Shown here piece after piece: positions 1 to 64,000 of a stretch of DNA of 64,000 nucleotides. Each line of letters opens with the position of its first letter. The first letter of the stretch is position 1. The position numbers and the translations under genes were made by a program. This DNA comes from Candidatus Saccharimonadota bacterium. GTDB taxonomy: Bacteria; Patescibacteriota; Saccharimonadia; Saccharimonadales; UBA10212. Location of the stretch: contig JACDFN010000002.1 in NCBI GenBank assembly GCA_013815775.1, positions 717-64,716 of the forward strand. The letters run 5' to 3'. The notes under the pieces are model-generated. The model ran no database searches and was not told the DNA's origin. It saw only the letters and a program-made list of their open reading frames with translations.

Positions 1-249
1 CCCCAATTAAACATTCTCGGGATCCTTATAACGCTTTACGACAGAAGGACCGCCTTGTCCGAACAAGTCAAAAAGGAACTCGAGAAACACTTCGAGGCTA
101 AAGTTTTACAAACCGTCATACCTCGTAATATTCGATTAGCCGAGGCACCCAGTTTCGGTAAAACAATTATAGAACATGATAAATGGAGTAAAGGTGCTAG
201 GGCTTACAAATCGCTAGCCAAAGAAGTAGATCAGAGATTATATGGCTAA
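1..249 (+). CDS. parA: ParA/Soj-family partitioning ATPase, C-terminal fragment (5' end lies upstream of the window)
   Basis: Frame 1 is open from base 1. The translation PQLNILGILITLYDRRTALSEQVKKELEKHF...IPRNIRLAEAPSFGKTII matches the conserved ParA/Soj C-terminal half. parB follows directly. Confidence 0.85.
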   Translation, partial: PQLNILGILITLYDRRTALSEQVKKELEKHFEAKVLQTVIPRNIRLAEAPSFGKTIIEHDKWSKGARAYKSLAKEVDQRLYG

Positions 250-381
250 GTTAGTTTTTAGGTTGAATTTAGCAGAAACAGTAAGAAAATTTCCTGATTT
301 AACTAACCTAAAACAGACATGCTTACTCCACCCGTTCTGCTTGAGTATTTTCCACGACTCATGGTTAAATAGGGTCCACAT

Positions 382-1254
382 ATGAGCGCAAGTAAAAAAA
401 GACTTGGTAGAGGATTTGATGTTTTAATACCTAAAGACTTGGACACCTCACTTTTAGACGAAGAATTGGCGCGAATACAAAAAATACTCATCAATGAAAT
501 TAAGGCTAATCCTGATCAACCACGGCGAGAATTTGATGATAAAAGTTTAGAAGGCCTCGCATCTTCAATTAAGCAACACGGAATACTGCAGCCGATTATT
601 CTCGTTCGAAATCCTAACGGCGGCTATAAAATTGTAGCAGGAGAAAGGCGATGGAGAGCCGCACAACGGGCCAAACTAAAATTCATACCGGCCATTGTCA
701 GATCGCTGGAAGAGCTTGAGCAAGTAGAGCTTGCCCTAATCGAGAACATACAAAGGGTAGATTTATCCCCACTCGAGCAAGCTTTATCGGTGTATCGGTT
801 ACAACATCATTTTAATTTATCATTAGATCAAATTTCCAAAAAGCTTGGTAAAGCTCCTAGTACAGTCAGCAATCTATCTCGGTTACTGAGACTGCCAGAA
901 TTAGCTCGCGAAGCTTTACGATCTCAAAAGATCAGCGAGGGGCATGCTAGAGCTATACTTGCTCTATCCTCAGATTTATCAAAACAGGAGGAACTACTTA
1001 ATTGTATAATAAACAACAATTGGAACGTAAGACAAGCTGAGCAGTTTGCGATTAACGTCAAAAAGAAAACAGGTGATGAACGCTCAGCCACCAGACAGGC
1101 AGAGGATAACGACCTGGTAGATTTACTTAGCAATGAATTGCATACAACTGTCAAATTAAAACACTATGCGAAGGGCGGAGAACTAAACATTGCATTTGAA
1201 TCTGATAATCATTTAAATCAGATAACTCAATATTTAATTAAAAACCAAGAATAA
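382..1254 (+). CDS. parB: ParB/Spo0J chromosome partitioning protein
   Basis: Contains RLGRGFDVLIP at the N-terminus, the ParB box IVAGERRWRAAQRA and an HTH segment. Lies downstream of parA. Confidence 0.93.
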   Translation: MSASKKRLGRGFDVLIPKDLDTSLLDEELARIQKILINEIKANPDQPRREFDDKSLEGLASSIKQHGILQPIILVRNPNGGYKIVAGERRWRAAQRAKLKFIPAIVRSLEELEQVELALIENIQRVDLSPLEQALSVYRLQHHFNLSLDQISKKLGKAPSTVSNLSRLLRLPELAREALRSQKISEGHARAILALSSDLSKQEELLNCIINNNWNVRQAEQFAINVKKKTGDERSATRQAEDNDLVDLLSNELHTTVKLKHYAKGGELNIAFESDNHLNQITQYLIKNQE

Positions 1255-1275
1255 AAACTTTATTCAGTAATTAAC

Positions 1276-2016
1276 TCAGTATGTCTTCAGTTTATCGAAT
1301 GGCAATATACGAAGAACTAGCTTTCCCACGATTAACTCAGAAGGTACTGGGCCGAACCAACGTGAATCCTCCGAATTCTGTCGATTGTCTCCACACACAA
1401 ATACTTCACCGTCAGGTATTGTCTGGTCTACATTCTCTGAAGTATAACGTTCACTTAGCTTATAGCTTGATGAGTCGTCCGGGTTAAATCCTGCGGGACT
1501 TTGCTCATTATAAATAGTTATCTTTCCGTCCCTAATCACAATTCGCTCTCCGGGCAGAGCGATAACTCTTTTAATAAGTTGTCTGTCTTGAGCAAAGTTA
1601 GAATCATTAGAGCTAGGCTGATTAAAAATAATTATTTCCCCCCGACGGGGTATGTAGTCGTTGTTAGTAATCCGAGCCCAAGTTCTGGAAAGCTTATTCA
1701 CTATAAGCCTGTCCTGATGCTGAAGGGTAGTCTCCATACTTTCGCCGTCAACTTGGTATGATTGGACTACAAACGCAGCTATGGCAAGTGCTATAACCGG
1801 AGCCAACAAAAAAAGTAATAGGGTTGAGGTAATCGAACGCCAACCGTCCCTTCGCGATTCGCTATAGCTCGGCATTGCCGTATTTGCGCTGCTGAATACC
1901 TTATCTTCATTCTGATCTTGAACTGTGGGCTGCTGCGATGGATAAGAAGATTGGCCTTGTGGCAAGCCAGGGGAAGTGGGGGTTTGGGGAGGTGTAATAT
2001 CGTTATTTGGGTTCAT
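1276..2016 (-). CDS. lepB: Signal peptidase I with a long Pro/Gln-rich cytoplasmic N-terminus
   Basis: One TM helix. Motifs: catalytic Ser in GESMETTL, catalytic Lys in IKRVIALPGE, and GDNRQNSEDSRWFGPV. Confidence 0.92.
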   Translation of the reverse strand: MNPNNDITPPQTPTSPGLPQGQSSYPSQQPTVQDQNEDKVFSSANTAMPSYSESRRDGWRSITSTLLLFLLAPVIALAIAAFVVQSYQVDGESMETTLQHQDRLIVNKLSRTWARITNNDYIPRRGEIIIFNQPSSNDSNFAQDRQLIKRVIALPGERIVIRDGKITIYNEQSPAGFNPDDSSSYKLSERYTSENVDQTIPDGEVFVCGDNRQNSEDSRWFGPVPSELIVGKLVLRILPFDKLKTY

Positions 2017-2115
2017 TGGGTTAGACTCTATAAAAGTATAACTGGTAAAGTCCCATTGTACACAATCATAAGTAGTTTGAGCAGTCGTGTGAGGTGGTAT
2101 ACTTGAAGCTTAGTA

Positions 2116-3780
2116 ATGGACAAACATAAGAAGTTTAAAAGACCGAAGTCATCCCCGGCCTCGTTAGACGGAATTATCTCGGACGGCCGTGGGCTGGGTA
2201 TACCGACAAGTCGTTCTTACCAGCCTAGCAAAGGCGACAAGACACCGACTCTTGGTGAATTTATCAGAAAAGATGACGGCTTCCACCCCCTACGGCAATC
2301 GCAGCAGAGTCTGGGTTATTCTCCAGAGGCAATTGAAGAAAGAGCTCTATTGGATGAACCTATCGTCCTGGACGATATAGACGGAAGCTACAAAAAGAAA
2401 AGAAAGTTAAAAAAAAGACACTCCCACAGGGCCAGATTTCTAAAAAGAGCAAGCCTGGGTCTGCTGACTCTAGTAGTAGTAGCTGCTGCGTACTTTGGCT
2501 TTAAGTTTTATCAAACTCAACAAAAGATTCTGGCTGGAGGAGGAAAAGCCCCTGCAGTCTGTGACTCAAATATAAATGCCGACAACCTAAAGGGTGAAGG
2601 TGACGGCCGTGTAAATATATTAGTCCTTGGTAACGGGGGTGCAGAACACCGAGATGGTCCCGATTTAACCGACACGCTTTTAGTGATTAGCATTGATACG
2701 ATCAATGATAAAGCGGCTATCTTAAGCATACCTAGGGATTTGTGGGTAAGAATTCCAGGTAACGGCAGTCGCAAGATAAATGAAGCATACTTTCACGGTA
2801 AAGAGGAATCTGAAGCAAGTGAAAGAGAAGAAAAGATCCGCGACGGCATTAAGTTGGTCGACGAGACTCTCGAGAAAGTTATAGGGGTACCAATTCACTA
2901 TAATGCACTTGTAAGTTTCGCTGCCTTCAGGCAATCAGTTAACGCAGTGGGCGGTGTTGATATAAATGTTCCCAAAGAGCTAGCAGTTTCTGAGCGGCTT
3001 TGGGATGAATTTACTAGAAAGAGTTATAACCTCAACGTAGGAGCAGGCCAACAGCATTTTGATGGTCAGCGAGCGCTGTTTTTTGCGCGTTCTCGTTTAA
3101 CAAGTACACGGGGTGACTTCGATCGGTCGGAACGCCAGCGTTTGATGCTTATAGCTCTTAAAGATAAGGCCTTGTCCGCGGGGACATTCAGTAATCCCGT
3201 CAAGGTCTCCCAGCTACTGGACAGCCTAGGTGATAATGTCTACACAGACTTTGACACTCGTAGCATCAAGTGTCTGTATAAAAAAATGTCTGAAATACCT
3301 TCTACAAGTATAGCCTCCCTGGACCTGGTGACCCCACCGCAGGACCTTATAACAGGTGGATCCATGTTACTGGGCGGAAAAAGCGTTTCCATTCAGCAGC
3401 CTAAATCGGGACTCTATAATTATGACGATATTCAAAACTATATTCGCAACGCTCTAAGAGATTCATTTATCGCCAAAGAGAACTCTAGTATTGCCGTTTA
3501 TAATGCCACAAGCACGGTTGGATTGGCCGCAAAAAAAGCTAATGAACTCAAATCATATGGCTATAACATAACTACAGTGGACAATGCCAAGGCTACTGAC
3601 CCAGCGACAACGATAATTGTTGACCTTACCAAGGGTTCGCATAAATACACTAAGAATTATCTGGAGGATCGTTTTGGGGTAACTGTACGGTCTAGTATGC
3701 CAGTAGGGTCGGGGCTTACACCTCCTGTAGGCACTAATTTTGTTATAATACTCGGTGAAGATGTTACAGATTCCAGATAG
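2116..3780 (+). CDS. LytR-CpsA-Psr (LCP) family cell-envelope phosphotransferase with a C-terminal LytR_C-like domain
   Basis: N-terminal basic tail plus one TM helix. Core motifs NILVLGNGG, DLTDTLLVISID, ILSIPRDLWV and RGDFDRSERQR. Confidence 0.85.
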   Translation: MDKHKKFKRPKSSPASLDGIISDGRGLGIPTSRSYQPSKGDKTPTLGEFIRKDDGFHPLRQSQQSLGYSPEAIEERALLDEPIVLDDIDGSYKKKRKLKKRHSHRARFLKRASLGLLTLVVVAAAYFGFKFYQTQQKILAGGGKAPAVCDSNINADNLKGEGDGRVNILVLGNGGAEHRDGPDLTDTLLVISIDTINDKAAILSIPRDLWVRIPGNGSRKINEAYFHGKEESEASEREEKIRDGIKLVDETLEKVIGVPIHYNALVSFAAFRQSVNAVGGVDINVPKELAVSERLWDEFTRKSYNLNVGAGQQHFDGQRALFFARSRLTSTRGDFDRSERQRLMLIALKDKALSAGTFSNPVKVSQLLDSLGDNVYTDFDTRSIKCLYKKMSEIPSTSIASLDLVTPPQDLITGGSMLLGGKSVSIQQPKSGLYNYDDIQNYIRNALRDSFIAKENSSIAVYNATSTVGLAAKKANELKSYGYNITTVDNAKATDPATTIIVDLTKGSHKYTKNYLEDRFGVTVRSSMPVGSGLTPPVGTNFVIILGEDVTDSR

Positions 3781-4510
3781 AATTAAACCATTAAGGGGTT
3801 TTTCACACGCCATCCATATCGGGTTGAATGTGCTGCTGCCAATACTGGCTTACATTTTAGTAAGGATAGACTTTGTTTTACTTGCAATTCTGCTGATTCT
3901 CTTAAGTAAATGGCGGATATTTGCCGTTCGACCGCGATATTGGCCTGCCAATATAATTGCTAGTAGCATAGATATCATCGTTGCTGTTTCATTGGTCCTG
4001 TTTATGGCTAATACGTCTTCTGAATGGTGGCAGTTGTTTTGGGTTGGTCTATACGGGCTTTGGCTACTATGGCTTAAGCCCCGGTCTGACGTCCTTTCGG
4101 TGTCAGCTCAAGCTATGATAGGTCAGCTATTGGGTCTTTCCGTGTTATATCTTAAATTTGGCGATACTTCATTAGCCGCTATTGTGGCTGGCACATGGGG
4201 TATAACTTACCTAGCTGCCCGGCATTTTTTTACTAGCTTTGAGGAAGCTCAAGTGGCATTACTATCCCATGTGTGGGCCTATTTTTCAGCTAGTTTAGCG
4301 TTTATTTTGGGGCATTGGCTGTTATTTTACGGCACTATTGCTCAAATTATTGTTCTACTAACAACCATAGGGTATGGTTTGGCGGCGTTGTATTACCTCG
4401 ACTCTGCCGAGAGATTATCCCAAAATATAAAAAGACAACTCCTGGTTATAATGTGTGCCATTGTTGTTATCGTAGTTGCGCTTTCGGATTGGTCCGGTTC
4501 TACAATTTAA
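3755..4510 (+). CDS. Polytopic integral membrane protein, function unknown
   Basis: 251-aa ORF with about 7-8 hydrophobic segments. Overlaps the LCP gene 3' end by 26 nt. No motif recognised. Confidence 0.6.
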   Translation: MKMLQIPDRIKPLRGFSHAIHIGLNVLLPILAYILVRIDFVLLAILLILLSKWRIFAVRPRYWPANIIASSIDIIVAVSLVLFMANTSSEWWQLFWVGLYGLWLLWLKPRSDVLSVSAQAMIGQLLGLSVLYLKFGDTSLAAIVAGTWGITYLAARHFFTSFEEAQVALLSHVWAYFSASLAFILGHWLLFYGTIAQIIVLLTTIGYGLAALYYLDSAERLSQNIKRQLLVIMCAIVVIVVALSDWSGSTI

Positions 4511-4581
4511 TATTCTCAGTCATCACTCAGGCTTATGTGCAAAAGTTAGTCTCAACTAAGGCTTAATATATACGGATATTT

Positions 4582-5841
4582 ATGGAGAAAGACGGTCAAA
4601 AAAGTAAAAACAATGAAAGCTCGAACTATGCTGTTTTTTCTACTCATTCAGCCAGTCTAATAAAGCGGCCCAAGACTCCAAATCTTAACTTTCAAAATGG
4701 TCGCAAAAAAATTGCTTTTTTAATCTTGCCACTGGCTTGCCTACTTATGGGGGTAGGCGGGGGCTTGATAGGTGCCAGCATTTATAACAAGGATTATTCA
4801 AGAGCAGTTAGCACTGAAGCTAAACAACGCTTTATATCAAACGAAAGCGAATTGATTTCTGATATTGCTAAGAACGTTGGGCAAGCTGTTGTGTCGATAA
4901 ATGTTAAGAGTCAGGTTAATTCGCGGGACGTCTTTGGATTCAGCCAACCATCCTCGCAAGAAAGTGCTGGTACAGGATTTATAATTACTTTAGACGGCGT
5001 AATTATGACTAATCGGCATGTAGTTCCGGCAGCCTCTAGTAGCGTAAGTGTTACACTCGCCGACGGAGCTCGTTTTGACAACGTGGAGGTTATAGGCAGG
5101 ACGAGCGAGAGTAGCTCTCTCGACATAGCTTTTCTTAAAATAAAAGATCTCAAGGGTAAAAAATTAACCAAAATTTCTATTGGTAATTCAACCAAAGTAA
5201 AAGTGGGCGATAAGGTGATTGCTATCGGAAATGCTCTCGGGCAGTTTCAGAACACGGTAACTAGCGGGATTATTTCTGGCTATGGTCGTGACGTTACTGC
5301 TGGTGATGGAACCGGCAACGCCTCACGACTAGATGACTTATTCCAGACCGATGCGGCTATTAACGAAGGTAACTCAGGTGGGCCATTGGTGAATATTAAT
5401 GGAGAAGTTATCGGGGTTAATACGGCCATAGCCGGTGGAGCTCAAAACATCGGCTTCGCAATACCAATTGACGACACTAAGGGGTTGATAAGCAGTGTGC
5501 TCGAAACAGGGAAGCTTCGGCAGCCGTATCTTGGTGTGCGGTATGTGTCTTTGACAGATGATATAGCATTTCAATATAGTTTGAACATTAAGCGCGGCGC
5601 CTACATTGTACCTTCCACCGAAGGTGGACCATCAATCTTAATTGGCAGTCCAGCTGAAAAGGCGGGCCTTAGAGAGAAGGACGTTATAACTAAAATAAAT
5701 AACACATCTATTGATGATAAAACCAGTTTAACGGGTGTACTGGGTAAGTTTAAGGTCGGCAGTAAGGTTAACTTACAAGTTTGGCGTGACGGCAAATACT
5801 TGTCTGTTCCTATTGTTCTCGAGTCGGTCCCTGAAAATTAA
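4582..5841 (+). CDS. htrA: HtrA/DegP-family serine protease with PDZ domain
   Basis: TM anchor. Catalytic triad contexts TNRHVV, DIAFLKI and GNSGGPLVN. C-terminal PDZ segment (GSPAEKAGLREKDVI). Confidence 0.92.
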   Translation: MEKDGQKSKNNESSNYAVFSTHSASLIKRPKTPNLNFQNGRKKIAFLILPLACLLMGVGGGLIGASIYNKDYSRAVSTEAKQRFISNESELISDIAKNVGQAVVSINVKSQVNSRDVFGFSQPSSQESAGTGFIITLDGVIMTNRHVVPAASSSVSVTLADGARFDNVEVIGRTSESSSLDIAFLKIKDLKGKKLTKISIGNSTKVKVGDKVIAIGNALGQFQNTVTSGIISGYGRDVTAGDGTGNASRLDDLFQTDAAINEGNSGGPLVNINGEVIGVNTAIAGGAQNIGFAIPIDDTKGLISSVLETGKLRQPYLGVRYVSLTDDIAFQYSLNIKRGAYIVPSTEGGPSILIGSPAEKAGLREKDVITKINNTSIDDKTSLTGVLGKFKVGSKVNLQVWRDGKYLSVPIVLESVPEN

Positions 5842-6648
5842 TCATACGGGCTCAAAAACTTGTATTAATTGGTTTGTAATTCTTAGTTTATAACCCGAAT
5901 TTTTTGCAATACTGGCTAAAGGGGAGTGTTGAGGTGGCATAGACTCAGTTAGGATGTAACTCGGCTTTCTGCTTAGGTTTAACACTTGTTCAAAAAGTTT
6001 CCTATATATATCCAAGCCATCAGCACCGCCAAATATAGCAAGCTTTGGCTCCCTTTTGGCCGCTTTATTTATTTTATATTTATTAGGCACATAGGGTAGG
6101 TTTGCCATAACAATATCGTAGGGCCTTACGTTGTTGTTCAATAGGTTTCTCTTGTACGCCTTGAGTCCAACTTCATGCATGACGCTGTTATGTTTAGCAA
6201 CCGCTAAAGCGCTGGCATCAATGTCATATAAATCAATCTTCGTGCAACGAGTTTCAAGCGTTGCTGTGATACCCAAGCATCCGGAGCCCGTTCCAACGTC
6301 TGCAATAACTGTGTTCTCGGAAAGATGCAGTTTTTTTAACATGCTTATCATTACCTCGGACTCTGGTCGGGGCTCTAGTACGTGCTTGTTAATTTTAAAT
6401 TTACGTCCATAAAACTCACTATAACCTCTGATATAAGCCATGGGTTCGTGCTTAAGGCGTTTCTTAAGGCGGTAGTTTAGTTTTTTAAGGCGAGTGGTGG
6501 AGATAATCATTTCTGGGTGGGCCAGAATATGGGCACGATCTTTATCCAGGCAGTCTTCCAGTAGAATTAAAGAATCAAGCCGTGCTGAACTAATGCCGGC
6601 TGTTTCTAGACTTCTGGTCGAGTAATCTAACCAAAGCTCAGTTCTCAT
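5842..6648 (-). CDS. prmC: Release-factor glutamine N5-methyltransferase (PrmC/HemK)
   Basis: SAM motif [11 protein letters not shown]. The catalytic tetrad reads NLPY instead of NPPY. Also has [17 protein letters not shown]. Overlaps the prfA 3' end by 11 nt. Confidence 0.88.
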
Positions 6649-7696
6649 TTTGAGCCAGCTCTAGTTCATAGTTATGTAGTTTTTCGATAATGTCGTCAAT
6701 CTCGCCATTCAATGCCCCAGGAAGGTTACTGCGACTGTAACCAATACGGTGGTCTGTGATTCTATCCTGGGGAAAGTTATAAGTCCGGACTTTCTCGCTT
6801 CGGTCTCCACTTCCAATTAGCAGCCGCCTTGAATCGCCCAATTGCTTCTGTTCATCTTCTATTTTCGCTTGAAGTAGGCGGGAGCGCAGAATTTTCATAG
6901 CTTTATCTTTATTTTTAATCTGGCTTTTTTCATCTTGCATACTAACCACTAGGCCAGTAGGTATATGGGTAATACGTACGGCTGAGTCGGTTGTATTAAC
7001 ACTTTGACCGCCATGTCCGCTAGCTCGAAAGACATCAATTCTGAGGTCCTCGGGATTTATCTGTACGTCTGAAACCTCTGCCTCGGGTAGAACTGCTACC
7101 GTTACAGTGCTGGTGTGTATTCTGCCGCTGCTCTCAGTGGTCGGTATGCGTTGTACGCGGTGGACTCCAGCTTCGAATTTTAGCTCTTTGTAAGCTCCAA
7201 CTCCTTTAACCATAAAAATAATTTCTTTATAACCTCCAGAATCGCTGGAATTTTCGTTAACCAGCTCGATTTTATATCCGTGGGTTTCGCTCCAGCGAGC
7301 ATACATCCTATAAAGCTCACCAGCAAATAAACTCGCTTCGTCACCTCCGGCGGCAGCCCTTATTTCTACCACACAATTTCGATCATTGTTCGGATCCTTA
7401 GTTGTAAGAAGTTCAGTCAAAGATTGAGTATTACTGGCAAGACGGTCTTTTAGTTGTTTCACTTCTGATTTTGCCAGTTGGGCTAAATCTTGGTCTGCGC
7501 CCTCAGCCATACTCTCGGCCTCTCTGAGTTGAACCTCTAGTTGCATTTTATTATCAAAGGCCTCCAATATCTTTGATAGCTCACTCTCTCGTCGGGCAAG
7601 TTTAGGGTACTCCGAAGAGCTAAATATATCAGGATTCTCTAGTTTTTTTCTGAGGACACTATATTCCTGGCGAAGTGCCTCTTGTCTTATATCCAT
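6638..7696 (-). CDS. prfA: Peptide chain release factor 1
   Basis: GGQ motif ([23 protein letters not shown]) and PxT tripeptide as PTT. Start taken at ATG 7696, which is preceded by GGAG. The ORF track begins at a GTG at 7723. Confidence 0.95.
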
Positions 7697-7767
7697 CAGT
7701 ATCTCCAGTTTATAAAAAATCACCCGAAATACCTAAGAGGTAATAGGGACTTATGATACTTTTTAAA

Positions 7768-8112
7768 TTATTGACTATCCGGGACAGGTTTTGAGCCAAG
7801 TTTTTGAGCTTCGGCTTTTGTTTTTCGTTGTTTAGTTTTGGTGACTCCTCTTTTCTCGCGTGCGGCTGCAGCGGCTTTTTGTCGTGCCTTAAATTTATCT
7901 ACTCGGCCTTCGACGTCGACGATTCTTTCCTCCCCAGTGAAAAAAGGATGAGAGCTGGATGAAATATGGATTTTCACCAATGGGTACTTAACACCATCTA
8001 AACTAATGGTTTCTTCTGTGGCCACAGTCGATCGAGTCAAAAACGTGGTGTCGTTATTGAGGTCCTGAAAAACAACAGGCCGGTAATTGTTAGGGTGTAT
8101 CTCCTTTTTCAT
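7768..8112 (-). CDS. rpmE: 50S ribosomal protein L31 (type B, no CxxC) with a Lys/Ala-rich C-terminal tail
   Basis: MKKEIHPNNYRPVVFQD...HPFFTG. Start taken at ATG 8112. The ORF track extends 6 codons further upstream. Confidence 0.9.
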   Translation of the reverse strand: MKKEIHPNNYRPVVFQDLNNDTTFLTRSTVATEETISLDGVKYPLVKIHISSSSHPFFTGEERIVDVEGRVDKFKARQKAAAAAREKRGVTKTKQRKTKAEAQKLGSKPVPDSQ

Positions 8113-8206
8113 AACTGGGATAGTATACATTTTTTACCCCTTACGGTCAATCAGGGTTGCCAAATCAACTTAACAGAGGTAAACTACCAAATAGTTAAAT
8201 TAAACA

Positions 8207-8267
8207 ATAAGGTCTGATATATCCTCCTAGGTTACTTCCATGCAGGATTAACCGGGCAAGACCTTAT
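8207..8267 (+). promoter_or_regulatory. Structured rpsB 5' leader, a candidate S2 autoregulatory element
   Basis: A 9-bp helix ATAAGGTCT (8207-8215) / AGACCTTAT (8259-8267) encloses an inner helix ATCCT (8221-8225) / AGGAT (8244-8248). An AAAGGA Shine-Dalgarno and ATG 8285 follow. Confidence 0.3.
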
Positions 8268-8284
8268 GGTGAGAAAGGATTTTA

Positions 8285-9052
8285 ATGGCTAACGTTGAGG
8301 TCGACATAAAGCAACTTTTAGAAGCTGGCGCACACTTTGGACACAAAAGTAGTCGTTGGCACCCCAAGATGGCTCCTTACATACACAGTAAGCGGGCTGG
8401 AAATCATATTATTGACTTGACTAAAACCGTAGAAGCATTGGATAAAGCATTAGCTTTTTTGACTCAGATAACTGGTGAAGGGAAGCAAGTTTTATTAGTT
8501 AGCACTAAACGCCAAGCCCAACAAAAGGTAAAAGACGTTGCCCAAGCTACAAACATGCCATATGTAACCCAGCGTTGGCTCGGGGGCATGATGACAAATC
8601 AAGCAACCATTGGTGGTCGCATTAAGCATTTAAAAGATCTTGAGAGCCGTATGATAAGCGGCGAACTAGCGGCTAAGTACAGTAAGCTCGAATTACAGCG
8701 TTTTTCTGAAGAAATTGAAGAGATGAATCATATTTACGGTGGCGTGAAAGATATGCCCGCCAAACTAGGGGCTATGTTTGTGGTGGATATGATGAACGAC
8801 ATCAACGCAGTTCGCGAAGGTCGTAAACTAGGTATTCCAGTCGTAGCCTTAGTCGATACTAATGCCGACCCTTCATTGGTCGATTATCCTATTCCCTCAA
8901 ACGATGATGCTACAAAGACGATTAATTTAATTTTAGATTACGTGCAGCAGGCTATTAACGTTGGCAAAACTAAAGCTGATAAAAGTCCTATAAAGAGCGA
9001 GGAAGTTGATGCAAAGCCCGAACCTGTAACTAAGGCTAAAAAAGGGGAGTAA
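8285..9052 (+). CDS. rpsB: 30S ribosomal protein S2
   Basis: LLEAGAHFGHKSSRWHPKM and typical S2 sequence throughout. Lies in the rpsB-tsf pair. Confidence 0.97.
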   Translation: MANVEVDIKQLLEAGAHFGHKSSRWHPKMAPYIHSKRAGNHIIDLTKTVEALDKALAFLTQITGEGKQVLLVSTKRQAQQKVKDVAQATNMPYVTQRWLGGMMTNQATIGGRIKHLKDLESRMISGELAAKYSKLELQRFSEEIEEMNHIYGGVKDMPAKLGAMFVVDMMNDINAVREGRKLGIPVVALVDTNADPSLVDYPIPSNDDATKTINLILDYVQQAINVGKTKADKSPIKSEEVDAKPEPVTKAKKGE

Positions 9053-9053
9053 A

Positions 9054-9653
9054 ATGGCTAGTATTTCCTTAGAGGAAATTAAGCGACTACGTGAACTAAC
9101 CGGTGTGGGTATTACAGAAGCAAAACGAGCACTAGTAGAGAATAGCGGTGATTTTGACAAAGCCTTGGCAGCTATGAGAAAGAAAGGGCTCACCAAAGCT
9201 GAAAAACGGTCCGAGCGCGAGGCCCGTTCCGGACTTATTGGTGGGTATGTACACGATGGTCGAATTGGAGTTTTACTAGAAGTTAATTGTGAGACAGATT
9301 TTGTCGCTAAAACCGATGAATTTAAAGATCTGGTTAAGGATATATCGTTACACGTGGCTGCTTCGGCGCCTGTATATATAAATGATCAGGATATTCCTTC
9401 AGAAGACCGTAAACAGATGGAAAAAGAATTCAGCGAAAAAGTAAAGTCCGAGGGTAAACCAGATAATATGGTGCCCCAAATTGTTGAAGGTATGGTTAAA
9501 AAATACTTCGCTGAAAAATGCTTGCTCTCTCAACCATTTATTAAGAATCCAGAAATAAACGTCGGGGGGTATATAAAAGAGCACATTGCTAAACTAGGTG
9601 AGAATATTTTAGTGCGAAGGTTTACGCGCATTGTACTTGGTGAAGTAACGTAG
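9054..9653 (+). CDS. tsf: Elongation factor Ts (short form, 199 aa)
   Basis: N-terminal UBA-like segment IKRLRELTGVGITEAKRAL, plus LLEVNCETDFVAKT. Confidence 0.95.
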   Translation: MASISLEEIKRLRELTGVGITEAKRALVENSGDFDKALAAMRKKGLTKAEKRSEREARSGLIGGYVHDGRIGVLLEVNCETDFVAKTDEFKDLVKDISLHVAASAPVYINDQDIPSEDRKQMEKEFSEKVKSEGKPDNMVPQIVEGMVKKYFAEKCLLSQPFIKNPEINVGGYIKEHIAKLGENILVRRFTRIVLGEVT

Positions 9654-9810
9654 AATTACTTTACTTGTTAAGTAATTAATAAAAATTAAAATACGGCGAG
9701 TGAATGGATATACCATTCAAATTCCCGCCGCAATCCGGCAGGCGGTACTGGCGGACTAATATTGTCCGTTTTCCTCGCCTGCCGGCTTCTAGCTTTGAAG
9801 GGGTCAGTCT

Positions 9811-9930
9811 TCAGGGGTTTTCAGCCCGTTTGATACAGGCGGCCACAAAGCCAACACCCCAGACTGCGATGACCATGAAGGCCAACAACCCAATGAAAAC
9901 ACCTGCCGGTGAAATCGAAAGGCCTCTCAT
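9811..9930 (-). CDS. Hydrophobic micro-protein C (39 aa)
   Basis: The ATG overlaps the stop of B in an ATGA junction, consistent with translational coupling. Translation MRGLSISPAGVFIGLLAFMVIAVWGVGFVAACIKRAENP. Confidence 0.4.
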   Translation of the reverse strand: MRGLSISPAGVFIGLLAFMVIAVWGVGFVAACIKRAENP

Positions 9931-10067
9931 TGGCGCCCAGAAAGGTTGGCTTCAGAAAACCCCGGAACCCCGGAGTTGAGTCCCCTAAGGATACCCCTAA
10001 AGGCAACCAGGACGATCAACGGCAAAACGACGACTAGCAATACAGTGATGAAAGCGACTACCGTCAC
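9927..10067 (-). CDS. Hydrophobic micro-protein B (46 aa, GTG start)
   Basis: GTG 10067 is preceded by AGAAAGGGG. Translation VTVVAFITVLLVVVLPLIVLVAFRGILRGLNSGVPGFSEANLSGRQ. Same frame as A, 6 codons after its stop. Confidence 0.35.
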   Translation of the reverse strand: MTVVAFITVLLVVVLPLIVLVAFRGILRGLNSGVPGFSEANLSGRQ

Positions 10068-10085
10068 GGTTTTCAGCCCCTTTCT

Positions 10086-10205
10086 TTACTCAAGTAGGTT
10101 GTTCATGATGCCATCGGCTTGATGGCAGAACAGCTTGAATCCAGGCACCTGAGCTGCACTGATCAGCAGAAGCAGAGCGCCTACTAAAATCTCTTCCCAA
10201 GGCAT
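10086..10205 (-). CDS. Hydrophobic micro-protein A (39 aa), first of three tandem small ORFs
   Basis: ATG 10205 has AGGAGG 4 nt upstream. Translation MPWEEILVGALLLLISAAQVPGFKLFCHQADGIMNNLLE contains one TM-like segment. Located in the GC-rich tsf-frr insert. Confidence 0.4.
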   Translation of the reverse strand: MPWEEILVGALLLLISAAQVPGFKLFCHQADGIMNNLLE

Positions 10206-10374
10206 TTTGCCTCCTGGTTTGATTGTTGGCTGGTATATCGTCAAACGTCTTCTTCTCGGAAGACAAATCAAAGAACAAGTTGACTCAAGTAAGCAGTACT
10301 TTCTTAGTGAACTAGTGTGCCGATTATATATTAAAACGCTTAAACTTACGATTGTCGTTTAATGTTCTATAATA

Positions 10375-10944
10375 ATGGCTATGGAACTAAATCAATCAGT
10401 AGAGCAAACAAAGCAAAAGTTGAGCGCAGCTACCGAACATTTTAAGCATGAGATTGGCAAAATCCGAACCGGAAGGGCGCATCCAGGAATGCTGGACGGC
10501 ATATCGGTGGAGGTGTATGGTCAGCAAATGCCGCTAAAAGCAGTGGCTAGCATTACTGCGCCGGAGGCTCAACTTCTCCAGATTACACCATTTGATGCCG
10601 CCAATCTGCAGGCTATTTCTGACTCTATTAGAAAGAACCCAACACTTGGATTAAACCCGGCGGATGATGGACGGGTCGTGCGCATATCTATTCCATCCCT
10701 AACCACCGAGACTCGGCAGCAGATGGTCAAAGTTCTAAATTCCAAAGAGGAAGAGACATTTATAACTGCTCGGCAGATACGCCATGACATATTTCATCAA
10801 GTAGAACAAGCTGAAAAGTCAAAGAAAATCGGCAAAGATGAACGCCTACGTTTCGAAAAGCAAGTCGATGAGCTTATGACTAAACAAAAGACAGAAGTTG
10901 AGACTTTAAGAGCAAATAAAGAACGGGAAATACTAACGGTCTAA
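10375..10944 (+). CDS. frr: Ribosome recycling factor
   Basis: IGKIRTGRAHPGMLDGISVEVYG and typical RRF sequence throughout. A second in-frame ATG at 10381 may be the true, leaderless start. Confidence 0.96.
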   Translation: MAMELNQSVEQTKQKLSAATEHFKHEIGKIRTGRAHPGMLDGISVEVYGQQMPLKAVASITAPEAQLLQITPFDAANLQAISDSIRKNPTLGLNPADDGRVVRISIPSLTTETRQQMVKVLNSKEEETFITARQIRHDIFHQVEQAEKSKKIGKDERLRFEKQVDELMTKQKTEVETLRANKEREILTV

Positions 10945-10975
10945 CTCCACCCAGGCTGGTATACTAAATTACGAC

Positions 10976-12145
10976 ATGCAGTTACTATTATTTGTCTTGG
11001 GATTTTTACTGTTTATTGGACTTGTGCTCATACACGAATGGGGACACTACATTGCTGCCCGTAGAAACGGTGTGGTAGTGGAAGAGTTTGGTCTTGGCTT
11101 TCCACCAAGAGCCTGGGGAAAAAAGTTAAAGGACGGAATGGTGCTGAGCCTAAATTGGCTACCGTTGGGCGGGTTCGTCAAACTTAAAGGAGAGTCAGAC
11201 TCAGATAAACGCAAGGGTAGTTTTGGTGCTGCTAGTTTGCCAGCAAAAACCCAGATTATGCTGGCCGGGGTAACCATGAATCTTATTGCCGGGCTATTAA
11301 TCCTAACTATCTTAGCTTTGGTTGGATTACCTAAACTTATCGATAATCAGTTTACGGTAGCTAGTGACACTAAAATCTCTCAACAATCAGTAGCAGCGGG
11401 GTTTGTTGAGCCGGGCTCTCCGGCAGATAAGGCCGGTTTAACTAGCCGCGATTCGATAAAACAAATAACCAGTCCTAAAGGTACATTAATAATTACATCC
11501 ACCGAGCAGCTTAAAGCGGCCACGAAAAGTCTTGAGGGCCAAAAAGTACAAATTACCTACGAGCATAGAGGGCAGGAGTTCAAAAAAGATGCTACGTTAT
11601 TGTCCAGGAATGAGGTACAAAAAAGCTTATCCACAGATAACCCCAAAGGACATTTAGGCGTTGTTCCATTAGAGCTTCAAGTTAGGCGATCCACTTGGAG
11701 CGCACCGGTGGTTGCCCTTGGCTTCACTAAGCAACTTGTAGTCCTTACCATGCAAGGCTTAGGCAAAGCTCTTGGCGGTCTTGGTTCAACAATAGCCGGA
11801 TTATTAACAGGGAATCAAACCGCTAGGGAGCAAGGCCAAGCTAAAGCTAGCTCGCAGGTGGGTGGACCGGTAGCAATTATGGCAGTTCTTTGGGGTGGTG
11901 GCTCGCTTGGCATTAATTTCATATTAATGATTATTGCAGTGCTATCACTCACCTTAGCTCTAATTAACATATTACCGATCCCAGCCCTAGATGGTGGTAG
12001 ACTAGTTGTGACTCTGGTTTCTCGTAAACTACTGAAGAACCCTATTAGCCGTGCTGCGGAGGAACGTATCCACGGTACCGGCATGGCTGTGCTTCTAGCC
12101 CTTGTTCTGCTAATTACTATCGTAGATGTCAAACGATTCTTCTGA
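10976..12145 (+). CDS. rseP: RseP-type site-2 zinc metalloprotease (M50) with PDZ domain
   Basis: HEWGHY (HExxH), a PDZ segment (GSPADKAGLTSRD), and NILPIPALDGG (NxxPxxxLDG). Confidence 0.93.
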   Translation: MQLLLFVLGFLLFIGLVLIHEWGHYIAARRNGVVVEEFGLGFPPRAWGKKLKDGMVLSLNWLPLGGFVKLKGESDSDKRKGSFGAASLPAKTQIMLAGVTMNLIAGLLILTILALVGLPKLIDNQFTVASDTKISQQSVAAGFVEPGSPADKAGLTSRDSIKQITSPKGTLIITSTEQLKAATKSLEGQKVQITYEHRGQEFKKDATLLSRNEVQKSLSTDNPKGHLGVVPLELQVRRSTWSAPVVALGFTKQLVVLTMQGLGKALGGLGSTIAGLLTGNQTAREQGQAKASSQVGGPVAIMAVLWGGGSLGINFILMIIAVLSLTLALINILPIPALDGGRLVVTLVSRKLLKNPISRAAEERIHGTGMAVLLALVLLITIVDVKRFF

Positions 12146-12953
12146 CACAACTCAGGTTTCCTCTGGCAATGTGCCTAAAAGCCAATTTGTTAAACGCTTT
12201 CAAGTCGGCAAGAATAATATAAACCACAGTTTTGGCAGCCCCCTCAGGGTTGTTACTACTGCTCTGTTGATTTTCTTTGCTAGCCAACTTGCCGCTGCTT
12301 CTTTAGTAGCTTTTGCGCTCAGTCTTGGAGGTTCAGGGTCGCGCTTAAGTGAATTAAACGACCAGGCTTTCATGCAGTTTAGTTATGTTGTTTTGGCCGA
12401 AGGCTTTACAGCATTTTTAATATTGCGAGTTTTAAAGAATCGAGGTCTGAGCTGGAAACACATTGGCCTAAATCGTTCTATACAAATCTCAGATATAGTT
12501 CGTGCTGTGGCCGGGTTTATTGTGTTTTACGGATTGTTAATCGGAGTGGGTTTACTAATGGCACTACTTGTACCGGAATTTAAAACGGACCAACCACAGG
12601 ATGTAGGCTTTAATAATTTGAGTAGCTACCTAGACCAAATAATGGCCTTTGTTACGCTAGTTGCCCTAGTACCCATCGTCGAAGAAATATTAGCTCGAGG
12701 GTACTTGTACTCCGGTTTGCGTTCACGTATGCGATTTGCTCCAGCAATGATTCTCACAAGTATAATTTTTGCTGTACCTCATCTATTTGGTGGCCCCCAG
12801 CTAGTATGGGGGGCAGCCATTAATACTTTTGTCTTATCTATAGTTCTAGTTTATTTACGGGAGAAGACCGGAGCTCTTTACGCCAGTATTGTAGTTCATG
12901 CTTTGAATAATCTGGTCGCCTTTGGCGTGCAATTTCATAGCTCAATGCTTTAG
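12126..12953 (+). CDS. CPBP (CAAX) family intramembrane glutamic endopeptidase
   Basis: Multi-TM protein with motifs EEILARGYLY, FAVPH and HALNN. Confidence 0.82.
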   Translation: MSNDSSDTTQVSSGNVPKSQFVKRFQVGKNNINHSFGSPLRVVTTALLIFFASQLAAASLVAFALSLGGSGSRLSELNDQAFMQFSYVVLAEGFTAFLILRVLKNRGLSWKHIGLNRSIQISDIVRAVAGFIVFYGLLIGVGLLMALLVPEFKTDQPQDVGFNNLSSYLDQIMAFVTLVALVPIVEEILARGYLYSGLRSRMRFAPAMILTSIIFAVPHLFGGPQLVWGAAINTFVLSIVLVYLREKTGALYASIVVHALNNLVAFGVQFHSSML

Positions 12954-12968
12954 AATGATGACAAGATT

Positions 12969-14231
12969 ATGAGACGTACTCAATTATTCGTAAAAACAAG
13001 AAGGGAAACTCCAGGCGATGAACCATCCCTCAATGCGCAACTATTAATTAAAGCGGGGTATGTGCACAAGGAGCTGGCTGGGGTTTATAGCTACCTTCCA
13101 ATGGGAAAAGCTGTTATTGATAACATCTCAAAAGTGATTCGCGAAGAAATGGACTCAATTGGTGGAAACGAAGTGTTAATGTCTACGCTTCAGAACAAAG
13201 AACTTTGGCAAGCTAGTGGCAGGTGGGATGACCGTGTAGTGGACAGCTGGTTTAAGACTAAGCTGACCAACGGTACAGAGCTAGGCATCGGTTTCTCGCA
13301 CGAGGAACCACTAACGAACGCCCTTAAACATTTCATTAACTCCTACAAAGACTTACCGGTTTATCCTTATCAAATACAAACAAAGTTTCGTAATGAACTG
13401 CGCGCTAAAAGCGGACTGATGAGGGGTAGGGAATTTCTTATGAAAGACCTATATAGCTATAGCCGAAGTGCCGCTGAACATGAAGCTTTCTACGAAAAAG
13501 TAAGCGAAGCCTATCTGAAAATTTACAATCGATTGGGTTTGGGCGCTATTACCTATAAAACCTTTGCCAGTGGAGGGGTGTTTAGCGAATTTAGTCACGA
13601 ATTCCAAACCCTTAGCCATGTTGGTGAAGACACAGTTTTTGTAGATGAAGACAAGAAGTTCGCTGTCAATAAGGAAGTATACAATGATGAGACTCTGGTC
13701 AAGCTGGGTCTGGATAAGAGTAAATTAGTCGAGCAAAAGGCAGTAGAGGTTGGAAATATATTCTCACTAGGCTCAAAATACTCAGATGCTTTGGGTCTAT
13801 ATTTTGTGGATGAAGAAGGGGAGAAGCAGTCGATAATAATGGGGTGCTACGGTATTGGAGTTAGCAGAATAATGGGTCTGTTGGCAGAGCACTTTGCAGA
13901 TAAAGATGGGCTTGTTTGGCCGCAAAATATAGCTCCTTTCGAGGTGTACTTAGCAAAGTTGGGACTTGACCCTTCGGTGATAGGCGAGGCCGATACTGTG
14001 TATAACAGATTGACAGAAAGAGGAATTTCGGTAGTATATGATGACCGGGACATTCGGGCAGGCGAAATGTTTGCCGATGCGGATCTCATGGGAATGCCCT
14101 ACAGAATTGTAGTAAGCCAAAAAACCCTCGGCACAGGCAATTTAGAGTTGAAGAAACGTGGCGAGCAGGCCGCACAATCCGTTTCACTAGACAATTTGGT
14201 AGAAATTATACTAAACGCTCGTAAGTATTGA
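12969..14231 (+). CDS. proS: Prolyl-tRNA synthetase (short form without the INS editing domain)
   Basis: Class II motifs FRNELRAKSGLMRGREFLMKD and GCYGIGVSR, plus a C-terminal anticodon-binding domain. Confidence 0.92.
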   Translation: MRRTQLFVKTRRETPGDEPSLNAQLLIKAGYVHKELAGVYSYLPMGKAVIDNISKVIREEMDSIGGNEVLMSTLQNKELWQASGRWDDRVVDSWFKTKLTNGTELGIGFSHEEPLTNALKHFINSYKDLPVYPYQIQTKFRNELRAKSGLMRGREFLMKDLYSYSRSAAEHEAFYEKVSEAYLKIYNRLGLGAITYKTFASGGVFSEFSHEFQTLSHVGEDTVFVDEDKKFAVNKEVYNDETLVKLGLDKSKLVEQKAVEVGNIFSLGSKYSDALGLYFVDEEGEKQSIIMGCYGIGVSRIMGLLAEHFADKDGLVWPQNIAPFEVYLAKLGLDPSVIGEADTVYNRLTERGISVVYDDRDIRAGEMFADADLMGMPYRIVVSQKTLGTGNLELKKRGEQAAQSVSLDNLVEIILNARKY

Positions 14232-14290
14232 CGGAATCGGTCTTCGCTAGTCATATTAAGAAGAAAGAGTAAGGAATTTGCTTTAACATT

Positions 14291-14749
14291 ATGAAAAAAC
14301 TATACAGGTTAACACAATCCGGAGTAAATGAACTGCAAGACGAACTAGACGGTTTGGTGGGACAAAGAGGAGTACTAGCTGATAGGATTAGGCAAGCGAG
14401 GGAATTGGGAGATTTGTCTGAAAACGCTGAATATCAATCAGCTCGTGAAGAGCAAGATCGGTTAGAAGCTCGTATTTCAGAGCTAGAGCATATCCTTCAA
14501 AACATGCAGCTTATTAAAAAACCAAAAATCGACGGACACGTCCGACTTGGTTCTACTGTCAGGCTAACCGGTGGAGGTGAAGCTAAAGAATTTCAGCTAG
14601 TGGGCACCATGGAGGCCGACCCCCTAAATGGCAAAATTAGCGACGAGTCTCCTATAGGTAAAGCTTTGCTTGGTAAACAGGTCGGGGACAAGGCCGAGAT
14701 AAAGCTAAATGGTAGCCATAGCTCATACAAAATAGTTGAAATCGCTTAA
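14291..14749 (+). CDS. greA: Transcription elongation factor GreA
   Basis: GDLSENAEYQSAREEQ coiled-coil tip and a C-terminal FKBP-like domain. Confidence 0.95.
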   Translation: MKKLYRLTQSGVNELQDELDGLVGQRGVLADRIRQARELGDLSENAEYQSAREEQDRLEARISELEHILQNMQLIKKPKIDGHVRLGSTVRLTGGGEAKEFQLVGTMEADPLNGKISDESPIGKALLGKQVGDKAEIKLNGSHSSYKIVEIA

Positions 14750-14814
14750 TATTCTATATACCTCGCTAGCTTTAAGAGACATCTACCTGGTAAGCTGAAG
14801 ATTATAAACTATTC

Positions 14815-16335
14815 ATGAGATGGTTAATTAAAATTGTTGATGAAATCATAGCCCGTTATCCAGCCGGAGAGATATTGATTGAGTCTGGAGGTTCACCCTC
14901 TGGAACTCACCACTTAGGACATTTACGAGAGCTAGTTACTGCTGATGCTATACTGCTCGAACTGGGCCGAAGAGGCAGGAAGGCACGGCACATTTATTTT
15001 GTTGATGATCTTGACGGGCTGAGGAAGATTCCGACAAATGTGCCAGCCAACTTTAAAAAATATCTAGGTCGTTCACTTTATGACATACCTTCGCCCGATT
15101 TTTCGGACATCTCTTATGCTGATTACTTTTTACAAGGACTAGTTAATGCTTGCTCGACTCTGAGGATCGAAGTCGAGTTTATTCGTTCGCACCATAAGTA
15201 TCAAACAGGCTTCTTTGTTTCGGCCATAGAAAAATCTTTAGAGCAAGCTGATAAAGTACGCCATGTTCTAGAAACTGTTTCTGGACACAGCCTAGGGCTG
15301 GAGTGGTCCCCTATTCAAATTAACGAGGAAGGGTATCTTAAAAAACGCAGGTTCTTAGCCATTAATACCGACGCTAAAACCGTAGACTACGAGGATCGTG
15401 ACGGTAAACAGAAATCGATTAATTACGCCAATGGAGACGTTAAGCTCGATTGGCGAATAGACTGGCCGGCCCGTTGGCAGTTATTGGGTGTACACGTTGA
15501 ACCATTTGGAAGGGATCATGGCAGTAGCGGGGGAAGTTATGATACGGGAGCAGCTTTATCAAAGGATGTATTCGAAAACACCCCGCCGTATCCTGTACCT
15601 TACGATTTCGTGAATATGGCAGGGGATACCAAGAAGATGAGTGCCAGCAAGGGCACGGGTCTTGATGCTGAAGGTGTGATCAAAGTATTACCTCCGGAAA
15701 TAGTACGCTTTTTCATGCTTCGATATCCACCCGAAAAGAGGTTATACTTCGACCCATTGCACGTTGCCCAGCTGATAGACGATTTTACTGAACTTCTTAC
15801 TAAAAGCCCAGAAACAGCCCTCATTGCTTTTAGCAAGACAACCTTAGACCCTACTATCAGTAAGATACCTTTCTCGCATATGGTAGAAAGTTATCAGGCA
15901 TCCTTGAAAAATCCTGAGTCCACTCTTTTGACATTATCTCGAACGGGTTACCAAAAAATTGTTAACCAAAATAAACAAATTATTTTAGACGAACTTAAAT
16001 ACATTGAGGCATGGCTGCAGAAATGGGCACCTGAAGAAATTAAATTTGAGCTCATTGACGATGTTGATACTGCCAGTTTCAGCCAAGAAGAAAGAAGTTA
16101 TTTAAACAAATTAAGTCTAAAAATAGAAGAAGCCTCGGAAGATTCGAACGGAGAATGGTTTCATAAGGCAATTTACGAACTGAAAGATTTCAGCGGGCTG
16201 GAGCCTAAGCAGTTATTTACAGCAATATACAAAGCTACAATCGGTAAAGAGTCGGGTCCTCGTGCAGGCTGGTTTCTGTCCATATTGCCACGAGATTGGT
16301 TAATAAAAAGACTAAAATTTGAAGACCAGCTATAA
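14815..16335 (+). CDS. lysK: Class I lysyl-tRNA synthetase
   Basis: HIGH-type motif PSGTHHLGHLRE and KMSKS-type motif KMSASKG. Length and layout match archaeal-type LysRS-I. Confidence 0.88.
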   Translation: MRWLIKIVDEIIARYPAGEILIESGGSPSGTHHLGHLRELVTADAILLELGRRGRKARHIYFVDDLDGLRKIPTNVPANFKKYLGRSLYDIPSPDFSDISYADYFLQGLVNACSTLRIEVEFIRSHHKYQTGFFVSAIEKSLEQADKVRHVLETVSGHSLGLEWSPIQINEEGYLKKRRFLAINTDAKTVDYEDRDGKQKSINYANGDVKLDWRIDWPARWQLLGVHVEPFGRDHGSSGGSYDTGAALSKDVFENTPPYPVPYDFVNMAGDTKKMSASKGTGLDAEGVIKVLPPEIVRFFMLRYPPEKRLYFDPLHVAQLIDDFTELLTKSPETALIAFSKTTLDPTISKIPFSHMVESYQASLKNPESTLLTLSRTGYQKIVNQNKQIILDELKYIEAWLQKWAPEEIKFELIDDVDTASFSQEERSYLNKLSLKIEEASEDSNGEWFHKAIYELKDFSGLEPKQLFTAIYKATIGKESGPRAGWFLSILPRDWLIKRLKFEDQL

Positions 16336-16906
16336 TCTAACGAAAATTCTTAATCTAAGCGCGCCAGAAGCAGCCCCACGTCTACTAGGGTGGGAATTGG
16401 TTCGAAGTACACCAAAAGGAGAAATTCGACTCAAAATTGTCGAGACCGAAGCCTACCATCAAGCAGATCCCGCTAGTCACAGTCACAGGGGAGCGACTAC
16501 TAGAACTGCGCCAATGTTTGAGCAAGGGGGTCGACTCTATGTTTATTTTATTTACGGAGTACATTATTGCCTTAATATTGTTACAGGACCTAAGGGTAGC
16601 GGCGAGGCAGTTTTAATTAGAGCGGGCGAACCAATTGACGGGGTTGAACTTATGAGAAAAAACCGCAGTATTACTGATATTCATAAACTGGCTAACGGCC
16701 CCGCTAAACTAACGCAAGCTTTAGGTATTAACGACACTAAATTATCGGGAGAAGTACTCAGTGAACTAAGTATTTCACTTAAACCACCAGCTACTAAAAT
16801 AACTAGGAGTGATATCTTAGTATCCTCTCGCATTGGTATTAAAAGAGCTGTCGATGAATTACTCAGATTTAGTATCAAGGATAATAAATATATATCTGGT
16901 GTCTAA
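16319..16906 (+). CDS. mpg: 3-methyladenine DNA glycosylase (MPG/AAG family)
   Basis: APRLLGWELV, VETEAYHQADPASHSHRG and GGRLYVYFIYGVHYCLNIV. Apparent TTG start, so the start is uncertain. Confidence 0.88.
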   Translation: MKTSYNLTKILNLSAPEAAPRLLGWELVRSTPKGEIRLKIVETEAYHQADPASHSHRGATTRTAPMFEQGGRLYVYFIYGVHYCLNIVTGPKGSGEAVLIRAGEPIDGVELMRKNRSITDIHKLANGPAKLTQALGINDTKLSGEVLSELSISLKPPATKITRSDILVSSRIGIKRAVDELLRFSIKDNKYISGV

Positions 16907-16977
16907 AAACTGAATAATATTGTTGACATCTAACTTAGATAGGTCTATTAATTATTTATAGATAAAGGAAAATAAAA

Positions 16978-17457
16978 ATGTCTGAAACTCTTCAAGCATC
17001 AAACGATTTAGAACAGCGTCATCAACGACTAGATGAGATAAGACGCGGTAGTGAAGTACTTATCGATGACATTTTTTTAGAGATATTTCGAAAAGACGGT
17101 GCAATAACCGACAAAGATGGCTATATACAGACTACTACGCAGATTGAAAGCCCATTTGGTAACGAAACTATAAGAGGCGTTTATTCTGTCATGGAACTAA
17201 AACACGGCAAGGGCGAGGCAGAGGATCATTACCAATTAACTATCCGCGACCAAATAGATCATCAAGAGGGTGTTACTCAGCTTAACGAAGTTACTTATCA
17301 CTTTAAAGAAGACTGGGTTCCTTTGACCGCCGAGGGCCTTAATTCGGACGGAGAGCCTATGGGTTGGGAAGCTAACCGCGGAGAAGAATTAGATCTACAG
17401 CTTTACTTAACCCAGACTTTGCAGAGTATTCAAGAAAGATCCGCAATTGCCGCATAA
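16978..17457 (+). CDS. Hypothetical acidic soluble protein (159 aa)
   Basis: Clean ORF with an AAAGGA Shine-Dalgarno-like element upstream. No recognised motif. Confidence 0.6.
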   Translation: MSETLQASNDLEQRHQRLDEIRRGSEVLIDDIFLEIFRKDGAITDKDGYIQTTTQIESPFGNETIRGVYSVMELKHGKGEAEDHYQLTIRDQIDHQEGVTQLNEVTYHFKEDWVPLTAEGLNSDGEPMGWEANRGEELDLQLYLTQTLQSIQERSAIAA

Positions 17458-17501
17458 ACCCTGAGTTCGTTTAATGTCCTGACTTGTCTATAATAAATTA
17501 T

Positions 17502-17996
17502 ATGGATGAGGCTATTTTTGCTGCAGGTTGTTTTTGGGGAGTGCAATACTACTTCGACCAGGTACCAGGAGTACTTAGTACTTCTGCTGGCTATATTGGC
17601 GGGCACACAGAAAAGCCAACTTACGATCAGGTGTGTGGTCATATTACCGGTCATGCCGAAGCAGTCAAAATTATATTTGACCCTGAAAGAATAAACTTCG
17701 AGACTCTACTTGGTCATTTCTTCCGTATTCATGATCCTACCCAATTGAACCGCCAGGGGCCGGACATTGGAGATAACTATCGCTCTGCTATTTTCTACAA
17801 TAATAATTCTCAAAAGAAAGCTGCTCAGGTCGCAATTGCAGATCTGGATAAAGCTGCTAAATATAAAAGCCCGATTGTTACTAGCCTAGAGCCTGTTACA
17901 GCTTTTTGGCCAGCCGAAGACTTTCATCAAAAATTTACGCAGCGCACAGGGCGTGGTATGTGTCATGTATCCTATGCGCCACTAAGTGTTAAATAG
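17502..17996 (+). CDS. msrA: Peptide-methionine (S)-S-oxide reductase
   Basis: AGCFWGVQYYF active-site motif. Start taken at ATG 17502, 8 nt after TATAAT. The ORF track starts at TTG 17484. Confidence 0.93.
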   Translation: MDEAIFAAGCFWGVQYYFDQVPGVLSTSAGYIGGHTEKPTYDQVCGHITGHAEAVKIIFDPERINFETLLGHFFRIHDPTQLNRQGPDIGDNYRSAIFYNNNSQKKAAQVAIADLDKAAKYKSPIVTSLEPVTAFWPAEDFHQKFTQRTGRGMCHVSYAPLSVK

Positions 17997-17998
17997 TT

Positions 17999-19144
17999 AT
18001 GAAAAAAGTACAAAGAAAATTCAATCCGACAATATTTATAAAAAATACAAAGCAAACCATTGCATCTAATAAGTTAATGACCGTACTAGGTTTACTAATT
18101 ATAGGTGTGGTCTTAGTGGTGACTGCCGTTGTTTGGTCTGGAAGTGACGCCCAGAAAAGTAAAACTACTTTACCTAGCACTACGCTTACTGATAGCTGCG
18201 AGAAGTCTGCGACCATAACCTACAGTTGCTACAAGAATCAACTAAACAGCATTACTTATAGTGAAGGACCATCGAAAGCAGTTAAGCTCGTTAAAACACA
18301 GTTTGAAAAAATCCCCTTCGTAAAAGCACAGTGCCATCAGTTGGTCCATGTAATTGGCCGTGCAGCTTATGATAAATATGACGACCTGGGAAAAACTTTC
18401 GTTGAGGGAGATCATTTTTGTGCGAGCGGTTATTTTCACGGTGCTTCTGAGGAGATTGTAGTGAAAAAAGGTCCAGCATACTTCTCTAAAAACGCCAATA
18501 AAGTTTGCTCAGTATTTGTCGACCGTAGTAGATATAAGGAAGTAGATCACTATAATTGTGTTCATGGTTTGGGCCACGGGATCCTAGAGGCAGAAGACCA
18601 GGAACTCTTCAAGGCTTTAAGTGTGTGCGACCTCCTTAGTGGGATTTGGCAACAACAATCGTGTTACAGCGGAGTTTTTATGCAGAACATCATGATAGCT
18701 CAGGGCTCTGATGCAGTTGCCCCTAATAAATCTAAATATTTAAAGCCAGAAGATCCGATGTATCCCTGCACAGCAGTCGACAACAAGTATATGAGTGGGT
18801 GCTATATAATTCAGTCCTCGTACGCACTATCTGTTTCATCTTATGATTTTGCTAAGGTATTTAGTTTATGTGCTGATGTTGCTGATAGTTACAATCGAAT
18901 AGTGTGCTACCAAAGTGTTGGCAGGGATGCATCTGGAGGTGGTAACAATTTGGAAGAAACGAAAAAAAGGTGTTTAATTGCTGTCTCCACAGAAGCTCAA
19001 ATCAACTGCATAATCGGAGCGGCGAAGGACATCGTATACAGTTTTCACAGCGATAAAGAAGCTATGGGGTTCTGTCAGAGTCTCCCGGAGCATTTATTGG
19101 ACGTTTGCCAGAACAACGCAAAAAGCTATTATTCAACTTTTTAA
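17999..19144 (+). CDS. Membrane-anchored, Cys-rich repeat protein (381 aa), function unknown
   Basis: N-terminal signal anchor. The ectodomain has 16 Cys in about 7 two-Cys units, for example QCHQLVHVIG, FCASGYFHG, NCVHGLGHG, SCYSGVF and VCYQSVG. Confidence 0.7.
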   Translation: MKKVQRKFNPTIFIKNTKQTIASNKLMTVLGLLIIGVVLVVTAVVWSGSDAQKSKTTLPSTTLTDSCEKSATITYSCYKNQLNSITYSEGPSKAVKLVKTQFEKIPFVKAQCHQLVHVIGRAAYDKYDDLGKTFVEGDHFCASGYFHGASEEIVVKKGPAYFSKNANKVCSVFVDRSRYKEVDHYNCVHGLGHGILEAEDQELFKALSVCDLLSGIWQQQSCYSGVFMQNIMIAQGSDAVAPNKSKYLKPEDPMYPCTAVDNKYMSGCYIIQSSYALSVSSYDFAKVFSLCADVADSYNRIVCYQSVGRDASGGGNNLEETKKRCLIAVSTEAQINCIIGAAKDIVYSFHSDKEAMGFCQSLPEHLLDVCQNNAKSYYSTF

Positions 19145-19248
19145 AAAGGCTGTTTAATTTAGGATATCGATTTGCTTTACTGAGACTTTGGTTGCTATTT
19201 TAGACTGAAAACCATGGGTTAGTTTTGCTGCACTGTTAATATGTATTA

Positions 19249-19626
19249 ATGAAAACGATTGAGAGCAAGTATTTCGAGAGCATTGTTTCAGATGCTATTG
19301 ATGCAATCCCCCCAAATTATCTCAAGCGTTTAGAGAACGTAGCATTTATTATTGAAGATGAGCCAAGCCTAGAGCAGCGTCATAAGCTAAAGCTAAGATT
19401 TAATGAATCGTTATTTGGTTTATATGAGGGTGCGCCCCTGCCGACGCGCTTTGGCCAAACAAAATTATTACCCGATAAAATCACCATCTTCAAGCAACCA
19501 TTAATTATGTTCAGTCATGATATTGAGGACCTGAAGAAAAAAGTCCACAACACCGTTTGGCACGAGGTGGCTCATTATTTCGGATTAGACCACGGTCGCA
19601 TCGACGAAATTGAGCGAAAGTCATAG
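19249..19626 (+). CDS. Small zincin-like metallopeptidase family protein (Zincin_1-like)
   Basis: 125 aa with C-terminal HEVAHYFGLDH (HExxH). Confidence 0.75.
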   Translation: MKTIESKYFESIVSDAIDAIPPNYLKRLENVAFIIEDEPSLEQRHKLKLRFNESLFGLYEGAPLPTRFGQTKLLPDKITIFKQPLIMFSHDIEDLKKKVHNTVWHEVAHYFGLDHGRIDEIERKS

Positions 19627-19726
19627 TTTGCACTAACAACCCAAGCAAGTCAGTAGTTACTTTAATTTCACTATTGTATGTTTGCGCTTCTGCGAATATG
19701 ATGTATTTATAAATTAAGGAGGGATT

Positions 19727-20053
19727 ATGAATCTCTATAAATCGCAAAGACAAATGGTGGGACATTTGGTAAACACTTTCGTTGTTCTGGCAGAGTTACT
19801 TCTGGCTCTAAGGGTAGTGTTAAAATTCGCCGTTGCGGAAGCCGACGCATCGTTTGTGCACTGGGCTTTTAGAGTTACTGACCCTTTGTTGGATCCTTTT
19901 CGTGGAATTTTTACTAACCCAACTGCCTCAACAGGAAGCTGGGTAATTGATTTCCCCGCATTATTGGCTATGGCAGTCTATGCGGCAGTAGGCTATATGC
20001 TAGTTTCTCTAGCTGCCCGCCTAGCGCCTTCTTTCTCAGATCGACGTAAATAA
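19727..20053 (+). CDS. YggT-family small membrane protein
   Basis: AAGGAGG Shine-Dalgarno 5 nt upstream. Contains RVTDPLLDPFRGIF...IDFPALLAM, which resembles the YggT core. Two TM helices. Confidence 0.6.
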   Translation: MNLYKSQRQMVGHLVNTFVVLAELLLALRVVLKFAVAEADASFVHWAFRVTDPLLDPFRGIFTNPTASTGSWVIDFPALLAMAVYAAVGYMLVSLAARLAPSFSDRRK

Positions 20054-20066
20054 TAAAAACAAGAAC

Positions 20067-20098
20067 AAGGCGCCGGGTTTTAGCAGCGGCGCCTTTTG
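20067..20098 (+). terminator. Rho-independent terminator after the yggT-like gene
   Basis: Perfect 9-bp stem AAGGCGCCG (20067-20075) / CGGCGCCTT (20087-20095) with an 11-nt loop. The T run begins inside the 3' arm (TTTT at 20094-20097) and is followed by G. Confidence 0.75.
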
Positions 20099-20164
20099 AT
20101 TGCTATTCCCGCGCCTATTGTCTAAACTATCTGTTATAAGTTTATAAAGAAGAGAGCTATATAA

Positions 20165-20986
20165 ATGGCAGTCGTCCCTCGTCTAAAGAGTAATAAGAAA
20201 CGTAATAAAAAAATTACCCCTCAAAAATTACGGATACTAAATTTCGTAGTGGCTGGCTTGTATGCTCTACAGGGAGCATTGATCTTAATTTTAAGTAATT
20301 CAGCTAACGGAATCCAGCGCATAACTACTGGTTATATCAGCCAAGATAAGACTGCTAGTACGGCAGCCAGCAAGACAATAACCGCTCAGGCTAACCACTT
20401 ACTGTTCGACCTTAATCTTGCTTATATAGTAGCTGCCTTTTTGTTTATAGGGGCTGCGGTCCACCTGCTTGTTTCTACGCGCTATAGGGTAGGATATGAG
20501 GCCGATCTAAAAAACCGAGTTAATAGAGCGAGGTGGGCATCCTACGCCTTGAGCCTAGGATTAATTATGCTAGCGGTTGCCTTATTGTCTGGGATCTTTG
20601 ATCTCTCTAGTCTCATTATGATTTTTGCGCTAACTGCATTAGTGGGTATTATGGGCCTTATGACGGAGAGGAGTATGATAGGATCGAAAAATATTAAATG
20701 GTTACCGTATTTGGAGGGCCTTAAATTTGGCCTAATACCCTGGCTTGTTATATTAATTTATGCCTGGGGAGCGTACGCATACGGGAGCACTATCTTAACC
20801 TTTGTCTACTTCTTATACCTAACAGCGTTGCTACTTTTCGTGGCCCTTTTTGTCAATTTTTATTTACAAATTAAAAAAATGGGACGATGGGAAGATTACT
20901 TATTCAGTGAAAAGTCTTTTATCATAATAAGTTTTATAGCCAGCTCAGCCGTTGCTTGGCAAATATTCGCGGGAACACTTAGATAG
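20165..20986 (+). CDS. Heliorhodopsin-family 7TM protein lacking the Schiff-base lysine
   Basis: Seven TM segments and a Lys-rich N-terminus. Blocks align to heliorhodopsin 48C12: RWASYALS vs RWVEYSLS, GLIPWLVILIY vs GIVPWIGLLIY, and FIASSAVAWQIFAGTL vs LVAKSALAWQIFSGTL. The K241 equivalent is S260 (AGC, 20942-20944). Confidence 0.8.
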   Translation: MAVVPRLKSNKKRNKKITPQKLRILNFVVAGLYALQGALILILSNSANGIQRITTGYISQDKTASTAASKTITAQANHLLFDLNLAYIVAAFLFIGAAVHLLVSTRYRVGYEADLKNRVNRARWASYALSLGLIMLAVALLSGIFDLSSLIMIFALTALVGIMGLMTERSMIGSKNIKWLPYLEGLKFGLIPWLVILIYAWGAYAYGSTILTFVYFLYLTALLLFVALFVNFYLQIKKMGRWEDYLFSEKSFIIISFIASSAVAWQIFAGTLR

Positions 20987-21011
20987 ACTATAGACTGCTA
21001 CAATAAAGTTA

Positions 21012-21809
21012 ATGGGATACCAACGCGCAGAGCCCTACAAACTAGGGCAAACCACGCCGTTTAAGATTAGTCGGAGTAAAATCGAGGATTTTATACGTTG
21101 CCAGCGCTGCTTTTGGCTCGACAAAAGACTCGGCATAGCTAAACCCTCCATGCCACCCTTTCTTATAAACAGTGCCGTTGATACCTTACTAAAAGCAGAG
21201 TTTGATATTTACCGCGAGAAGGGGGAGCACCACCCTTGGCAGATTGAATTTAAGGTCAAAGCTAAACCGTTTGCACATAAAGATTTAAGTCGTTGGCGCC
21301 ATACTTTTACTGGAGTCCAGTATCATCATAAGCCTACAAATTTGTTGATTTTTGGTGGAGTAGACGATGTTTGGGTCACTCCAAAAAAAGAACTAGTGGT
21401 GGTTGACTACAAAGCCACCGCCAAGGTTAATGAGATTAAGGACCTAGAAGATTCAAAATGGCATGACTCTTATCGCCGCCAGATGGAGATTTATCAATGG
21501 TTGCTTAGAGGCGAAGGACATAAGGTTAGTGACACAGGATACTTTGTTTATGCGAACGGGATTAATAGCAGAAAAGGCTTTTTTAATAAGGTTGAATTCA
21601 GGACTAATATTTTTCCCTATAAAGGCAGCGATAAGTGGGTAGAACCAACACTCCTCAAAATTAAAGACTGTTTGGAATCTAGCAGTATGCCCAAAGAATC
21701 ACCCGATTGTGAGCACTGTGCCTACGCAAAAAGTCGGACCGAGCTAACACTCAAAGAACTACAAAGTAGAAAACAAACTGATAAAAAACAACAAAAGTCC
21801 GTAACTTAG
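21012..21809 (+). CDS. PD-(D/E)XK superfamily nuclease with a Cas4/RecB-like Cys cluster
   Basis: N-terminal CQRC, core GGVDDVW...LVVVDYKAT (D...DxK), QMEIYQWL, and C-terminal CLES...CEHC. Confidence 0.7.
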   Translation: MGYQRAEPYKLGQTTPFKISRSKIEDFIRCQRCFWLDKRLGIAKPSMPPFLINSAVDTLLKAEFDIYREKGEHHPWQIEFKVKAKPFAHKDLSRWRHTFTGVQYHHKPTNLLIFGGVDDVWVTPKKELVVVDYKATAKVNEIKDLEDSKWHDSYRRQMEIYQWLLRGEGHKVSDTGYFVYANGINSRKGFFNKVEFRTNIFPYKGSDKWVEPTLLKIKDCLESSSMPKESPDCEHCAYAKSRTELTLKELQSRKQTDKKQQKSVT

Positions 21810-21810
21810 A

Positions 21811-21816
21811 TATAAT
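21811..21816 (+). promoter_or_regulatory. -10 hexamer TATAAT 7 nt before the serS ATG, predicting a leaderless transcript
   Basis: TATAAT lies at 21811-21816 and the ATG at 21823. No Shine-Dalgarno lies between them. Confidence 0.4.
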
Positions 21817-21822
21817 GTTGCT

Positions 21823-23070
21823 ATGTTAGATATCCGGTATATTAGAGAAAATTCAGACCAAGTAGCTGAAAAGTCCAGACAAAAAGGCTATGAGGTGGAC
21901 ATTCCTGCGGTTTTAGAACTTGATAATAAATATCGGGCCCTACTACAAAAAAAAGAAAACTTTAGCCGTCAACGCAACGAACTGGCTAAGCAAATTCGGG
22001 GTGATCAATCAAGCGAACAAATTGAGAGAGGACGATCCTTGAGGGAAGAGGAAAAATCTCTTACTGCTGAATTTGAAGCAACTGAGAAGTTATTAGTTCG
22101 TTCACTGGCAAAAATACCAAATATCTTTCCGGAGGACACTCCCCTTGGCGGCGAAGAGGCTAACCGTAATGAAAAAAAATGGGGAGTAGTTAGCGAAAAA
22201 GACTTTGACGTTCTGGACCACCTATCCTGGGGTGAAAAACGAAGTCTGATTGACTTTGAAAGGGGCGCTAAAGTAGCCGGAAATAAATTCTACTTTCTTA
22301 AAGGTGTGCTGGTGGAGCTAGAGTTTGCTATTTTTCAACTAGGTTTAGCGTTAGCAAAAAAATATGGCTTCACTGCTATGCAAGTACCACATATGGTGAG
22401 TTCCAAGGTCCTGGAAGGCGCTGGTTTTTCAGCTCGTGGTGAAGAAAAACAAATTTATAAAATTGAAGACGAAGATTTACACCTAATAGCTACCGCTGAG
22501 ATACCTTTAACTGGGTATCATACTGATGAAATTATCGACTTCAGTAATCTTCCGATTTTATACGCTGGCCTAAGTCCGGCCTACCGGGTAGAGGGCGGTG
22601 CTTACGGCAAGCACAATAGGGGTTTGTATCGAACGCATCAATTCAACAAACTGGAACTTTATGTGCTTTGCAAGCCAGAGGAAAGTGAGCTATGGCACCA
22701 AAAACTACTAGAGCTAGAAGAAGAGCTTTGCCAAGCCCTAGAGATACCCTATCGGGTAGTGCGTATAGCCTCAGGCGACTTAGGCGCGCCGGCTTATAAA
22801 AAGTACGATATAGAGTATTGGACACCTGTAGATAAAAGCTACCGCGAACTTACAAGTTGTTCGAACGTTACAGACTACCAAGCTAGACGTCTAAACATTC
22901 GATATCGAGATTCAGAAGGTAAAATAGCGTATCTTCATACGTTAAACGCTACAGCTGCCGCTATGAGCCGAGTGACAATCGCGTTGGTAGAGAATCACCA
23001 AGATAAAGATGGAACAATCCATGTTCCTAAAGCTTTACAATTTTATTTTGGTTCCCAAACATCTTTCTAA
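21823..23070 (+). CDS. serS: Seryl-tRNA synthetase
   Basis: N-terminal coiled-coil arm and a class II core (TAEIPLTGYH, RVEGGAYGKHNRGLYRTHQF, LNATAAA). Confidence 0.95.
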   Translation: MLDIRYIRENSDQVAEKSRQKGYEVDIPAVLELDNKYRALLQKKENFSRQRNELAKQIRGDQSSEQIERGRSLREEEKSLTAEFEATEKLLVRSLAKIPNIFPEDTPLGGEEANRNEKKWGVVSEKDFDVLDHLSWGEKRSLIDFERGAKVAGNKFYFLKGVLVELEFAIFQLGLALAKKYGFTAMQVPHMVSSKVLEGAGFSARGEEKQIYKIEDEDLHLIATAEIPLTGYHTDEIIDFSNLPILYAGLSPAYRVEGGAYGKHNRGLYRTHQFNKLELYVLCKPEESELWHQKLLELEEELCQALEIPYRVVRIASGDLGAPAYKKYDIEYWTPVDKSYRELTSCSNVTDYQARRLNIRYRDSEGKIAYLHTLNATAAAMSRVTIALVENHQDKDGTIHVPKALQFYFGSQTSF

Positions 23071-23162
23071 AAAATTATCAGACAAGTGTTTATCTTAGCT
23101 ACTTATCTGGGGTACAATGTAAGTTAACCTATACTTGGGAGGACAGTTTTTAGTTTTGTCAT

Positions 23163-25793
23163 ATGAAGACTTTTATCAATAAGAAACTTATAAAAAGGGC
23201 TCTAGGAGATCCGCAAGCCGCCACAGTCAAGCGGATGAAAAAGCGCGTCAGCAAAATTAACGCTCTTGCGGACAATTACAAAAAAATGAGCGACGTAAAG
23301 CTCAAACAGCAGACTAAAATCCTGAAACAACGTCTGGAAAAAGGCGAGACACTGGACAATATCTTAAATGATGCATTTGCTATAGTTCGCGAAGCTGCCA
23401 CCAGAACTCTTGGCCAACGACATTTTGACGTACAGCTTATTGGCGGAATGGTGCTACATGAGGGTTCGGTTGCTGAGATGAAGACCGGAGAAGGTAAGAC
23501 ACTGGTGGCGACTTTGCCCCTTTACTTAAATGCTCTAGAGGGCAAGGGGGCACATCTAGTAACAGTTAACGATTATTTAGTTCAGAGAGATGCCGGCTGG
23601 ATGGGTCAAATTTATAATTATTTAGGACTAAGCGTGGGAGTAGTTATTCCCGATGAATCATTTGTCTATGATCCCAGGCATATAGACGAAAAGCATTTTG
23701 ACGAACGTTTGCACCATCTTAGACCGGCTACCAGACAAGATGCTTATAATGCAGATATTACTTACAGTACCAATAATGAGCTGGGCTTTGACTACCTACG
23801 TGACAATATGGTGCGCGAAATTGACCAACTTCGACAGCGAGACTTACATTACGCTATAGTCGATGAGGTAGATTCTATTTTAATAGATGAAGCCCGCACG
23901 CCATTAATAATCTCGGCACCGGCTACTGCTAGTGGTGCGGCCTATGAGCAGTTTTCTAAAATTGTCCGTCAACTTAAAGAAACCACGCACTACGAGAAAG
24001 ATGAGAAGCGCCGTAGTGTCATTCTTACCGATGACGGAATAGAGTTAGTGGAAAAAATACTTGGTATCAAAAGTCTTTATGCAACTGAAAATTTACGTAC
24101 CATATATCACTTAGAGCAAGCCCTTAAATCGGAAGTACTTTTCAAGCGCGATAAGGATTACGTAGTCACTAAAGAGGGGGAAATTGTAATTGTTGACGAT
24201 TTCACTGGACGTCTTTTGCGAGGTAGACGATATAACGAAGGGTTGCATCAAGCTATAGAGGCCAAAGAAGGAGTTACGGTCCAAGAAGAGTCCATGACTC
24301 TGGCTACAATTTCGTTTCAGAATTATTTTCGACTTTATAAAAAACTTTCCGGTATGACGGGGACAGCCGTTACCGAGAGTGAAGAATTTCATCAAATATA
24401 TAAACTCAATGTGATTGAAGTACCTTCTAATAGAACGCTGGTTCGTAAAGATCTCTCCGATAAAATTTATAAATCGGAAGCCGGTAAGATGCGGGCTATA
24501 ACAGCCGGGGTGAAGGAGCTTTATGAGAAAGGGCAACCGGTACTTCTTGGGACCGTTAGTATCGAACGGAATGAAGTACTCTCTGCAATGCTTAAGAATG
24601 CCGGTGTGCCGCACGAGGTTTTAAATGCTAAAAACAACGAAAAAGAAGCTGCAATTGTTGCTAAGGCTGGGCAGAAAAAATCTGTCACATTGGCCACTAA
24701 TATAGCTGGTCGTGGCACCGATATAGTTTTGGGTGAAGGAGTTAAAGAATTGGGCGGACTTTTTGTGCTGGGTTCAGAACGACATGAAGCTCGCCGGATA
24801 GACAATCAGCTTCGAGGACGTGCCGGTCGTCAAGGTGATCCTGGTACAACACAGTTCTATGTCAGCTGCCAGGACGACCTTATGCGTATCTATGGTGGCG
24901 AGCGCATTGCCTCAATTATGAACCTTCTTAAAGTAGACGAAGACACCCCGATGGAAAGTCGCCGCATTAGTAAAGCCCTGGAAGGCGCTCAAAAAAAGGT
25001 CGAAGGTTTTAATTTTGACCAACGTAAGAATGTAGTCAAGTACGACGACGTTATGAATCGTCACAGGCGGGCAATTTATGCAATACGACGAGAGGTTCTT
25101 CGAGCAACCGATATTAGTCCGCGAATAAAAAAATTCATCGAAGAAGAGGTTGATGTGCTAGTTAGTCATCCGGATTCAACAACCGAGATCTATGAGACTG
25201 TGCTTACTGAATCCTTCCCGATTGATGATGTCACACTAGATAAGCTTTTTGACACAGCAGCCGATAGGTTCCATCCTGCTTTAGAAAAGGCCGCTGCAAA
25301 GCTGTATGACCATCAGGAAAAACTCTTTCGAACTGAATTAATGCGCAAGATAGAGAGAGACATTTACCTGCAAGTACTAGATAACCTCTGGATGCAGCAT
25401 CTAGAAGATATGGATCATTTGCGCGAAGGCATTCACTGGATAAGCGTGGGCCAAAGAGACCCATTAGTAGAATACCGCCGGCAGGGACAAAGAATTTTCG
25501 AGGAAATGCAGGCTACATTGCGCCACGATATAGTTCGAGCAATAATGCATGCTCAACCTGTGGACGTAGAGGCTACTAAGGCTGTGGAAACCGACTTAAC
25601 TCGCGCAGCTCGCGGATCCGTAGATAATGCCAGCCAAATCCTATCGGCTAAAGCCTATGAAGAAACCGATTTTAAAACGGAGCAAATAGAACAGGCGAAC
25701 GAGTCTCGTGTTAAGGCTGAACGTAAAAAAGTTCGCAAGGCTGAACGACAACGGCGACGCAAGTCGACTGCTAAAAGAAAAAAACGCAAATAA
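23163..25793 (+). CDS. secA: Preprotein translocase ATPase SecA (basic C-terminal tail, no zinc-finger motif seen)
   Basis: MKTGEGKTLVATLP (Walker A) and DEVDSILIDEARTPLIIS. SecA-like along its full length. Confidence 0.97.
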   Translation: MKTFINKKLIKRALGDPQAATVKRMKKRVSKINALADNYKKMSDVKLKQQTKILKQRLEKGETLDNILNDAFAIVREAATRTLGQRHFDVQLIGGMVLHEGSVAEMKTGEGKTLVATLPLYLNALEGKGAHLVTVNDYLVQRDAGWMGQIYNYLGLSVGVVIPDESFVYDPRHIDEKHFDERLHHLRPATRQDAYNADITYSTNNELGFDYLRDNMVREIDQLRQRDLHYAIVDEVDSILIDEARTPLIISAPATASGAAYEQFSKIVRQLKETTHYEKDEKRRSVILTDDGIELVEKILGIKSLYATENLRTIYHLEQALKSEVLFKRDKDYVVTKEGEIVIVDDFTGRLLRGRRYNEGLHQAIEAKEGVTVQEESMTLATISFQNYFRLYKKLSGMTGTAVTESEEFHQIYKLNVIEVPSNRTLVRKDLSDKIYKSEAGKMRAITAGVKELYEKGQPVLLGTVSIERNEVLSAMLKNAGVPHEVLNAKNNEKEAAIVAKAGQKKSVTLATNIAGRGTDIVLGEGVKELGGLFVLGSERHEARRIDNQLRGRAGRQGDPGTTQFYVSCQDDLMRIYGGERIASIMNLLKVDEDTPMESRRISKALEGAQKKVEGFNFDQRKNVVKYDDVMNRHRRAIYAIRREVLRATDISPRIKKFIEEEVDVLVSHPDSTTEIYETVLTESFPIDDVTLDKLFDTAADRFHPALEKAAAKLYDHQEKLFRTELMRKIERDIYLQVLDNLWMQHLEDMDHLREGIHWISVGQRDPLVEYRRQGQRIFEEMQATLRHDIVRAIMHAQPVDVEATKAVETDLTRAARGSVDNASQILSAKAYEETDFKTEQIEQANESRVKAERKKVRKAERQRRRKSTAKRKKRK

Positions 25794-25797
25794 AAAA

Positions 25798-27087
25798 ATG
25801 AAGCACACTGTTAATGAAATTGAACTTAAAAATGGTTCTAAAGGTTTGTTCGTTGATGTTCCTGGTGCCAGTGTTATGGTCTATGATTTTAGCTTTAGAG
25901 CTGGCGAATACCTAGTTGAAAGAGAAAAGTGGGAAGTTCCTCACTTACTTGAACATGTGCTTCTAGGAGCTAATGAAGTTTTTCGTAAATCAAGGATTTT
26001 TCAGGCGGAATTTGAAAAAAATGGAGCTTACACTAACGCTCATACTGGCACCTACCATATTTCATATGAAGCGGAGTGCGCCGATTTTGAATGGCAAAGA
26101 ATCTTAGATCTAATCCTGACTGCTATCTCCAAGCCTCTTTTTTTACGCGAGGAATTCATAGCAGAATTTGGAAATGTTAAAGACGAGAGGTCCGCTAGAA
26201 CAAATAATCATTTCTTCCACTTGGCTGCTACTGCACGTCAAGCCTATGGGTTACTTGCTATGACTGACCGAGAGGCGCTTCGACAAATGAAAAATGTAAA
26301 GCTACGAGATCTTACTGAACATTATCACCGCACACACACCTTTGGCAACATGCGATTTATAATTGGAGGTGACTTAAAGGGCCGAAGAGAAGCTATAAAA
26401 AAAACTATTGAAGGCGTGGATTTACCCAAAGGCGGGGGTAGACTCAATCTTCCCTCAGAACTCCCTAAGCCACTCGAAAAACCAATTTTTATATATAGGC
26501 CTTCTGTTAAAACCATGTTTTTTTACCTAGACACCTTTACCTTAAAAAGATTTGACGACGAAGGCTGGGACGCTTTAGGCCTAGTTAATACTATGCTGAC
26601 TGCTACGCTTAATTCACGAATACTTGGTGAAGCCAGAGAGCGGGGTTTAGTATATTCGATGAGTTCCAATTTGGATACCACCTTGGATAGTTCACAGTGG
26701 TGGTTTGGTGCTCAGGTTATTCCAAAAAATTCCCCAGCTCTTTTTGAAATTATTGTTCGAGAACTAAAAAGGGTGCGCGCTGGAGACATAAGCCCCACAG
26801 ACTTGGAGACTGCTAAACAATATCTACTAGGTAGACACCAGCGGGGGGCCCAAACTGTCGGAGGAACCTTGGCGGGCTATTCAGGCAGGTACTATTTTGA
26901 CGACATTATCGAAAACTATGACCGAGTTCCCGAGCGAATTAGAGCTGTTACAAAAACAAGGATAGTAGAAGCGGCTGAGGCAATGTTTGCCCAAAAGGTG
27001 GGAGGACTGGGGGTATTGGGTAATAGTCGAGTACGGCAAATCACAGATGAGCTTTACGATATTATTCAGCCGCTTTGGTATGAATAG
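25798..27087 (+). CDS. M16 (pitrilysin/insulinase) family zinc peptidase
   Basis: Inverted zinc motif HLLEH (HxxEH) near the N-terminus. Start taken at ATG 25798 just after the secA stop. The ORF-track start at 25708 overlaps secA. Confidence 0.8.
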   Translation: MKHTVNEIELKNGSKGLFVDVPGASVMVYDFSFRAGEYLVEREKWEVPHLLEHVLLGANEVFRKSRIFQAEFEKNGAYTNAHTGTYHISYEAECADFEWQRILDLILTAISKPLFLREEFIAEFGNVKDERSARTNNHFFHLAATARQAYGLLAMTDREALRQMKNVKLRDLTEHYHRTHTFGNMRFIIGGDLKGRREAIKKTIEGVDLPKGGGRLNLPSELPKPLEKPIFIYRPSVKTMFFYLDTFTLKRFDDEGWDALGLVNTMLTATLNSRILGEARERGLVYSMSSNLDTTLDSSQWWFGAQVIPKNSPALFEIIVRELKRVRAGDISPTDLETAKQYLLGRHQRGAQTVGGTLAGYSGRYYFDDIIENYDRVPERIRAVTKTRIVEAAEAMFAQKVGGLGVLGNSRVRQITDELYDIIQPLWYE

Positions 27088-27176
27088 TCGTTTCAAACAG
27101 AAACAATCTCTAAAGAATATAATCTATACTTGTTGTTATTAAGCTATAGTCTAAGTTCTGTACGAGAAATTTCCTT

Positions 27177-27182
27177 TATAAT
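27177..27182 (+). promoter_or_regulatory. -10 hexamer TATAAT 8 nt before the prfB ATG
   Basis: TATAAT lies at 27177-27182 and the ATG at 27190. No Shine-Dalgarno is present. Confidence 0.4.
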
Positions 27183-27189
27183 TATCCAA

Positions 27190-28278
27190 ATGGACCAGTT
27201 ACAAAAAAAATTAGAGGCTCTTAAGAATCAAGTTGACCATGCCGTGGATAAATTAAATCTGGCTAGACTTGAAAGAGATATTGCAGGCCTCAGGGCTAAG
27301 ATGTCACATGCCGATTTTTGGCAAGATCAAGCCGAAGCACAAGAGGTTAGCAAACAAGAGTCTAATCTAAGCAAAAAGATTATGTCATGGAGAAAAATCC
27401 AGCACGAGGTAAATGAATTGATCGAGCTGGTGGAGTTAGACGATGACAGTGTTCAAGAAGAACTGACGCGTCAGATGGAAAAAATAGAAAAAAAATTCAA
27501 AGAACTTAAAAAAGAAAGTAGCTATAGGGGACCTTATGATGATCACGACATTATACTTAGTATTTACGCAGGGGCTGGAGGTACAGATGCGCAGGATTGG
27601 GCTCAAATGTTGCTTCGAATGTATACGAGATGGGCAGAGGCTAAGCGGCTTAAGATTGAAACCATAGACCAGAATCAAGGAGATGAAGCTGGTATAAAAA
27701 GTGCAACCTTGGAAATTTCTGGCGGTAGTTTGTTATACGGAAAATTAGTTGGTGAGAACGGAGTTCATAGACTAGTGCGCCTAAGCCCATTTAATGCCGA
27801 TAATTTACGTCAAACCAGCTTTGCCAAAGTTGAGATACTTCCCTTAATCAGTAAGCCAAGCGACCTAGTAATCGATGATAAAGAATTAAAAATCGATGTT
27901 TATAGAGCGGGCGGGCATGGTGGTCAGTCAGTTAATACCACAGATTCGGCAGTGCGGGTGACTCATTTGCCAACCGGTATCAGCGTGGCCATCCAAAACG
28001 AGCGGTCGCAAGTTCAGAACAAAGAAACTGCACTATCAATCTTACGTTCACGACTTGTTACACTTCAGCTTGAACAACACGTCCAGTCACTCAAAGAACT
28101 TAAAGGCCCAAATAAATCAGCGGAATGGGGGAACCAAATTCGCAGTTACGTTTTACATCCTTACAAGCAGGTCAAAGATTTACGAACTGAGCATGAAACA
28201 AGTGAGGTGGATAAAGTTCTTGATGGAAATCTGGATCAATTTATCGACGCCTGGTCAGAGCATGCTTTAGCCGTATAA
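27190..28278 (+). CDS. prfB: Peptide chain release factor 2 (single uninterrupted frame, no +1 frameshift site)
   Basis: SPF tripeptide (VRLSPFNADN) and GGQ motif ([24 protein letters not shown]). Start taken at MDQLQKK. Confidence 0.94.
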   Translation: MDQLQKKLEALKNQVDHAVDKLNLARLERDIAGLRAKMSHADFWQDQAEAQEVSKQESNLSKKIMSWRKIQHEVNELIELVELDDDSVQEELTRQMEKIEKKFKELKKESSYRGPYDDHDIILSIYAGAGGTDAQDWAQMLLRMYTRWAEAKRLKIETIDQNQGDEAGIKSATLEISGGSLLYGKLVGENGVHRLVRLSPFNADNLRQTSFAKVEILPLISKPSDLVIDDKELKIDVYRAGGHGGQSVNTTDSAVRVTHLPTGISVAIQNERSQVQNKETALSILRSRLVTLQLEQHVQSLKELKGPNKSAEWGNQIRSYVLHPYKQVKDLRTEHETSEVDKVLDGNLDQFIDAWSEHALAV

Positions 28279-28292
28279 AAACCGTTAATGCT

Positions 28293-28298
28293 ATAATT
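28293..28298 (+). promoter_or_regulatory. -10 hexamer TATAAT 9 nt before the ftsE ATG
   Basis: TATAAT lies at 28293-28298 and the ATG at 28307. Confidence 0.35.
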
Positions 28299-28306
28299 TA
28301 TAAACA

Positions 28307-28990
28307 ATGATTTTGTTGGACAGGGTGACGAAAACTTATAATCGCAGAGGGCCTGCTTTGGAGAGAATATCTCTGCACGTAGAACCTAAAGAATTTGTAA
28401 TAATTGTCGGCCCTAGCGGAGCGGGAAAATCTACACTTTTTAAATTATTAACCAGAGAGGAAAAACCAAGTAGCGGTAAGATTATTGTTGGTGGAATGGA
28501 TTACGAGCGCTTAAATGATAAAGACATACCACTGCTAAGGCGTAAAATTGGAGTAGTATTTCAAGATTTCAAGTTGCTCAATAACAAAACAATTCACGAG
28601 AATGTAGCCTTTGCACTGGAAATAGCCGGCATCCCTACGCAGGAAATTAAACACACGGTACCCAAAGTTATGGACTTGGTGGGGCTACTGGGTAAGGAAA
28701 ATCATTACCCACTTGAACTATCTGGTGGAGAACGCCAAAGGGTAGCAATTGCCCGAGCCATTGTCCGTCAGCCTAAAATATTGATTGCCGATGAACCGAC
28801 CGGTAACCTTGACCCCAAACACGCCTGGGACGTTATAAAGGTCTTAGAGAAGATAAACCGCTTTGGGACAACCGTTCTCCTAACAACCCACAACCAGGAT
28901 ATTGTTAATACTCTTAAAAGAAGGGTCGTAACTATTAAAGACGGACATATCGTGAGCGACCGCGCAGTAGGACATTATAAAGGAGTATGA
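28307..28990 (+). CDS. ftsE: Cell division ABC ATPase FtsE
   Basis: GPSGAGKST, LSGGERQRVAIARA and ILIADEPTGNLD. Paired with ftsX. Confidence 0.93.
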   Translation: MILLDRVTKTYNRRGPALERISLHVEPKEFVIIVGPSGAGKSTLFKLLTREEKPSSGKIIVGGMDYERLNDKDIPLLRRKIGVVFQDFKLLNNKTIHENVAFALEIAGIPTQEIKHTVPKVMDLVGLLGKENHYPLELSGGERQRVAIARAIVRQPKILIADEPTGNLDPKHAWDVIKVLEKINRFGTTVLLTTHNQDIVNTLKRRVVTIKDGHIVSDRAVGHYKGV

Positions 28991-29928
28991 GTAAGCGCCG
29001 ACTTATAGCCCTTGAGCGTATTTTTAAGAATGGGGTAATTAACTTCGGCCGTAATATTTGGATTGCGATTGCAGCTATTGCTATGATGGCGATTACGCTC
29101 ACAATACTACTTTTCGCAGTTGTAGCTAACGCTACCTTTAGCCATACAATAAATGAGATAACTAGCCACATCGATGTTTCAGTTTATTTAAAAGACAGCG
29201 TCACTGAGCCACAGCGGGATAAATTAATTGGGCAACTCAAAGCAGTCGAAAACGTCAAGTCTATTGAATATATAAGCAAGAACGAAGCTCTTAAAACTTA
29301 TGTGAAACAAAATACCGATAATCCAGACTTACTTGCGGCAATATCGGAGACTGTTAACCCTCTGCCGGCGTCTTTGAATATTAAGCCTAATGAACCCAAT
29401 GACCTCCAGTCAATAAAGAAGTTTCTAGATAAACCGGAAATAGCGGCGCTACAGTCAGACCCCACATCGTATTCCGGTGATAGAAAAGCAGCAATAGATA
29501 AGATTACTCGAGCTACTAAATTTTTTCAAGAGGCAGGTGTAATTGGAATTATCGTATTTATAATTATTTCGATGCTTATTATCTTTAATACGATCCGGAT
29601 GGCAATATTCAACCGCCGGGACGAACTGGTAATTATGCGACTTTTGGGCGCTACTCCTTGGTACATAAGAGGTCCTTTTATAGTTGAAACTGTTCTTTAC
29701 GGGGTGGTGGCGGCGTTAATATCGTTAGGAGTTTGTTGGACACTATTTGCGGTAGCGTCGCAGACCCTAGAGGCAAGCAGTTTTGGTCTTTTGGACATTG
29801 GTTATTCTAGTCAGTATTTTTCAGATCATTTGTGGCAGATTTTGACTATTCAAATCTCTATCGGTATAATAATCGGAGCCGCAAGTTCTGCCCTTGCCAC
29901 GCGGCGGTATCTCAAACTCAATAATTGA
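28987..29928 (+). CDS. ftsX: Cell division permease-like protein FtsX
   Basis: TM1, an extracellular domain, and three C-terminal TM helices. Has a 4-nt overlap with ftsE. Confidence 0.9.
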   Translation: MSKRRLIALERIFKNGVINFGRNIWIAIAAIAMMAITLTILLFAVVANATFSHTINEITSHIDVSVYLKDSVTEPQRDKLIGQLKAVENVKSIEYISKNEALKTYVKQNTDNPDLLAAISETVNPLPASLNIKPNEPNDLQSIKKFLDKPEIAALQSDPTSYSGDRKAAIDKITRATKFFQEAGVIGIIVFIIISMLIIFNTIRMAIFNRRDELVIMRLLGATPWYIRGPFIVETVLYGVVAALISLGVCWTLFAVASQTLEASSFGLLDIGYSSQYFSDHLWQILTIQISIGIIIGAASSALATRRYLKLNN

Positions 29929-30120
29929 GCGCTTAGCGCTAACTTCAATAGGTTTGAGGAATGGAATCGTCAAATAAACAGTGATGAAGACAAAGCTTAC
30001 TTAGTGGGGAGCTGATAATAATTGCTCCCTTTAATGCACTGCGCTAATTTTTTAAAAAGGCGAGAGATGCAAGGTTGTGGATAAAACTATTGTTTATAGG
30101 AGGGTTGTGCTATTATTAAT

Positions 30121-31257
30121 TTGTTAATTCTAAAACAAAAAGTGAAAAAAATTAATCCAAAACTGTTAGCTATTGTAATTTTCGCCAGTTCATTGCTGGT
30201 TGGAGGAGGCCTTTGGAGTACTCTCGTTCAGGCCGACCAATACGATGACCAGATCCGGTCCTTGCAGCAGGAAAATAACGAAAAACAACAAATTGCAAAT
30301 CAGCTGGCTGCTCAAGCCAACAGCTATGAGGACGCCGTAAATAAGCTTCAAACTCAAATCAATAGTTTGCAGCAAGCAATTATAGCCAATCAACAGCAGA
30401 GCAGTGATCTGCAACAACAAATTGAAGAGGGCGAGAGGGAACTTGCTCATCAGAAACAAGTTTTGGGCAACAATATTAAAACAATGTACTTGGAAGGCCA
30501 GATTTCTACGCTTTTGATTTTAGCCAGTAGCAAGGACATTAGCGAATACGTCACTAAAGAACAGTATCGTGCGGCTGTACAGAATCAAATAAAGGCCACC
30601 GTTGACAAGATCACCGAATTAAAGCAAAAACTTCAGGCTCAAAAACAACAAATCGAGGATCTTATAAAGGCACAGGAGGTCCAGAGATCGCAAGTTGCCG
30701 CTAACCGTGCTGAGCAAGCTAGCCTACTGGCGTACACGGAGGCACAGAAAGCTGGGTATGACCAGCAAATCAAGGGCAATAAGTCTAAAATTAGCGAGCT
30801 AAGACGTCAGCAGGCTATTGCCAACGCCCGCTATAACATAGGTAACTTTAGAGGTGATCCAAGTAACGGTGGCTATCCAAATGTATGGGCATACGCACCC
30901 CAAGATAGTATCGTAGACACCTGGGGTATGTATAACCGTGAGTGCGTAAGCTATACAGCGTTCATGGTACATCAAGATTTTCTAGCCGACCGGAATAACC
31001 GCGACATGCCTTACTGGGGCGGCAGAGGAGACGCTAAGAACTGGGACGATAATGCCCGTGCTGCCGGCATTCCAGTAGATTCCAATCCGACGCCCGGCTC
31101 CATTGGGATAAGTAATGAGGGTACGTGGGGCCACTCCGTATATGTTGAGGCGGTAAACGGTAATCAGATATACATAAAACAGTACAATGCCGGGTTTAGC
31201 GGCCAATATTCTGAAGGTTGGCGGTATGCCACTGGCCTAGTGTTCCTACACTTCTAA
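30121..31257 (+). CDS. Secreted coiled-coil plus C-terminal CHAP-domain peptidoglycan hydrolase (PcsB-like architecture)
   Basis: Signal anchor, a Gln-rich coiled coil of about 200 aa, and a CHAP domain with Cys (RECVSYTAFMV) and His (WGHSVYVEAV). Start codon uncertain (TTG 30121). Confidence 0.82.
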   Translation: MLILKQKVKKINPKLLAIVIFASSLLVGGGLWSTLVQADQYDDQIRSLQQENNEKQQIANQLAAQANSYEDAVNKLQTQINSLQQAIIANQQQSSDLQQQIEEGERELAHQKQVLGNNIKTMYLEGQISTLLILASSKDISEYVTKEQYRAAVQNQIKATVDKITELKQKLQAQKQQIEDLIKAQEVQRSQVAANRAEQASLLAYTEAQKAGYDQQIKGNKSKISELRRQQAIANARYNIGNFRGDPSNGGYPNVWAYAPQDSIVDTWGMYNRECVSYTAFMVHQDFLADRNNRDMPYWGGRGDAKNWDDNARAAGIPVDSNPTPGSIGISNEGTWGHSVYVEAVNGNQIYIKQYNAGFSGQYSEGWRYATGLVFLHF

Positions 31258-31295
31258 ATAAACGTATATAATAGATAGAGAAAGAAGCAGAAGGT

Positions 31296-32513
31296 TTGAA
31301 TAAAATTGAGACTGTAAGCGCTACCGATCAAATCCGAGGTAAAAAGTGGTCCACAACAACTAAGCTAGGCTTACTAGTAGCAGTAGGCTTGGTTTTTGGG
31401 ATAGGGTTCATGGTGGGTCGAGGAGATTTACGATTATCTGGCAGACAGGGCAGTGCTAATGAGCTGGACTACTCCTCGGTAAATCAACTATTTGAGGTTT
31501 TAAAACAGGATTTTGATGGTCCATTAAATCGCGATGATGCTTTGAACGGCATTAAGGAGGGCTTGGTTAGTGCTACAAAGGATCCATACACTGAATACTT
31601 GGATCCAAAGGAAGCTAAGGAATTCAAAGATCAGCTTACTGGAAGTTTTACAGGCATCGGTGCCGAACTCGGAACGGATGAGAATAAGAACATTGTGATT
31701 GTTTCCCCGTTAAGTGGTTACCCAGCGGAAAAAGCAGGTTTAAAGTCAAAAGATGTTATTGCTGCTGTTGACGGTCAAAATACCAGCGGTATGACGGTAA
31801 GTGCCGTAGTTGGTAAAATTCGCGGACCAGCAGATAGCAAAGTAGTTTTAACGATTATACGCGGTAGCGGTAATCCCTTTGAAGTTACTATTATGAGGAC
31901 AAAAATCACTGTTCCAAGCGTAGAATCAAAAATAGAGGGAAGTGTGGGGTATTTAAAGATCAGCCAATTTTCGTCTGATACAGCAGCTATGGCCAGGGTT
32001 GCTGCTCAAGACTTTAAGTCGAAAAACGTTAAGGCTGTAGTTTTGGATCTACGTGGCAACCCAGGAGGATACTTGAACAGCGCTGTGGAAGTTTCCAGTT
32101 TATTTTTAGAAAAAGGCAAGGTAATTGTTCAGCAAAAGAAGGGCAACCAGGTGCAGGGAAAGGAATACTCAAGCGGCGACAACATCCTTAAAGGACTACC
32201 TATAATTGTGTTAATAGATGGTGGTAGTGCTAGTGCTAGCGAAATAACTGCGGGCGCATTAAGAGACAACGGAGTCGCTACACTGCTTGGCACAAAAAGT
32301 TTTGGGAAGGGGAGCGTACAGCGGGTAGAAACACTACCTGCAGGTGCAGAACTTAAGGTTACAGTTGCTCGTTGGTTTACACCGGCTGGTAAGAACATTG
32401 ATAAGCAAGGCATAGAACCTGACGTTAAGCTTGAAAAAAGTGAGGATGATACCGCTGCCGGCAAAGATACCCAAAAAGACCGTGCATATGAACTACTGCT
32501 ACAAAAACTGTAG
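31296..32513 (+). CDS. ctpA: S41 C-terminal processing (tail-specific) peptidase with PDZ domain
   Basis: PDZ segment (GYPAEKAGLKSKDVI), GGSASASEI (Ser nucleophile) and FGKGSVQ (Lys). TTG start, uncertain. Confidence 0.9.
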   Translation: MNKIETVSATDQIRGKKWSTTTKLGLLVAVGLVFGIGFMVGRGDLRLSGRQGSANELDYSSVNQLFEVLKQDFDGPLNRDDALNGIKEGLVSATKDPYTEYLDPKEAKEFKDQLTGSFTGIGAELGTDENKNIVIVSPLSGYPAEKAGLKSKDVIAAVDGQNTSGMTVSAVVGKIRGPADSKVVLTIIRGSGNPFEVTIMRTKITVPSVESKIEGSVGYLKISQFSSDTAAMARVAAQDFKSKNVKAVVLDLRGNPGGYLNSAVEVSSLFLEKGKVIVQQKKGNQVQGKEYSSGDNILKGLPIIVLIDGGSASASEITAGALRDNGVATLLGTKSFGKGSVQRVETLPAGAELKVTVARWFTPAGKNIDKQGIEPDVKLEKSEDDTAAGKDTQKDRAYELLLQKL

Positions 32514-32597
32514 TTGATGCTTGCGTGGCTTTGCCAACGTGGGTTAGTATATTCGGAGTAATTAAGGGGCCGCGTGGGTCCGGAGGAAGTAGTAAAA

Positions 32598-34211
32598 GTG
32601 GCGAAAGCCAAATCCCAGACTAAGTATATTTTTGTTACTGGCGGAGTGTTATCGGGCGTTGGTAAAGGTATCTCTGCAGCTTCAATCGGTACTATTTTAA
32701 AAGCTCGGGGTTTATCTGTAAACATTCAAAAATGTGATCCTTATTTAAATGTTGACGCTGGTACATTAAACCCGGCCGAGCATGGTGAATGTTTCGTTAC
32801 TCGCGATGGCGCCGAAACAGATCTAGACCTAGGTCATTATGAAAGATTTCTAGATATTGAACTTACACAGGCCAGCAGTCTGATGTCTGGACGGGTTCTA
32901 CAGCAAGTCATAGAGGGGGAGCGAAATGGAAAATATTTGGGTAAAACGGTACAAATTATTCCTCACGTCACTAATAAAATACAAGAAGCTATAGCCACGA
33001 CCGGGAAAGGTTTCGATGTTCATATAGTTGAAATTGGCGGGACAGTAGGAGACTACGAGTCACTAAGTTTTATAGAGGCTATTCGAGAGTTAGCGATGAA
33101 AGTCGGACAGGAAAAGTGTCTATTTGTTCACGTTGTGTACTTAACTTATTTGGGCTCTAGTGGAGAATTTAAAACAAAGCCAGCTCAAAACGCTGTTAGA
33201 GAGCTACGAGGGCTGGGAATCGTACCAGATGTGTTGGTAGCCAGGAGCGAAGTTAAACCACCGCGCTCTGTATTACCTAAGCTCAGTATGTTTAGCGGTA
33301 TTGAGCCAGAAGCGATAGTACTTTTGCCAAATGCCCCTACAATCTACCAAGTTCCACTTACTTTAGAGAAGGCAAAGATTGCCGATGTTATTATCCGCAG
33401 GTTAGGCCTAAGAGCCCAAAAAGCCGATATGGCTCAGTGGCAGAGGTTTGTTAAAAGTGCGTTGACCCGTTATAGAAAAACTGTTCGAATAGGTGTGATA
33501 GCTAAATACGTCGACAATCAGGACACATACATGTCCGTCTTTGAAGCTTTACGTGCGGCTGCTTGGTCATGTGAGGTTAACGTCGACATTGTCTGGGTAA
33601 ATGCTGAGGGCGTAGAGAAAGACAAACGAAATCTTCAAATTTTAAATACGCTGGATGGCATCATTGTGCCTGGCGGCTTTGGATCACGTGGCATAGAAGG
33701 CAAGGTTATCGCCGCTATATACGCGCTAAACAATAAAAAGCCGTATTTGGGGCTATGTCTAGGGCTACAGGTATCTTTAATAGCTGCGGCTCGGCGTGCG
33801 GGACTTAAAAAAGCTAATTCTACTGAATTTGATGTAAATACTCCGGAACCAGTAGTTAGTACTATGGCGGAGCAAGTAGGCAAAGAAAACACGGGTGGAA
33901 CTATGCGTCTGGGAGACTATGAGTGCCTTCTTACTTCCGGTAGCAAGGCTCGAAAAACTTACGGCGAAGCCGCAGTTACGGAGCGTCATCGCCACCGCTA
34001 TGAAGCCAATAACTCTTACCGCGGGGTATATGAGAAGTGGGGAATACGGGCTAGTGGTGTGTCGCCTGATGGCAACCTGGTAGAAATGGTAGAGGCAATT
34101 GGGCACCCCTACTTCTTAACAACGCAAGCCCATCCAGAGCTACGCTCCCGGCCCAACCGTCCACACCCTTTATTTGTTGGGCTCATCAAAGCTGCTATGT
34201 TACAAAAATAG
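32598..34211 (+). CDS. pyrG: CTP synthase
   Basis: KYIFVTGGVLSGVGKG, GATase Cys in GLCLGLQ, and HRHRYE. Start taken at GTG 32598 downstream of GGAGG. The ORF track starts at 32574. Confidence 0.95.
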   Translation: MAKAKSQTKYIFVTGGVLSGVGKGISAASIGTILKARGLSVNIQKCDPYLNVDAGTLNPAEHGECFVTRDGAETDLDLGHYERFLDIELTQASSLMSGRVLQQVIEGERNGKYLGKTVQIIPHVTNKIQEAIATTGKGFDVHIVEIGGTVGDYESLSFIEAIRELAMKVGQEKCLFVHVVYLTYLGSSGEFKTKPAQNAVRELRGLGIVPDVLVARSEVKPPRSVLPKLSMFSGIEPEAIVLLPNAPTIYQVPLTLEKAKIADVIIRRLGLRAQKADMAQWQRFVKSALTRYRKTVRIGVIAKYVDNQDTYMSVFEALRAAAWSCEVNVDIVWVNAEGVEKDKRNLQILNTLDGIIVPGGFGSRGIEGKVIAAIYALNNKKPYLGLCLGLQVSLIAAARRAGLKKANSTEFDVNTPEPVVSTMAEQVGKENTGGTMRLGDYECLLTSGSKARKTYGEAAVTERHRHRYEANNSYRGVYEKWGIRASGVSPDGNLVEMVEAIGHPYFLTTQAHPELRSRPNRPHPLFVGLIKAAMLQK

Positions 34212-34255
34212 AATAAGTTTAGACAAAGCTGCCCGCCAATAATATCATTAGTACC

Positions 34256-34528
34256 TTATTCTACGGTAACTTCGGTTCGTGGAATAGTGCGTCCAGAAAA
34301 ACTTTTGACTCGCCGTTCTTTAAACACCACTATACCGTCCTTAGCTGCATGAATGGTATAGTTTCGAGACAAAAAAGTACCAACTCCGGCTCTTTTTGTC
34401 ATACCTATTTGACGGACAATAATATTACCGGTTTTAACTGTCTGTCCGCCATAAACCTTAATCCCTAGCCGTTGCCCGGGACTATCGTGGTTATTCTTAC
34501 TTGTGCCGCCTGCTTTAGTCTTGCTCAT
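34256..34528 (-). CDS. rpmA: 50S ribosomal protein L27
   Basis: MSKTKAGGTSKNNHDSPGQRLGIKVYGGQ... is typical L27. Confidence 0.96.
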   Translation of the reverse strand: MSKTKAGGTSKNNHDSPGQRLGIKVYGGQTVKTGNIIVRQIGMTKRAGVGTFLSRNYTIHAAKDGIVVFKERRVKSFSGRTIPRTEVTVE

Positions 34529-34531
34529 TAT

Positions 34532-35716
34532 TCATGCCTTACGTATAACAATTATTTGCCTGGCTACGACTTGACCTTCACGGAAATAGATTAGTTGCTG
34601 TCGATGGGCGTGTTTAAAATCTAAATAATTGTATCCTATATCTGTTAATCGGTCAAGGATTGGTAAATACGCAAGCCTACCGTCAGCTAATCTCCAGGCT
34701 GGTATCGCTAAGCTTAGAGTGAAGCCACTATCTATTTGGGAGCCTATGTTTTTTAAAAATTTCAAAAGCAGGGAATCCACTTCATGAATTATTTTATTCA
34801 GTGTGCTAACCGCTGGTAGGGAATGAAAAGGCGTTCCCAGGTAAATCTCACTCGCTACTGTCTCGAACTTCTTCGCCCATCGGTACTTAGTTGCATCGGC
34901 AACATTTATAACTGTCTTAAATTTTTGGTCAGGATGCCTGGCATTCAACCATTCCAAATTACTCTTAGAGTAGTCAACCATCCTTGGCTCTATGTCTGTA
35001 CCAACGACAGCGTAGCCCATCAATATTGCTTCCTGTAAAACTACCCCGCTCCCGCAAAACGGATCCAAAATAGTAGAGTCTGAAGTTGGGGTTGCCAAAT
35101 TTATAATAATTTGAGCTAATTTTGGCGGCAGCATACCAACTTTCGCATCACGTTTCGGACGTGTCTGATCACGCGCGGCGTATGCTTCAATATCTTGCAC
35201 GAACAATGTTTGGGCCAGTATAGTTTTATTGCCATGTTTAACCAACAAAAGCTCCCAGCCGCCCCTACTAGTTAACTTGTTATGAAGCACCTGTGCACTG
35301 TTTAACCCTGGTGTCTTATTGGGCACAATACGCATAGAGCGACCTGTGGCACGAACTTCTTTTTTTATTTTCATCAGGCTTCTTGTGATGGTTTGAACCG
35401 GAGTAGCAAGTCCATAAACACTAAGTCCAAGAGTAAATGTCCCGTTCGGTAGATGCTCAAGGTGATAGGGTATATTTTTAATAAAATATTTCTCCAGAAC
35501 TGGCCATTTTGTTGTCGGTAGAACCTCTAAAATGCGTGCCAATTTAACCGTGCCTCCTAAACGCTGAAACTCTATCTCGTTTGTTTCAATATCAAGAAGT
35601 ACAGCCTGTTCAATCGGTTTTATATGCTTAGCTCCATATAGTGATTCTAGCTCGGCTACTCCAAGAGCTTTAATTCGACCACTAATGCACAAACTTTTAG
35701 GTATAAACTCACTCAT
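34532..35716 (-). CDS. Class I SAM-dependent methyltransferase (UPF0020/Trm11-like RNA methylase family)
   Basis: MLPPKLAQIIINLA and LDPFCGSGVVLQEA (SAM motif I). No canonical (D/N)PPY motif; SEIYLG sits at that position. Its stop lies 3 nt before the rpmA start. Confidence 0.7.
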   Translation of the reverse strand: MSEFIPKSLCISGRIKALGVAELESLYGAKHIKPIEQAVLLDIETNEIEFQRLGGTVKLARILEVLPTTKWPVLEKYFIKNIPYHLEHLPNGTFTLGLSVYGLATPVQTITRSLMKIKKEVRATGRSMRIVPNKTPGLNSAQVLHNKLTSRGGWELLLVKHGNKTILAQTLFVQDIEAYAARDQTRPKRDAKVGMLPPKLAQIIINLATPTSDSTILDPFCGSGVVLQEAILMGYAVVGTDIEPRMVDYSKSNLEWLNARHPDQKFKTVINVADATKYRWAKKFETVASEIYLGTPFHSLPAVSTLNKIIHEVDSLLLKFLKNIGSQIDSGFTLSLAIPAWRLADGRLAYLPILDRLTDIGYNYLDFKHAHRQQLIYFREGQVVARQIIVIRKA

Positions 35717-35733
35717 AACAAGTGTATTGTAAT

Positions 35734-36813
35734 ATGGTAGCTAAAGATTTGGTATCGATGGACACAGATATTCTACCTAAGAGATCACGCTGGAGACTAA
35801 TTCTAACGATTGGTGCTTTTATTGCGCTAGCTATTTTGATATATAGTCTTCGTCACCAGATTATCGATGTTTTAAAAGATCTGGGCAAGGTTAATCCTTT
35901 TGCTTTACTCTTAATTATTCCTTTAAAACTTATTAACTATGATGCCTACACTCGGCTCTACCGTAGTCTTTTTAAGACGTTGGGGAGCAACGTTGGCTAC
36001 TGGCCTATGTTTAAAATTACCAATGAGTTGAGTTTTGTTAACTATATCTTACCAAGCGGAGGTGTAAGCGGTGTTTCATATTTCAGTCTCCGCATGCGGA
36101 AGGAAGGCGTAAGTGCCGCCAAAGCAACTCTTGCTCAGGTAATGAAATTCTTTTTACTTTTTGTTAGTTTCCAACCCCTACTAATTATAGGCGTGCTTTT
36201 TTTGGCGGCCCGTGGACACGTAAATGACTTAGTAATAATGGTTGCTACCTCGTTGATTACTTTGTTGGTGGTAGGTACGTTTATGGGGGTTTATATCATT
36301 GGCAGTCGCAGTCGTATTAATAGCTTTTTAACTTTCATGACACGGCTCATAAACCGGATTATTCAGGTGGTGAGGCGACGCAATCCCGAAACGATTAATA
36401 TTCAAAAAGCCCAGAAAGCATTTACAGAACTTCACGAAGACTATCAGATTTTTAAGAACAACTTAGGTGGATTAAAGCGGCCCTTCATGTTTACCATGGT
36501 GGCAAACTTAATGGAGATTGCTACTCTCTATGTCGTTTATATTGCGTTCGGGGAGTTTGTAAACTTCGGAGCTGTTATCCTGGCTTACGCGGTAGCCAAC
36601 TTTGCTGGACTTATATCCGTTCTACCTGCTGGTATAGGTATTTATGAAGGGTTGATGACTGCGGTACTGGCAGCAACTGGAATTCCTCCAAAACTAAGTC
36701 TGCCGGTAACCATCATGTTCAGAGTTCTGACTATGTTTATTCAATTGCCACCTGGCTATTATTTTTATCAAAAAGCTTTGAAAAAAGATTTCCAGCCAAA
36801 GCTCCAAAAATAA
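35734..36813 (+). CDS. UPF0104 / lysylphosphatidylglycerol-synthase-TM-region family membrane protein
   Basis: About 8 TM helices with a central basic loop, a layout typical of this flippase-like family. Start uncertain (ATG 35734 or 35758). Confidence 0.6.
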   Translation: MVAKDLVSMDTDILPKRSRWRLILTIGAFIALAILIYSLRHQIIDVLKDLGKVNPFALLLIIPLKLINYDAYTRLYRSLFKTLGSNVGYWPMFKITNELSFVNYILPSGGVSGVSYFSLRMRKEGVSAAKATLAQVMKFFLLFVSFQPLLIIGVLFLAARGHVNDLVIMVATSLITLLVVGTFMGVYIIGSRSRINSFLTFMTRLINRIIQVVRRRNPETINIQKAQKAFTELHEDYQIFKNNLGGLKRPFMFTMVANLMEIATLYVVYIAFGEFVNFGAVILAYAVANFAGLISVLPAGIGIYEGLMTAVLAATGIPPKLSLPVTIMFRVLTMFIQLPPGYYFYQKALKKDFQPKLQK

Positions 36814-36817
36814 AAAT

Positions 36818-37945
36818 ATGCTGGATCAGGTTTATACCCCCTCCGATTTTATTGCCATATTCAATCAGACCATAGAGTATGCCTATCCTACAGTTGTGGT
36901 AGAGGGTGAGTTGGCTAATTTTCGCATTTCAAAAAATCGCTGGGTTTATTTTGACCTGAAAGACACGGTCGCCAGTGTCCCATATTTTGGCAGTGTTTAT
37001 CAATTGCCGGGTCCCTTATCCGATGGTCTTATGGTTAGGGTGATAGGTACTCCCCGAATGCACCAGCTTTTCGGCTTTTCGATTAGTTTTCAATCAATTC
37101 TGCCCGTGGGCAAGGGCTCGCTTAAAAAAGCTGCTGACCTACTATTTAAAAAAATGCAAAAGGAGGGTTTATTTGCCCCAGAACGCAAGCGACCCTTAAC
37201 ATACCCCCCCACATCAGTCGGTTTAATTAGTGCCGGTAGTTCAGCTGCCTACGCTGATTTTCTTAAAATTATAAATGAGCGGTGGATGGGGGTAGAGATA
37301 ACTCACATAGACTGCCTAGTACAGGGAGAACACGCACCTGAACAATTGGTTTCAGCCATAGAACACTTTAACGGCCTTCAGACTATGCCCGAAGTCTTAG
37401 TTATTACTCGAGGCGGGGGAAGCGCGGACGATCTAGCCGCTTTTAATGACGAGCGGGTTGTGCGTGCTGTTGCCTTCAGTCGTATCCCGACACTGGTTGC
37501 TATAGGTCATGAGGTCGACATAAGCTTAGCGGAACTGGCAGCTGACAAGCGCGCCAGTACTCCGTCCAACGCTGCTCAGGTGCTGGTACCGGATAGAAGT
37601 CACGAGCTATCAAACCTACAGATGAACAGGAAAAAGTTGGAGTACCTGTCGGTACAGTTTTTCGAATTTCAATCTAGTGACTTAAAGATAAAAAAGGATA
37701 ATCTTGGGGGATATATCAAACATTGGTTGTTCCAGGAGAGTAATCGACTTGTTTCTGTCTCAAAAATGCTGGAGATTTTTAATCCAAATGCTGCTCTTAG
37801 GCGGGGGTACGCCATCGTTAGCAAAGGCGGTATGAATGTATCGAGTACACAAGAGGTAGAAGTGGGGGACTTACTTAAAGTTAAACTTCGAAATGGTACA
37901 ATACGCAGCAAAGTAACAGGTCTTAAAAAGGAAAAAAATGCCTGA
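36818..37945 (+). CDS. xseA: Exodeoxyribonuclease VII large subunit
   Basis: N-terminal OB fold (VVEGELANFRISKNRWVYFDLKD) and catalytic core (ITRGGGSADDLAAFNDE, IGHEVD). Confidence 0.92.
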   Translation: MLDQVYTPSDFIAIFNQTIEYAYPTVVVEGELANFRISKNRWVYFDLKDTVASVPYFGSVYQLPGPLSDGLMVRVIGTPRMHQLFGFSISFQSILPVGKGSLKKAADLLFKKMQKEGLFAPERKRPLTYPPTSVGLISAGSSAAYADFLKIINERWMGVEITHIDCLVQGEHAPEQLVSAIEHFNGLQTMPEVLVITRGGGSADDLAAFNDERVVRAVAFSRIPTLVAIGHEVDISLAELAADKRASTPSNAAQVLVPDRSHELSNLQMNRKKLEYLSVQFFEFQSSDLKIKKDNLGGYIKHWLFQESNRLVSVSKMLEIFNPNAALRRGYAIVSKGGMNVSSTQEVEVGDLLKVKLRNGTIRSKVTGLKKEKNA

Positions 37946-38144
37946 TAAATCAGTGAATAAAAAATCTTACTCCCAAATTAACGAACAACTTGCGGAAATT
38001 ATCGAGTGGTTCGAGAACAGTGAAATAAATATCGATGAAGCATTAGCCAAATATGAATCGGCGATGAAGATGATAGCAGAAATGGAAGAGCAACTTAAAA
38101 CTGCCAAAAACAAAATAAAAAAAATAAGCACTCAGTCTAAATGA
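37938..38144 (+). CDS. xseB: Exodeoxyribonuclease VII small subunit
   Basis: 68-aa helical protein (LAEIIEWFENSEINIDEALAKYE) overlapping the xseA 3' end. Confidence 0.88.
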   Translation: MPDKSVNKKSYSQINEQLAEIIEWFENSEINIDEALAKYESAMKMIAEMEEQLKTAKNKIKKISTQSK

Positions 38145-38653
38145 ATTATTTATTAATCGGACTGGTGGGGGTGCTCATTATTCAATTTGCTGTTTTTTTT
38201 GGTCCGCCATACTTGCCGACTTTCAAAGCTCAACGCAAACTTGCCCTTGATATGTTAGACCTCAAACCGGGACAAACATTTTATGATCTTGGCTGCGGGG
38301 ATGGTAGTTTACTTATTGAGGCTAGCAGGCGAGGGCTAAAAGCTGTTGGTTATGAGCTAAACCCTGTCTTAGCGACAGTGGCCTGGCTACGCACAATGCG
38401 TCACCGAGAAAAAGTTCGAATCGTGGTTGGTAATTTTTGGAAAGCAGATCTATCCGACGCTAACGGCATATTTGTATTTTTAGCAGGCCGGTACATGAGC
38501 AAGATTGATCGACTAGTAACCAGTCAAGTTGAAAATCCAATTCGTTTAGTTAGCTATGGGTTTTCTATACCGGACCGCAAGGCAGATGTTAAGAAGGGCG
38601 CAATGTTCTTATATCAATATGGTCAGCTTGCGCCAGATACTCAAAGCGTCTAA
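38141..38653 (+). CDS. Small class I SAM-dependent methyltransferase with an N-terminal TM helix
   Basis: FYDLGCGDGSLLIEA (motif I) and GYELNP. Confidence 0.72.
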   Translation: MNYLLIGLVGVLIIQFAVFFGPPYLPTFKAQRKLALDMLDLKPGQTFYDLGCGDGSLLIEASRRGLKAVGYELNPVLATVAWLRTMRHREKVRIVVGNFWKADLSDANGIFVFLAGRYMSKIDRLVTSQVENPIRLVSYGFSIPDRKADVKKGAMFLYQYGQLAPDTQSV

Positions 38654-38664
38654 CATGAGTTTAT

Positions 38665-39333
38665 ATGACAAAGCGTAATCAAAATGGGTTCGCAGGTTCT
38701 CTGATGTGGATTGTAGTATTGTCAATTGGGCTAGTAGCCGCCTTGGTATTTGGATTATCGGCCTACACCGAAAACCAGACGACCAGGCAGGAATTAAACA
38801 GATTGGTTGCCAAAGCCATTACAGAAGCCGAGACTGCTCAAGCCACCAAGCTTAAACTCCAATTCGAGGAGGAGTCAAAAAATCCAACTAAAAACTACAT
38901 CGGCCCTTCGACCTACGGTTCGGTAACTTTTAGCTACCCTAAGACCTGGAGTGCTTATGTCGATGAATCCAGCACCAGTCAACCCATAAACGGTTATTTC
39001 CATCCCGATAAAGTTCCTGGATTACAAAGTAAAACCGCCTTTGCTCTTCGGATTGAACTATTGAATACCAGCTACTCCTCAGAGTTACAAAAGTATAATT
39101 CTCAAATTAAGGCCGGTGTCCTGAAAGCGGCTGCTTACGTTCCACCGAAAATGACAGGAGCCGCCAACGTACAGCCGGGCACCCGTCTTGACGGTTCTTT
39201 AAGTACTACTCAAAAAGGCTCAATGGTGATTATCAAGATACGCGATAAAACACTCAGAATCTATACAGAGTCATCAAATTTTACGTCCGACTTTAGCAAT
39301 ATCATTTTACCTAGCTTGACGTTTACTCCTTAA
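38665..39333 (+). CDS. Hypothetical membrane-anchored extracytoplasmic protein (222 aa)
   Basis: One N-terminal TM helix and no recognised domain. Confidence 0.6.
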   Translation: MTKRNQNGFAGSLMWIVVLSIGLVAALVFGLSAYTENQTTRQELNRLVAKAITEAETAQATKLKLQFEEESKNPTKNYIGPSTYGSVTFSYPKTWSAYVDESSTSQPINGYFHPDKVPGLQSKTAFALRIELLNTSYSSELQKYNSQIKAGVLKAAAYVPPKMTGAANVQPGTRLDGSLSTTQKGSMVIIKIRDKTLRIYTESSNFTSDFSNIILPSLTFTP

Positions 39334-39410
39334 GTTAATTAGCTGGTGGATGGGGATTAGCTGGCTGGTGTATACTAAGTTTCATATAGGGTACTTAAGA
39401 GAGGGTGTAA

Positions 39411-40157
39411 GTGAAAATACGAGCTGGCAATAATGGGTTTGGGGAGTTTGCAGAGCATCGTGCACTTCTGGCGGCACTAAGTGATGATTTAGCGCTACCA
39501 TTATTACAAATAAAAACCTCGCTTGAGCTCGTACAACACGAAGATTTCGCTAAGGCTACTCTGCTAAGACAAGCTAAAACGATGGCACTTAGCACGGAAG
39601 CAGGCCTTCAACTTATAGAAGCTTACAGGTTAGCTCTTCATGTAAATGAAAACGTAGAACTTTCTCTTGAACCGGTTTCTGTCGGCGCTGTTTTACAGGA
39701 TGTAGCCCATGAGCTAACTCCGTACGCTAAACAATACGACACCGATCTAGAGGTTGATGTTCAAGGTAAATTATCGCCTGTATTAGCGCATCAGGCTAGT
39801 TTGTTTGCCGCTCTACAATGCCTCAGTGCAAGTATGATACGCGCTCAAGCAGCTCAGGACCGCCAGAAGCGCTACCGCATGATGCTTGGTGCTCACAAAA
39901 CTCCAGACAACGTAATCGCTACTGGTGTTTTCAGCAATATTCAAGGCTTGTCTGATCGAACATTGCGCGCTGCGCGCCATCTAATTGGCAAGGCCCGCCA
40001 ACCCTTGCCGAATGTTCCAACTGGTGCGGCGGGAGGAGTTTTAATTGCTGATATGCTTTGTAGTGCTATGTGGCAGCCGCTCAGACATGCTGCCCATAAG
40101 AACATGGGTGGATTGGCCACGGGCGTTCCGGTTACAAAACAACTCCAACTCATATGA
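39411..40157 (+). CDS. Degenerate histidine-kinase-like protein (H-box His replaced by Asp)
   Basis: GTG start. The H-box-like segment LLAALSDDLALPLLQIKTSLELV compares with the consensus SHELRTPL. The downstream HATPase_c-like region has no clear N box or DxGxG. Local G+C is elevated. Confidence 0.5.
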   Translation: MKIRAGNNGFGEFAEHRALLAALSDDLALPLLQIKTSLELVQHEDFAKATLLRQAKTMALSTEAGLQLIEAYRLALHVNENVELSLEPVSVGAVLQDVAHELTPYAKQYDTDLEVDVQGKLSPVLAHQASLFAALQCLSASMIRAQAAQDRQKRYRMMLGAHKTPDNVIATGVFSNIQGLSDRTLRAARHLIGKARQPLPNVPTGAAGGVLIADMLCSAMWQPLRHAAHKNMGGLATGVPVTKQLQLI

Positions 40158-40200
40158 AAAATTATCAAATCAAAGCAACTAATCAAACCACCTCCGCTAT

Positions 40201-40602
40201 ATGTGTAGAATATTATTCATAGAAACAGATACAGTATTAGCCGCTAATCTAAGAAGTTTTTTTGGTCAGCTAGGTCACGAGGTTGAGTGGCATGTTAATC
40301 CGCAGTTGGCTGTCTTTAGCGCTGACGACAATAAACCCGACTTGGTAATTCTCGACCTGATGCTGGCCGGTCGTAGTGGAGTTGAGTTTTTATACGAGTT
40401 TCGTAGCTACCCAGACTGGCAGGATTTACCAGTTGTAGTGTTTAGCAATGTATCAGAAAGAGAACTTGGCCAGAGCATATCAAGTTTCCCGCATTTAAAT
40501 ATTTCAGCTTACCACTACAAGCCCCAGACCACGCTGAGCCAGTTGGCCCAAACAATAGATAAAGTTCTAAATCTCCCACGACATGAAACAGTTCATTTCT
40601 AA
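40201..40602 (+). CDS. Single-domain response regulator (receiver only)
   Basis: Acidic pocket ETD, phospho-acceptor in LVILDLML, Ser in VVVFSN, and Lys in YHYKP. No output domain. Confidence 0.8.
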   Translation: MCRILFIETDTVLAANLRSFFGQLGHEVEWHVNPQLAVFSADDNKPDLVILDLMLAGRSGVEFLYEFRSYPDWQDLPVVVFSNVSERELGQSISSFPHLNISAYHYKPQTTLSQLAQTIDKVLNLPRHETVHF

Positions 40603-41281
40603 GGGGATAGTTCTATCCCGCACAAATTATGGTGAGGCAGACAGGATCATTACTTTTCTGACTCCGGATCAAGGGAAAGTCAGAGCAATAGCAAAGGGTG
40701 TTCGTAAAAGTAAGAGCAAGCTGGCTGGGGCCATAGAACTATTCAGTGTTTCTGAGCTCACTTTCATAGTGGGACGTAGCGATATAAAAACCTTAATCTC
40801 ATCACGCCTACAAAAACACTACGGCAATATTGTCAAAGATCTAACTCGTACTGCCGCCGCCTACGATGCTATAAAACTTGTAAGCAAGTCAACAGAAGAA
40901 GATCCAGAAGAAGGATATTTTGATCTTCTTAAATCAATATTCGCAGCCTTGGATAACTTTGAACTTGACCCGGCGCTTTGCTTGCTATGGTTTGAGATGC
41001 AACTTATTAAGCTTTCCGGGCATATACCTAATCTTAATACTGATATTGAGGGCGCTAAACTTAAAGACTCCACTAGCTACAATTTTCATATAGAACAGAT
41101 GCAGTTTGCACCCAAAATAACAGATCAAGGGTTATTTAGCGCTAACCATATTAAATTTTTACGCCTTGGTTTTTCTGCCAAAGGACCTCAAGTATTAGGA
41201 CGGATTCAAGGTTCTAAAATCTTAGCGGCCGATGCCCGGCCCCTTGTTCAGACAATGCTTCAGAGCTTCGTGCGAATTTAG
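40583..41281 (+). CDS. recO: DNA repair protein RecO
   Basis: GIVLSRTNYGEADRIITFLT...GKVRAIAKGVRKSKSKL OB-fold N-terminus typical of RecO. Confidence 0.88.
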   Translation: MKQFISKGIVLSRTNYGEADRIITFLTPDQGKVRAIAKGVRKSKSKLAGAIELFSVSELTFIVGRSDIKTLISSRLQKHYGNIVKDLTRTAAAYDAIKLVSKSTEEDPEEGYFDLLKSIFAALDNFELDPALCLLWFEMQLIKLSGHIPNLNTDIEGAKLKDSTSYNFHIEQMQFAPKITDQGLFSANHIKFLRLGFSAKGPQVLGRIQGSKILAADARPLVQTMLQSFVRI

Positions 41282-41517
41282 GCCCTAGTTTTTACAACTG
41301 GGTGCGAGAAACCCCCACAGCTGACGCCCATCTCGTTGTTGCTAGAAGTATGCTTATCTCTAAACCATCATCACTAGATGGTGGTATTAATTTGTTAAGA
41401 GGGTAACTTCTTTTTTGAGTAACTCAGGCCTGTCATTGAAGCGCATTTTTTATACATACTGGCTCATAATGAGCTGAGTTATATACCGTGAAACTATATT
41501 TTAAACTTCTGTTCAGA

Positions 41518-41523
41518 TATAAT
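41518..41523 (+). promoter_or_regulatory. -10 hexamer TATAAT 8 nt before the glyQS ATG
   Basis: TATAAT lies at 41518-41523 and the ATG at 41531. No Shine-Dalgarno is present. Confidence 0.4.
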
Positions 41524-41530
41524 TTGGATA

Positions 41531-42907
41531 ATGAATAAAAAGGGGAGCTTAGAGGATATTGTCAGTCTGGCTAAACGTCGGGGATTTATTTACCCTAGCT
41601 CAGAAATTTATGGGGGGCTAGCAGGCGTTTTCGATTACGGTCCATTAGGTGTTAGACTAAAGCACAACATTCAAAATCTGTGGTGGAGTTCGTTTGTTTC
41701 TGGCTGGGACGACATGTATCCTATGGACACCGCTATTTTAATGAACAAGAAAGTTTGGGAGGCCAGTGGGCACGCTAGCGGCTTTAATGACCCGATGGTG
41801 GAGTGCAATAACTGTAAAAGTCGCCTTCGAGCCGATCATCTACGCAGTGACAAATGCCCCGTTTGCGGCAAAGAAGGAACGCTTAGCGAGCCCAAGCAGT
41901 TCAACATGATGTTTAAGACGACTACTGGCCCGGTGGAGGGGTCAACAGATTTAGGAGCTAATAGCCCCGCAGCGATAATCGATGAATTCTCAAGAGGGCG
42001 AGTCGTAAACGCTACAGAAGCTAACACAACTTACCTACGCCCCGAAACGGCGCAAGGTATGTTTGTTAATTTTAAGAACGTCGTCGATAGTTTTTATCCA
42101 GATATGCCGTTTGGTATGGCACAGGTAGGTAAAGCCTTCCGAAACGAGATTAGCCCTAGAGATTTTCTGTTTCGATTGCGTGAAATGGAACAGATGGAAA
42201 TCGAATATTTTGTGGCACCTGAACTGTGGCAGGAAAAATTTAATGCTTTTCGTGATGGCATGAAAAAATTTTTCACTATGGTTGGCCTCCCAGAAAGCAT
42301 GGTGCACGAACTAGAAGTTTCAGAGGAAGACCGGGCTCACTACAGCGCCAGAACAATAGATTTTGAGTTTGAGTTTCCGTTTGGGCGAAAAGAGTTGGCC
42401 GGTTTGGCTTACCGTACTGATTACGATTTAAAAAAGCACCAGGAAGTATCTGGTAGGAGCATGGTCTATATGCCAAAAGGTGGTGGAGCAGGGTTTATTC
42501 CACATGTTATTGAGCCTTCATTTGGAGTAGAAAGATTGTTCCTAGCCGTTTTATCGGCTGCTTATACGCACGATGAGGTAAACGGTGAAGAACGTATGTA
42601 CCTAAAGCTTCCCAAAGACGTGGCACCCATTAAAGTTGCCGTATTTCCACTTTTGAAAAACAAGCCAGAGCTTATAGAGAAGGCCAATCAGGTTTATGAT
42701 GTTTTAAAAAAGGAAATCGGGGAAGTTATGTTCGACGATAACGGCAACATCGGCAAGCGCTACCGTCGCCAGGACGAAATCGGCACGCCGCAGACTGTAA
42801 CCATTGACTTTCAAAGCCTAGAAGACGATACCGTCACTGTTCGCAATCGCGACACAACTGAGCAAAAAAGGATGAAGATTGCTGAGCTAGCTAACTCAGT
42901 GAATTAG
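41531..42907 (+). CDS. glyQS: Glycyl-tRNA synthetase (alpha2 dimeric type)
   Basis: RGFIYPSSEIYGG, YLRPETAQGMF, FRNEISPR and EPSFGVERL, plus a CxxC...CxxC insertion. Confidence 0.95.
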   Translation: MNKKGSLEDIVSLAKRRGFIYPSSEIYGGLAGVFDYGPLGVRLKHNIQNLWWSSFVSGWDDMYPMDTAILMNKKVWEASGHASGFNDPMVECNNCKSRLRADHLRSDKCPVCGKEGTLSEPKQFNMMFKTTTGPVEGSTDLGANSPAAIIDEFSRGRVVNATEANTTYLRPETAQGMFVNFKNVVDSFYPDMPFGMAQVGKAFRNEISPRDFLFRLREMEQMEIEYFVAPELWQEKFNAFRDGMKKFFTMVGLPESMVHELEVSEEDRAHYSARTIDFEFEFPFGRKELAGLAYRTDYDLKKHQEVSGRSMVYMPKGGGAGFIPHVIEPSFGVERLFLAVLSAAYTHDEVNGEERMYLKLPKDVAPIKVAVFPLLKNKPELIEKANQVYDVLKKEIGEVMFDDNGNIGKRYRRQDEIGTPQTVTIDFQSLEDDTVTVRNRDTTEQKRMKIAELANSVN

Positions 42908-42987
42908 GGCAGGGAGTCCTTAACAAGTCAAGCTATTCCTAAATTCTTAAAATGGAGTAGGATAGGAGTATTAAAGGGGAGGTTGAA

Positions 42988-43363
42988 ATGTTAAGTAACA
43001 ATAACGCGTATGCCATGCTGCCGGTAAGCAATATGGACGAGGCAAAAAAAATTCTATTCGGTAACTCTAGGTTTAGAGGAAACCGGCTCAGACCCCACCG
43101 GTGGAGGTGTATTTTACAAAACCGGGGAAACTAAGGTTATGGTCTACGAATCCCAGTACGCCGGTACTAATAAAGGCACAGCCGCCTCATGGACTGTAGA
43201 TAATGTGGGTGCCGTGGCCAAATGGTTGAAAGAAAAGGGTGTAAGTTTCGAGCATTACGAATTTCCGGGCAGCTCACGAGAAGGGGACGTACATATTATG
43301 GGCAATATACACGCTGCCTGGTTTAAGAACCCCTCTGGCAATATCCTGGGTCTAAATAACTAG
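42988..43363 (+). pseudogene. VOC/glyoxalase-family gene interrupted by a +1 frameshift in an A8 run
   Basis: AAGGGGAGG Shine-Dalgarno and ATG 42988. Frame 1 gives MLSNNNAYAMLPVSNMDEAKK. After the A8 tract (43044-43051) the sequence continues in the next frame as FYSVTLGLEETGSDPTGGGVFYKTGETKVMVYE...GNILGLNN. Removing one A gives a 124-aa VOC protein. Confidence 0.75.
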
Positions 43364-43380
43364 AAAGCTCTTGCTTTGAG

Positions 43381-43800
43381 TTAGATGAGCATAGCCCCGA
43401 GGATGGCGCCGGCAATGGTTGCGTTAAGTACGGTGTAACCCGCATCAATCAACCAAAGCTTCAAGCTTTTTTGAGCGAAAAGATATTGGGTAGCCAGCAT
43501 CATTGCCTGGAAGGAAACGCCAATCATAAGGCCGGCTTTAGCGCCGCTGCCAGCATCTAGCTCGACTGGGTTGTAGTTAAGCAAGCCGGCAAGTACGAAA
43601 ACTGTGACTAAGTTTGTCAGAAATGTCAGACCGAAAGTCATCGCCATATTTGAGTCTTTTAAATCTTTATCGGAGAGTCCGACCTCTTTCTACCATGGTT
43701 TACCTACCAGTGGGCCGTACCACAAAAAACCGACTATAAAGGGTACAAGGGCCGCAATTAATACTGCCCAGAGACTGATATCACTGAACTCGAAAATCAT
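43381..43800 (-). pseudogene. DUF1761-family membrane protein gene with an in-frame TAG at codon 37
   Basis: AAGGAG Shine-Dalgarno and ATG 43800. MIFEFSDISLWAVLIAALVPFIVGFLWYGPLVGKPW is followed by TAG (43690-43692), then in the same frame KEVGLSDKDLKDSNMAMTFGL.... The total length of 139 codons fits DUF1761. Confidence 0.7.
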
Positions 43801-43973
43801 TTCTTTCTCCTTTTAATTACTGCTAATTATGATTTTACTCGGTTTGCAACAGCTGTAAACAGCTTTGCGGTTAAAAACATAAGAATTACCTCGAAAAAGA
43901 GTTGATAGCGGTAAGTTTTATGCACACACATCTTCGATATTGGGTTTACTGACATCGTCTCAATCTAATAAGC

Positions 43974-45467
43974 TTACAAGTCTGGTTCATACTTTTTTAT
44001 TTTGGATATGAGTTCAGTGTACTTATACGGGGGGATACTTAATCGAATTTTTACTTCCAAAGAGTGGTTTTTACCCAATAGTTTGTCAACGATAATAAAT
44101 TGTTTCCATCGTCGGAACATTTCGTCACCACTGGAAGCATTTCTAAAAAGCTCGGGAGGTACTGACTTATTACGCATATTTTTAATTAGCATCACTTTAG
44201 TCGGTGGATTTTGCTCGTTTTGACCACTCTTCCTAACTTCTTGTATCGTTGGGTATTTTTTTAATTCCTTTAGCGGGCCCCAGTTAATAATATCTCTCAA
44301 CCTTCGTTCCGAAGGTCGCTGTTTCCAGTAACCTACTCTTAACTTATTTAAATATACACTTTGTGTCCAAATAAATTCATAACATCCAAGTTGCGTTGCT
44401 ATTTGCTCCAAATATTTTGGTGCAAGCTCCCTATTATCCTGAAGCCATTTAAAATATTCAGCGTTATCTTCCAGTGCTAAGTATTTGGCCTGGTGGAACT
44501 CAGTCCCAGATTTTAAAGCTACAATTAGCTTGGAGTATCTATTCAATAACTCCCCCGTGGAACGAATGTCTCTTACTATTTCCACCGGTAGAGTTCGATC
44601 TCTAAGACCTTCCTCGATTTCCGCTAAGTACTTGGTTTTTCTTTCTTGACGTTCAAGGCGACGCAATTCGTACCTTTCTCGAGCCTTAGCCTTAAAGTTA
44701 TTTAGACTACCGTCGAAATATTTAGCGGTGGTTGTGGCCGATGGCCCCATATCCTTTGTAGAGAGAAAATCAATTTTAGACTGAGATGGATCTATCCCTC
44801 CATTTGCGTCAATAAAATCAGCTCCCCAATTTATATAATCGTCTTCGTCCATGCTGTGAATGTCTGGCCAACCAGCCAGCTCATATGCTTTTCGTAAAGA
44901 TCCAACTAAGTTCTCGATAGTCTCAGGGTGGGGATTGTACACATTCTCCTTTGACTGCCGGTGAAGGTCGTCCCTGTTTGGTTTACGCCCGAGAGTTGCT
45001 CCCAGCATCTCAATATAATTAACAACATACTCTACGTCTATTTGCCCAAGGGCTTTATTGCGCTTAGTATCCAATAAGTTTGTGTACATATAATAGTTTG
45101 TGAGGTTTGTGAATTCATTTTCAATCTGCCAAACACTATAGCCAATGCCTAGTCTGCCAGCTCGTCTTAAAATGTTTTCATTTAGTCTTTTTTGATTTTT
45201 CCTTTCAGGCGGCGGCATTAAGTTGTAGAGCCATTGTCCATACATAACCAACTTTTCTTTACGTACCGGGCCTTTTTTACGATAGACAAAGGGAATATCA
45301 ATCTCGGAACTTTTAAGCAGTTCAATAAGATTGTAAATATCTGAAGGATGCCCCCCGGCTTCTAGGTGCAAATTGCGGGCGTCTTCGCCTACTAGCAGCT
45401 GTTCACTGAAAATATCGTAATAATATTGAGTAGTCTCATCCCCGGTTTGGCGGTTAGCTTTTTTCAT
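43974..45467 (-). CDS. Orphan 497-aa soluble protein, possibly with homing-endonuclease-associated-type helical repeats
   Basis: Long clean ORF in an AT-rich patch. No catalytic motif recognised. Segments LGRKPNRDDL...PETIENLVGSLRKAYELAGW and PSQSKIDFL...PSATTTAKYFDGSLNNFKAKA resemble each other. Confidence 0.6.
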   Translation of the reverse strand: MKKANRQTGDETTQYYYDIFSEQLLVGEDARNLHLEAGGHPSDIYNLIELLKSSEIDIPFVYRKKGPVRKEKLVMYGQWLYNLMPPPERKNQKRLNENILRRAGRLGIGYSVWQIENEFTNLTNYYMYTNLLDTKRNKALGQIDVEYVVNYIEMLGATLGRKPNRDDLHRQSKENVYNPHPETIENLVGSLRKAYELAGWPDIHSMDEDDYINWGADFIDANGGIDPSQSKIDFLSTKDMGPSATTTAKYFDGSLNNFKAKARERYELRRLERQERKTKYLAEIEEGLRDRTLPVEIVRDIRSTGELLNRYSKLIVALKSGTEFHQAKYLALEDNAEYFKWLQDNRELAPKYLEQIATQLGCYEFIWTQSVYLNKLRVGYWKQRPSERRLRDIINWGPLKELKKYPTIQEVRKSGQNEQNPPTKVMLIKNMRNKSVPPELFRNASSGDEMFRRWKQFIIVDKLLGKNHSLEVKIRLSIPPYKYTELISKIKKYEPDL

Positions 45468-45691
45468 TAACAGGTTAACTATATCTATTATTGATGAAGC
45501 TTAAAATTGCTAAAGTTTCTATATATATTTTCGACATCACATTAATAAAATTAAATGATGGCAAACTATGAATGGAATAAAAATAAATACTTGTAAAGCC
45601 TCATTCTTCCTTTATATCATGGGCCCCAGCGGTTAGAAGAAGGAAGGGTAATAGCGTATTAAGCATAGGCATTTTTGCTACAATAGAAGGA

Positions 45692-46966
45692 ATGCCAGAA
45701 GATACAAAGCCAGTCTTTCCTAAGAATTTTTTATGGGGGGGAAGTACTTCCAGCCATCAGGTTGAAGGTGGTAACTATAATCAATGGACGGTGTGGGAGC
45801 AGAAAAACGCAGAGCACTTAGCTAAAAATGCCGAGAGCTTATTAAACTGGCGCTGGAATAGTCCCGTTTGGCCAGAAATCAAGAAACAAGCTATGAGCCC
45901 AGACAACTATATAAGCGGACGCGGGGTTGAGCACTATTCAAAATATAAACAAGACTTCGACTTATTGAAGAGTTTAAATCTAAACACTCTGCGCTTTAGT
46001 ATTGAATGGTCTCGCATTGAGCCTGAAGAAGGGAAATGGAATCAGTCAGAAGTTGAACATTACAGGCGTTATATTGCCGAGCTAAAAAAACGAGATATTG
46101 AGCCGGTGCTCAACGTTTGGCACTGGACAGTGCCTGTCTGGTTCGACCAGAAGGGTGGTTTTAAATATCGTAAAAATCTAAAGTACTTCAACCGGTTTGT
46201 TCATCTTATAGCTAAAGAATTCGCCAAAGATTTGAAATACGTGATTACTCTAAACGAGCCAAACGTCTATGCCAGCTATAGCCATCAGCTTGGTCTGTGG
46301 CCGCCGCAGGAAAAAAATCCTCTAAGCATGGCCAGGGTATACTGGAATTTAACTAAGGCTCACAAGAGCGCCTATTACCTGTTAAAGCACGAGAATCACA
46401 GATTACAGGTAGGGGTTGCTAGCCAGCTGGCCAACATTCAGTCCAAAAACCCCCACGACCTATTTGGCGAGATGTCTACTAAGGTAATGCGTTACTTTTG
46501 GAACTGGTGGTTTTTAAACCGTATAAAAAGAGAACAGGACTTTGTAGGTGTTAATTACTACTTTACGGACTACTACAACGGTTGGTTTAAACACTCCAAC
46601 CCCAAAGTACCCCTAAACGATCTGGGCTGGTATATGGAGCCTGAGGGCCTTTATCCACTACTACTGCGTGCCTGGGCTCACTACAAAAAACCAATTATTG
46701 TTACTGAAAATGGAGTCGCTGATATGCACGATGAATATCGAAGGTGGTGGTTGGAAGAGACGATTGTCTCTATGAGAAGGGCTATGAGTCAAGGTGTAGT
46801 AATCAAGGGTTATTTTTACTGGAGTCTGCTCGATAATTTTGAATGGTCTCAGGGTTGGTGGCCGAAGTTTGGTCTAATAGAAGTCGACAGAAAGAACGGC
46901 ATGAAAAGGCGAGTAAGAGAAAGTTCTAAGTGGTTAGCAGAGAGGATTGAAAAATTATCGCCATAG
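45692..46966 (+). CDS. Glycoside hydrolase family 1 beta-glucosidase
   Basis: FLWGGSTSSHQVEG, acid/base Glu in ITLNEPN, nucleophile Glu in IVTENGVAD, and WSLLDNFEW. Confidence 0.92.
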   Translation: MPEDTKPVFPKNFLWGGSTSSHQVEGGNYNQWTVWEQKNAEHLAKNAESLLNWRWNSPVWPEIKKQAMSPDNYISGRGVEHYSKYKQDFDLLKSLNLNTLRFSIEWSRIEPEEGKWNQSEVEHYRRYIAELKKRDIEPVLNVWHWTVPVWFDQKGGFKYRKNLKYFNRFVHLIAKEFAKDLKYVITLNEPNVYASYSHQLGLWPPQEKNPLSMARVYWNLTKAHKSAYYLLKHENHRLQVGVASQLANIQSKNPHDLFGEMSTKVMRYFWNWWFLNRIKREQDFVGVNYYFTDYYNGWFKHSNPKVPLNDLGWYMEPEGLYPLLLRAWAHYKKPIIVTENGVADMHDEYRRWWLEETIVSMRRAMSQGVVIKGYFYWSLLDNFEWSQGWWPKFGLIEVDRKNGMKRRVRESSKWLAERIEKLSP

Positions 46967-47008
46967 AATAAGCTTGACCTTTTTAGTATTTTATGCTAAT
47001 ATAAAAGC

Positions 47009-47377
47009 ATGAAAAACGAATACACAAACATCCCTCACCCAAACCTTCTATCTCACTTGATAAAGGATAGTGAAATTCCTGCACTAATTAAAAATGCCGA
47101 AAACTCTCAGGCAAGCGTAGACCGTAGAGAAGTTAAAGATCGTGAAATGACTGAAAAAAATAAAACCAGTAGAATCATAGTAGGAACAGCTGTCGGTGCC
47201 GCCGTTTTAACAGCCTTAGCGGTACGCCATCATGAGATAAATAAAGTACAGGACCCGATAACAAACGGCCCTAACACTCCTGAGATCGCAAACACTTCGA
47301 ATCAAGGCATGAGCAATAGCGGCGTGACTCGAAGCGGTGGAGTTATTCATTTCCCGGCAACCGTTAATCGCGGCTAA
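47009..47377 (+). CDS. Hypothetical single-pass membrane protein (122 aa)
   Basis: Clean ORF with a central TM helix (IIVGTAVGAAVLTALAV). A -10-like TAATAT lies 7 nt upstream of the ATG. Confidence 0.5.
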   Translation: MKNEYTNIPHPNLLSHLIKDSEIPALIKNAENSQASVDRREVKDREMTEKNKTSRIIVGTAVGAAVLTALAVRHHEINKVQDPITNGPNTPEIANTSNQGMSNSGVTRSGGVIHFPATVNRG

Positions 47378-47404
47378 AATTAACTCTATAAACTTTAAGA
47401 AGCC

Positions 47405-47433
47405 TAGCGTTTAGAAATATCCACTAAACGCTA
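47405..47433 (+). terminator. Strong hairpin downstream of ORF 47009-47377 (probable terminator with a weak U tract)
   Basis: Perfect 10-bp stem TAGCGTTTAG (47405-47414) / CTAAACGCTA (47424-47433) with a 9-nt loop, followed by TATGTTGTG. Confidence 0.5.
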
Positions 47434-47512
47434 TATGTTGTGCTTAGACACAAGCTTTTGGACATCTGTGCATAAGTGATCGTTAGGCTAAAGCTTTTTC
47501 TTAATAAAGTAC

Positions 47513-47566
47513 TTGCGTGTGGGTAACAGTGGGTAGTATATTCATGTCAGTGGGTAATCGTGGGTA
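47513..47566 (+). promoter_or_regulatory. dcw (mraZ) promoter with four phased GTGGGTA boxes, a putative MraZ operator
   Basis: TTGCGT (47513-47518) and TATATT (47537-47542) are 18 nt apart. GTGGGTA boxes lie at 47519, 47529, 47550 and 47560, giving spacings of 10, 21 and 10 nt. Confidence 0.65.
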
Positions 47567-47622
47567 GTCCAAAAAAATAGACTACTCTCCAAAACAAAAA
47601 CACCACTAGAAAAAATACGACT

Positions 47623-47979
47623 ATGGGAGATTACTTCGAACGCAAGCTTGATGAGAAACGTCGGTTAACAATTCCGGCGGATCTTAGAGAAGAGTTTGCG
47701 AGCGGGGTAGTAATAACCCAAGGTTTTAAAAATTATCTTCATCTATACCCAAAGTCCGTTTGGGACCAGTTAGTTGAGCCGGAGCTCCAAGGCAACGTTC
47801 TTGACGAGACCACGGCAGATCTTAACGTTCGGTTCAGGATGGGTAAAACGGACAGCGTTATCGATCAAAAACAAGGTCGAATTTCGCTAGAGCAGCACTT
47901 GCTGGATTTCGCTGGAATTTCCCGTGACGTCGTAGCAGTGCGAGCGGGTCGTTACTGGCGCTTGCAGCGCAGGGAATGA
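47623..47979 (+). CDS. mraZ: Transcriptional regulator MraZ (short, 118 aa)
   Basis: Two SpoVT/AbrB-like halves: LDEKRRLTIPADLREEF and IDQKQGRISLEQHLLDFAGI. First gene of the dcw cluster. Confidence 0.88.
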   Translation: MGDYFERKLDEKRRLTIPADLREEFASGVVITQGFKNYLHLYPKSVWDQLVEPELQGNVLDETTADLNVRFRMGKTDSVIDQKQGRISLEQHLLDFAGISRDVVAVRAGRYWRLQRRE

Positions 47980-48488
47980 TATAGAACTGGATAATAAATT
48001 GCACATTTACAATTTGGCAGGCAAGCAAAAAACTCCAAAAACTTTAGCCGATAAGGTAAATAAGCAGGCGCGGTACGCGAAAAAGCGGATTCGGATTTAT
48101 TCCAAAAAGCGCCATGCGAGAAAAACTCCAGGTTTTGTCTCATTACCAACTCGAGGTTAGCTATTTGGCAGTCAGCCGGTGGGTCTGGGGCACCATCGTT
48201 AACAAAACCCTTGTACTTTTTTCAATCGTAACACCTCCCAAAACTCCACCTCACAAAAAAGTCTCTCACAAGAACTTTAGGAACTCTATAGGCGAGAAGG
48301 GAATCAAAAATTTCCAACAAATCGCGCCTTTTTAATAGAGTTCCCCAAACTCTGAAATTTCTTTTCAGGGTAAACAAAAACAAAAACAACTCATAAAAAC
48401 AAAAAGCTGACTGCTAATTAGGTGACCTTGTAAAAACAAAAAAATTCACCGCCGAAGTTAAAATAACTTTGGCAAGGCAGGGAATAAT

Positions 48489-49436
48489 ATGCCAAAAAAA
48501 AATCAGACGGACACTAAAGTGTCCTCCACGAAACATATACCGGTCATGAAAGCCGAGGTCTTGGACTATATTCGTCCCAAATTAGGGCAGTCCTACCTCG
48601 ATCTGACAGCCGGATACGGCGGCCATGCAGAAGCTGTCCTAAATCTTACCAACAGCCCCAACAAGGCCGTTCTGGTAGACAGGGACGACCAAGCGGTGGC
48701 AGTTCTCAAAGATCGTTTTGCTGAGGTAGGCGCGAAGATTATCCACCAGGATTTTCTGAAAGCAACTCAGTATTTGACGAGCGAAGGAATGCACTTTGAT
48801 ATGATATTGGCTGATTTAGGCTTAAGTTCACCACACCTAGAAGAGGCAGATAGAGGTTTTTCTATCAAAAAACCAGCGGTTTTAGACATGAGAATGGACA
48901 GGCGCCAAGAGCTCACCGCTCAAGTAATTGTAAATACTTGGCCGGAGGAGAAATTGGCTACCATTATTCGGGATTACGGGCAGGAGCCCAAAGCCAGAAG
49001 AATTGCTCAAAGAATCGTTCGGAACAGACCGATAGACACAACCGATAAGCTTGCTGCCATCATAAGTCCAATTTGGCCAGGGAGAAGCAAGATCCACCCA
49101 GCCTCCCGTACCTTCCAGGCACTAAGAATTGTCGTTAACGACGAAATAGGTCAGCTGGAGCAAACCTTGCAACAACTGCCAGATCTAATGGCTCCCGGTG
49201 GACGGCTAGTCATTATTAGCTTCCATAGCCTGGAGGACCGCCTAGTAAAGAGATTTATCTCTGAGCAATCATCGGAAGGTTACGACACCCAACTCAGGGC
49301 ACTTACCAAAAAACCACTCACGCCCAGCCGCAATGAAATAGTATTTAACCCGCGTGCTCGCAGTGCAAAACTGCGCGCCGTAGTAAAAATAAAAACAAAA
49401 AAGAAAGGATTAAGCGTAAAACTCAATGTCTATTGA
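48489..49436 (+). CDS. rsmH: 16S rRNA (cytosine1402-N4)-methyltransferase RsmH
   Basis: HIPVM, YLDLTAGYGGHA, ADLGLSS, FQALRIVVNDE and ISFHSLEDR. Confidence 0.95.
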   Translation: MPKKNQTDTKVSSTKHIPVMKAEVLDYIRPKLGQSYLDLTAGYGGHAEAVLNLTNSPNKAVLVDRDDQAVAVLKDRFAEVGAKIIHQDFLKATQYLTSEGMHFDMILADLGLSSPHLEEADRGFSIKKPAVLDMRMDRRQELTAQVIVNTWPEEKLATIIRDYGQEPKARRIAQRIVRNRPIDTTDKLAAIISPIWPGRSKIHPASRTFQALRIVVNDEIGQLEQTLQQLPDLMAPGGRLVIISFHSLEDRLVKRFISEQSSEGYDTQLRALTKKPLTPSRNEIVFNPRARSAKLRAVVKIKTKKKGLSVKLNVY

Positions 49437-49513
49437 GGTACAAAACAAATCCCGCGCGTGCAAAATTCAAGTCAGAGTAGTTCACTAGTCTGATAAGGTA
49501 GGGATTACCAAAT

Positions 49514-49545
49514 GGTAGCACTAGCAAATGCGCGCTAGTGCTACC
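49514..49545 (+). other. Perfect 12-bp hairpin in the rsmH-ftsL spacer
   Basis: GGTAGCACTAGC (49514-49525) / GCTAGTGCTACC (49534-49545) with an 8-nt loop. No U tract follows on either strand. Confidence 0.6.
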
Positions 49546-49562
49546 GCCAAAAAAACAAAAAT

Positions 49563-49907
49563 ATGACATATTCAAGTTCAGTAGCAATGAGCCGTCGACA
49601 GTACGGCCGTAAAAATCGCAACGTAGTCTCTTTCACTGGTCGAGTGCAGACACTTGGCCCCGTTAGCAATACCATCATCTTAATTGCACTTGCTTGCTTA
49701 ATTGGCCTGCTTTATTTAACACAGGTTACTAAGACTAACAGTTACGGCTATACAATCAACGGTTTGCAACAACAACAAACTAAATTAAAAGATCAGAAAG
49801 CTGACCTGGAAGTATCAGCCGCCAGGCTGCAGTCCTTGGACAGAGTGGCGGCAAGCGAAACCGCTAAAAAATTAGTTTCGTCCCACCCTTCGGGCACTAT
49901 CCAGTAA
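49563..49907 (+). CDS. ftsL: FtsL/DivIC-like cell division protein
   Basis: 114 aa with one TM helix followed by a coiled coil (LQQQQTKLKDQKADLEVSAARLQSLDRV). Occupies the canonical position between rsmH and ftsI. Confidence 0.7.
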   Translation: MTYSSSVAMSRRQYGRKNRNVVSFTGRVQTLGPVSNTIILIALACLIGLLYLTQVTKTNSYGYTINGLQQQQTKLKDQKADLEVSAARLQSLDRVAASETAKKLVSSHPSGTIQ

Positions 49908-49913
49908 AATTAA

Positions 49914-51689
49914 ATGAACCCATTTACAGCTAGGGCTACTAAATCAAACCCCAGCGCCAACCAACGTGTTCGATTTTGGTATGGCGTTTTGATGTTTATT
50001 ATCATTCTATTTATTACCAGACTTTTCTATCTTCAAATCATTAGACACGACCATTACCGTCAGTTGGCGCTGCAGGGACAGCTAAAGCAATATTCCATAG
50101 AGCCGGAGCGGGGGGCAATAAAAGCTTACAGTGGCAGTCAGTTAGTGCCATTAGTGCTAAATCAAAAACTGCACACACTCTATGGAGATCCAAAGCTCAT
50201 TATAAATTCTCAAAAAACTGCAAAAACCCTAGCGGCGATTACAAAATCGGATGAAAGCGAGTATTTGAAATTATTTAAAAAAGCAGATACTCGTTACGTA
50301 ATACTTGCTAAGCGCTTAAGTGAAGAGCAGAAAAATAAAATTGATGACCTAAAACTAGCTGGAATAGGAACCCAACCCGTAAATTATCGGATATATCCTC
50401 AAGGTACACTAGCTTCGCAATTGCTGGGATTCGTAAACAACCAAGGAAAGGGCTCTTATGGAGTTGAGGAAGCTTTAAATAAGAAATTAGCTGGAACGCC
50501 CGGTATGCTTAAGGCTATAACTGATGCAAATGGTGTTCCGTTGGCAGCTAGTGAAGACAACATCCAGGTTGATCCAAAAGCAGGTGAACAAGTAGTTTTA
50601 ACCATCGATGTGCCTATGCAGAAGCAATTAGAGAGAATTTTAAAAGAAGGGTTAGATAAAGCGAAGAGCCAGTCTGGGAGTGCACTAATAATTGATCCCG
50701 ATACCGGCGCCGTTAAAGCTATGGCTAATTGGCCAACCTATGACCCGGCAGAGTTTTTTAAAGTAGAAGACGGCGATGTTTTCAACAATGCCTCCGTCAG
50801 CTCACCGTTGGAAGTTGGCTCAATTATGAAGACTCTAACTGCCAGCGCAGCACTTAATCAAGGAGTGGTGCAACCCGATACTACTTACTATGATCCTGGT
50901 AAATGGACGCTTGATGGTCATAATGTTACCAATATCGAGGAAGTGGGTGGGCCAGGCACTCATAACATAGCGGACATTTTAAACAAATCCATTAACACAG
51001 GTGCGACTTGGTTGTTGATGCAGATGGGTGGTGGTGAAATAAATCAACAAGCCAGGGACCGGTGGCACGATTATATGGTCAATCGCTATGGCTTCGGAAA
51101 TCCTACGGGTATTGAGCAAGGATACGAAGCAGGAGGCTATGTGCCGAGCCCCCGTAAGGGTTTTGGACTTTCGCTGGCTTACGCCAACACTTCCTTTGGA
51201 CAAGCTATGACAGCTACGCCCCTACAAATGGCCGCTGCTCTGTCTAGCGTTGTTAATGGGGGTGATTATTATAAGCCTCATCTGGTTGATAGAATTGTAG
51301 CGGAAGATGGTTCTATAAAAATTAACAAACCCGAGATTGTGCGGAAAAATGTAGTGTCTCCTAAGGTGGGTCGGGATATTCAGAAGTTAATGGAGTACGT
51401 AGTAGAGAAGCATACCTTTAACCCGAAATTTTCCGGCAACTATAGTATTGGAGGAAAAACTGGAACAGCGCAGATTGCCGATCCTTCGGGAGGCTATTAT
51501 CCGGATCGCTATAACGGCACTTACCTTGGGTTCGTGGGGGGCGATAAGCCAGAGTATGTAATCACAGTACGAGTTAACGATCCAAAAATAGGTGGATATG
51601 CTGGTTCAGGCGCAGCTCAACCAATTTTTGGAACCATAACCCATATGTTAATTGATAATTTTGGTGTACCAACCAAGACTAACCAATAA
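49914..51689 (+). CDS. ftsI: Class B penicillin-binding protein (FtsI-type transpeptidase)
   Basis: TM anchor, SxxK (GSIMKT), SxN (KSINTG) and KTG (GGKTGTA). Confidence 0.93.
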   Translation: MNPFTARATKSNPSANQRVRFWYGVLMFIIILFITRLFYLQIIRHDHYRQLALQGQLKQYSIEPERGAIKAYSGSQLVPLVLNQKLHTLYGDPKLIINSQKTAKTLAAITKSDESEYLKLFKKADTRYVILAKRLSEEQKNKIDDLKLAGIGTQPVNYRIYPQGTLASQLLGFVNNQGKGSYGVEEALNKKLAGTPGMLKAITDANGVPLAASEDNIQVDPKAGEQVVLTIDVPMQKQLERILKEGLDKAKSQSGSALIIDPDTGAVKAMANWPTYDPAEFFKVEDGDVFNNASVSSPLEVGSIMKTLTASAALNQGVVQPDTTYYDPGKWTLDGHNVTNIEEVGGPGTHNIADILNKSINTGATWLLMQMGGGEINQQARDRWHDYMVNRYGFGNPTGIEQGYEAGGYVPSPRKGFGLSLAYANTSFGQAMTATPLQMAAALSSVVNGGDYYKPHLVDRIVAEDGSIKINKPEIVRKNVVSPKVGRDIQKLMEYVVEKHTFNPKFSGNYSIGGKTGTAQIADPSGGYYPDRYNGTYLGFVGGDKPEYVITVRVNDPKIGGYAGSGAAQPIFGTITHMLIDNFGVPTKTNQ

Positions 51690-51728
51690 TAATTAAGTGC
51701 TATAATATTTTAGAGTAGAAAAAACAAA

Positions 51729-52769
51729 ATGAGCAGCTTACAAATAGTAATTGACGCCTCTACAATCGAGCAGGTTTTCATGCTTGGACTTCTTGGAGTT
51801 ATAACCGCCACAGCATTAACCCCGCTTTATACAACAGCAGCATTCAGAGGACGGTGGTGGAAAAGAGTAAGGTCTCATTCTTTTTCCGGAGAGACAGCCC
51901 CGGTATACCAGAAATTACATGCCGCTAAACACATGCGCAACATTCCAACGATGGCGGGCGTTATTTTTATTTTAGCTACGGCTATTGTGACGATTGCAGG
52001 GAACCTGGATAGAACTCAAACTTGGTTGCCATTGGCAGCGATGGTGGGTGCAGGATTTATTGGGCTCTTTGATGACATTATTAATATTCGAGGTATTGGA
52101 GGCACTATCGCCGGCATGCGTGCTAAAGTTAAATCTGCACTGTTATTTAGTGTGGCCCTCATAGGCGGCTGGTGGTTCTTTGTTAAGCTTGGTGTTACAG
52201 ATATTAACATACCCTTTTTCGGGGAATGGCACTTAGGTTGGTTAATTATTCCACTCTTTATTTTGGTTATTTTTTCAACGGCTAATGCCGTCAATATTAC
52301 CGATGGTTTAGATGGCTTAGCTGGCGGTCTTGCGGCAACCGCATTCGGCGCATATGCAATCATTGCTGTGATTGAAGAGAAGTATGGAATAGCGGGTTTT
52401 TGTATGACAATCACGGGTGCTCTTCTTTCTTACACCTGGTTCAATATTTACCCGGCACGGTTTTTTATGGGCGATGTAGGTTCCTTTGCTCTGGGTACGG
52501 CACTTGGGGTAGTTGCGATGTTAACGGATACAGTCTTGCTACTTCCAATAATAGGCTTAGTCTTTGTGATCGAAACCGGATCGGTTGCCCTGCAGTTTAT
52601 GAGTAAAAGACTTAGGTCAGGCAAGAAAATTTTTCATTCCACTCCCATCCATCATCACTTCGAAGCTATTGGTTGGCCAGAAACTAAAATTACAATGCGC
52701 TTCTGGGTTATTGGGCAGGTGGCTGCGTTTATGGGAGTTATTTTATTCATCCTTGGGGGACCATCGTGA
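51729..52769 (+). CDS. mraY: Phospho-N-acetylmuramoyl-pentapeptide transferase
   Basis: NAVNITDGLDGLAGG, FMGDVGS and HHHFE. Confidence 0.95.
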   Translation: MSSLQIVIDASTIEQVFMLGLLGVITATALTPLYTTAAFRGRWWKRVRSHSFSGETAPVYQKLHAAKHMRNIPTMAGVIFILATAIVTIAGNLDRTQTWLPLAAMVGAGFIGLFDDIINIRGIGGTIAGMRAKVKSALLFSVALIGGWWFFVKLGVTDINIPFFGEWHLGWLIIPLFILVIFSTANAVNITDGLDGLAGGLAATAFGAYAIIAVIEEKYGIAGFCMTITGALLSYTWFNIYPARFFMGDVGSFALGTALGVVAMLTDTVLLLPIIGLVFVIETGSVALQFMSKRLRSGKKIFHSTPIHHHFEAIGWPETKITMRFWVIGQVAAFMGVILFILGGPS

Positions 52770-54061
52770 ATGACAAACCCCGGCGCAGTTCAAATAATCT
52801 AAATCGTCGAGGAACCTCAGGTGATTATAAAATCTTAGGTGAATCAGGCCGCAAGCACAAACCCGATTATTGGATACTGATTTTAAGTGTAGTTCTGCTC
52901 AGCGTTGGCCTGGTTGTAGTTTATTCAATAAGTCCTGGCCTGGCAGCCAGCCAAAACGTTAGTCAGAACTATTTTATTACTAAACAAATTATTGATGTTG
53001 GGTTGGGACTTATGGCCTTTGCGGTGGCAGCCTTCTTACCGACAAAAATCTGGTTTAGGGCAACCATACCTTTGGTTGTAGCAGCCATTTTAGCTTCTAT
53101 TATAGTCATGTTTACTCCGGTAGATGCCGTATATCAAGCTCACCGTTGGATTCGATTCGCTGGAATCTCTTTTCAAGTTGCTGAACTCATAAAACTAGCG
53201 GTACTTATTGGATCAGCTGGTTTTCTGGCTCGTCAATGGTCCAGGGGCAGGATAGAAGACTTTAATGGCACACTAAAGCCACTTTTGGTTATGCTAATAA
53301 TTATCGCTTCTATCGTAGCTAAACTGCAAAGTGACCTCGGCTCGACTGCAGTTATAGTAATGATGTTGGGCATGATGGCATTTGTTGCAGGCATTCCCTT
53401 AAAACGGGCGTTGGTATTTGGGGCGGTGGTGCTAGCTATTGGGTTACTAGCAATATCCACCAGTAGTTACCGTCGCGAACGTTTCGCCACATATTTAAGC
53501 CCGGAGACAAATTGTCAGGACAGTGGTTATCAAGCCTGTCAGGCGCTTATATCAGTAGGTTCTGGAGGAGTGTTCGGTTTAGGGCTGGGCCATAGCGTTC
53601 AGGCTTATGGCTATTTACCGGAGGCATCCGACGATTCTATATTTGCTATCATGGCTGAAAAGTTCGGCTTTATCGGTACTGCTTCCATTGTAATTATTTA
53701 TGGAGTTTTTATAAGTCGCTTAAAAAAAGTTATAGAGCGCACCGTAGATCAGTTCAACCGACTAATAGTGGTCGGAGTGCTGGCCTGGCTTAGTACTCAA
53801 ATGGTAATTAACGTGGGTGCTATGGTCGGACTTTTACCGATCAAAGGAATAACCCTACCTTTAATCTCACAGGGCGGAACTAGCTTAGTATTTCTAACTG
53901 CTGCTCTGGGGATTGTTTTCAACATTTCGCGTTATACTAGCTACAATGTCACTGAACCCAGAAACAACAGCGCCCAAAACCTTAAAACCAGCCATAGTCT
54001 TGACGGGCGGGGGGTCCGGCGGGCATATAACGCCTCTGCTGTCTCTCGCTCTCGCCCTTAA
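52766..54061 (+). CDS. ftsW: SEDS-family peptidoglycan polymerase FtsW/RodA
   Basis: About 10 TM helices, with LPEASDDSIFA and ITLPLISQGGTS. The tail overlaps the predicted murG start by 116 nt. Confidence 0.9.
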   Translation: MNDKPRRSSNNLNRRGTSGDYKILGESGRKHKPDYWILILSVVLLSVGLVVVYSISPGLAASQNVSQNYFITKQIIDVGLGLMAFAVAAFLPTKIWFRATIPLVVAAILASIIVMFTPVDAVYQAHRWIRFAGISFQVAELIKLAVLIGSAGFLARQWSRGRIEDFNGTLKPLLVMLIIIASIVAKLQSDLGSTAVIVMMLGMMAFVAGIPLKRALVFGAVVLAIGLLAISTSSYRRERFATYLSPETNCQDSGYQACQALISVGSGGVFGLGLGHSVQAYGYLPEASDDSIFAIMAEKFGFIGTASIVIIYGVFISRLKKVIERTVDQFNRLIVVGVLAWLSTQMVINVGAMVGLLPIKGITLPLISQGGTSLVFLTAALGIVFNISRYTSYNVTEPRNNSAQNLKTSHSLDGRGVRRAYNASAVSRSRP

Positions 54062-55163
54062 AGGACTTAATCCGGCTGCAAAGGTTATATATATTGGCTT
54101 AAAAACTGAAAAGGTAAAAGGACTGGAAAGTCGCTACAGAATTTTCGATGAGGTTCATTACATACGTTCTGGTAAATTCCGTCGCTATCATGGCCAGAAT
54201 ATTCTAGTTCGTATAACTGATATTAAAACATTGGCATTGAATATTCTTGATTTTTTTAAAGTTTGGGCCGGAATATTTAGAGCTATAAAGATACTACAGC
54301 TGGTTAAACCGGACGTTGTTTTTTCGAAGGGTGGGTTCGTGGCCGTTCCAGTAGGGATTGCAGCTAAATTATTAAAAATACCAATAGTGACTCATGACTC
54401 CGATATTATACCGGGGCTTGCTAACCGCATTATCGGTCGTTGGGCTAAGGTACATGCTACGGGCATGCCTCCTGAAAATTACAATTACCCAGCAGGTACT
54501 ATGCGATATACCGGTATACCTGTGGACGAGCGTCTTGAGCCAATCACAGAAACTCTAAAAAATAATTATAAAAAACAAATCGGTATTAGCCCAGACGAAG
54601 TCCTGCTGCTTGTTGGTGGGGCAGGACTGGGTTCTCGCGATGTAAATAGCTTGGTTCTAAAAATTGCTTCTCAACTTTTAAATAAGATAAAAAAGCTCAG
54701 GATAATTCATATAACGGGTGAAGCACACAAAAAGGCTGTATCTGAAGCCTATGGGCAGTTGCTTAGTGAAGACCAAATACAAAACATAGAGGTACTGGGA
54801 TTTTCTGATGACTTTTTTAAATACACCGGTGCGGCTGACTTAATTATAAGTAGGGCAGGAGCTACTATAATCGCCGAGCTAGCTATTCAAAGAAAAGCTG
54901 CTGTATTAATTCCTGCACCATTCTTAACAGGCGGCCATCAGGTTAAAAACGCCCAACTACTCAAAAATATTAGGGCTGCAGAGATTGTTGACAATGACGT
55001 TACTCCGGACACATTACTTAACACCGTAAGCATTCTTTTAACAGACAATCAAAAGAGAAGCATGTTTGAAAACAACATTGCATCTATTTCTATGCCGAAT
55101 GCCGCTAAAAATTTAGCGGATGTTTTACTTCAACTGTCTGAGAACAATAAGGCCCAGGGTTAA
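53946..55163 (+). CDS. murG: UDP-GlcNAc:lipid I GlcNAc transferase MurG
   Basis: IVLTGGGSGGHITPLLSLA and a C-terminal GT28 domain (ISRAGATIIAELA, QVKNA). Start taken at ATG 53946. The ORF track starts at 53913. Confidence 0.88.
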   Translation: MSLNPETTAPKTLKPAIVLTGGGSGGHITPLLSLALALKGLNPAAKVIYIGLKTEKVKGLESRYRIFDEVHYIRSGKFRRYHGQNILVRITDIKTLALNILDFFKVWAGIFRAIKILQLVKPDVVFSKGGFVAVPVGIAAKLLKIPIVTHDSDIIPGLANRIIGRWAKVHATGMPPENYNYPAGTMRYTGIPVDERLEPITETLKNNYKKQIGISPDEVLLLVGGAGLGSRDVNSLVLKIASQLLNKIKKLRIIHITGEAHKKAVSEAYGQLLSEDQIQNIEVLGFSDDFFKYTGAADLIISRAGATIIAELAIQRKAAVLIPAPFLTGGHQVKNAQLLKNIRAAEIVDNDVTPDTLLNTVSILLTDNQKRSMFENNIASISMPNAAKNLADVLLQLSENNKAQG

Positions 55164-55165
55164 CA

Positions 55166-56041
55166 ATGGTTTTTGTAAGAAAAAAAACAAAGGTAAATAG
55201 GCGACGTCCAACTGCTCGACAACAATCTAAGGCACTACTCACTTATTATCGATCCGGCGACGGTCAGACTGGTCCCAGCCCTTTTAAAGATGTTGACGGC
55301 TCTTCAGGGTCGCGTAGATTTTTTTTACGTCTCATTGATTATGCAATTATATCGATAATTGTCGGGGTCTTAGTCTATAGCCTAATACTTAAGTCGGAAC
55401 CAAGCTTAATTGTAAACAATAATTTATATCGGCCGACTTCTGCTTATATGGAGGCGGCTTCTAAACAGTTAGATCAGTTTAAAAACCAAAACAAGATTAC
55501 CGTTAACGATAAACAAATTATTGATAATTTATTAACTACTTTTCCTGAGATCATAGATGCTTCTATGAGGGTGCCCTTAATTGGACAAAGTCCAATAATA
55601 CATCTTACGGCTGGATCGCCTAGTTTATTCTTAAAATCAGGTGGAGATATTTTTATAGTTAACGAGCACGGGAAAATATTAGGCAAGGCCGAAAAGTATC
55701 CTCTAATTAAGGACTTAGCAATAGTTACCGACGAAAGTGGATTTGTCGCAGAAGAAGGAAAGCAGGTGTTAAGTACACAATCGACACAATTTATTAATAC
55801 TTTGATACTGCAATTAAATAAATCAAAAGTTGTATCTCCAACATTGATTTTGCCTCCACTAGTTAACGAACTTCATGTTAAAACTGGTGACAGCAACTAC
55901 TTCACAAAATTTTATTTAAGCGGTGAACCACTGAGGCAGATAGGACAGTTTATGGCCTCCAGACAGCATTTCTTAAACTCTGCTACCTCTCCTTCTGAAT
56001 ATTTGGATGTCCGTGTTGTTGGAAAAGTATTTTTTAAGTAA
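55166..56041 (+). CDS. ftsQ: FtsQ/DivIB-like cell division protein
   Basis: Basic N-terminus, one TM helix and an extracytoplasmic domain. Occupies the canonical position after murG. Sequence conservation is weak. Confidence 0.6.
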   Translation: MVFVRKKTKVNRRRPTARQQSKALLTYYRSGDGQTGPSPFKDVDGSSGSRRFFLRLIDYAIISIIVGVLVYSLILKSEPSLIVNNNLYRPTSAYMEAASKQLDQFKNQNKITVNDKQIIDNLLTTFPEIIDASMRVPLIGQSPIIHLTAGSPSLFLKSGGDIFIVNEHGKILGKAEKYPLIKDLAIVTDESGFVAEEGKQVLSTQSTQFINTLILQLNKSKVVSPTLILPPLVNELHVKTGDSNYFTKFYLSGEPLRQIGQFMASRQHFLNSATSPSEYLDVRVVGKVFFK

Positions 56042-56144
56042 AAACATGCTCCTGCTGCATTAGACAGTGATCATTATTAATGAGAATATGGCTGAATTAT
56101 AAAATGAAATCGGTTTACGGTTTGCTGTTCTTGAGATTTATTAC

Positions 56145-56258
56145 TCACACACCACTTTTTTGTTTAAGAGTTCCTTCAGTTTCCAGTTTTTTAATTTGCC
56201 GAGAGGCAGCTTCTCTAGTTAGGCCTGCCAAATCAGCAACTTCTTGATTTCGCTCTTT
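56145..56258 (-). pseudogene. Remnant of a winged-HTH transcription regulator (C-terminal 37 codons only, no start codon)
   Basis: The minus-strand frame reads KERNQEVADLAGLTREAASRQIKKLETEGTLKQKSGV then stop. This is a typical HTH recognition segment. An in-frame TGA lies immediately upstream. Confidence 0.4.
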
Positions 56259-56361
56259 TCAAAGAGTTGACCGACACTCTTCTCGTTTAGCGTTTTATGA
56301 AAAGACACTATATAACTTCAGTATAAACTAGCACTTGATAGTCTCAAACCAACCCCCCCAC

Positions 56362-56892
56362 CTATATTAGTATATAAAACCAAATTAAAACTAAGCTTAT
56401 TGCCCCTATTAGCCATCCGACTAATACATCTGACGGGTAATGAGCGCCTAAGTAAACCCTAGAAACTCCTACCAAAACTATTAATAGTCCAAACAGGCAA
56501 CTAAGGATTAAGCTAAAGGGCAATGCTAATTTTTGTATGGCAAAGTATGTTAATAGACTGTACGTTAACATTGCTCCAAAAGCATGCCCACTTGGAAAGC
56601 TGTAAGTTTTAAATCTCATCCTTTTTACATATAACGTATTTGGTCTGGTCCGGCGTGTAAACTGTTTTAAGATGCCATTTAACCCAGAAGCGATAATTGT
56701 AGCCAGAAGAGCCCAGCTAGCCTCCTTGAAGCCTAATCGGTAGGCAGTAAGACTACCATATGTAGCAATCAGCGTAACTACTACTGGATCCCCCACAAGC
56801 GTAACGGCGTTCATGATAGGTTTCCACCAGCTTGGCCAATTTTGGAGGGATTTGCCAATGTATGCATCTAATCGACGTACAGAATACTTCAT
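56362..56892 (-). CDS. PAP2-family lipid phosphatase (BcrC/PgpB-like, possible undecaprenyl-diphosphatase)
   Basis: KQFTRRTRP, SFPSGHA and SRVYLGAHYPSDV (the three PAP2 motifs), with about 5 TM helices. Confidence 0.85.
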   Translation of the reverse strand: MKYSVRRLDAYIGKSLQNWPSWWKPIMNAVTLVGDPVVVTLIATYGSLTAYRLGFKEASWALLATIIASGLNGILKQFTRRTRPNTLYVKRMRFKTYSFPSGHAFGAMLTYSLLTYFAIQKLALPFSLILSCLFGLLIVLVGVSRVYLGAHYPSDVLVGWLIGAISLVLIWFYILI

Positions 56893-56920
56893 GTCTTAAT
56901 AGCATTATATATGGGTCATC

Positions 56921-58360
56921 CTAAGAATTAGCCATAATTTGGAGTTGAGAAGTACTTATCGGCCTAATCTTAAGAAGATGCATCTTATTTTTTAAGTGAG
57001 CACTGAGAATCTTATAAGTATCTATATCAAAAGCTCGGTCATATAGGCTTATAGAAGGGGAGCATTCTTCATCCTGGGTAATATCGGCAATTACGCACCA
57101 CTGGTCGACAACAATTGCCTTAGGAGTATCTGGTCCTACAGGATTCTTCTCTTCGATTAAAATCGGTGAACTAAAGGGCCAGCTCTCAATTCGTTTTTCG
57201 GCAAAGTAGTCTATTATGCGTGCATTGTATCTCTGAGGTGCTTCTTGGCCTATGCATGCTCCATCACACTTTCTCAGTTGAAACAAAAAGCAGCTTCCAC
57301 TATTTTTTTCAAAGCCCATAAGCTTAGGGCATAATCGACTATCTTTAATAGCTTGATTTAGGCTTTCCTTGGCTCTACCCTTATTACTATAGACCGCTAA
57401 TATATCCTCCGTGCTACCCGGTTGTATTTTGCTTATATCATCTATGGAAATATTTATATATCCTCGGGAATCTTTGCTCTGCCGTGCAAGGGTCATTGTC
57501 TTAGTTGCTCGAAGTCTACGGTTATAGAGTGGCTGCATTTCCTTAATGAGCTTCGATTCAAGGAGCAGAGCCTCTAGCTCGCCACCTGTCGGCCGTACAT
57601 TAATACGAGAAATCAATTGGCTGATTTTAAACTCAGTTGCAACAGCATGGTCATTGCGAAAGTGGGACAAAATCCTCTTCTTTATATTTACGCTTTTTCC
57701 TACGTAGAGCGGACTACCATTTTCGTCTTCAAATATATAAACTCCATGGTCTTGGGGTAGGGAATCAACTACTGTCTGGCTTAGACCTTTGGGCAAGGTC
57801 GGTTTTTTGAGTTGTGATGTTATCGCGGAATCAACTACATTGTCAGAGAATTTTTTTCGTGCGTGCTCAACGAATCTTAATACAGCATAGGCATCATCAT
57901 AGGCTCGGTGGCGGTTTTTTACTTTTATATCGCAACGTCCTATGATGCTGTCTAATTTATGACTTTGCTGTTGAGGATAGAGAGCCTGAGATAATTTTAC
58001 GGTGCATAGCATCCGTGGATTAAATTTTTTACCCACCCTAGCAAACTCTTGTTTTAAGAATGAATAATCAAAACGGACGCTATGTGCTATAAAAATCGCC
58101 CCTTCTAAGAACCTATAAAGATCATCGGCTATATCTGCGAAACATGGAGCGCTGTCCAGGTCCTTGGAAGTTATTCCAGTAAGTTTTGTTATAAATGCTG
58201 GTATTTGGGTTTGGGGATTGACTATACTGCTATATGATTGAATCTCAGACCAGCTGGCCTCAACCCTTATAGCGGCGACTTCAATAACACGCCCCCTTTT
58301 GTAACCTAACCCATTGGTCTCAATATCAACAAAAACCACTGATTCGTCTAACACGCTCAT
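56921..58360 (-). CDS. Fusion of a DnaQ-like DEDD 3'-5' exonuclease with a GIY-YIG (UvrC/Cho-like) nuclease domain
   Basis: VFVDIETNG (Exo I), AHSVRFDYSFL (Exo II) and HRAYDDAYA (Exo III), followed by GVYIFEDENGSPLYVGKSVNIKKRILSHF (GIY-YIG). Confidence 0.85.
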   Translation of the reverse strand: MSVLDESVVFVDIETNGLGYKRGRVIEVAAIRVEASWSEIQSYSSIVNPQTQIPAFITKLTGITSKDLDSAPCFADIADDLYRFLEGAIFIAHSVRFDYSFLKQEFARVGKKFNPRMLCTVKLSQALYPQQQSHKLDSIIGRCDIKVKNRHRAYDDAYAVLRFVEHARKKFSDNVVDSAITSQLKKPTLPKGLSQTVVDSLPQDHGVYIFEDENGSPLYVGKSVNIKKRILSHFRNDHAVATEFKISQLISRINVRPTGGELEALLLESKLIKEMQPLYNRRLRATKTMTLARQSKDSRGYINISIDDISKIQPGSTEDILAVYSNKGRAKESLNQAIKDSRLCPKLMGFEKNSGSCFLFQLRKCDGACIGQEAPQRYNARIIDYFAEKRIESWPFSSPILIEEKNPVGPDTPKAIVVDQWCVIADITQDEECSPSISLYDRAFDIDTYKILSAHLKNKMHLLKIRPISTSQLQIMANS

Positions 58361-58461
58361 CCTTAATCTATTATACCGCTTATTTAATATCTGCGTGACT
58401 AAGGTGAGTTCAAGAAAAAAAACTAGATTTTTCAGATACTCTACTTATATAATTAGGACCA

Positions 58462-59391
58462 ATGATTAAAACCGTAAATCTTAACAAAAACTTTAGAACT
58501 AAACTGAAAAAGCAAACTGCCGTAAATAATCTGTCTTTTGAGGTTGAAACGGGGAAGGTTACCGGTTTTTTAGGGCCAAACGGAGCAGGAAAGTCTACAA
58601 CCATGAGATTAATGCTTGGTTTGGATATTGGAAAAGGCACCACCACCTACGATGGGAAGAAGCTGCGAGAGTACAGTAGGCCTTCAAAAGTTGTGGGAAT
58701 TTTACTGGAAGCAAAGGCCTTTCATCCTACTCGGACGGCAAAGAACCACTTAAAAGTCTTGGCGGCCGGGAGCAATATATCAAACTCCCGCGTCGATGAG
58801 GTGCTGGATATAGTCGGCCTTAAAGACGTGGCTAAGAAAAAGCCGGGTAAGTTTTCGTTGGGAATGTCACAGCGTCTGGGTATAGCGGCGGCTATACTGG
58901 GCCAGCCTAAATATCTTATACTCGATGAACCGGCTAACGGGTTAGACCCGGAGGGCATAGCCTGGCTGAGGGAATTTATAAGAGATTATGCCATGGAAGG
59001 GAATGGGGTATTGATCTCAAGCCACCTTCTAAGTGAGATGTCGCAGATGGCGGATAATGTAATAGTTATTGGCAAAGGTAAGATGATTACCAGTACCTCG
59101 GTTGATAAGTTACTCTCAAAAAGCGCCGGAAGTGGTGTTTTTGTGCGTTCCAGTAATATTTCCGCTCTCCAAACAGTGCTTAGAAAGGCCGGACATGAAT
59201 CTAAACAATCTGACAACGGCTTAGAAATAGCGGGCTCAACTACGGACGAAATTGGCAAGCTAGCCCATAGGGCCGGTGTGACTGTGTTTGAACTCTCACG
59301 CCACGGCGGATCTTTGGAAGAAGCATTCTTGGAACTTACGGAAGGGACTGAAGAATTTCAAGCCAAATTGGGAGGTAAGATTAAAAAATGA
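58462..59391 (+). CDS. ABC transporter ATP-binding protein (ABC-2/DrrA-BcrA-like)
   Basis: GPNGAGKSTT, FSLGMSQRLGIAAA and LILDEPANGLD. Confidence 0.9.
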   Translation: MIKTVNLNKNFRTKLKKQTAVNNLSFEVETGKVTGFLGPNGAGKSTTMRLMLGLDIGKGTTTYDGKKLREYSRPSKVVGILLEAKAFHPTRTAKNHLKVLAAGSNISNSRVDEVLDIVGLKDVAKKKPGKFSLGMSQRLGIAAAILGQPKYLILDEPANGLDPEGIAWLREFIRDYAMEGNGVLISSHLLSEMSQMADNVIVIGKGKMITSTSVDKLLSKSAGSGVFVRSSNISALQTVLRKAGHESKQSDNGLEIAGSTTDEIGKLAHRAGVTVFELSRHGGSLEEAFLELTEGTEEFQAKLGGKIKK

Positions 59392-60260
59392 TTCCTCAAC
59401 TAAAAGCCGAATTTAAGAAACTCCTTAGCGTCCGGTCAACCCTAATCGTTAGCCTGCTAATAATATTTTTAACTCTTCTATTTACTTACCTAAACACCTC
59501 TAAAGTATATGACGAAGCCTTAGATCATCCAGCCCCAAGCCAATCGACCGAGGAGAGGTCGGGAGCCCCTGGTGCCAGTGACAAAAACCAACAGCAGAAC
59601 CAAGTTGTTCAACAGCCAAAACTGACCAATAATCTTCCTGCGAATAAAGTCCTATTAAATCTTCAAGATAGCCTTTACCCTACATCGCTACTCATAACTA
59701 TAGTAGTGATTTTACTTATGGCTCATGAGTTTAGGTATAACACCATAACCTATACCCTAACTTCTTCTAACAGCCGCACACGGGTCCTGGTGGCAAAAAT
59801 TATTGTAGGTACAATATATGCGACAATAATGACCATTATAGCCATATCTGCTACTGTGGCCGCTACGTACTTTGCTATAAATATCAGGGGATTAAATTTG
59901 CCGCAACAGAATATCGATTGGATTTACATAGGCGGCCGTTTAGTAGGCTACAGCCTTGGCTTCGCCCTATTAGGACTAGCAGCAATAACGTTACTCAGAA
60001 ATCAAGTAGCCGGAATTGTTGCTGTTTTTTTGCTTCCGACACTTGATGCTATCGGGGCAGGTATCCTTACGAGTAAAAGTATAGAACCTGCTAAATATCT
60101 GCCGTTTTCGGCACTGACAAAGTTTGGAAATATCGTAGATAATGGGTCAGATAGTGTCTCGACTACTTCAATCACTAGGGCGGGGATAGTATTTGTCATT
60201 TACTTAGTTGTAGTATGGCTAGTAACTTGGTATTTGTTTTTGAAGCGGGACGCAACTTAA
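59388..60260 (+). CDS. ABC-2 family transporter permease
   Basis: Has a 4-nt overlap with the ATPase gene. TM1, a polar loop, then about 5 TM helices. Confidence 0.75.
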   Translation: MIPQLKAEFKKLLSVRSTLIVSLLIIFLTLLFTYLNTSKVYDEALDHPAPSQSTEERSGAPGASDKNQQQNQVVQQPKLTNNLPANKVLLNLQDSLYPTSLLITIVVILLMAHEFRYNTITYTLTSSNSRTRVLVAKIIVGTIYATIMTIIAISATVAATYFAINIRGLNLPQQNIDWIYIGGRLVGYSLGFALLGLAAITLLRNQVAGIVAVFLLPTLDAIGAGILTSKSIEPAKYLPFSALTKFGNIVDNGSDSVSTTSITRAGIVFVIYLVVVWLVTWYLFLKRDAT

Positions 60261-60991
60261 TTCCTCAAGAGCAGGGGAGGCAGAGTTCAATCCCTACGAG
60301 CTTTTTATCTTTAGAGCTCTTAACTGGAGCAAAAGAAGAGTCAGCAATTAGGACGAAAGAACAAACAGAAACTAAGCTCCCTATTCTCTTCTGCTGTTCG
60401 TATTTTGTTCATTTTATAAATAGACTAATAGTAAAAGGGAAATAAGTATACTGCTACAATTCTATCAAAAGTCAAATATGTCTGAAAATAGAGAAGGTAA
60501 GTAAAAACATATGAAGATATGAAACAGCTAAAAATCAAATAGCGACATAGCTAACTGTGGAAAACTATATACTTTTCACGGAGCTATGATTAAATGCAAG
60601 AACAGCAGTAGATAACCAATGTATAAACGGATGAGTAGTCATTCGTAGAACACTGGATGCGGCCTTAACAGCATAACGCGTAAAAACTCCCCTGTTAGAG
60701 GAGTCCTATTAGTCATCTAGTTAAAGCATATATGTAGTCGCAAAATATACATTGTGCGACATAGTCTTACCTTCCTTTTAGCTTCCTATTTATAACCCCC
60801 CGCCGTTTTATTCATAGATTTTATATAATTTTTTTGTTTTGTTATTATTTTCTTCTGCTTTCCTGCTCGCTTGATTTTAATTCTTTTGAATCATCATGTT
60901 GCTTCGATCTAGCTAAGCCCAATATACTTGTTCGTAAAATGTTCACATTTACGCAAAACCAATTTAGTGATGTTTATTTGAGCTACGAAGA

Positions 60992-63715
60992 CTACCTGAG
61001 TTTAATAACAGTTTCTTCTGAGTCAGAGACTCTAGGGCTGTTGTTTACTCTACCGGACTGCTGAGCAGCAATCTGCGATGCATTATTACTTACACTGTTT
61101 TTTCGGCGTCTCCGGCGCTTTTTAGAACGAGTTTCTCCTGTTTGAGCGTGTTGAGGAGCATCTTGCGGCGCTATTTGCCCCCCTGTTGCGTTCCTTAATA
61201 GACTAGATGCAACTTTACCAATGTTCTCAATGGGTACCGGTTTCAAAGGCTTAGGGGGCTGAGAGTCCGGGTGTTTCGCCGTAACAGAATTATTTGATAT
61301 TTCATTGACCTTGTTTAGCTGAGCCTGAGCCTGCGGCCTATTTAATTGCTGCGGCTTATCTTCTGCTCTACGTGGAGCGGCAATTAGCAGTCCTGCTGCT
61401 TCCATTACTCTAGCTTCTACCTGTGACCGCTCTTTACTGTAGCGTTGTCTTGACAACTCGATGATTTGAGATGTAGGGTCGGCTGGGGGCGTGGGTAGAT
61501 TTAGGGTTTTCGCAGAAAAAGGCGCTGCTTTCTCGCCGTCAATACTCATAGTAATCATAAAGTACCTATTATGCTGCTGAATTAAATCACCTGACTCAAA
61601 TTGAGGTTCGAAATATTTAGTTAAAAACGGAGCATCGTCGGGGCTTACCCTAAAACTCATGATAGTACCTACGTTCCCAAATACGGCGTCTCGAACTGGC
61701 TGGCTCATCTGGGATATGTACTGATTGGCGACGGTGAGGTTTAGGGCATATTTACGAGCTTCACTTAATATAACTGCAAATGAATCAGTTGCGAAGTTTT
61801 GGAATTCATCAACGTACAGGTAAAACGGCCTGCGCTCTTTTTCAGGCATATCGGCTCGTCCCATGGCTGCTAGCTGAATCTTAGTTACCATCATGGCACC
61901 TAAGATTCCGGCATTGTCCTCCCCCATCAGTCCTCGACTAAGGTTAACTATCAAAATTTTACCCTCATCCATGATCTTGCGTATGTTAAAGGTGCTTTTG
62001 GGCTGGCCGATTATATTACGAACCATGGGGTTTGCCGTAAATGCCCCTACTTTATTGAGTACTGGCGCTACGGCCTCCGTGGCAAACTTATCATTCCAAC
62101 TAGCAAACTCATTCACCCAAAAACCTTTAACTACTGGGTCGTCAATATAATTTACAACATCCTGACGGAACTTCTTTTCTGTTAGCATCCGAGTAATATC
62201 GAGCATCGTTGAGTTTGGATAATCTAAAAGCGCCAGAAGTGTGTAACGTAATATATACTCCAGCCGTGGTCCCCAGCTTTCAGAAAATAGTCTTTTTAGA
62301 ACCCCCACCAGTTCTGAGCTTATGTGGCCCTTGAGGGCAGGATCGGTTACTTCCAAGGGGTTAAACCCTATTGGGTAAGCCGTATCGGCGGGGTTGAAGT
62401 AGACTACGTCATCAATCCGTCGCTGAGGAATAAACTTTAATACGTTCTGGGCATAATCTCCGTGCGGATCTATAACTGCAAAACCCTGATTGTAGTAAAT
62501 ATCCGATAGTGTCAAAAGTTCTAGTGCTCCTGATTTACCGGTACCTGTTTGGCCCAAAATGTACATATGCCGCCCCCGATCGCGCCTGTACATACCAAAA
62601 AGTTTATTATCACCGCGAAAATTGGTTACTCCAAAAAGACTGATATCGGTTTCTTTACTAGCTTCTTGTACCGGTAAGTTTGAGGGTGGCTCAGCAGTCT
62701 TCGTAGTTGCCCAAACTATATTGGGGGTCTCTACAGTAGTGTGCGGTAGGTGAAAAAGACTTGCTAGCTCCTCGATGTTTAAGATGAAGCCATTGTCTAT
62801 AAAAAAACGGGTCTGGTACTCTAACTGCTTGTCGCGGTTAAAAGTTGCACCCTTAGTTACGAAGCCGTTTAAATTAGTAGTATTAAACTGCTTGAATGCT
62901 CCTACCAGTGCCTGCATTCTTAACTGGGCTGTGTGTTGGTCGTGGCCGGCAAATAAAATCCTAATCTTTACTTGATAACCTAGTTTCTTTGACTTCTCTT
63001 CTATTGCTGAAATACGAGTTTTGTCTCGTTCCGATAATTCTGGCTCTTTTTTACCGCCTTCACCACCTGAAGAACTAGGCGGGCGAGCCAGAGCCGCAAA
63101 AACATCAGCAGCATAGCCTAAGGCCGCCCCGCTCCCTCCACCGAATAATCCACCACCACTCTTAATCCGGTTAATCGTTCGTTGGCCTCTTTTGTGCCAG
63201 TCATCTGGTATTGGTCTGGCCATAATTTGAATCCACATCTCTTCATCTTCTTTATCAAGTTTTGCTAACGTAGCTGTTATAGCAGCAAGTGGGTCAACCT
63301 CAAAACTTGGGAAGGTTTTGATGGGCAGCGTTTCGTTATCGGTAAGATTAAGTTCGGTACTGTGGATTACTGTTTGATGCATCCGACGATCGGCATAATC
63401 CTCTTCCTGCTCGTAAATTTGAACTGTCGGGTATTGAGCATAGATTTGGCCTTCTACGAATGCCTGAAGTTGCTTAGGCATCCACATATAAAAACGTATT
63501 CGCTGGCCTATAGCAGCAATTTCCAGGCTGATATGCTCCTGTAATTCGCCTGAGCTTCGTAACTCACGCTTAGACCTCAAAATACCGTGCAGCGCCGCTA
63601 ACATCTGCTCAGCTGCCAGTTCTTTTTTATCATTTGTCCGGGGTATCTCAAGCATTAAAAGGCAGTGTTCATGCCCCGATTCAACTTTGCGGGATTCTTT
63701 CCCGAATAATTTCAT
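60992..63715 (-). CDS. TraD/TraG/VirD4-family (type IV coupling-protein-like) P-loop ATPase, 907 aa, with no TM helix seen
   Basis: Walker A GQTGTGKSGA, AVIDPHGDY, Walker B FYLYVDEFQNF, and KYALNLTVANQYISQM. The N-terminal domain of about 350 aa is uncharacterised. Also has a Gly-rich linker and a low-complexity basic tail of about 190 aa (KKRRRRRKNS). Confidence 0.8.
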   Translation of the reverse strand: MKLFGKESRKVESGHEHCLLMLEIPRTNDKKELAAEQMLAALHGILRSKRELRSSGELQEHISLEIAAIGQRIRFYMWMPKQLQAFVEGQIYAQYPTVQIYEQEEDYADRRMHQTVIHSTELNLTDNETLPIKTFPSFEVDPLAAITATLAKLDKEDEEMWIQIMARPIPDDWHKRGQRTINRIKSGGGLFGGGSGAALGYAADVFAALARPPSSSGGEGGKKEPELSERDKTRISAIEEKSKKLGYQVKIRILFAGHDQHTAQLRMQALVGAFKQFNTTNLNGFVTKGATFNRDKQLEYQTRFFIDNGFILNIEELASLFHLPHTTVETPNIVWATTKTAEPPSNLPVQEASKETDISLFGVTNFRGDNKLFGMYRRDRGRHMYILGQTGTGKSGALELLTLSDIYYNQGFAVIDPHGDYAQNVLKFIPQRRIDDVVYFNPADTAYPIGFNPLEVTDPALKGHISSELVGVLKRLFSESWGPRLEYILRYTLLALLDYPNSTMLDITRMLTEKKFRQDVVNYIDDPVVKGFWVNEFASWNDKFATEAVAPVLNKVGAFTANPMVRNIIGQPKSTFNIRKIMDEGKILIVNLSRGLMGEDNAGILGAMMVTKIQLAAMGRADMPEKERRPFYLYVDEFQNFATDSFAVILSEARKYALNLTVANQYISQMSQPVRDAVFGNVGTIMSFRVSPDDAPFLTKYFEPQFESGDLIQQHNRYFMITMSIDGEKAAPFSAKTLNLPTPPADPTSQIIELSRQRYSKERSQVEARVMEAAGLLIAAPRRAEDKPQQLNRPQAQAQLNKVNEISNNSVTAKHPDSQPPKPLKPVPIENIGKVASSLLRNATGGQIAPQDAPQHAQTGETRSKKRRRRRKNSVSNNASQIAAQQSGRVNNSPRVSDSEETVIKLR

Positions 63716-63735
63716 AAGTGTTTTAATCCACTATT

Positions 63736-63743
63736 ATTATACA
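63736..63743 (-). promoter_or_regulatory. Extended -10 element TGTATAAT upstream of the ATPase gene
   Basis: The minus strand reads TGTATAAT, then 20 nt, then ATG 63715. Confidence 0.35.
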
Positions 63744-63799
63744 TGCAAAGACTACCTCGACGGGAGTTAGCTTAAGCATATTTTTTAACTGTCTATCCT

Positions 63800-64000
63800 C
63801 TACTCTACTAGGGAATAAGTAGCTTTTGCTACCCGCTTGAACTGAGTCTTGCCTTGAAGATTAAGCAGAATAGTTGTTTCCTTAACGTGGCGGCTCTTAA
63901 GTACGCGCCGAACGATTTCATCACGGTGCAATGCCCCGCCCTCCTTCACTAGCACTTCGGCTATAACGTCGGCAACGGTACCTTTTTTGTAGCCCCATTC
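63800..64000 (-). CDS. HARE-HTH domain protein, C-terminal fragment (5' end beyond the window)
   Basis: The minus frame is open to the window edge: EWGYKKGTVADVIAEVLVKEGGALHRDEIVRRVLKSRHVKETTILLNLQGKTQFKRVAKATYSLVE then stop. The pattern matches HARE-HTH, a winged helix that ends in Y-x-L. Confidence 0.6.
   Translation of the reverse strand, partial: EWGYKKGTVADVIAEVLVKEGGALHRDEIVRRVLKSRHVKETTILLNLQGKTQFKRVAKATYSLVE

What the first reader, a model, noticed from the sequence alone, without database searches (positions are those of the whole stretch)
9654..10374. GC-rich insert at the usual pyrH position between tsf and frr, carrying three coupled hydrophobic micro-ORFs on the opposite strand
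The widely conserved rpsB-tsf-pyrH-frr order is broken here. Instead of pyrH there are about 720 bp with no ORF of 100 aa or longer. Composition is clearly different: my hand count gives about 58% G+C for 9721-9780 against roughly 40% in the flanks.
The minus strand holds three consecutive small ORFs, each with one TM-like segment.
- A (10205-10086, 39 aa) has AGGAGG 4 nt upstream.
- B (10067-9927, 46 aa) starts at GTG after AGAAAGGGG.
- C (9930-9811, 39 aa) starts in an ATGA overlap with the stop of B.
A GC-rich inverted repeat (CCGCC...GGCGG, about 9726-9745) lies just downstream of C. A GTCTTC/GAAGAC hairpin (10247-10264) lies upstream of A.
The element could be a horizontally acquired micro-operon, for example from a high-GC host. 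It could encode small membrane peptides such as toxin-like, bacteriocin or immunity-like, or regulatory peptides. It could also be the wreck of a larger membrane-protein gene.
Basis: partly seen in the sequence, partly recalled or inferred. Interest (0 to 1): 0.62.

Follow-up and report, generated by a model that had tools for sequence, protein, structure and literature searches.

The report
Variable membrane micro-gene slot, tsf–frr
Between two housekeeping genes of an uncultured Saccharibacteria genome lies a fast-changing slot that here probably encodes three tiny membrane peptides on the opposite strand and ends in conserved hairpins; it is real and unannotated, but it is not a replaced pyrH gene and its function is unknown.

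Summary
The 721-bp tsf–frr gap has a 53% G+C core against 43% for the window. It has no ORF of 100 aa or more. The minus strand carries three consecutive single-helix ORFs (A, B, C) with the stated ribosome-binding sites and the ATGA overlap. This arrangement appeared in 0 of 3000 shuffles.

The pyrH framing is misleading. pyrH lies between tsf and frr in none of the Saccharibacteria loci examined.

Of 41 loci, 15 have tsf and frr nearly adjacent and 26 have a long gap. In 25 of those 26 the gap carries minus-strand membrane ORFs of very variable content. Most also have GC-rich hairpins next to tsf that occur nowhere else in the sequence searched.

Only the hairpins and ORF C have counterparts in the closest relative. 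C is 45% identical to helix 1 of an 83-aa ORF there, and substitutions fall mainly at third codon positions.

A and B are orphans. They share one reading frame, split by a single TAA. Third-position G+C is 0.55–0.60 against 0.39 for the window's genes.

GenBank instead annotates an antisense 91-aa ORF, which is probably a shadow of ORF C.

Best reading: a lineage-specific, fast-evolving membrane micro-protein operon, possibly partly decayed. Interest is moderate to low.

The parts
9054..9653 (+). tsf (elongation factor Ts, 199 aa), the left border of the slot
   Evidence: Pfam EF_TS, E = 2.9e-32. Identical to NCBI MBA3757585.1.
9654..9677 (+). AT-rich hairpin AATTACTTTAC/GTTAAGTAATT directly after the tsf stop. 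It is the counterpart of the tsf terminator hairpin of relatives.
   Evidence: Inverted repeat I19 and fold. The same hairpin is followed by a T-run in L136, L138 and L008. In the window the T-run is degenerate.
9694..9733 (-). Hairpin H2 (CGGCGAG-TGAATGG...CCATTCA-...CGCCG). On the minus strand it is followed by AUUUUAAUUUUUAUU, so it is the likely intrinsic terminator of the A-B-C transcript.
   Evidence: Fold, z = -6.6 for 9654-9812 on the minus strand. Conserved with L136, with compensatory changes GAATGG/CCATTC to GAGTGG/CCACTC. Covariance model R1 matches 9693-9726 at 19 bits; this sequence was part of the training set.
9732..9788 (.). Hairpin H3: outer stem CCGGCAGGCG/CGCCTGCCGG enclosing the inner hairpin GGCGGAC..GTCCG. 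It carries the GTACT and TTTTCCTC motifs shared with hairpins of relatives.
   Evidence: Inverted repeat I6, 13 nt, 92% complementary. Folds. Conserved in L136 and L145. Motifs shared with L004, L005 and L074.
9811..9930 (-). ORF C, 39 aa, one transmembrane helix. Its start overlaps B's stop (ATGA). It is the only ORF here with a demonstrable homologue.
   Evidence: 45% identity over 31 aa to L136 4667-4918(-), z = 9.7-10.4 against shuffles. Differences by codon position are 9/9/22, with pS 0.72 and pN 0.32.
9927..10067 (-). ORF B, 46 aa, GTG start, one transmembrane helix, with the Shine-Dalgarno-like AAAGGGG 9 nt upstream
   Evidence: T at codon position 2 is 0.51 and G at position 1 is 0.40. 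No significant homologue. It weakly resembles pilin N-terminal helices (z = 5.1 to the L018 pilin) but gives no TIGR02532 hit.
10068..10083 (-). 16-nt direct repeat AAAGGGGCTGAAAACC. Its second copy lies at 9816-9831, at the end of C, with a spacing of 252 nt.
   Evidence: Repeat D5, 15 of 16 identical. A repeat this good appears in 0.2% of shuffles.
10086..10205 (-). ORF A, 39 aa, ATG start, AGGAGG 4 nt upstream. It is in the same frame as B, separated by TAA at 10088-10086.
   Evidence: plus frame arithmetic (10205-10067 = 138). No homologue.
10247..10264 (-). GTCTTC/GAAGAC hairpin in the presumed 5' leader of A
   Evidence: Sequence. Predicted in the minimum-energy fold. Its function was not tested.
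10265..10374 (.). AT-rich divergent control region. It holds a TATATA box (about 10325-10332) conserved in L136, L139 and L140, and TATAAT at 10368-10373 directly before frr.
   Evidence: Sequences. Promoter roles are inferred. The simple scan found no consensus sigma-70 site here.
10375..10944 (+). frr (ribosome recycling factor), the right border of the slot
   Evidence: Pfam RRF, E = 1.9e-48. NCBI MBA3757588.1 starts at 10381.
9704..9979 (+). Plus-strand 91-aa ORF annotated in GenBank as a hypothetical protein. It is probably an antisense shadow of C plus the hairpins.
   Evidence: Exact match to MBA3757586.1 / H0X09_01860. Flat GC1/2/3 of 0.53/0.54/0.55. G at position 1 is 0.23, and 0.19 in the hairpin part. 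Its two halves match two separate places 600 nt apart in L136.

Best explanation
The gap is one instance of a variable slot that many Saccharimonadales carry between tsf and frr.

The slot is a small module read on the strand opposite to tsf and frr. Next to frr lies an AT-rich divergent control region. One to several fast-evolving membrane-protein genes follow. GC-rich hairpins next to the tsf stop close the module.

In this genome the module most likely makes one minus-strand transcript that starts upstream of 10265 and carries a leader hairpin.
- A is translated from a strong AGGAGG site.
- B is translated from an AAAGGGG site at a GTG start.
- C is translated by coupling through the ATGA overlap.
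- Transcription ends at hairpin H2 (9733-9694) and its U-rich tail.

The products would be three single-pass membrane micro-proteins of 39, 46 and 39 aa.

Shown:
- The ORF pattern is non-random.
- The slot and its strand bias recur in relatives.
- The hairpins are conserved and specific to this locus.
- C has a homologue with a coding-type substitution pattern.

Inferred:
- Transcription, translation and membrane insertion.
- That A and B are functional.
- The biological role. My best guess is an accessory cell-envelope function, because the same slot in relatives holds pilin-like mini-proteins and a phosphatidyltransferase.
For: - Three consecutive TM-ORFs on one strand occurred in 0 of 3000 shuffles.
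- A, B and C have gene-like G at codon position 1 (0.33-0.42) and TM-like T at position 2 (0.42-0.51). The overlapping plus-strand ORFs do not.
- C matches L136 4667-4918(-) at z about 10. Substitutions by codon position are 9/9/22, with pS 0.72 and pN 0.32. The start position is equivalent in both genomes.
- Of 41 unique Saccharibacteria loci, 26 have long gaps. 25 of those 26 carry minus-strand TM-ORFs, and only 6 carry any plus-strand TM-ORF.
- Recurring minus-strand families in the slot: fam1 (L004, L090, L074, L145), fam2 (L072, L065, L008), a PIP-synthase-like protein in L002 and L011 (E = 5.6e-37), and pilin-like mini-ORFs in L073 and L009 (TIGR02532: L073 20.8 bits, above the 16.3 cutoff; L009 14.1 bits, below it).
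- A gene caller placed minus-strand genes in the slot of L136, L142 and L145.
- Hairpin model R1 matched only inside the tsf-frr gap, nearly always in the same orientation (14 of 15 hits), and nowhere else in 403 kb.
- The hairpin region folds at z = -6.6 and has a U-rich tail on the minus strand.
- This is the only GC-rich intergenic region in the window.
Against: - A and B have no homologue anywhere. No match appeared among 5.8 billion proteins or in the related loci. The closest relative, L136 (Frr 83% identical), has different ORFs in their place.
- Codon usage and GC3 are atypical for this genome.
- A and B are one frame interrupted by a stop. C is shorter than its two-helix homologue. 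Both features are compatible with decay.
- The coding-type substitution pattern of C appears equally in the wobble-matched antisense frame (pS 0.79, pN 0.30). NCBI's pipeline chose the plus-strand ORF.
- No consensus promoter was found for the minus strand.
- There are no expression data.
Confidence: 0.55

Rival explanations
1. Decaying remnant. The slot once held one or two larger membrane-protein genes, such as a fam1-type three-helix protein or a two-helix protein like L136's 83-aa ORF. A, B and C would be the pieces left after a nonsense mutation, a frameshift and an internal duplication or deletion. They would no longer be functional.
For: - A and B share a frame separated by a single TAA.
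- B and C are offset by one base.
- C covers only helix 1 of its 83-aa homologue.
- The 16-nt repeat 252 nt apart points to a recent internal rearrangement.
- The A-stop-B read-through scores 5.5 bits against the fam1 profile, a score reached by 2.2% of shuffles.
- Codon usage is atypical.
- A and B have no conserved counterpart.
Against: - Each piece has kept a start codon with a plausible ribosome-binding site or a coupling overlap.
- Three intact TM-ORFs never appeared in shuffles.
- The same small coupled-ORF layout recurs in relatives: L004, L005, L009, L073, L139, and L142 with a 4-nt overlap.
- The fam1 match is weak and not corrected for multiple tests.
Confidence: 0.25
2. Type I toxin-antitoxin-like module. 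One or more of the small hydrophobic peptides would be a membrane toxin. Its mRNA would be controlled by an RNA from the opposite strand that overlaps its 3' end at the conserved hairpins, either tsf read-through or a small RNA starting near 9693.
For: - The peptides are 39-46 aa, each with one helix.
- Convergent transcripts would overlap across two strongly folding hairpins.
- A promoter-like site lies on the plus strand at 9665-9692, just upstream of the hairpins.
- The hairpins are better conserved than the ORFs.
- The mRNA region folds somewhat better than shuffles, at z about -2.8.
Against: - No toxin family matched in Pfam, NCBIfam or PADLOC.
- The plus-strand promoter-like site is not conserved in L136 or other relatives, and one such site is fewer than chance gives.
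- The same slot holds 100-230-aa proteins, including an enzyme, in relatives.
- There is no second copy in 64 kb.
Confidence: 0.08
3. The plus-strand 91-aa ORF (9704-9979), as annotated in GenBank, is the real gene, and the minus-strand ORFs are its shadows.
For: - It is annotated as MBA3757586.1.
- It is the longest ORF in the gap.
- Its frame shows pS 0.79 and pN 0.30 against L136 over the stretch antisense to C.
- An ORF opens at the equivalent position in the hairpin of L136.
Against: - GC1/2/3 is flat and G at position 1 is low.
- Its first 30 codons are the conserved hairpins. There the window and L136 differ by two compensating 1-nt indels and by stem-preserving double changes. That pattern indicates constraint on structure, not on protein.
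- Its two halves map 600 nt apart in L136, in different ORFs.
- BLOSUM62 similarity by hand count is lower: 56 against 75 for the minus frame over the same DNA.
- It explains only part of the GC-rich core.
- The T/K/M/N-rich composition is what the wobble-matched antisense of a helix-coding frame produces (inference).
Confidence: 0.07
4. The whole GC-rich core is a structured non-coding RNA, and the ORFs are incidental.
For: - The region is GC-rich in an AT-rich genome.
- Folding z-scores are about -3 on both strands for 9805-10340, and -5.4 to -6.6 for the hairpin part.
Against: - No Rfam family matched at E of 1 or below in the window or in nine relatives. No tRNA or tmRNA was found.
- Beyond the roughly 100-nt hairpin block there is no nucleotide conservation, even with the closest relative.
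- The ORF pattern and codon-position signals argue for coding.
Confidence: 0.05

Closest known systems
Bacterial small membrane proteins encoded by unannotated short ORFs (for example the AcrZ, KdpF and CydX class of micro-proteins). Comparison from general knowledge.
   Same: The products are under 50 aa with a single transmembrane helix. Annotation pipelines miss them. They are translated from short, coupled ORFs.
   Different: There is no sequence relationship to any named family. Turnover is extreme. They sit in a dedicated variable slot and are not next to a partner complex gene.
CPR-enriched, poorly annotated membrane protein families (Meheust et al. 2019, PMC6744442)
   Same: That study found that 76 of 106 CPR-enriched families have at least one TM helix and poor annotation. 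It also notes that small, fast-evolving proteins escape clustering. The slot's contents fit that description, and some are pilin-like.
   Different: The families described there are widespread. A, B and C are orphans confined to one or two genomes.
Type I toxin-antitoxin loci with convergent, 3'-overlapping RNAs (txpA/RatA, bsrG/SR4, fst/RNAII). Comparison from general knowledge.
   Same: Both have small hydrophobic peptides. Both have a convergent arrangement with shared or back-to-back terminator hairpins, and the RNA elements are better conserved than the peptides.
   Different: No antitoxin promoter is conserved. There are no family hits. Relatives carry larger proteins and an enzyme in the same slot. 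The locus is single-copy.
Canonical rpsB-tsf-pyrH-frr gene cluster of most bacteria
   Same: rpsB, tsf and frr are in the usual order and orientation.
   Different: pyrH is absent here in all Saccharibacteria examined. It is not replaced in this genome alone.

Membership tests
pyrH (UMP kinase) remnant | Detectable similarity of any frame of the gap to PyrH | tested here: not met
   tblastn with four PyrH sequences taken from non-Saccharibacteria loci gave no hit in the window at E ≤ 1. None of the Saccharibacteria loci was hit either.
Slot family of ORF C (L136 83-aa two-helix ORF) | Significant sequence similarity at the same locus and on the same strand | tested here: met
   45% identity over 31 aa, z = 9.7-10.4 against composition-preserving shuffles, with third-position-biased substitutions. 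C lacks the second helix.
Slot family fam1 (three-helix proteins of L004, L090, L074, L145) | Match of the A-stop-B(-C) read-through to the family profile | tested here: inconclusive
   AB scores 5.5 bits, and 2.2% of shuffles score as high. ABC scores -0.8 bits.
Type IV pilin / prepilin N-terminal domain (TIGR02532, PF07963) | G(-1), F(+1) and E(+5) cleavage/methylation motif, plus an HMM hit | tested here: not met
   B has no NCBIfam or Pfam hit at E ≤ 0.1. The motif residues are absent from B and from its in-frame upstream sequence. Only the hydrophobic helix resembles pilins (z = 5.1 to L018). L073's 41-aa ORF in the same slot does meet the family cutoff.
Type I toxin-antitoxin system | Small hydrophobic peptide of 60 aa or less | tested here: met
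   A, B and C are 39, 46 and 39 aa, each with one predicted helix.
Type I toxin-antitoxin system | Antisense or overlapping small RNA with its own conserved promoter | tested here: inconclusive
   One promoter-like site lies at 9665-9692(+) but is not conserved in relatives. Overlap of convergent transcripts is only inferred.
Type I toxin-antitoxin system | Membership in a described toxin family, or demonstrated toxicity | tested here: not met
   No hit in Pfam, NCBIfam, PADLOC or PHROGs. Toxicity cannot be tested here.
Integron gene cassette (attC hairpin) | One attC hairpin with R/L boxes per cassette, and an integrase nearby | tested here: not met
   There is a single hairpin block per locus, not one per ORF. 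The sequence shows no GTTRRRY-type box. No integrase was seen among the called neighbouring genes.
Any Rfam RNA family, tRNA or tmRNA | Covariance-model match | tested here: not met
   No relevant hit at E ≤ 1 in 9000-11000 (only three chance-level, sub-threshold matches to unrelated families). No hit at gathering score in the window. No consistent hit at the hairpins of nine relatives. ARAGORN found nothing.

The most novel reading that the evidence does not exclude
The tsf-frr slot could be a dedicated diversification locus of Saccharimonadales. In this reading, a conserved hairpin element acts as a recombination or processing signal, or as an antisense control RNA. Short membrane or surface-peptide genes next to it would be exchanged, duplicated and reinvented at high rate. 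Such turnover could tune contact with host bacteria or resistance to phage. A, B and C would then be newly born or newly shuffled members.
Probability: 0.1. Interest if true: 0.7.

Novelty: new member of a known kind. Interest (0 to 1): 0.33.

Why it matters
If A, B and C are translated, they are unannotated membrane micro-proteins in a candidate-phyla-radiation bacterium. The public record instead annotates an antisense ORF at this place, which is probably wrong.

At the clade level, the gene order is otherwise highly conserved in at least one major Saccharibacteria group (McLean et al. 2020, PMC7427843). Yet this one junction holds very different membrane-protein sets in different genomes and is marked by a locus-specific hairpin. 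That makes it a convenient natural test case for how ultra-small episymbionts gain, lose and possibly invent envelope proteins.

The finding does not bear on nucleotide metabolism. The absence of pyrH at this position is a trait of the lineage.

Tried and rejected
- Known RNA (RNase P, tmRNA, SRP RNA, riboswitch): Rfam and ARAGORN found nothing.
- Degraded pyrH: no similarity.
- Homologues of A, B and C:
  - The concatenated query against 5.8 billion proteins gave nothing at E ≤ 10.
  - C against 1.84 billion representatives gave only leucine-rich-repeat proteins whose 'LSTLPAGVFDGLTAL' repeat resembles C by chance.
  - L136's 83-aa ORF as query gave nothing.
- Pfam, NCBIfam, PADLOC and PHROGs: no hits for A, B or C.
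- Exact look-ups of window proteins in the contig index failed.
- Presence/absence polymorphism between strains: L142 looked 'filled' and L143/L144 'empty'. Alignment showed they are the same sequence on shorter contigs, so I withdrew the idea.
- Mobile element with target-site duplication: only a 7-nt ATTAAAA repeat flanks the module (9685-9691 and 10330-10336). That is too weak in AT-rich DNA.
- Integron cassette: rejected (see the membership test).
- Simple ancestor model, in which C and B were once one two-helix gene later permuted by tandem duplication: the 16-nt repeat and its 252-nt spacing fit. That spacing equals the 83 codons plus stop of L136's ORF. However, the reading frames at the two repeat copies differ by one base, so the model needs an extra indel and remains unproven.
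- Literature searches found no description of this locus.
Full report
**What is in the sequence**

The window comes from an uncultured Saccharibacteria (TM7) genome. Its Tsf and Frr proteins match NCBI records MBA3757585.1 and MBA3757588.1, and all close relatives are Saccharimonadales genomes assembled from metagenomes.

rpsB (8285-9052), tsf (9054-9653), frr (10375-10944), an M50 protease and a CAAX protease lie on the plus strand. The 721 bp between tsf and frr contain no ORF of 100 aa or more.

- G+C of 9721-9780 is 0.583.
- The core 9694-10205 is 0.527, against 0.426 for the window.
- This is the highest-GC 300-nt stretch of the window.
- It is the only intergenic gap over 250 nt that is GC-rich. 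The others are 0.35-0.44.

Three consecutive non-overlapping helix-containing ORFs on one strand never appeared in 3000 dinucleotide-preserving shuffles of 9790-10215.

I add two details.
- A and B are in the same frame, separated only by TAA at 10088-10086.
- A 16-nt direct repeat (15 of 16 identical) lies just upstream of B and at the end of C, 252 nt apart. A repeat this good appears in 0.2% of shuffles.

**The pyrH framing does not apply to this lineage**

PyrH sequences from non-Saccharibacteria loci hit nothing in the window or in any Saccharibacteria locus. They hit only Spirochaetota, Gemmatimonadota and similar loci, where a gap of about 710 bp between tsf and frr is pyrH.

I examined 41 unique Saccharibacteria loci that carry both genes.
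- 15 have tsf and frr less than 300 bp apart, and often less than 100 bp.
- 26 have gaps of 475-2773 bp.
- These include close relatives with the same flanking genes. L137 and L138 (Frr 76% identical) have gaps of 75 and 96 bp. L136 (83%), L139, L140 and L145 have gaps of 538-942 bp.

**What fills the long gaps**

In 25 of the 26 long gaps there is at least one minus-strand ORF with a transmembrane helix. Only 6 have any such ORF on the plus strand.

The contents differ greatly between genomes.
- A three-helix family of 104-157 aa occurs in L004, L090, L074 and L145.
- A second family of 138-162 aa occurs in L072, L065 and L008.
- A phosphatidylinositol-phosphate-synthase-like enzyme occurs in L002 and L011 (E = 5.6e-37).
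- Pilin-like mini-ORFs of 41 and 48 aa occur in L073 and L009. L073's matches the prepilin N-terminal model above its cutoff; L009's hit is below cutoff.
- Many loci also carry chains of 32-57-aa single-helix ORFs, some overlapping by 4 nt as B and C do.

Independent gene calls placed minus-strand genes in the slot of L136, L142 and L145. The gap is therefore a recurrent, strand-biased, fast-changing module. It is not an accident of this genome.

**The conserved part is a hairpin block next to tsf**

I aligned the gap with the closest relative, L136. Only the first 140 nt or so after the tsf stop align, at about 70% identity. That stretch holds three elements.
- An AT-rich hairpin lies at the tsf stop. 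In relatives it is followed by a T-run.
- Hairpin H2 (9694-9733) has stem-preserving double changes: GAATGG/CCATTC in the window against GAGTGG/CCACTC in L136.
- Hairpin H3 (9732-9788) has an inner hairpin.

The block folds far better than shuffles on both strands, with z = -6.6 on the minus strand and -5.4 on the plus strand.

Related hairpins of the form GGGGGAG...CTC-NA-CCCC lie at the same place in most relatives that carry the module. Some share the GTACT and TTTTCCTC motifs of H3.

I built a covariance model from 13 of these hairpins.
- It matched only inside tsf-frr gaps in 403 kb, nearly always in the same orientation (14 of 15 hits).
- It found one extra instance, in L061.
- It found nothing in genomes with the short gap and nothing elsewhere in the 64-kb window.
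- The pair counts show some covariation: 12 cells changed on both sides against 6.1 expected.
- The alignment is heterogeneous, and the window's own score is modest (19 bits, and that sequence was in the training set).

Rfam has no matching family.

On the minus strand H2 is followed by AUUUUAAUUUUUAUU, so it is a plausible intrinsic terminator for a minus-strand transcript. In other loci a separate hairpin preceded by an A-run plays that part. Why the stem sequence and a bulge are conserved across genera remains unexplained.

**Are A, B and C genes?**

The evidence for C is reasonably good.
- Residues 4-34 match the first helix of an uncalled 83-aa two-helix minus-strand ORF in L136. Identity is 45% and z is about 10 against shuffles.
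- The 93 aligned nucleotides differ at codon positions 1/2/3 in 9/9/22 places, with pS 0.72 and pN 0.32.
- The two start codons sit at equivalent positions, and L136 has an AAGGAG site there.

There is a caveat. The antisense frame whose third positions coincide shows the same signal (pS 0.79, pN 0.30). NCBI annotates exactly that plus-strand ORF, 9704-9979, as hypothetical protein MBA3757586.1.

I consider it a shadow, for five reasons.
- Its G+C by codon position is flat, and G at position 1 is low (0.23, and 0.19 over the hairpins). A, B and C have 0.33-0.42.
- Its first 30 codons are the hairpins. There the two genomes differ by compensating 1-nt indels and stem-preserving changes.
- Its two halves map 600 nt apart, in different ORFs, in L136.
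- The amino-acid similarity is lower than in the minus frame: 56 against 75 BLOSUM62 units by hand count over the same DNA.
- All recognisable genes of the slot in relatives are on the minus strand.

A and B have no detectable relative. B's helix weakly resembles pilin N-terminal helices but lacks the defining motif and any model hit.

GC3 of the three ORFs is 0.55-0.60, above the maximum of the window's 49 long ORFs (0.478). The codon-adaptation-like index is 0.64-0.71, below their minimum of 0.74. So the ORFs are either recent arrivals from GC-richer relatives, young, or not under normal translational selection. Several relatives carrying the module have 50-57% G+C.

**Signs of rearrangement or decay**

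- A and B are one frame with a stop.
- C lacks the second helix of its homologue.
- B weakly resembles that second helix.
- The 16-nt repeat marks the end of C and the start of B, at a spacing equal to the length of L136's 83-codon ORF plus its stop.

A tandem duplication followed by deletions could produce this layout. The frames at the two repeat copies differ by one base, however, so the model is unproven. The A-stop-B read-through gives a weak match to the three-helix family profile: 5.5 bits, reached by 2.2% of shuffles. I therefore keep 'partly decayed' as the main rival.

**Comparison with known systems**

No toxin, bacteriocin, immunity, holin, defence or phage family matches.

The layout resembles type I toxin-antitoxin loci in two ways. 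The peptides are small and hydrophobic, and convergent transcripts would overlap at hairpins. The only plus-strand promoter-like site is not conserved, though, and the slot carries ordinary larger proteins in relatives. I give that reading low weight.

The contents fit what Meheust et al. (PMC6744442) describe for CPR bacteria: many poorly annotated membrane families, pilus-related functions, and small fast-evolving proteins that escape clustering. McLean et al. (PMC7427843) report high synteny across group G1 Saccharibacteria genomes. Against that background, a junction with this much turnover stands out.

**Verdict**

The interpretation needs correcting in three ways.
- This is not a pyrH replacement. 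It is one instance of a clade-wide variable slot.
- It was probably not imported from a distant high-GC host.
- The conserved functional core is the hairpin block plus, here, ORF C.

The ORFs are most likely a minus-strand micro-protein operon, possibly partly broken, of unknown envelope-related function. Interest is moderate to low for this window alone. It is somewhat higher for the slot as a clade-level phenomenon.

Noticed in passing
window 9704-9979 (+): GenBank annotates this plus-strand 91-aa ORF as hypothetical protein MBA3757586.1 (H0X09_01860). It overlaps the conserved hairpins and runs antisense to ORF C, so it is probably a mis-call. Accession MBA3757587.1 (one number missing between this ORF and frr; accessions assumed sequential) may be a second annotated product in the gap; none of the eight candidate sequences I looked up matched it.
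   Followed up: partly
window 10366-10383: A perfect TATAAT (10368-10373) lies 2 nt before the first ATG of frr and 7 nt before the NCBI-annotated ATG at 10381, with no Shine-Dalgarno sequence. frr may therefore be translated from a leaderless mRNA here and in L136. L139 and L140 have a normal GGAG site.
   Followed up: no
L136 3594-4058, and other loci (L005, L009, L066, L073, L074, L011, L053): Tsf comes in two length classes among close relatives, 199 aa and about 154 aa with an internal deletion. L136 is closest to the window in RpsB (85%), L31 (87%) and Frr (83%), yet it has the short Tsf (64%).
   Followed up: no
L073 3087-3212 (-) and L009 3269-3415 (-): These are 41- and 48-aa ORFs in the same slot. 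They consist of little more than a prepilin-type N-terminal helix, and both end in GWW. L073's ORF scores above the TIGR02532 cutoff. They may be minimal pilin-like peptides.
   Followed up: partly
L074 1017-1079 (-): A sub-threshold match to the type III hammerhead ribozyme: 37.5 bits against a gathering score of 48.5, E = 1.8e-4.
   Followed up: no
window 9964-9984 (-): A terminator-like stem-loop followed by GGGGTTTTCT lies inside ORF B, upstream of C. It could attenuate transcription before C, or it could be chance: the scan found 3 such sites against 2.5 expected.
   Followed up: no
window 9685-9691 and 10330-10336: A 7-nt direct repeat ATTAAAA flanks the GC-rich module on both sides. It is too short and AT-rich to count as a target-site duplication.
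   Followed up: no
L142 1-900: Here the hairpins and two coupled minus-strand TM-ORFs (74 and 38 aa, 4-nt overlap) lie upstream of frr, but the upstream gene does not look like tsf (its C-terminal sequence differs; not searched). The module therefore stays with frr when synteny breaks.
   Followed up: partly
window 42908-43973, 54062-55165, 60261-60991, 47980-48488: Four other stretches of 500-1100 nt have no ORF of 100 aa or more, at G+C 0.35-0.44. I did not examine them.
   Followed up: no
window 9811-9930 (-) against P0121 and P0122: ORF C's N-terminus (GLSISPAGVFIGLLAF) resembles the repeat 'NSLSTLPAGVFDGLTAL' of giant leucine-rich-repeat proteins. This gave misleading E-values down to 1.9e-7 in the representative search.
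   Followed up: yes

Follow-up and report, generated by a model that had tools for sequence, protein, structure and literature searches.

A heliorhodopsin orthologue without Schiff-base lysine and counterion glutamate in a conserved gene slot of Saccharibacteria

The DNA analysed here (hereafter, the window) is a stretch of 64,000 nucleotides of contig JACDFN010000002.1, from a Candidatus Saccharimonadota bacterium, which carries a heliorhodopsin (HeR) gene. The features of this locus are the following, with residues numbered in the query protein and, in brackets, in the canonical heliorhodopsin 48C12.

17484–17996, plus strand: msrA (peptide methionine sulfoxide reductase), also conserved in the neighbourhood of HeR genes in Saccharibacteria
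19249–19626, plus strand: Zincin_1 metallopeptidase-like gene, upstream marker of the conserved slot
19727–20053, plus strand: gene for a small membrane protein of the YggT family, directly upstream of the HeR gene
20067–20098, plus strand: GC-rich hairpin with UUUU after it, in the intergenic region of yggT and HeR (dG −18.2 kcal/mol, z = −2.56)
20165–20986, plus strand: HeR gene, 273 aa, with neither Schiff-base Lys nor counterion Glu (HMM, AlphaFold2, Foldseek)
20261–20263, plus strand: codon of Tyr33, equivalent by alignment to His23 (48C12) of the Schiff-base cavity
20462–20464, plus strand: codon of His100, equivalent by alignment to His80 (48C12), retained
20540–20542, plus strand: TCC codon of Ser126, aligned to the counterion Glu (48C12 E107)
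20723–20725, plus strand: codon of Lys187 in TM5 (48C12 I167), the sole membrane-embedded Lys, paired with the clade-specific Glu184
20873–20896, plus strand: intracellular loop 3, KKMGRWED, conserved and basic, matching the partner-binding region of characterised HeRs
20942–20944, plus strand: AGC codon of Ser260, aligned to the Schiff-base Lys (48C12 K241)
21012–21809, plus strand: PD-(D/E)XK (Cas4-like) nuclease gene, downstream marker of the slot, starting 25 nt after the HeR gene

The HeR reading frame starts with ATG, is uninterrupted, and encodes a protein identical to MBA3757600.1, named "heliorhodopsin HeR [Candidatus Saccharibacteria bacterium]" at NCBI. Residues 22–272 matched the Pfam Heliorhodopsin profile PF18761 along its full length (positions 1–242 of 242) with a score of 194.5 bits (cut-off 26.7, E = 2.5e-57), and the NCBIfam model NF038020 ("HeR") gave 191.7 bits (cut-off 100). 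The best relatives of solved structure were TaHeR (6is6, E = 9e-47) and 48C12 (6su3, E = 7.5e-28). The AlphaFold2 model (pLDDT 92.9, pTM 0.87) presented seven long helices and the AB beta-hairpin typical of HeRs (strands 50–60 and 73–84), and Foldseek superimposed it on TaHeR with a TM-score of 0.94 (rmsd 1.4–2.0 Å) and on 48C12 with a TM-score of 0.88. The protein was thereby confirmed as a full-length heliorhodopsin by homology and fold, as the initial annotation had proposed from sequence blocks of 48C12; those of TM2, TM3, TM5, and TM7 agree with the PDB sequence. The N-in orientation proposed at the same time also held, as the N-terminus and intracellular loops carry 16 Lys and Arg residues versus 3 in the extracellular loops, which supports a predicted N-in, C-out topology through the positive-inside rule. 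Both ICL1 and ICL3 have remained basic, and the query clade preserves the ICL3 motif Q-x-K-K-x-G-x-W.

In the ungapped HMMER alignment of TM7, the Schiff-base Lys of SLVAKSALAWQ lies opposite Ser260 in the query sequence SFIASSAVAWQ, anchored by S256 (S237 in 48C12) on one side and W265/Q266 (W246/Q247) on the other. The S-x-x-x-K motif of this helix has therefore kept its Ser (S256) and shows a second Ser at the Lys position. Ser126 faces the counterion Glu (RWFEYS versus RWASYA in the query), and of the two residues that stabilise E107, Ser111 is kept as S130 and Ser76 is replaced by G96. Besides the Lys, the Glu, and S76, the equivalents of H23, S113, M115, M141, and M/Q213 are missing. The H23 column is occupied by Tyr throughout the query clade (Tyr33 in the query), with His in 53% of the Lys-bearing relatives versus 6% of the Lys-less ones, while H80 is kept as H100. 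Both Ser replacements, the loss of H23, and the retention of H80 had been read in this way before; an additional claim, that TM7 contains no Lys at all, stands for the Schiff-base position but not for the whole helix, since K250 is located at the cytoplasmic end of model helix 7, at a position where canonical HeRs have a conserved boundary Arg/Lys (R231 in 48C12). Sequencing errors do not account for these substitutions: they affect both key residues, no Lys codon can be reached from AGC in fewer than two changes, and the Lys and the Glu are likewise missing from four syntenic orthologues. From its sequence, the protein would thus be unable to act as a retinylidene protein in the usual way.

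The same gene order as in the query, Zincin_1-YggT-HeR-PD-(D/E)XK-SerRS-SecA, was found in the Lys-less relatives P0002, P0003, P0004, and P0080, and the slot MsrA/Zincin-HeR-PDDEXK-SerRS-SecA in P0012, a canonical form with Glu, Ser, and Lys, as well as in about 35 of 80 GTDB Saccharibacteria loci. The query gene is a positional orthologue of the canonical Lys-bearing HeRs and not a tandem paralogue. At position 260, the syntenic orthologues have TCG (S), ACC (T), or ATA (I), and P0012 has AAA (K); at position 126, T, T, and S were found, and GAA (E) in P0012. The hairpin downstream of yggT resembles an intrinsic terminator and would, if it works as one, imply a promoter of its own for the HeR gene. 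No terminator-like site was found on the plus strand between the HeR and PD-(D/E)XK genes, and both are probably co-transcribed, judging from this arrangement.

The YggT neighbour is common to the old Lys-less lineages (the query clade and P0080) and to one Lys-bearing relative (L020). As a strict marker of Lys loss it was discarded, as L020 has both YggT and the Lys and L011, P0014, and P0023 have neither. The conserved neighbourhood forms part of a long housekeeping synteny block, which makes adjacency weak evidence of partnership. No Band_7/flotillin gene was detected near the HeR gene, its neighbours being Zincin_1, YggT, and PD-(D/E)XK. A search with a custom HMM detected no other PF18761-like ORF in the window, nor was a type-1 rhodopsin found there, as the remaining multi-TM ORFs either fall into different families or have no rhodopsin match. 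Among them, a seven-TM ORF at 3755–4510 was considered as a hidden rhodopsin and rejected for its lack of Pfam or PDB similarity. The stretches around the Lys-less orthologues (~3–17 kb per locus) contained no second rhodopsin either.

A survey of orthologues for Lys versus Ser, suggested in the initial annotation, placed the query in a large and repeatedly arising Lys-less set in Saccharibacteria. The Lys was absent in 21 of 91 first-round homologues and in about 77 of the 142 nearest 50%-identity cluster representatives, the Lys-less ones being mostly singletons from Logan, JGI, and NCBI. A variety of residues replace the Lys (S, T, I, M, A, Q, V, and others), and at least four losses took place in the slot. 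The K-to-I changes of P0014 and P0023, which grouped as sisters in 0 of 200 bootstraps, are separate from each other, and the K-to-A change of L011 is a further separate loss. In a scan of 80 loci from GTDB species, the best match was 50% identical to the query and 79 loci were Lys-bearing, which is not an unbiased frequency, as the search patterns favour canonical forms. A profile search with 40 Lys-less sequences against a set of 5.8 billion proteins recovered at least 23 proteins. No Pfam domain was detected in the N-terminal extensions of the longer Lys-less representatives. Tandem HeR pairs appeared in 1 of 94 loci; at locus L023, a canonical HeR is followed by a divergent HeR-like paralogue with a Lys-to-Arg change.

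The syntenic Lys-less orthologues are 55–69% identical to the query and have S, T, or I in place of the Lys. Because synonymous sites were saturated (pS > 0.75) in nearly all genome pairs, pN was compared with pS and with the values of neighbouring genes instead of calculating dN/dS. For the Lys-less orthologues, pN ranged from 0.12 to 0.30 and pS from 0.76 to 0.85, with similar ranges for Zincin_1, YggT, and PDDEXK between the same genomes, and the identity of the HeRs between genomes resembles that of the neighbouring genes. In addition, the reading frames are complete and full-length in five or more species. The Lys-less HeR is clearly no pseudogene by these comparisons, which show purifying selection across the syntenic orthologues.

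Comparison of 99 Lys-less with 134 Lys-bearing relatives revealed where this constraint was relaxed. The largest drops in conservation in the Lys-less set corresponded to the equivalents of K241, E107, S237, S111, Y108, M115, and H80, and extra entropy of +0.39 to +0.55 bit was found in TM3, TM4, TM6, and TM7, versus a value near 0 for TM1, the AB loop, and ICL1. About 30 columns are still 82–100% conserved in the Lys-less set, and the equivalents of R104, W105, Y92, E230, E149, N16, and W246 are 84–96% conserved. The cytoplasmic polar network, the intracellular loops, and the extracellular hairpin stay conserved, the dimer-related AB hairpin being equally or more conserved than in the Lys-bearing relatives. 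The erosion is graded, from young K-to-I forms that keep all other pocket residues to the query clade, which has lost around ten.

With the canonical HeRs TaHeR and 48C12, the query shares the seven-TM N-in fold, the AB beta-hairpin, the slot of the Lys-bearing Saccharibacteria HeRs, the cytoplasmic network (equivalents of R104, W105, Y92, N101, E149, Y226, E230, and H80), and the TM7 end motif S-x-x-x-[K]-S-A-x-A-W-Q; it differs from them in the Schiff-base Lys, the counterion Glu, His23, Ser76, Ser113, Met115, Met141, and Gln/Met213. The fold has also been kept and the Lys lost in Rh-noK, related to xanthorhodopsins and found in marine betaproteobacteria, and in Lys-less opsin homologues of haloarchaea; a non-photochemical role is suspected for Rh-noK, which is usually dropped by surveys that require the Lys (PMC10308929; 10.1101/2025.04.29.651185). 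Rh-noK are, however, type-1 N-out proteins, whereas the query is a type-3 HeR and a slot orthologue that has lost the counterion as well, so the likeness is descriptive, a Lys-replaced rhodopsin fold without family-level homology, and a Lys-bearing paralogue, such as accompanies Rh-noK, is absent from the 64-kb window. FArhodopsins resemble the query in their retinal-free rhodopsin fold, streamlined genomes, and proposed regulatory or organisational role (PMC10308929; cryo-EM preprint 10.1101/2025.04.29.651185). In contrast to the query, their pocket is filled by the bulky H84 and E120, their marine members keep the Lys, and they are paired with a flotillin gene and a PR paralogue, neither of which adjoins the query gene; the combination of occluded pocket and adjacent flotillin is not found here, with the pocket judged from sequence.

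Within the HeR family, the sole precedent found for natural Lys loss is that of the betachlorovirus HeR-like proteins, with Asn in place of the TM7 Lys (PMC12390592), giant-virus genes to which a single paragraph is devoted, with no analysis of their evolution or function. Unlike these, the query group is bacterial (CPR) and presents diverse replacements, recurrent syntenic loss, and purifying selection. Gluopsins and other Lys-less animal opsins, overlooked because surveys filter on the Lys, also reuse a photoreceptor scaffold without covalent retinal (PMC9368030), but they belong to an unrelated family, the type-2 GPCR opsins. Full-text literature searches retrieved no description of Lys-less bacterial HeRs.

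Our preferred reading, to which we assign a probability of roughly 0.55, is that the query is a chromophore-free descendant of HeRs that retains a light-independent function, most likely the binding of a partner. Its ancestor would have been a canonical Saccharibacteria HeR that lost the Schiff-base Lys, the Glu counterion, and the stabilising residues; no retinylidene pigment would be formed, hence no light gating, and the protein would survive through an activity of HeRs that does not depend on light. The likeliest activity would be to bind and modulate, constitutively, a partner in the cytoplasm or the membrane. The contacts would be made by the basic loops of the intracellular side, which are conserved, and by the retained polar network of the cytoplasmic half (R123, W124, Y111, E249, E168, N26, and Y245), in a dimer held by the conserved extracellular AB hairpin. 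The PD-(D/E)XK nuclease and MsrA would be candidate partners by position only. A precedent is provided by AbHeR, which through Lys/Arg residues of its intracellular loops raises the kcat/Km of GS, 5.42 for GS alone, to 8.01 (dark) and 12.19 (light) (PMC9529153), and by OcHeR, which through R102 in ICL1 increases OmrDE by factors of 1.8 (dark) and 2.8 (light) (PMC11109279). These characterised HeRs boost their partners already in the dark, with light only adding to the effect. Rhodopsin-bearing Saccharibacteria have been reported to lack blh (PMC9296517), and as many Saccharibacteria nevertheless have HeRs with Glu, Ser, and Lys in the slot, the inability to synthesise retinal is insufficient by itself to account for the loss of the Lys. 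The light-independent offshoot of the family suggested in the initial annotation is strengthened by the purifying selection and by the relaxation at Schiff-base and pocket columns with the rest constrained; the role suggested for it, that of a scaffold, sensor, or carrier, may be regarded as putative.

A second and rather unlikely reading is that of a receptor or carrier that takes up a hydrophobic molecule, without a covalent bond, in its retained pocket and lateral fenestration, perhaps with a weak light response, for sensing or shuttling a compound of the host; the candidate ligands would be retinal or retinoids, carotenoids, quinones, and host lipids. Saccharibacteria are episymbionts that rely on host lipids, in line with such a role. 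The summed volume of the 25 pocket-lining residues of the query, estimated from sequence, exceeds that of P0012 by 101 Å^3, and the mean for the Lys-less group is smaller than that for the Lys-bearing group. The lining is thus not bulkier overall, and several positions are now Gly or Ala (G96, G132, G161, and A221), so the pocket seems not to have been filled in as in FArhodopsins, with room for a ligand. Lipid tails occupy the HeR fenestration in crystal structures (PMC7049168), TaHeR takes up external retinal through it (PMC9296517), and in a 2025 preprint 91% of HeRs are proposed to have a site for carotenoid binding (10.1101/2025.11.27.691015). However, the pocket columns are relaxed and variable in the Lys-less relatives, unlike a conserved ligand site, and the new Gly residues could equally permit tighter helix packing and the collapse of the cavity.

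It is less probable still that the protein is a regulatory subunit, forming heterodimers with a Lys-bearing HeR or modulating a type-1 pump, the gene for which would lie in another part of the genome. HeRs are dimers and their AB hairpin is at least as conserved in the Lys-less relatives, a functional paralogue accompanies Rh-noK and FArhodopsins (PMC10308929; 10.1101/2025.04.29.651185), some Saccharibacteria have type-1 pumps in addition to HeRs (PMC9166423), and the tandem of L023 offers a possible pair of this kind. Nevertheless, the gene fills the ancestral HeR slot as an orthologue replacing the canonical form and not as a duplicate, the window and the surroundings of the Lys-less orthologues showed no second rhodopsin, and tandem pairs are as rare as described above.

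Mere decay, in which a HeR made useless by the lack of retinal supply or a dark habitat is being lost and its substitutions are meaningless, seems very improbable. The root-to-tip distance of the triad-degenerate clade (0.88) is ~2.5 times that of the other slot-resident HeRs (0.35), as decay would predict, although these values come from a neighbour-joining tree in which the long branches may be partly an artefact; moreover, the young K-to-I variants, otherwise near their Lys-bearing sisters, could be recent inactivations. Against this, pN is low despite the saturation of synonymous sites, full-length frames persist across species together with the ~30 conserved columns, and CPR genomes, small and streamlined (PMC9166423), would usually have shed a useless gene.

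Finally, a Schiff base formed through another lysine can practically be dismissed: K187 is membrane-embedded, conserved in the query clade, and adjoins 48C12 position 166, which borders the retinal pocket (PMC7049168), but as a substitute it was rejected because Lys also occupies its column in the canonical L028, L031, L038, and L052 and in P0005, which retains the TM7 Lys, so that it is not a compensating change, because only 16% of the Lys-less relatives have it, and because residue 167 would point ~120 degrees away from the pocket face of 162/166 by helical periodicity, while K250 is the boundary Arg/Lys shared with canonical HeRs and the counterion and Schiff-base-stabilising residues are gone too.

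The physiological role of HeRs has been debated since their discovery in 2018, and the few functions assigned to them, the regulation of a partner enzyme or transporter, each have an unexplained dark component. The persistence under purifying selection, in one slot, of orthologues without a chromophore site implies that part of the function of HeRs is light-independent, and provides "dark" variants matched to close Lys-bearing orthologues for experiments. As published rhodopsin surveys require the TM7 Lys (PMC9601134, PMC9166423), Lys-less HeRs have been systematically omitted from them; conversely, NF038020 labels Lys-less proteins as "heliorhodopsin HeR" at equivalog level, so counts of light sensing in CPR are likely overestimates. 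More speculatively, and with clearly less confidence than we have in the reading of the query itself, the primary function of the HeR scaffold may be light-independent, with retinal as an optional modulator that Saccharibacteria have repeatedly discarded; the scaffold could regulate a repair or transport partner constitutively from the membrane, or serve as a receptor for host-derived hydrophobic compounds entering by the fenestration. If this is true, about 40% of the nearest sequence clusters would be "dark" heliorhodopsins, discarded by every Lys-filtered survey, and the question of what HeRs are for would be reframed, with natural dark-state mutants on hand to answer it.

The reading frame at 20165-20986 (+) is intact and encodes a 273-aa protein (the query) identical to NCBI MBA3757600.1, named "heliorhodopsin HeR" of a Candidatus Saccharibacteria bacterium (contig of 261 kb). 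The initial annotation had placed it in the heliorhodopsin (HeR) family with the corresponding fold, and both assignments held. The Pfam Heliorhodopsin profile PF18761 matched it from end to end (E = 2.5e-57; 194.5 bits, cut-off 26.7), the NCBIfam model NF038020 "HeR" gave 191.7 bits (cut-off 100), and the nearest solved structures were Thermoplasmatales TaHeR (6is6, E = 9e-47) and 48C12 (6su3, E = 7.5e-28). An AlphaFold2 model built with 60 homologues (pLDDT 92.9, pTM 0.87) presented seven long helices and the HeR-specific AB beta-hairpin, and superposed on TaHeR with a TM-score of 0.94 and an rmsd of 1.4-2.0 Å. The N-in topology claimed at the outset is supported by the distribution of basic residues, 16 in the N-terminus and predicted intracellular loops against 3 in the extracellular loops.

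Ungapped alignments of TM7 placed S260, flanked by the conserved S256 and W265/Q266, opposite the Schiff-base Lys of both TaHeR and 48C12, and S126 aligned opposite the counterion Glu of the same two proteins, so that the two Ser replacements and their codons were as the initial annotation had reported:

20942-20944, + strand: codon AGC of Ser260, at the Schiff-base Lys position
20540-20542, + strand: codon TCC of Ser126, at the counterion Glu position

Two details required correction. The position of 48C12 H23 is indeed not His, and its equivalent, left as Tyr or Ala, is Tyr33; TM7 has no Lys at the Schiff-base position, but it is not devoid of Lys as claimed, K250 being located at the cytoplasmic boundary of helix 7 and matching a boundary Arg/Lys that canonical HeRs have there. 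The query belongs to the HeR protein family by homology; by function, as judged from these positions, it lacks two of the features that define a retinylidene HeR. The NF038020 equivalog model names it "heliorhodopsin HeR" at nearly twice the cut-off although neither Lys nor Glu is present, so that photoreceptor counts drawn from automated annotation of CPR genomes are probably too high.

The HeR gene lies within the following gene order:

First part: M50 protease, Rce1-like, class II aaRS, GreA, class I LysRS
After class I LysRS: MPG DNA glycosylase, hypothetical, MsrA, hypothetical, Zincin_1
After Zincin_1: YggT, HeR, PD-(D/E)XK nuclease, SerRS, SecA

A survey of orthologues revealed that the closest homologues, P0002, P0003, and P0004 (69%, 61%, and 56% identical), also lack both residues (S/T/I at the Lys column, T/T/S at the Glu column) and share the query's gene order, Zincin_1-YggT-HeR-PDDEXK-SerRS-SecA-M16-RF-FtsEX. 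Two more distant Lys-less proteins, P0080 (40% identical), with Met for Lys and Ser for Glu, and P0232 (32%), with Gln for Lys, are encoded in the same genomic region. In addition, P0012 (49% identical) is a canonical HeR with the Glu/Ser/Lys triad in the query's slot, and such canonical HeRs were found in this slot in about 35 of the 80 Saccharibacteria species genomes recovered from GTDB. As Lys-bearing HeRs occupy the same slot, the Lys-less gene is a descendant of a canonical HeR at the ancestral locus and not a duplicate. The original interpretation is supported and extended, and the finding is real.

Comparison of the window with three orthologous loci gave, for HeR, saturated pS values of 0.76-0.85 and non-synonymous differences of 0.12-0.30, a range similar to that of Zincin_1, YggT, and PD-(D/E)XK in the same genomes (pN 0.03-0.35, amino acid identity 0.49-0.94), and the HeR reading frames were full-length in every species compared. 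Neutral sequence at such divergence would contain many stops, with pN near pS. On these substitution patterns, the Lys-less HeR gene is under purifying selection.

The loss of Lys is recurrent. It was absent in 21 of 91 full-length first-round homologues (I in 9; S, T, and M in 3 each; Q, V, and N in 1 each). When 1.84 billion cluster representatives were scanned exhaustively with phmmer, 1,535 HeR-like clusters were identified; of the new full-length representatives, the 142 nearest to the query included about 77 without Lys, with the AWQ anchor aligned in all and Q, S, T, V, A, L, I, Y, M, N, or others as replacements; ten longer Lys-less representatives were full-length PF18761 matches. Many Lys-less representatives (320-378 aa; P0120, P0124, P0105, P0137, P0131, P0193, and others) carry N-terminal extensions of 50-130 aa, in which no Pfam domain was found. 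A bootstrapped NJ tree of slot-resident HeRs, with the three triad columns left out, grouped 20 fast-evolving sequences in one clade (90% support), none with the canonical triad, and united the query with P0002-P0006 in a subclade supported at 99%. Lys-to-Ile changes marked two lineages (P0014/15 and P0021-25), which were nested among Glu/Ser/Lys sequences and joined in 0 of 200 replicates, and locus L011 represented a further case, Lys to Ala; together with the fast clade, these imply that Lys was lost independently at least four times within a single syntenic slot. On a rougher NJ tree of 231 sequences, Fitch parsimony required at least 45 changes, an indication only that the Lys column may be labile.

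When the functional residues of 48C12 (PMC7049168) were mapped onto the query, equivalents of K241, E107, H23, S76, S112/S113, M115, N138, M141, I142, and Q213 were lost, and those of H80, Y92, N101, R104, W105, Y108, S111, E149, W173, Y179, F206, Q216, Y226, E230, S237, S242, W246, and Q247 were kept. Between 134 Lys-bearing and 99 Lys-less relatives, conservation dropped most in the latter at the K241, E107, S237, S111, Y108, M115, G145, A245, and H80 columns. Extra entropy in the Lys-less set (+0.39 to +0.55 bit) affected TM3, TM4, TM6, and TM7, with none in TM1, the extracellular AB hairpin, ICL1, or ECL3, and several AB-hairpin and ICL1 columns were even more conserved than in the Lys-bearing set. 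The young Lys-to-Ile forms kept all other pocket residues, whereas about ten had changed in the query clade. A gradient of this kind would be expected if a chromophore site no longer in use decayed step by step in a protein otherwise still needed. In P0005 (1.5-kb Logan contig), which is sister to the subclade of the query, the TM7 Lys and the Glu are both present, Val stands at S237 and Leu at Y108 and H23, and the pocket is remodelled as in the query clade (G76, L112, I115, L166, L203, L210); pocket remodelling may therefore predate Lys loss.

The covalent retinal attachment site and the counterion are thus gone from a protein maintained by selection, and we infer a light-independent action. 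The HeR functions so far assigned by experiment involve partner binding through basic intracellular loops (PMC9529153, PMC11109279): glutamine synthetase had a kcat/Km of 5.42 alone, 8.01 with AbHeR in the dark, and 12.19 with AbHeR in the light (PMC9529153), and with OcHeR the ABC transporter OmrDE was up 1.8-fold in the dark and 2.8-fold in the light (PMC11109279). The query retains basic ICL1 and ICL3 (Q-I-K-K-M-G-R-W) and the cytoplasmic polar network. Based on both observations, we propose that it would be a constitutive, dark-state-like regulatory scaffold, binding its partner via these basic loops.

A role as non-covalent ligand receptor or carrier seems unlikely. By residue-volume sum, the pocket lining of the query exceeds that of P0012 by 101 Å^3 and the Lys-less mean is below the Lys-bearing mean; the lining is not bulkier overall, so pocket occlusion of the FArhodopsin type does not apply and a cavity is possible, but tighter helix packing would be equally so. 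Less probable still is a subunit modulating a Lys-bearing paralogue encoded elsewhere in the genome. Such an arrangement is suggested by one of the 94 loci, L023:5983-7766 (GTDB contig CAZPWF010000003.1, Saccharibacteria MAG), a Rh-noK-like tandem. There, 59 nt separate a canonical Glu/Ser/Lys HeR gene (5983-6786) from that of a highly diverged HeR-like paralogue downstream (6846-7766; 306 aa; PF18761 98 bits), in which Arg replaces the Lys and Asp the Glu, the AWQ motif is missing, and the N-terminus carries an extension rich in Lys and Thr. However, the query occupies the ancestral slot, and a custom HMM found no second HeR-like ORF within the 64-kb window, the remaining multi-TM ORFs belonging to unrelated families or having no match. 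One of them, at 3755-4510 (+), encodes an uncharacterised multi-pass membrane protein of 251 aa with about seven hydrophobic segments, no Pfam match (E<=0.01), no PDB sequence match (E<=10), and no similarity to rhodopsins, as which it was rejected. Another Saccharibacteria MAG has two separate Lys-bearing HeR genes (L056, CAYRDH010000065.1; L059, CAYRDH010000042.1), so HeR paralogy occurs in this phylum. Gene decay is very improbable given the low pN against saturated pS and the full-length frames. Finally, an alternative Schiff base at K187, the one membrane-embedded Lys (TM5), found together with E184 only in the query subclade, is scarcely credible, as this column is Lys in only 16% of Lys-less relatives, and its being Lys also in several canonical HeRs and in P0005, with TM7 Lys intact, rules it out as compensating.

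Regarding expression of the proposed scaffold, a GC-rich hairpin followed by UUUU (dG -18.2 kcal/mol) lies downstream of yggT, the nuclease gene begins 25 nt past the HeR stop codon, and no terminator-like site was found on the + strand between the two; HeR is probably transcribed from a promoter of its own, together with the nuclease gene. As to the partner, this nuclease and the conserved MsrA and MPG neighbours give a hint of a damage-repair link, which echoes the reported HeR-photolyase link (PMC9769723) and the oxidative-stress role suggested for CPR HeRs (PMC9166423); the hint is weak because the block is a long housekeeping synteny. A YggT-family gene (window 19727-20053) separates Zincin_1 from HeR in old Lys-less lineages (loci L001, L002, L005, L006, and L093) and likewise in L020, a Lys-bearing relative with an Asp counterion, and is absent from canonical-slot genomes and young Lys-to-Ile lineages; its insertion marks a sub-lineage and is not strictly tied to Lys loss. 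The window SerRS (serS, 21823-23070) is just 38% identical to L001:4296-5630, although the flanks are far more similar (SecA 91%, PD-(D/E)XK 88%), and 66-67% identical to those of L002 and L006, which suggests replacement by a xenologue in one lineage. The conserved LysRS position shows a change of class: the syntenic enzyme is of class I (tRNA-synt_1f) in the window (14815-16335) and most related loci but of class II (tRNA-synt_2) at L094:733-2256.

Loss of the Lys is already familiar in concept from other rhodopsin types, including type-1 rhodopsin-fold proteins (Rh-noK, haloarchaeal homologues, and freshwater FArhodopsins; PMC10308929; 10.1101/2025.04.29.651185) and animal gluopsins (PMC9368030). 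Within HeRs, the sole precedent found in the open-access literature is a one-paragraph note on 23 betachloroviruses encoding HeR-like proteins with Asn at this position (PMC12390592), and recent papers still call the Lys universal (e.g., PMC9601134; 10.1101/2025.11.27.691015). Lys-less HeRs went unnoticed because surveys demand the TM7 Lys: only sequences carrying it were accepted in a large rhodopsin survey (PMC9601134) and a CPR rhodopsin survey (PMC9166423). What is notable here is how widespread Lys loss is among HeRs, that an orthologue has replaced the canonical form at a fixed locus, and that the selection signature is clean; together, these points make the long-standing question of HeR function more directly testable.
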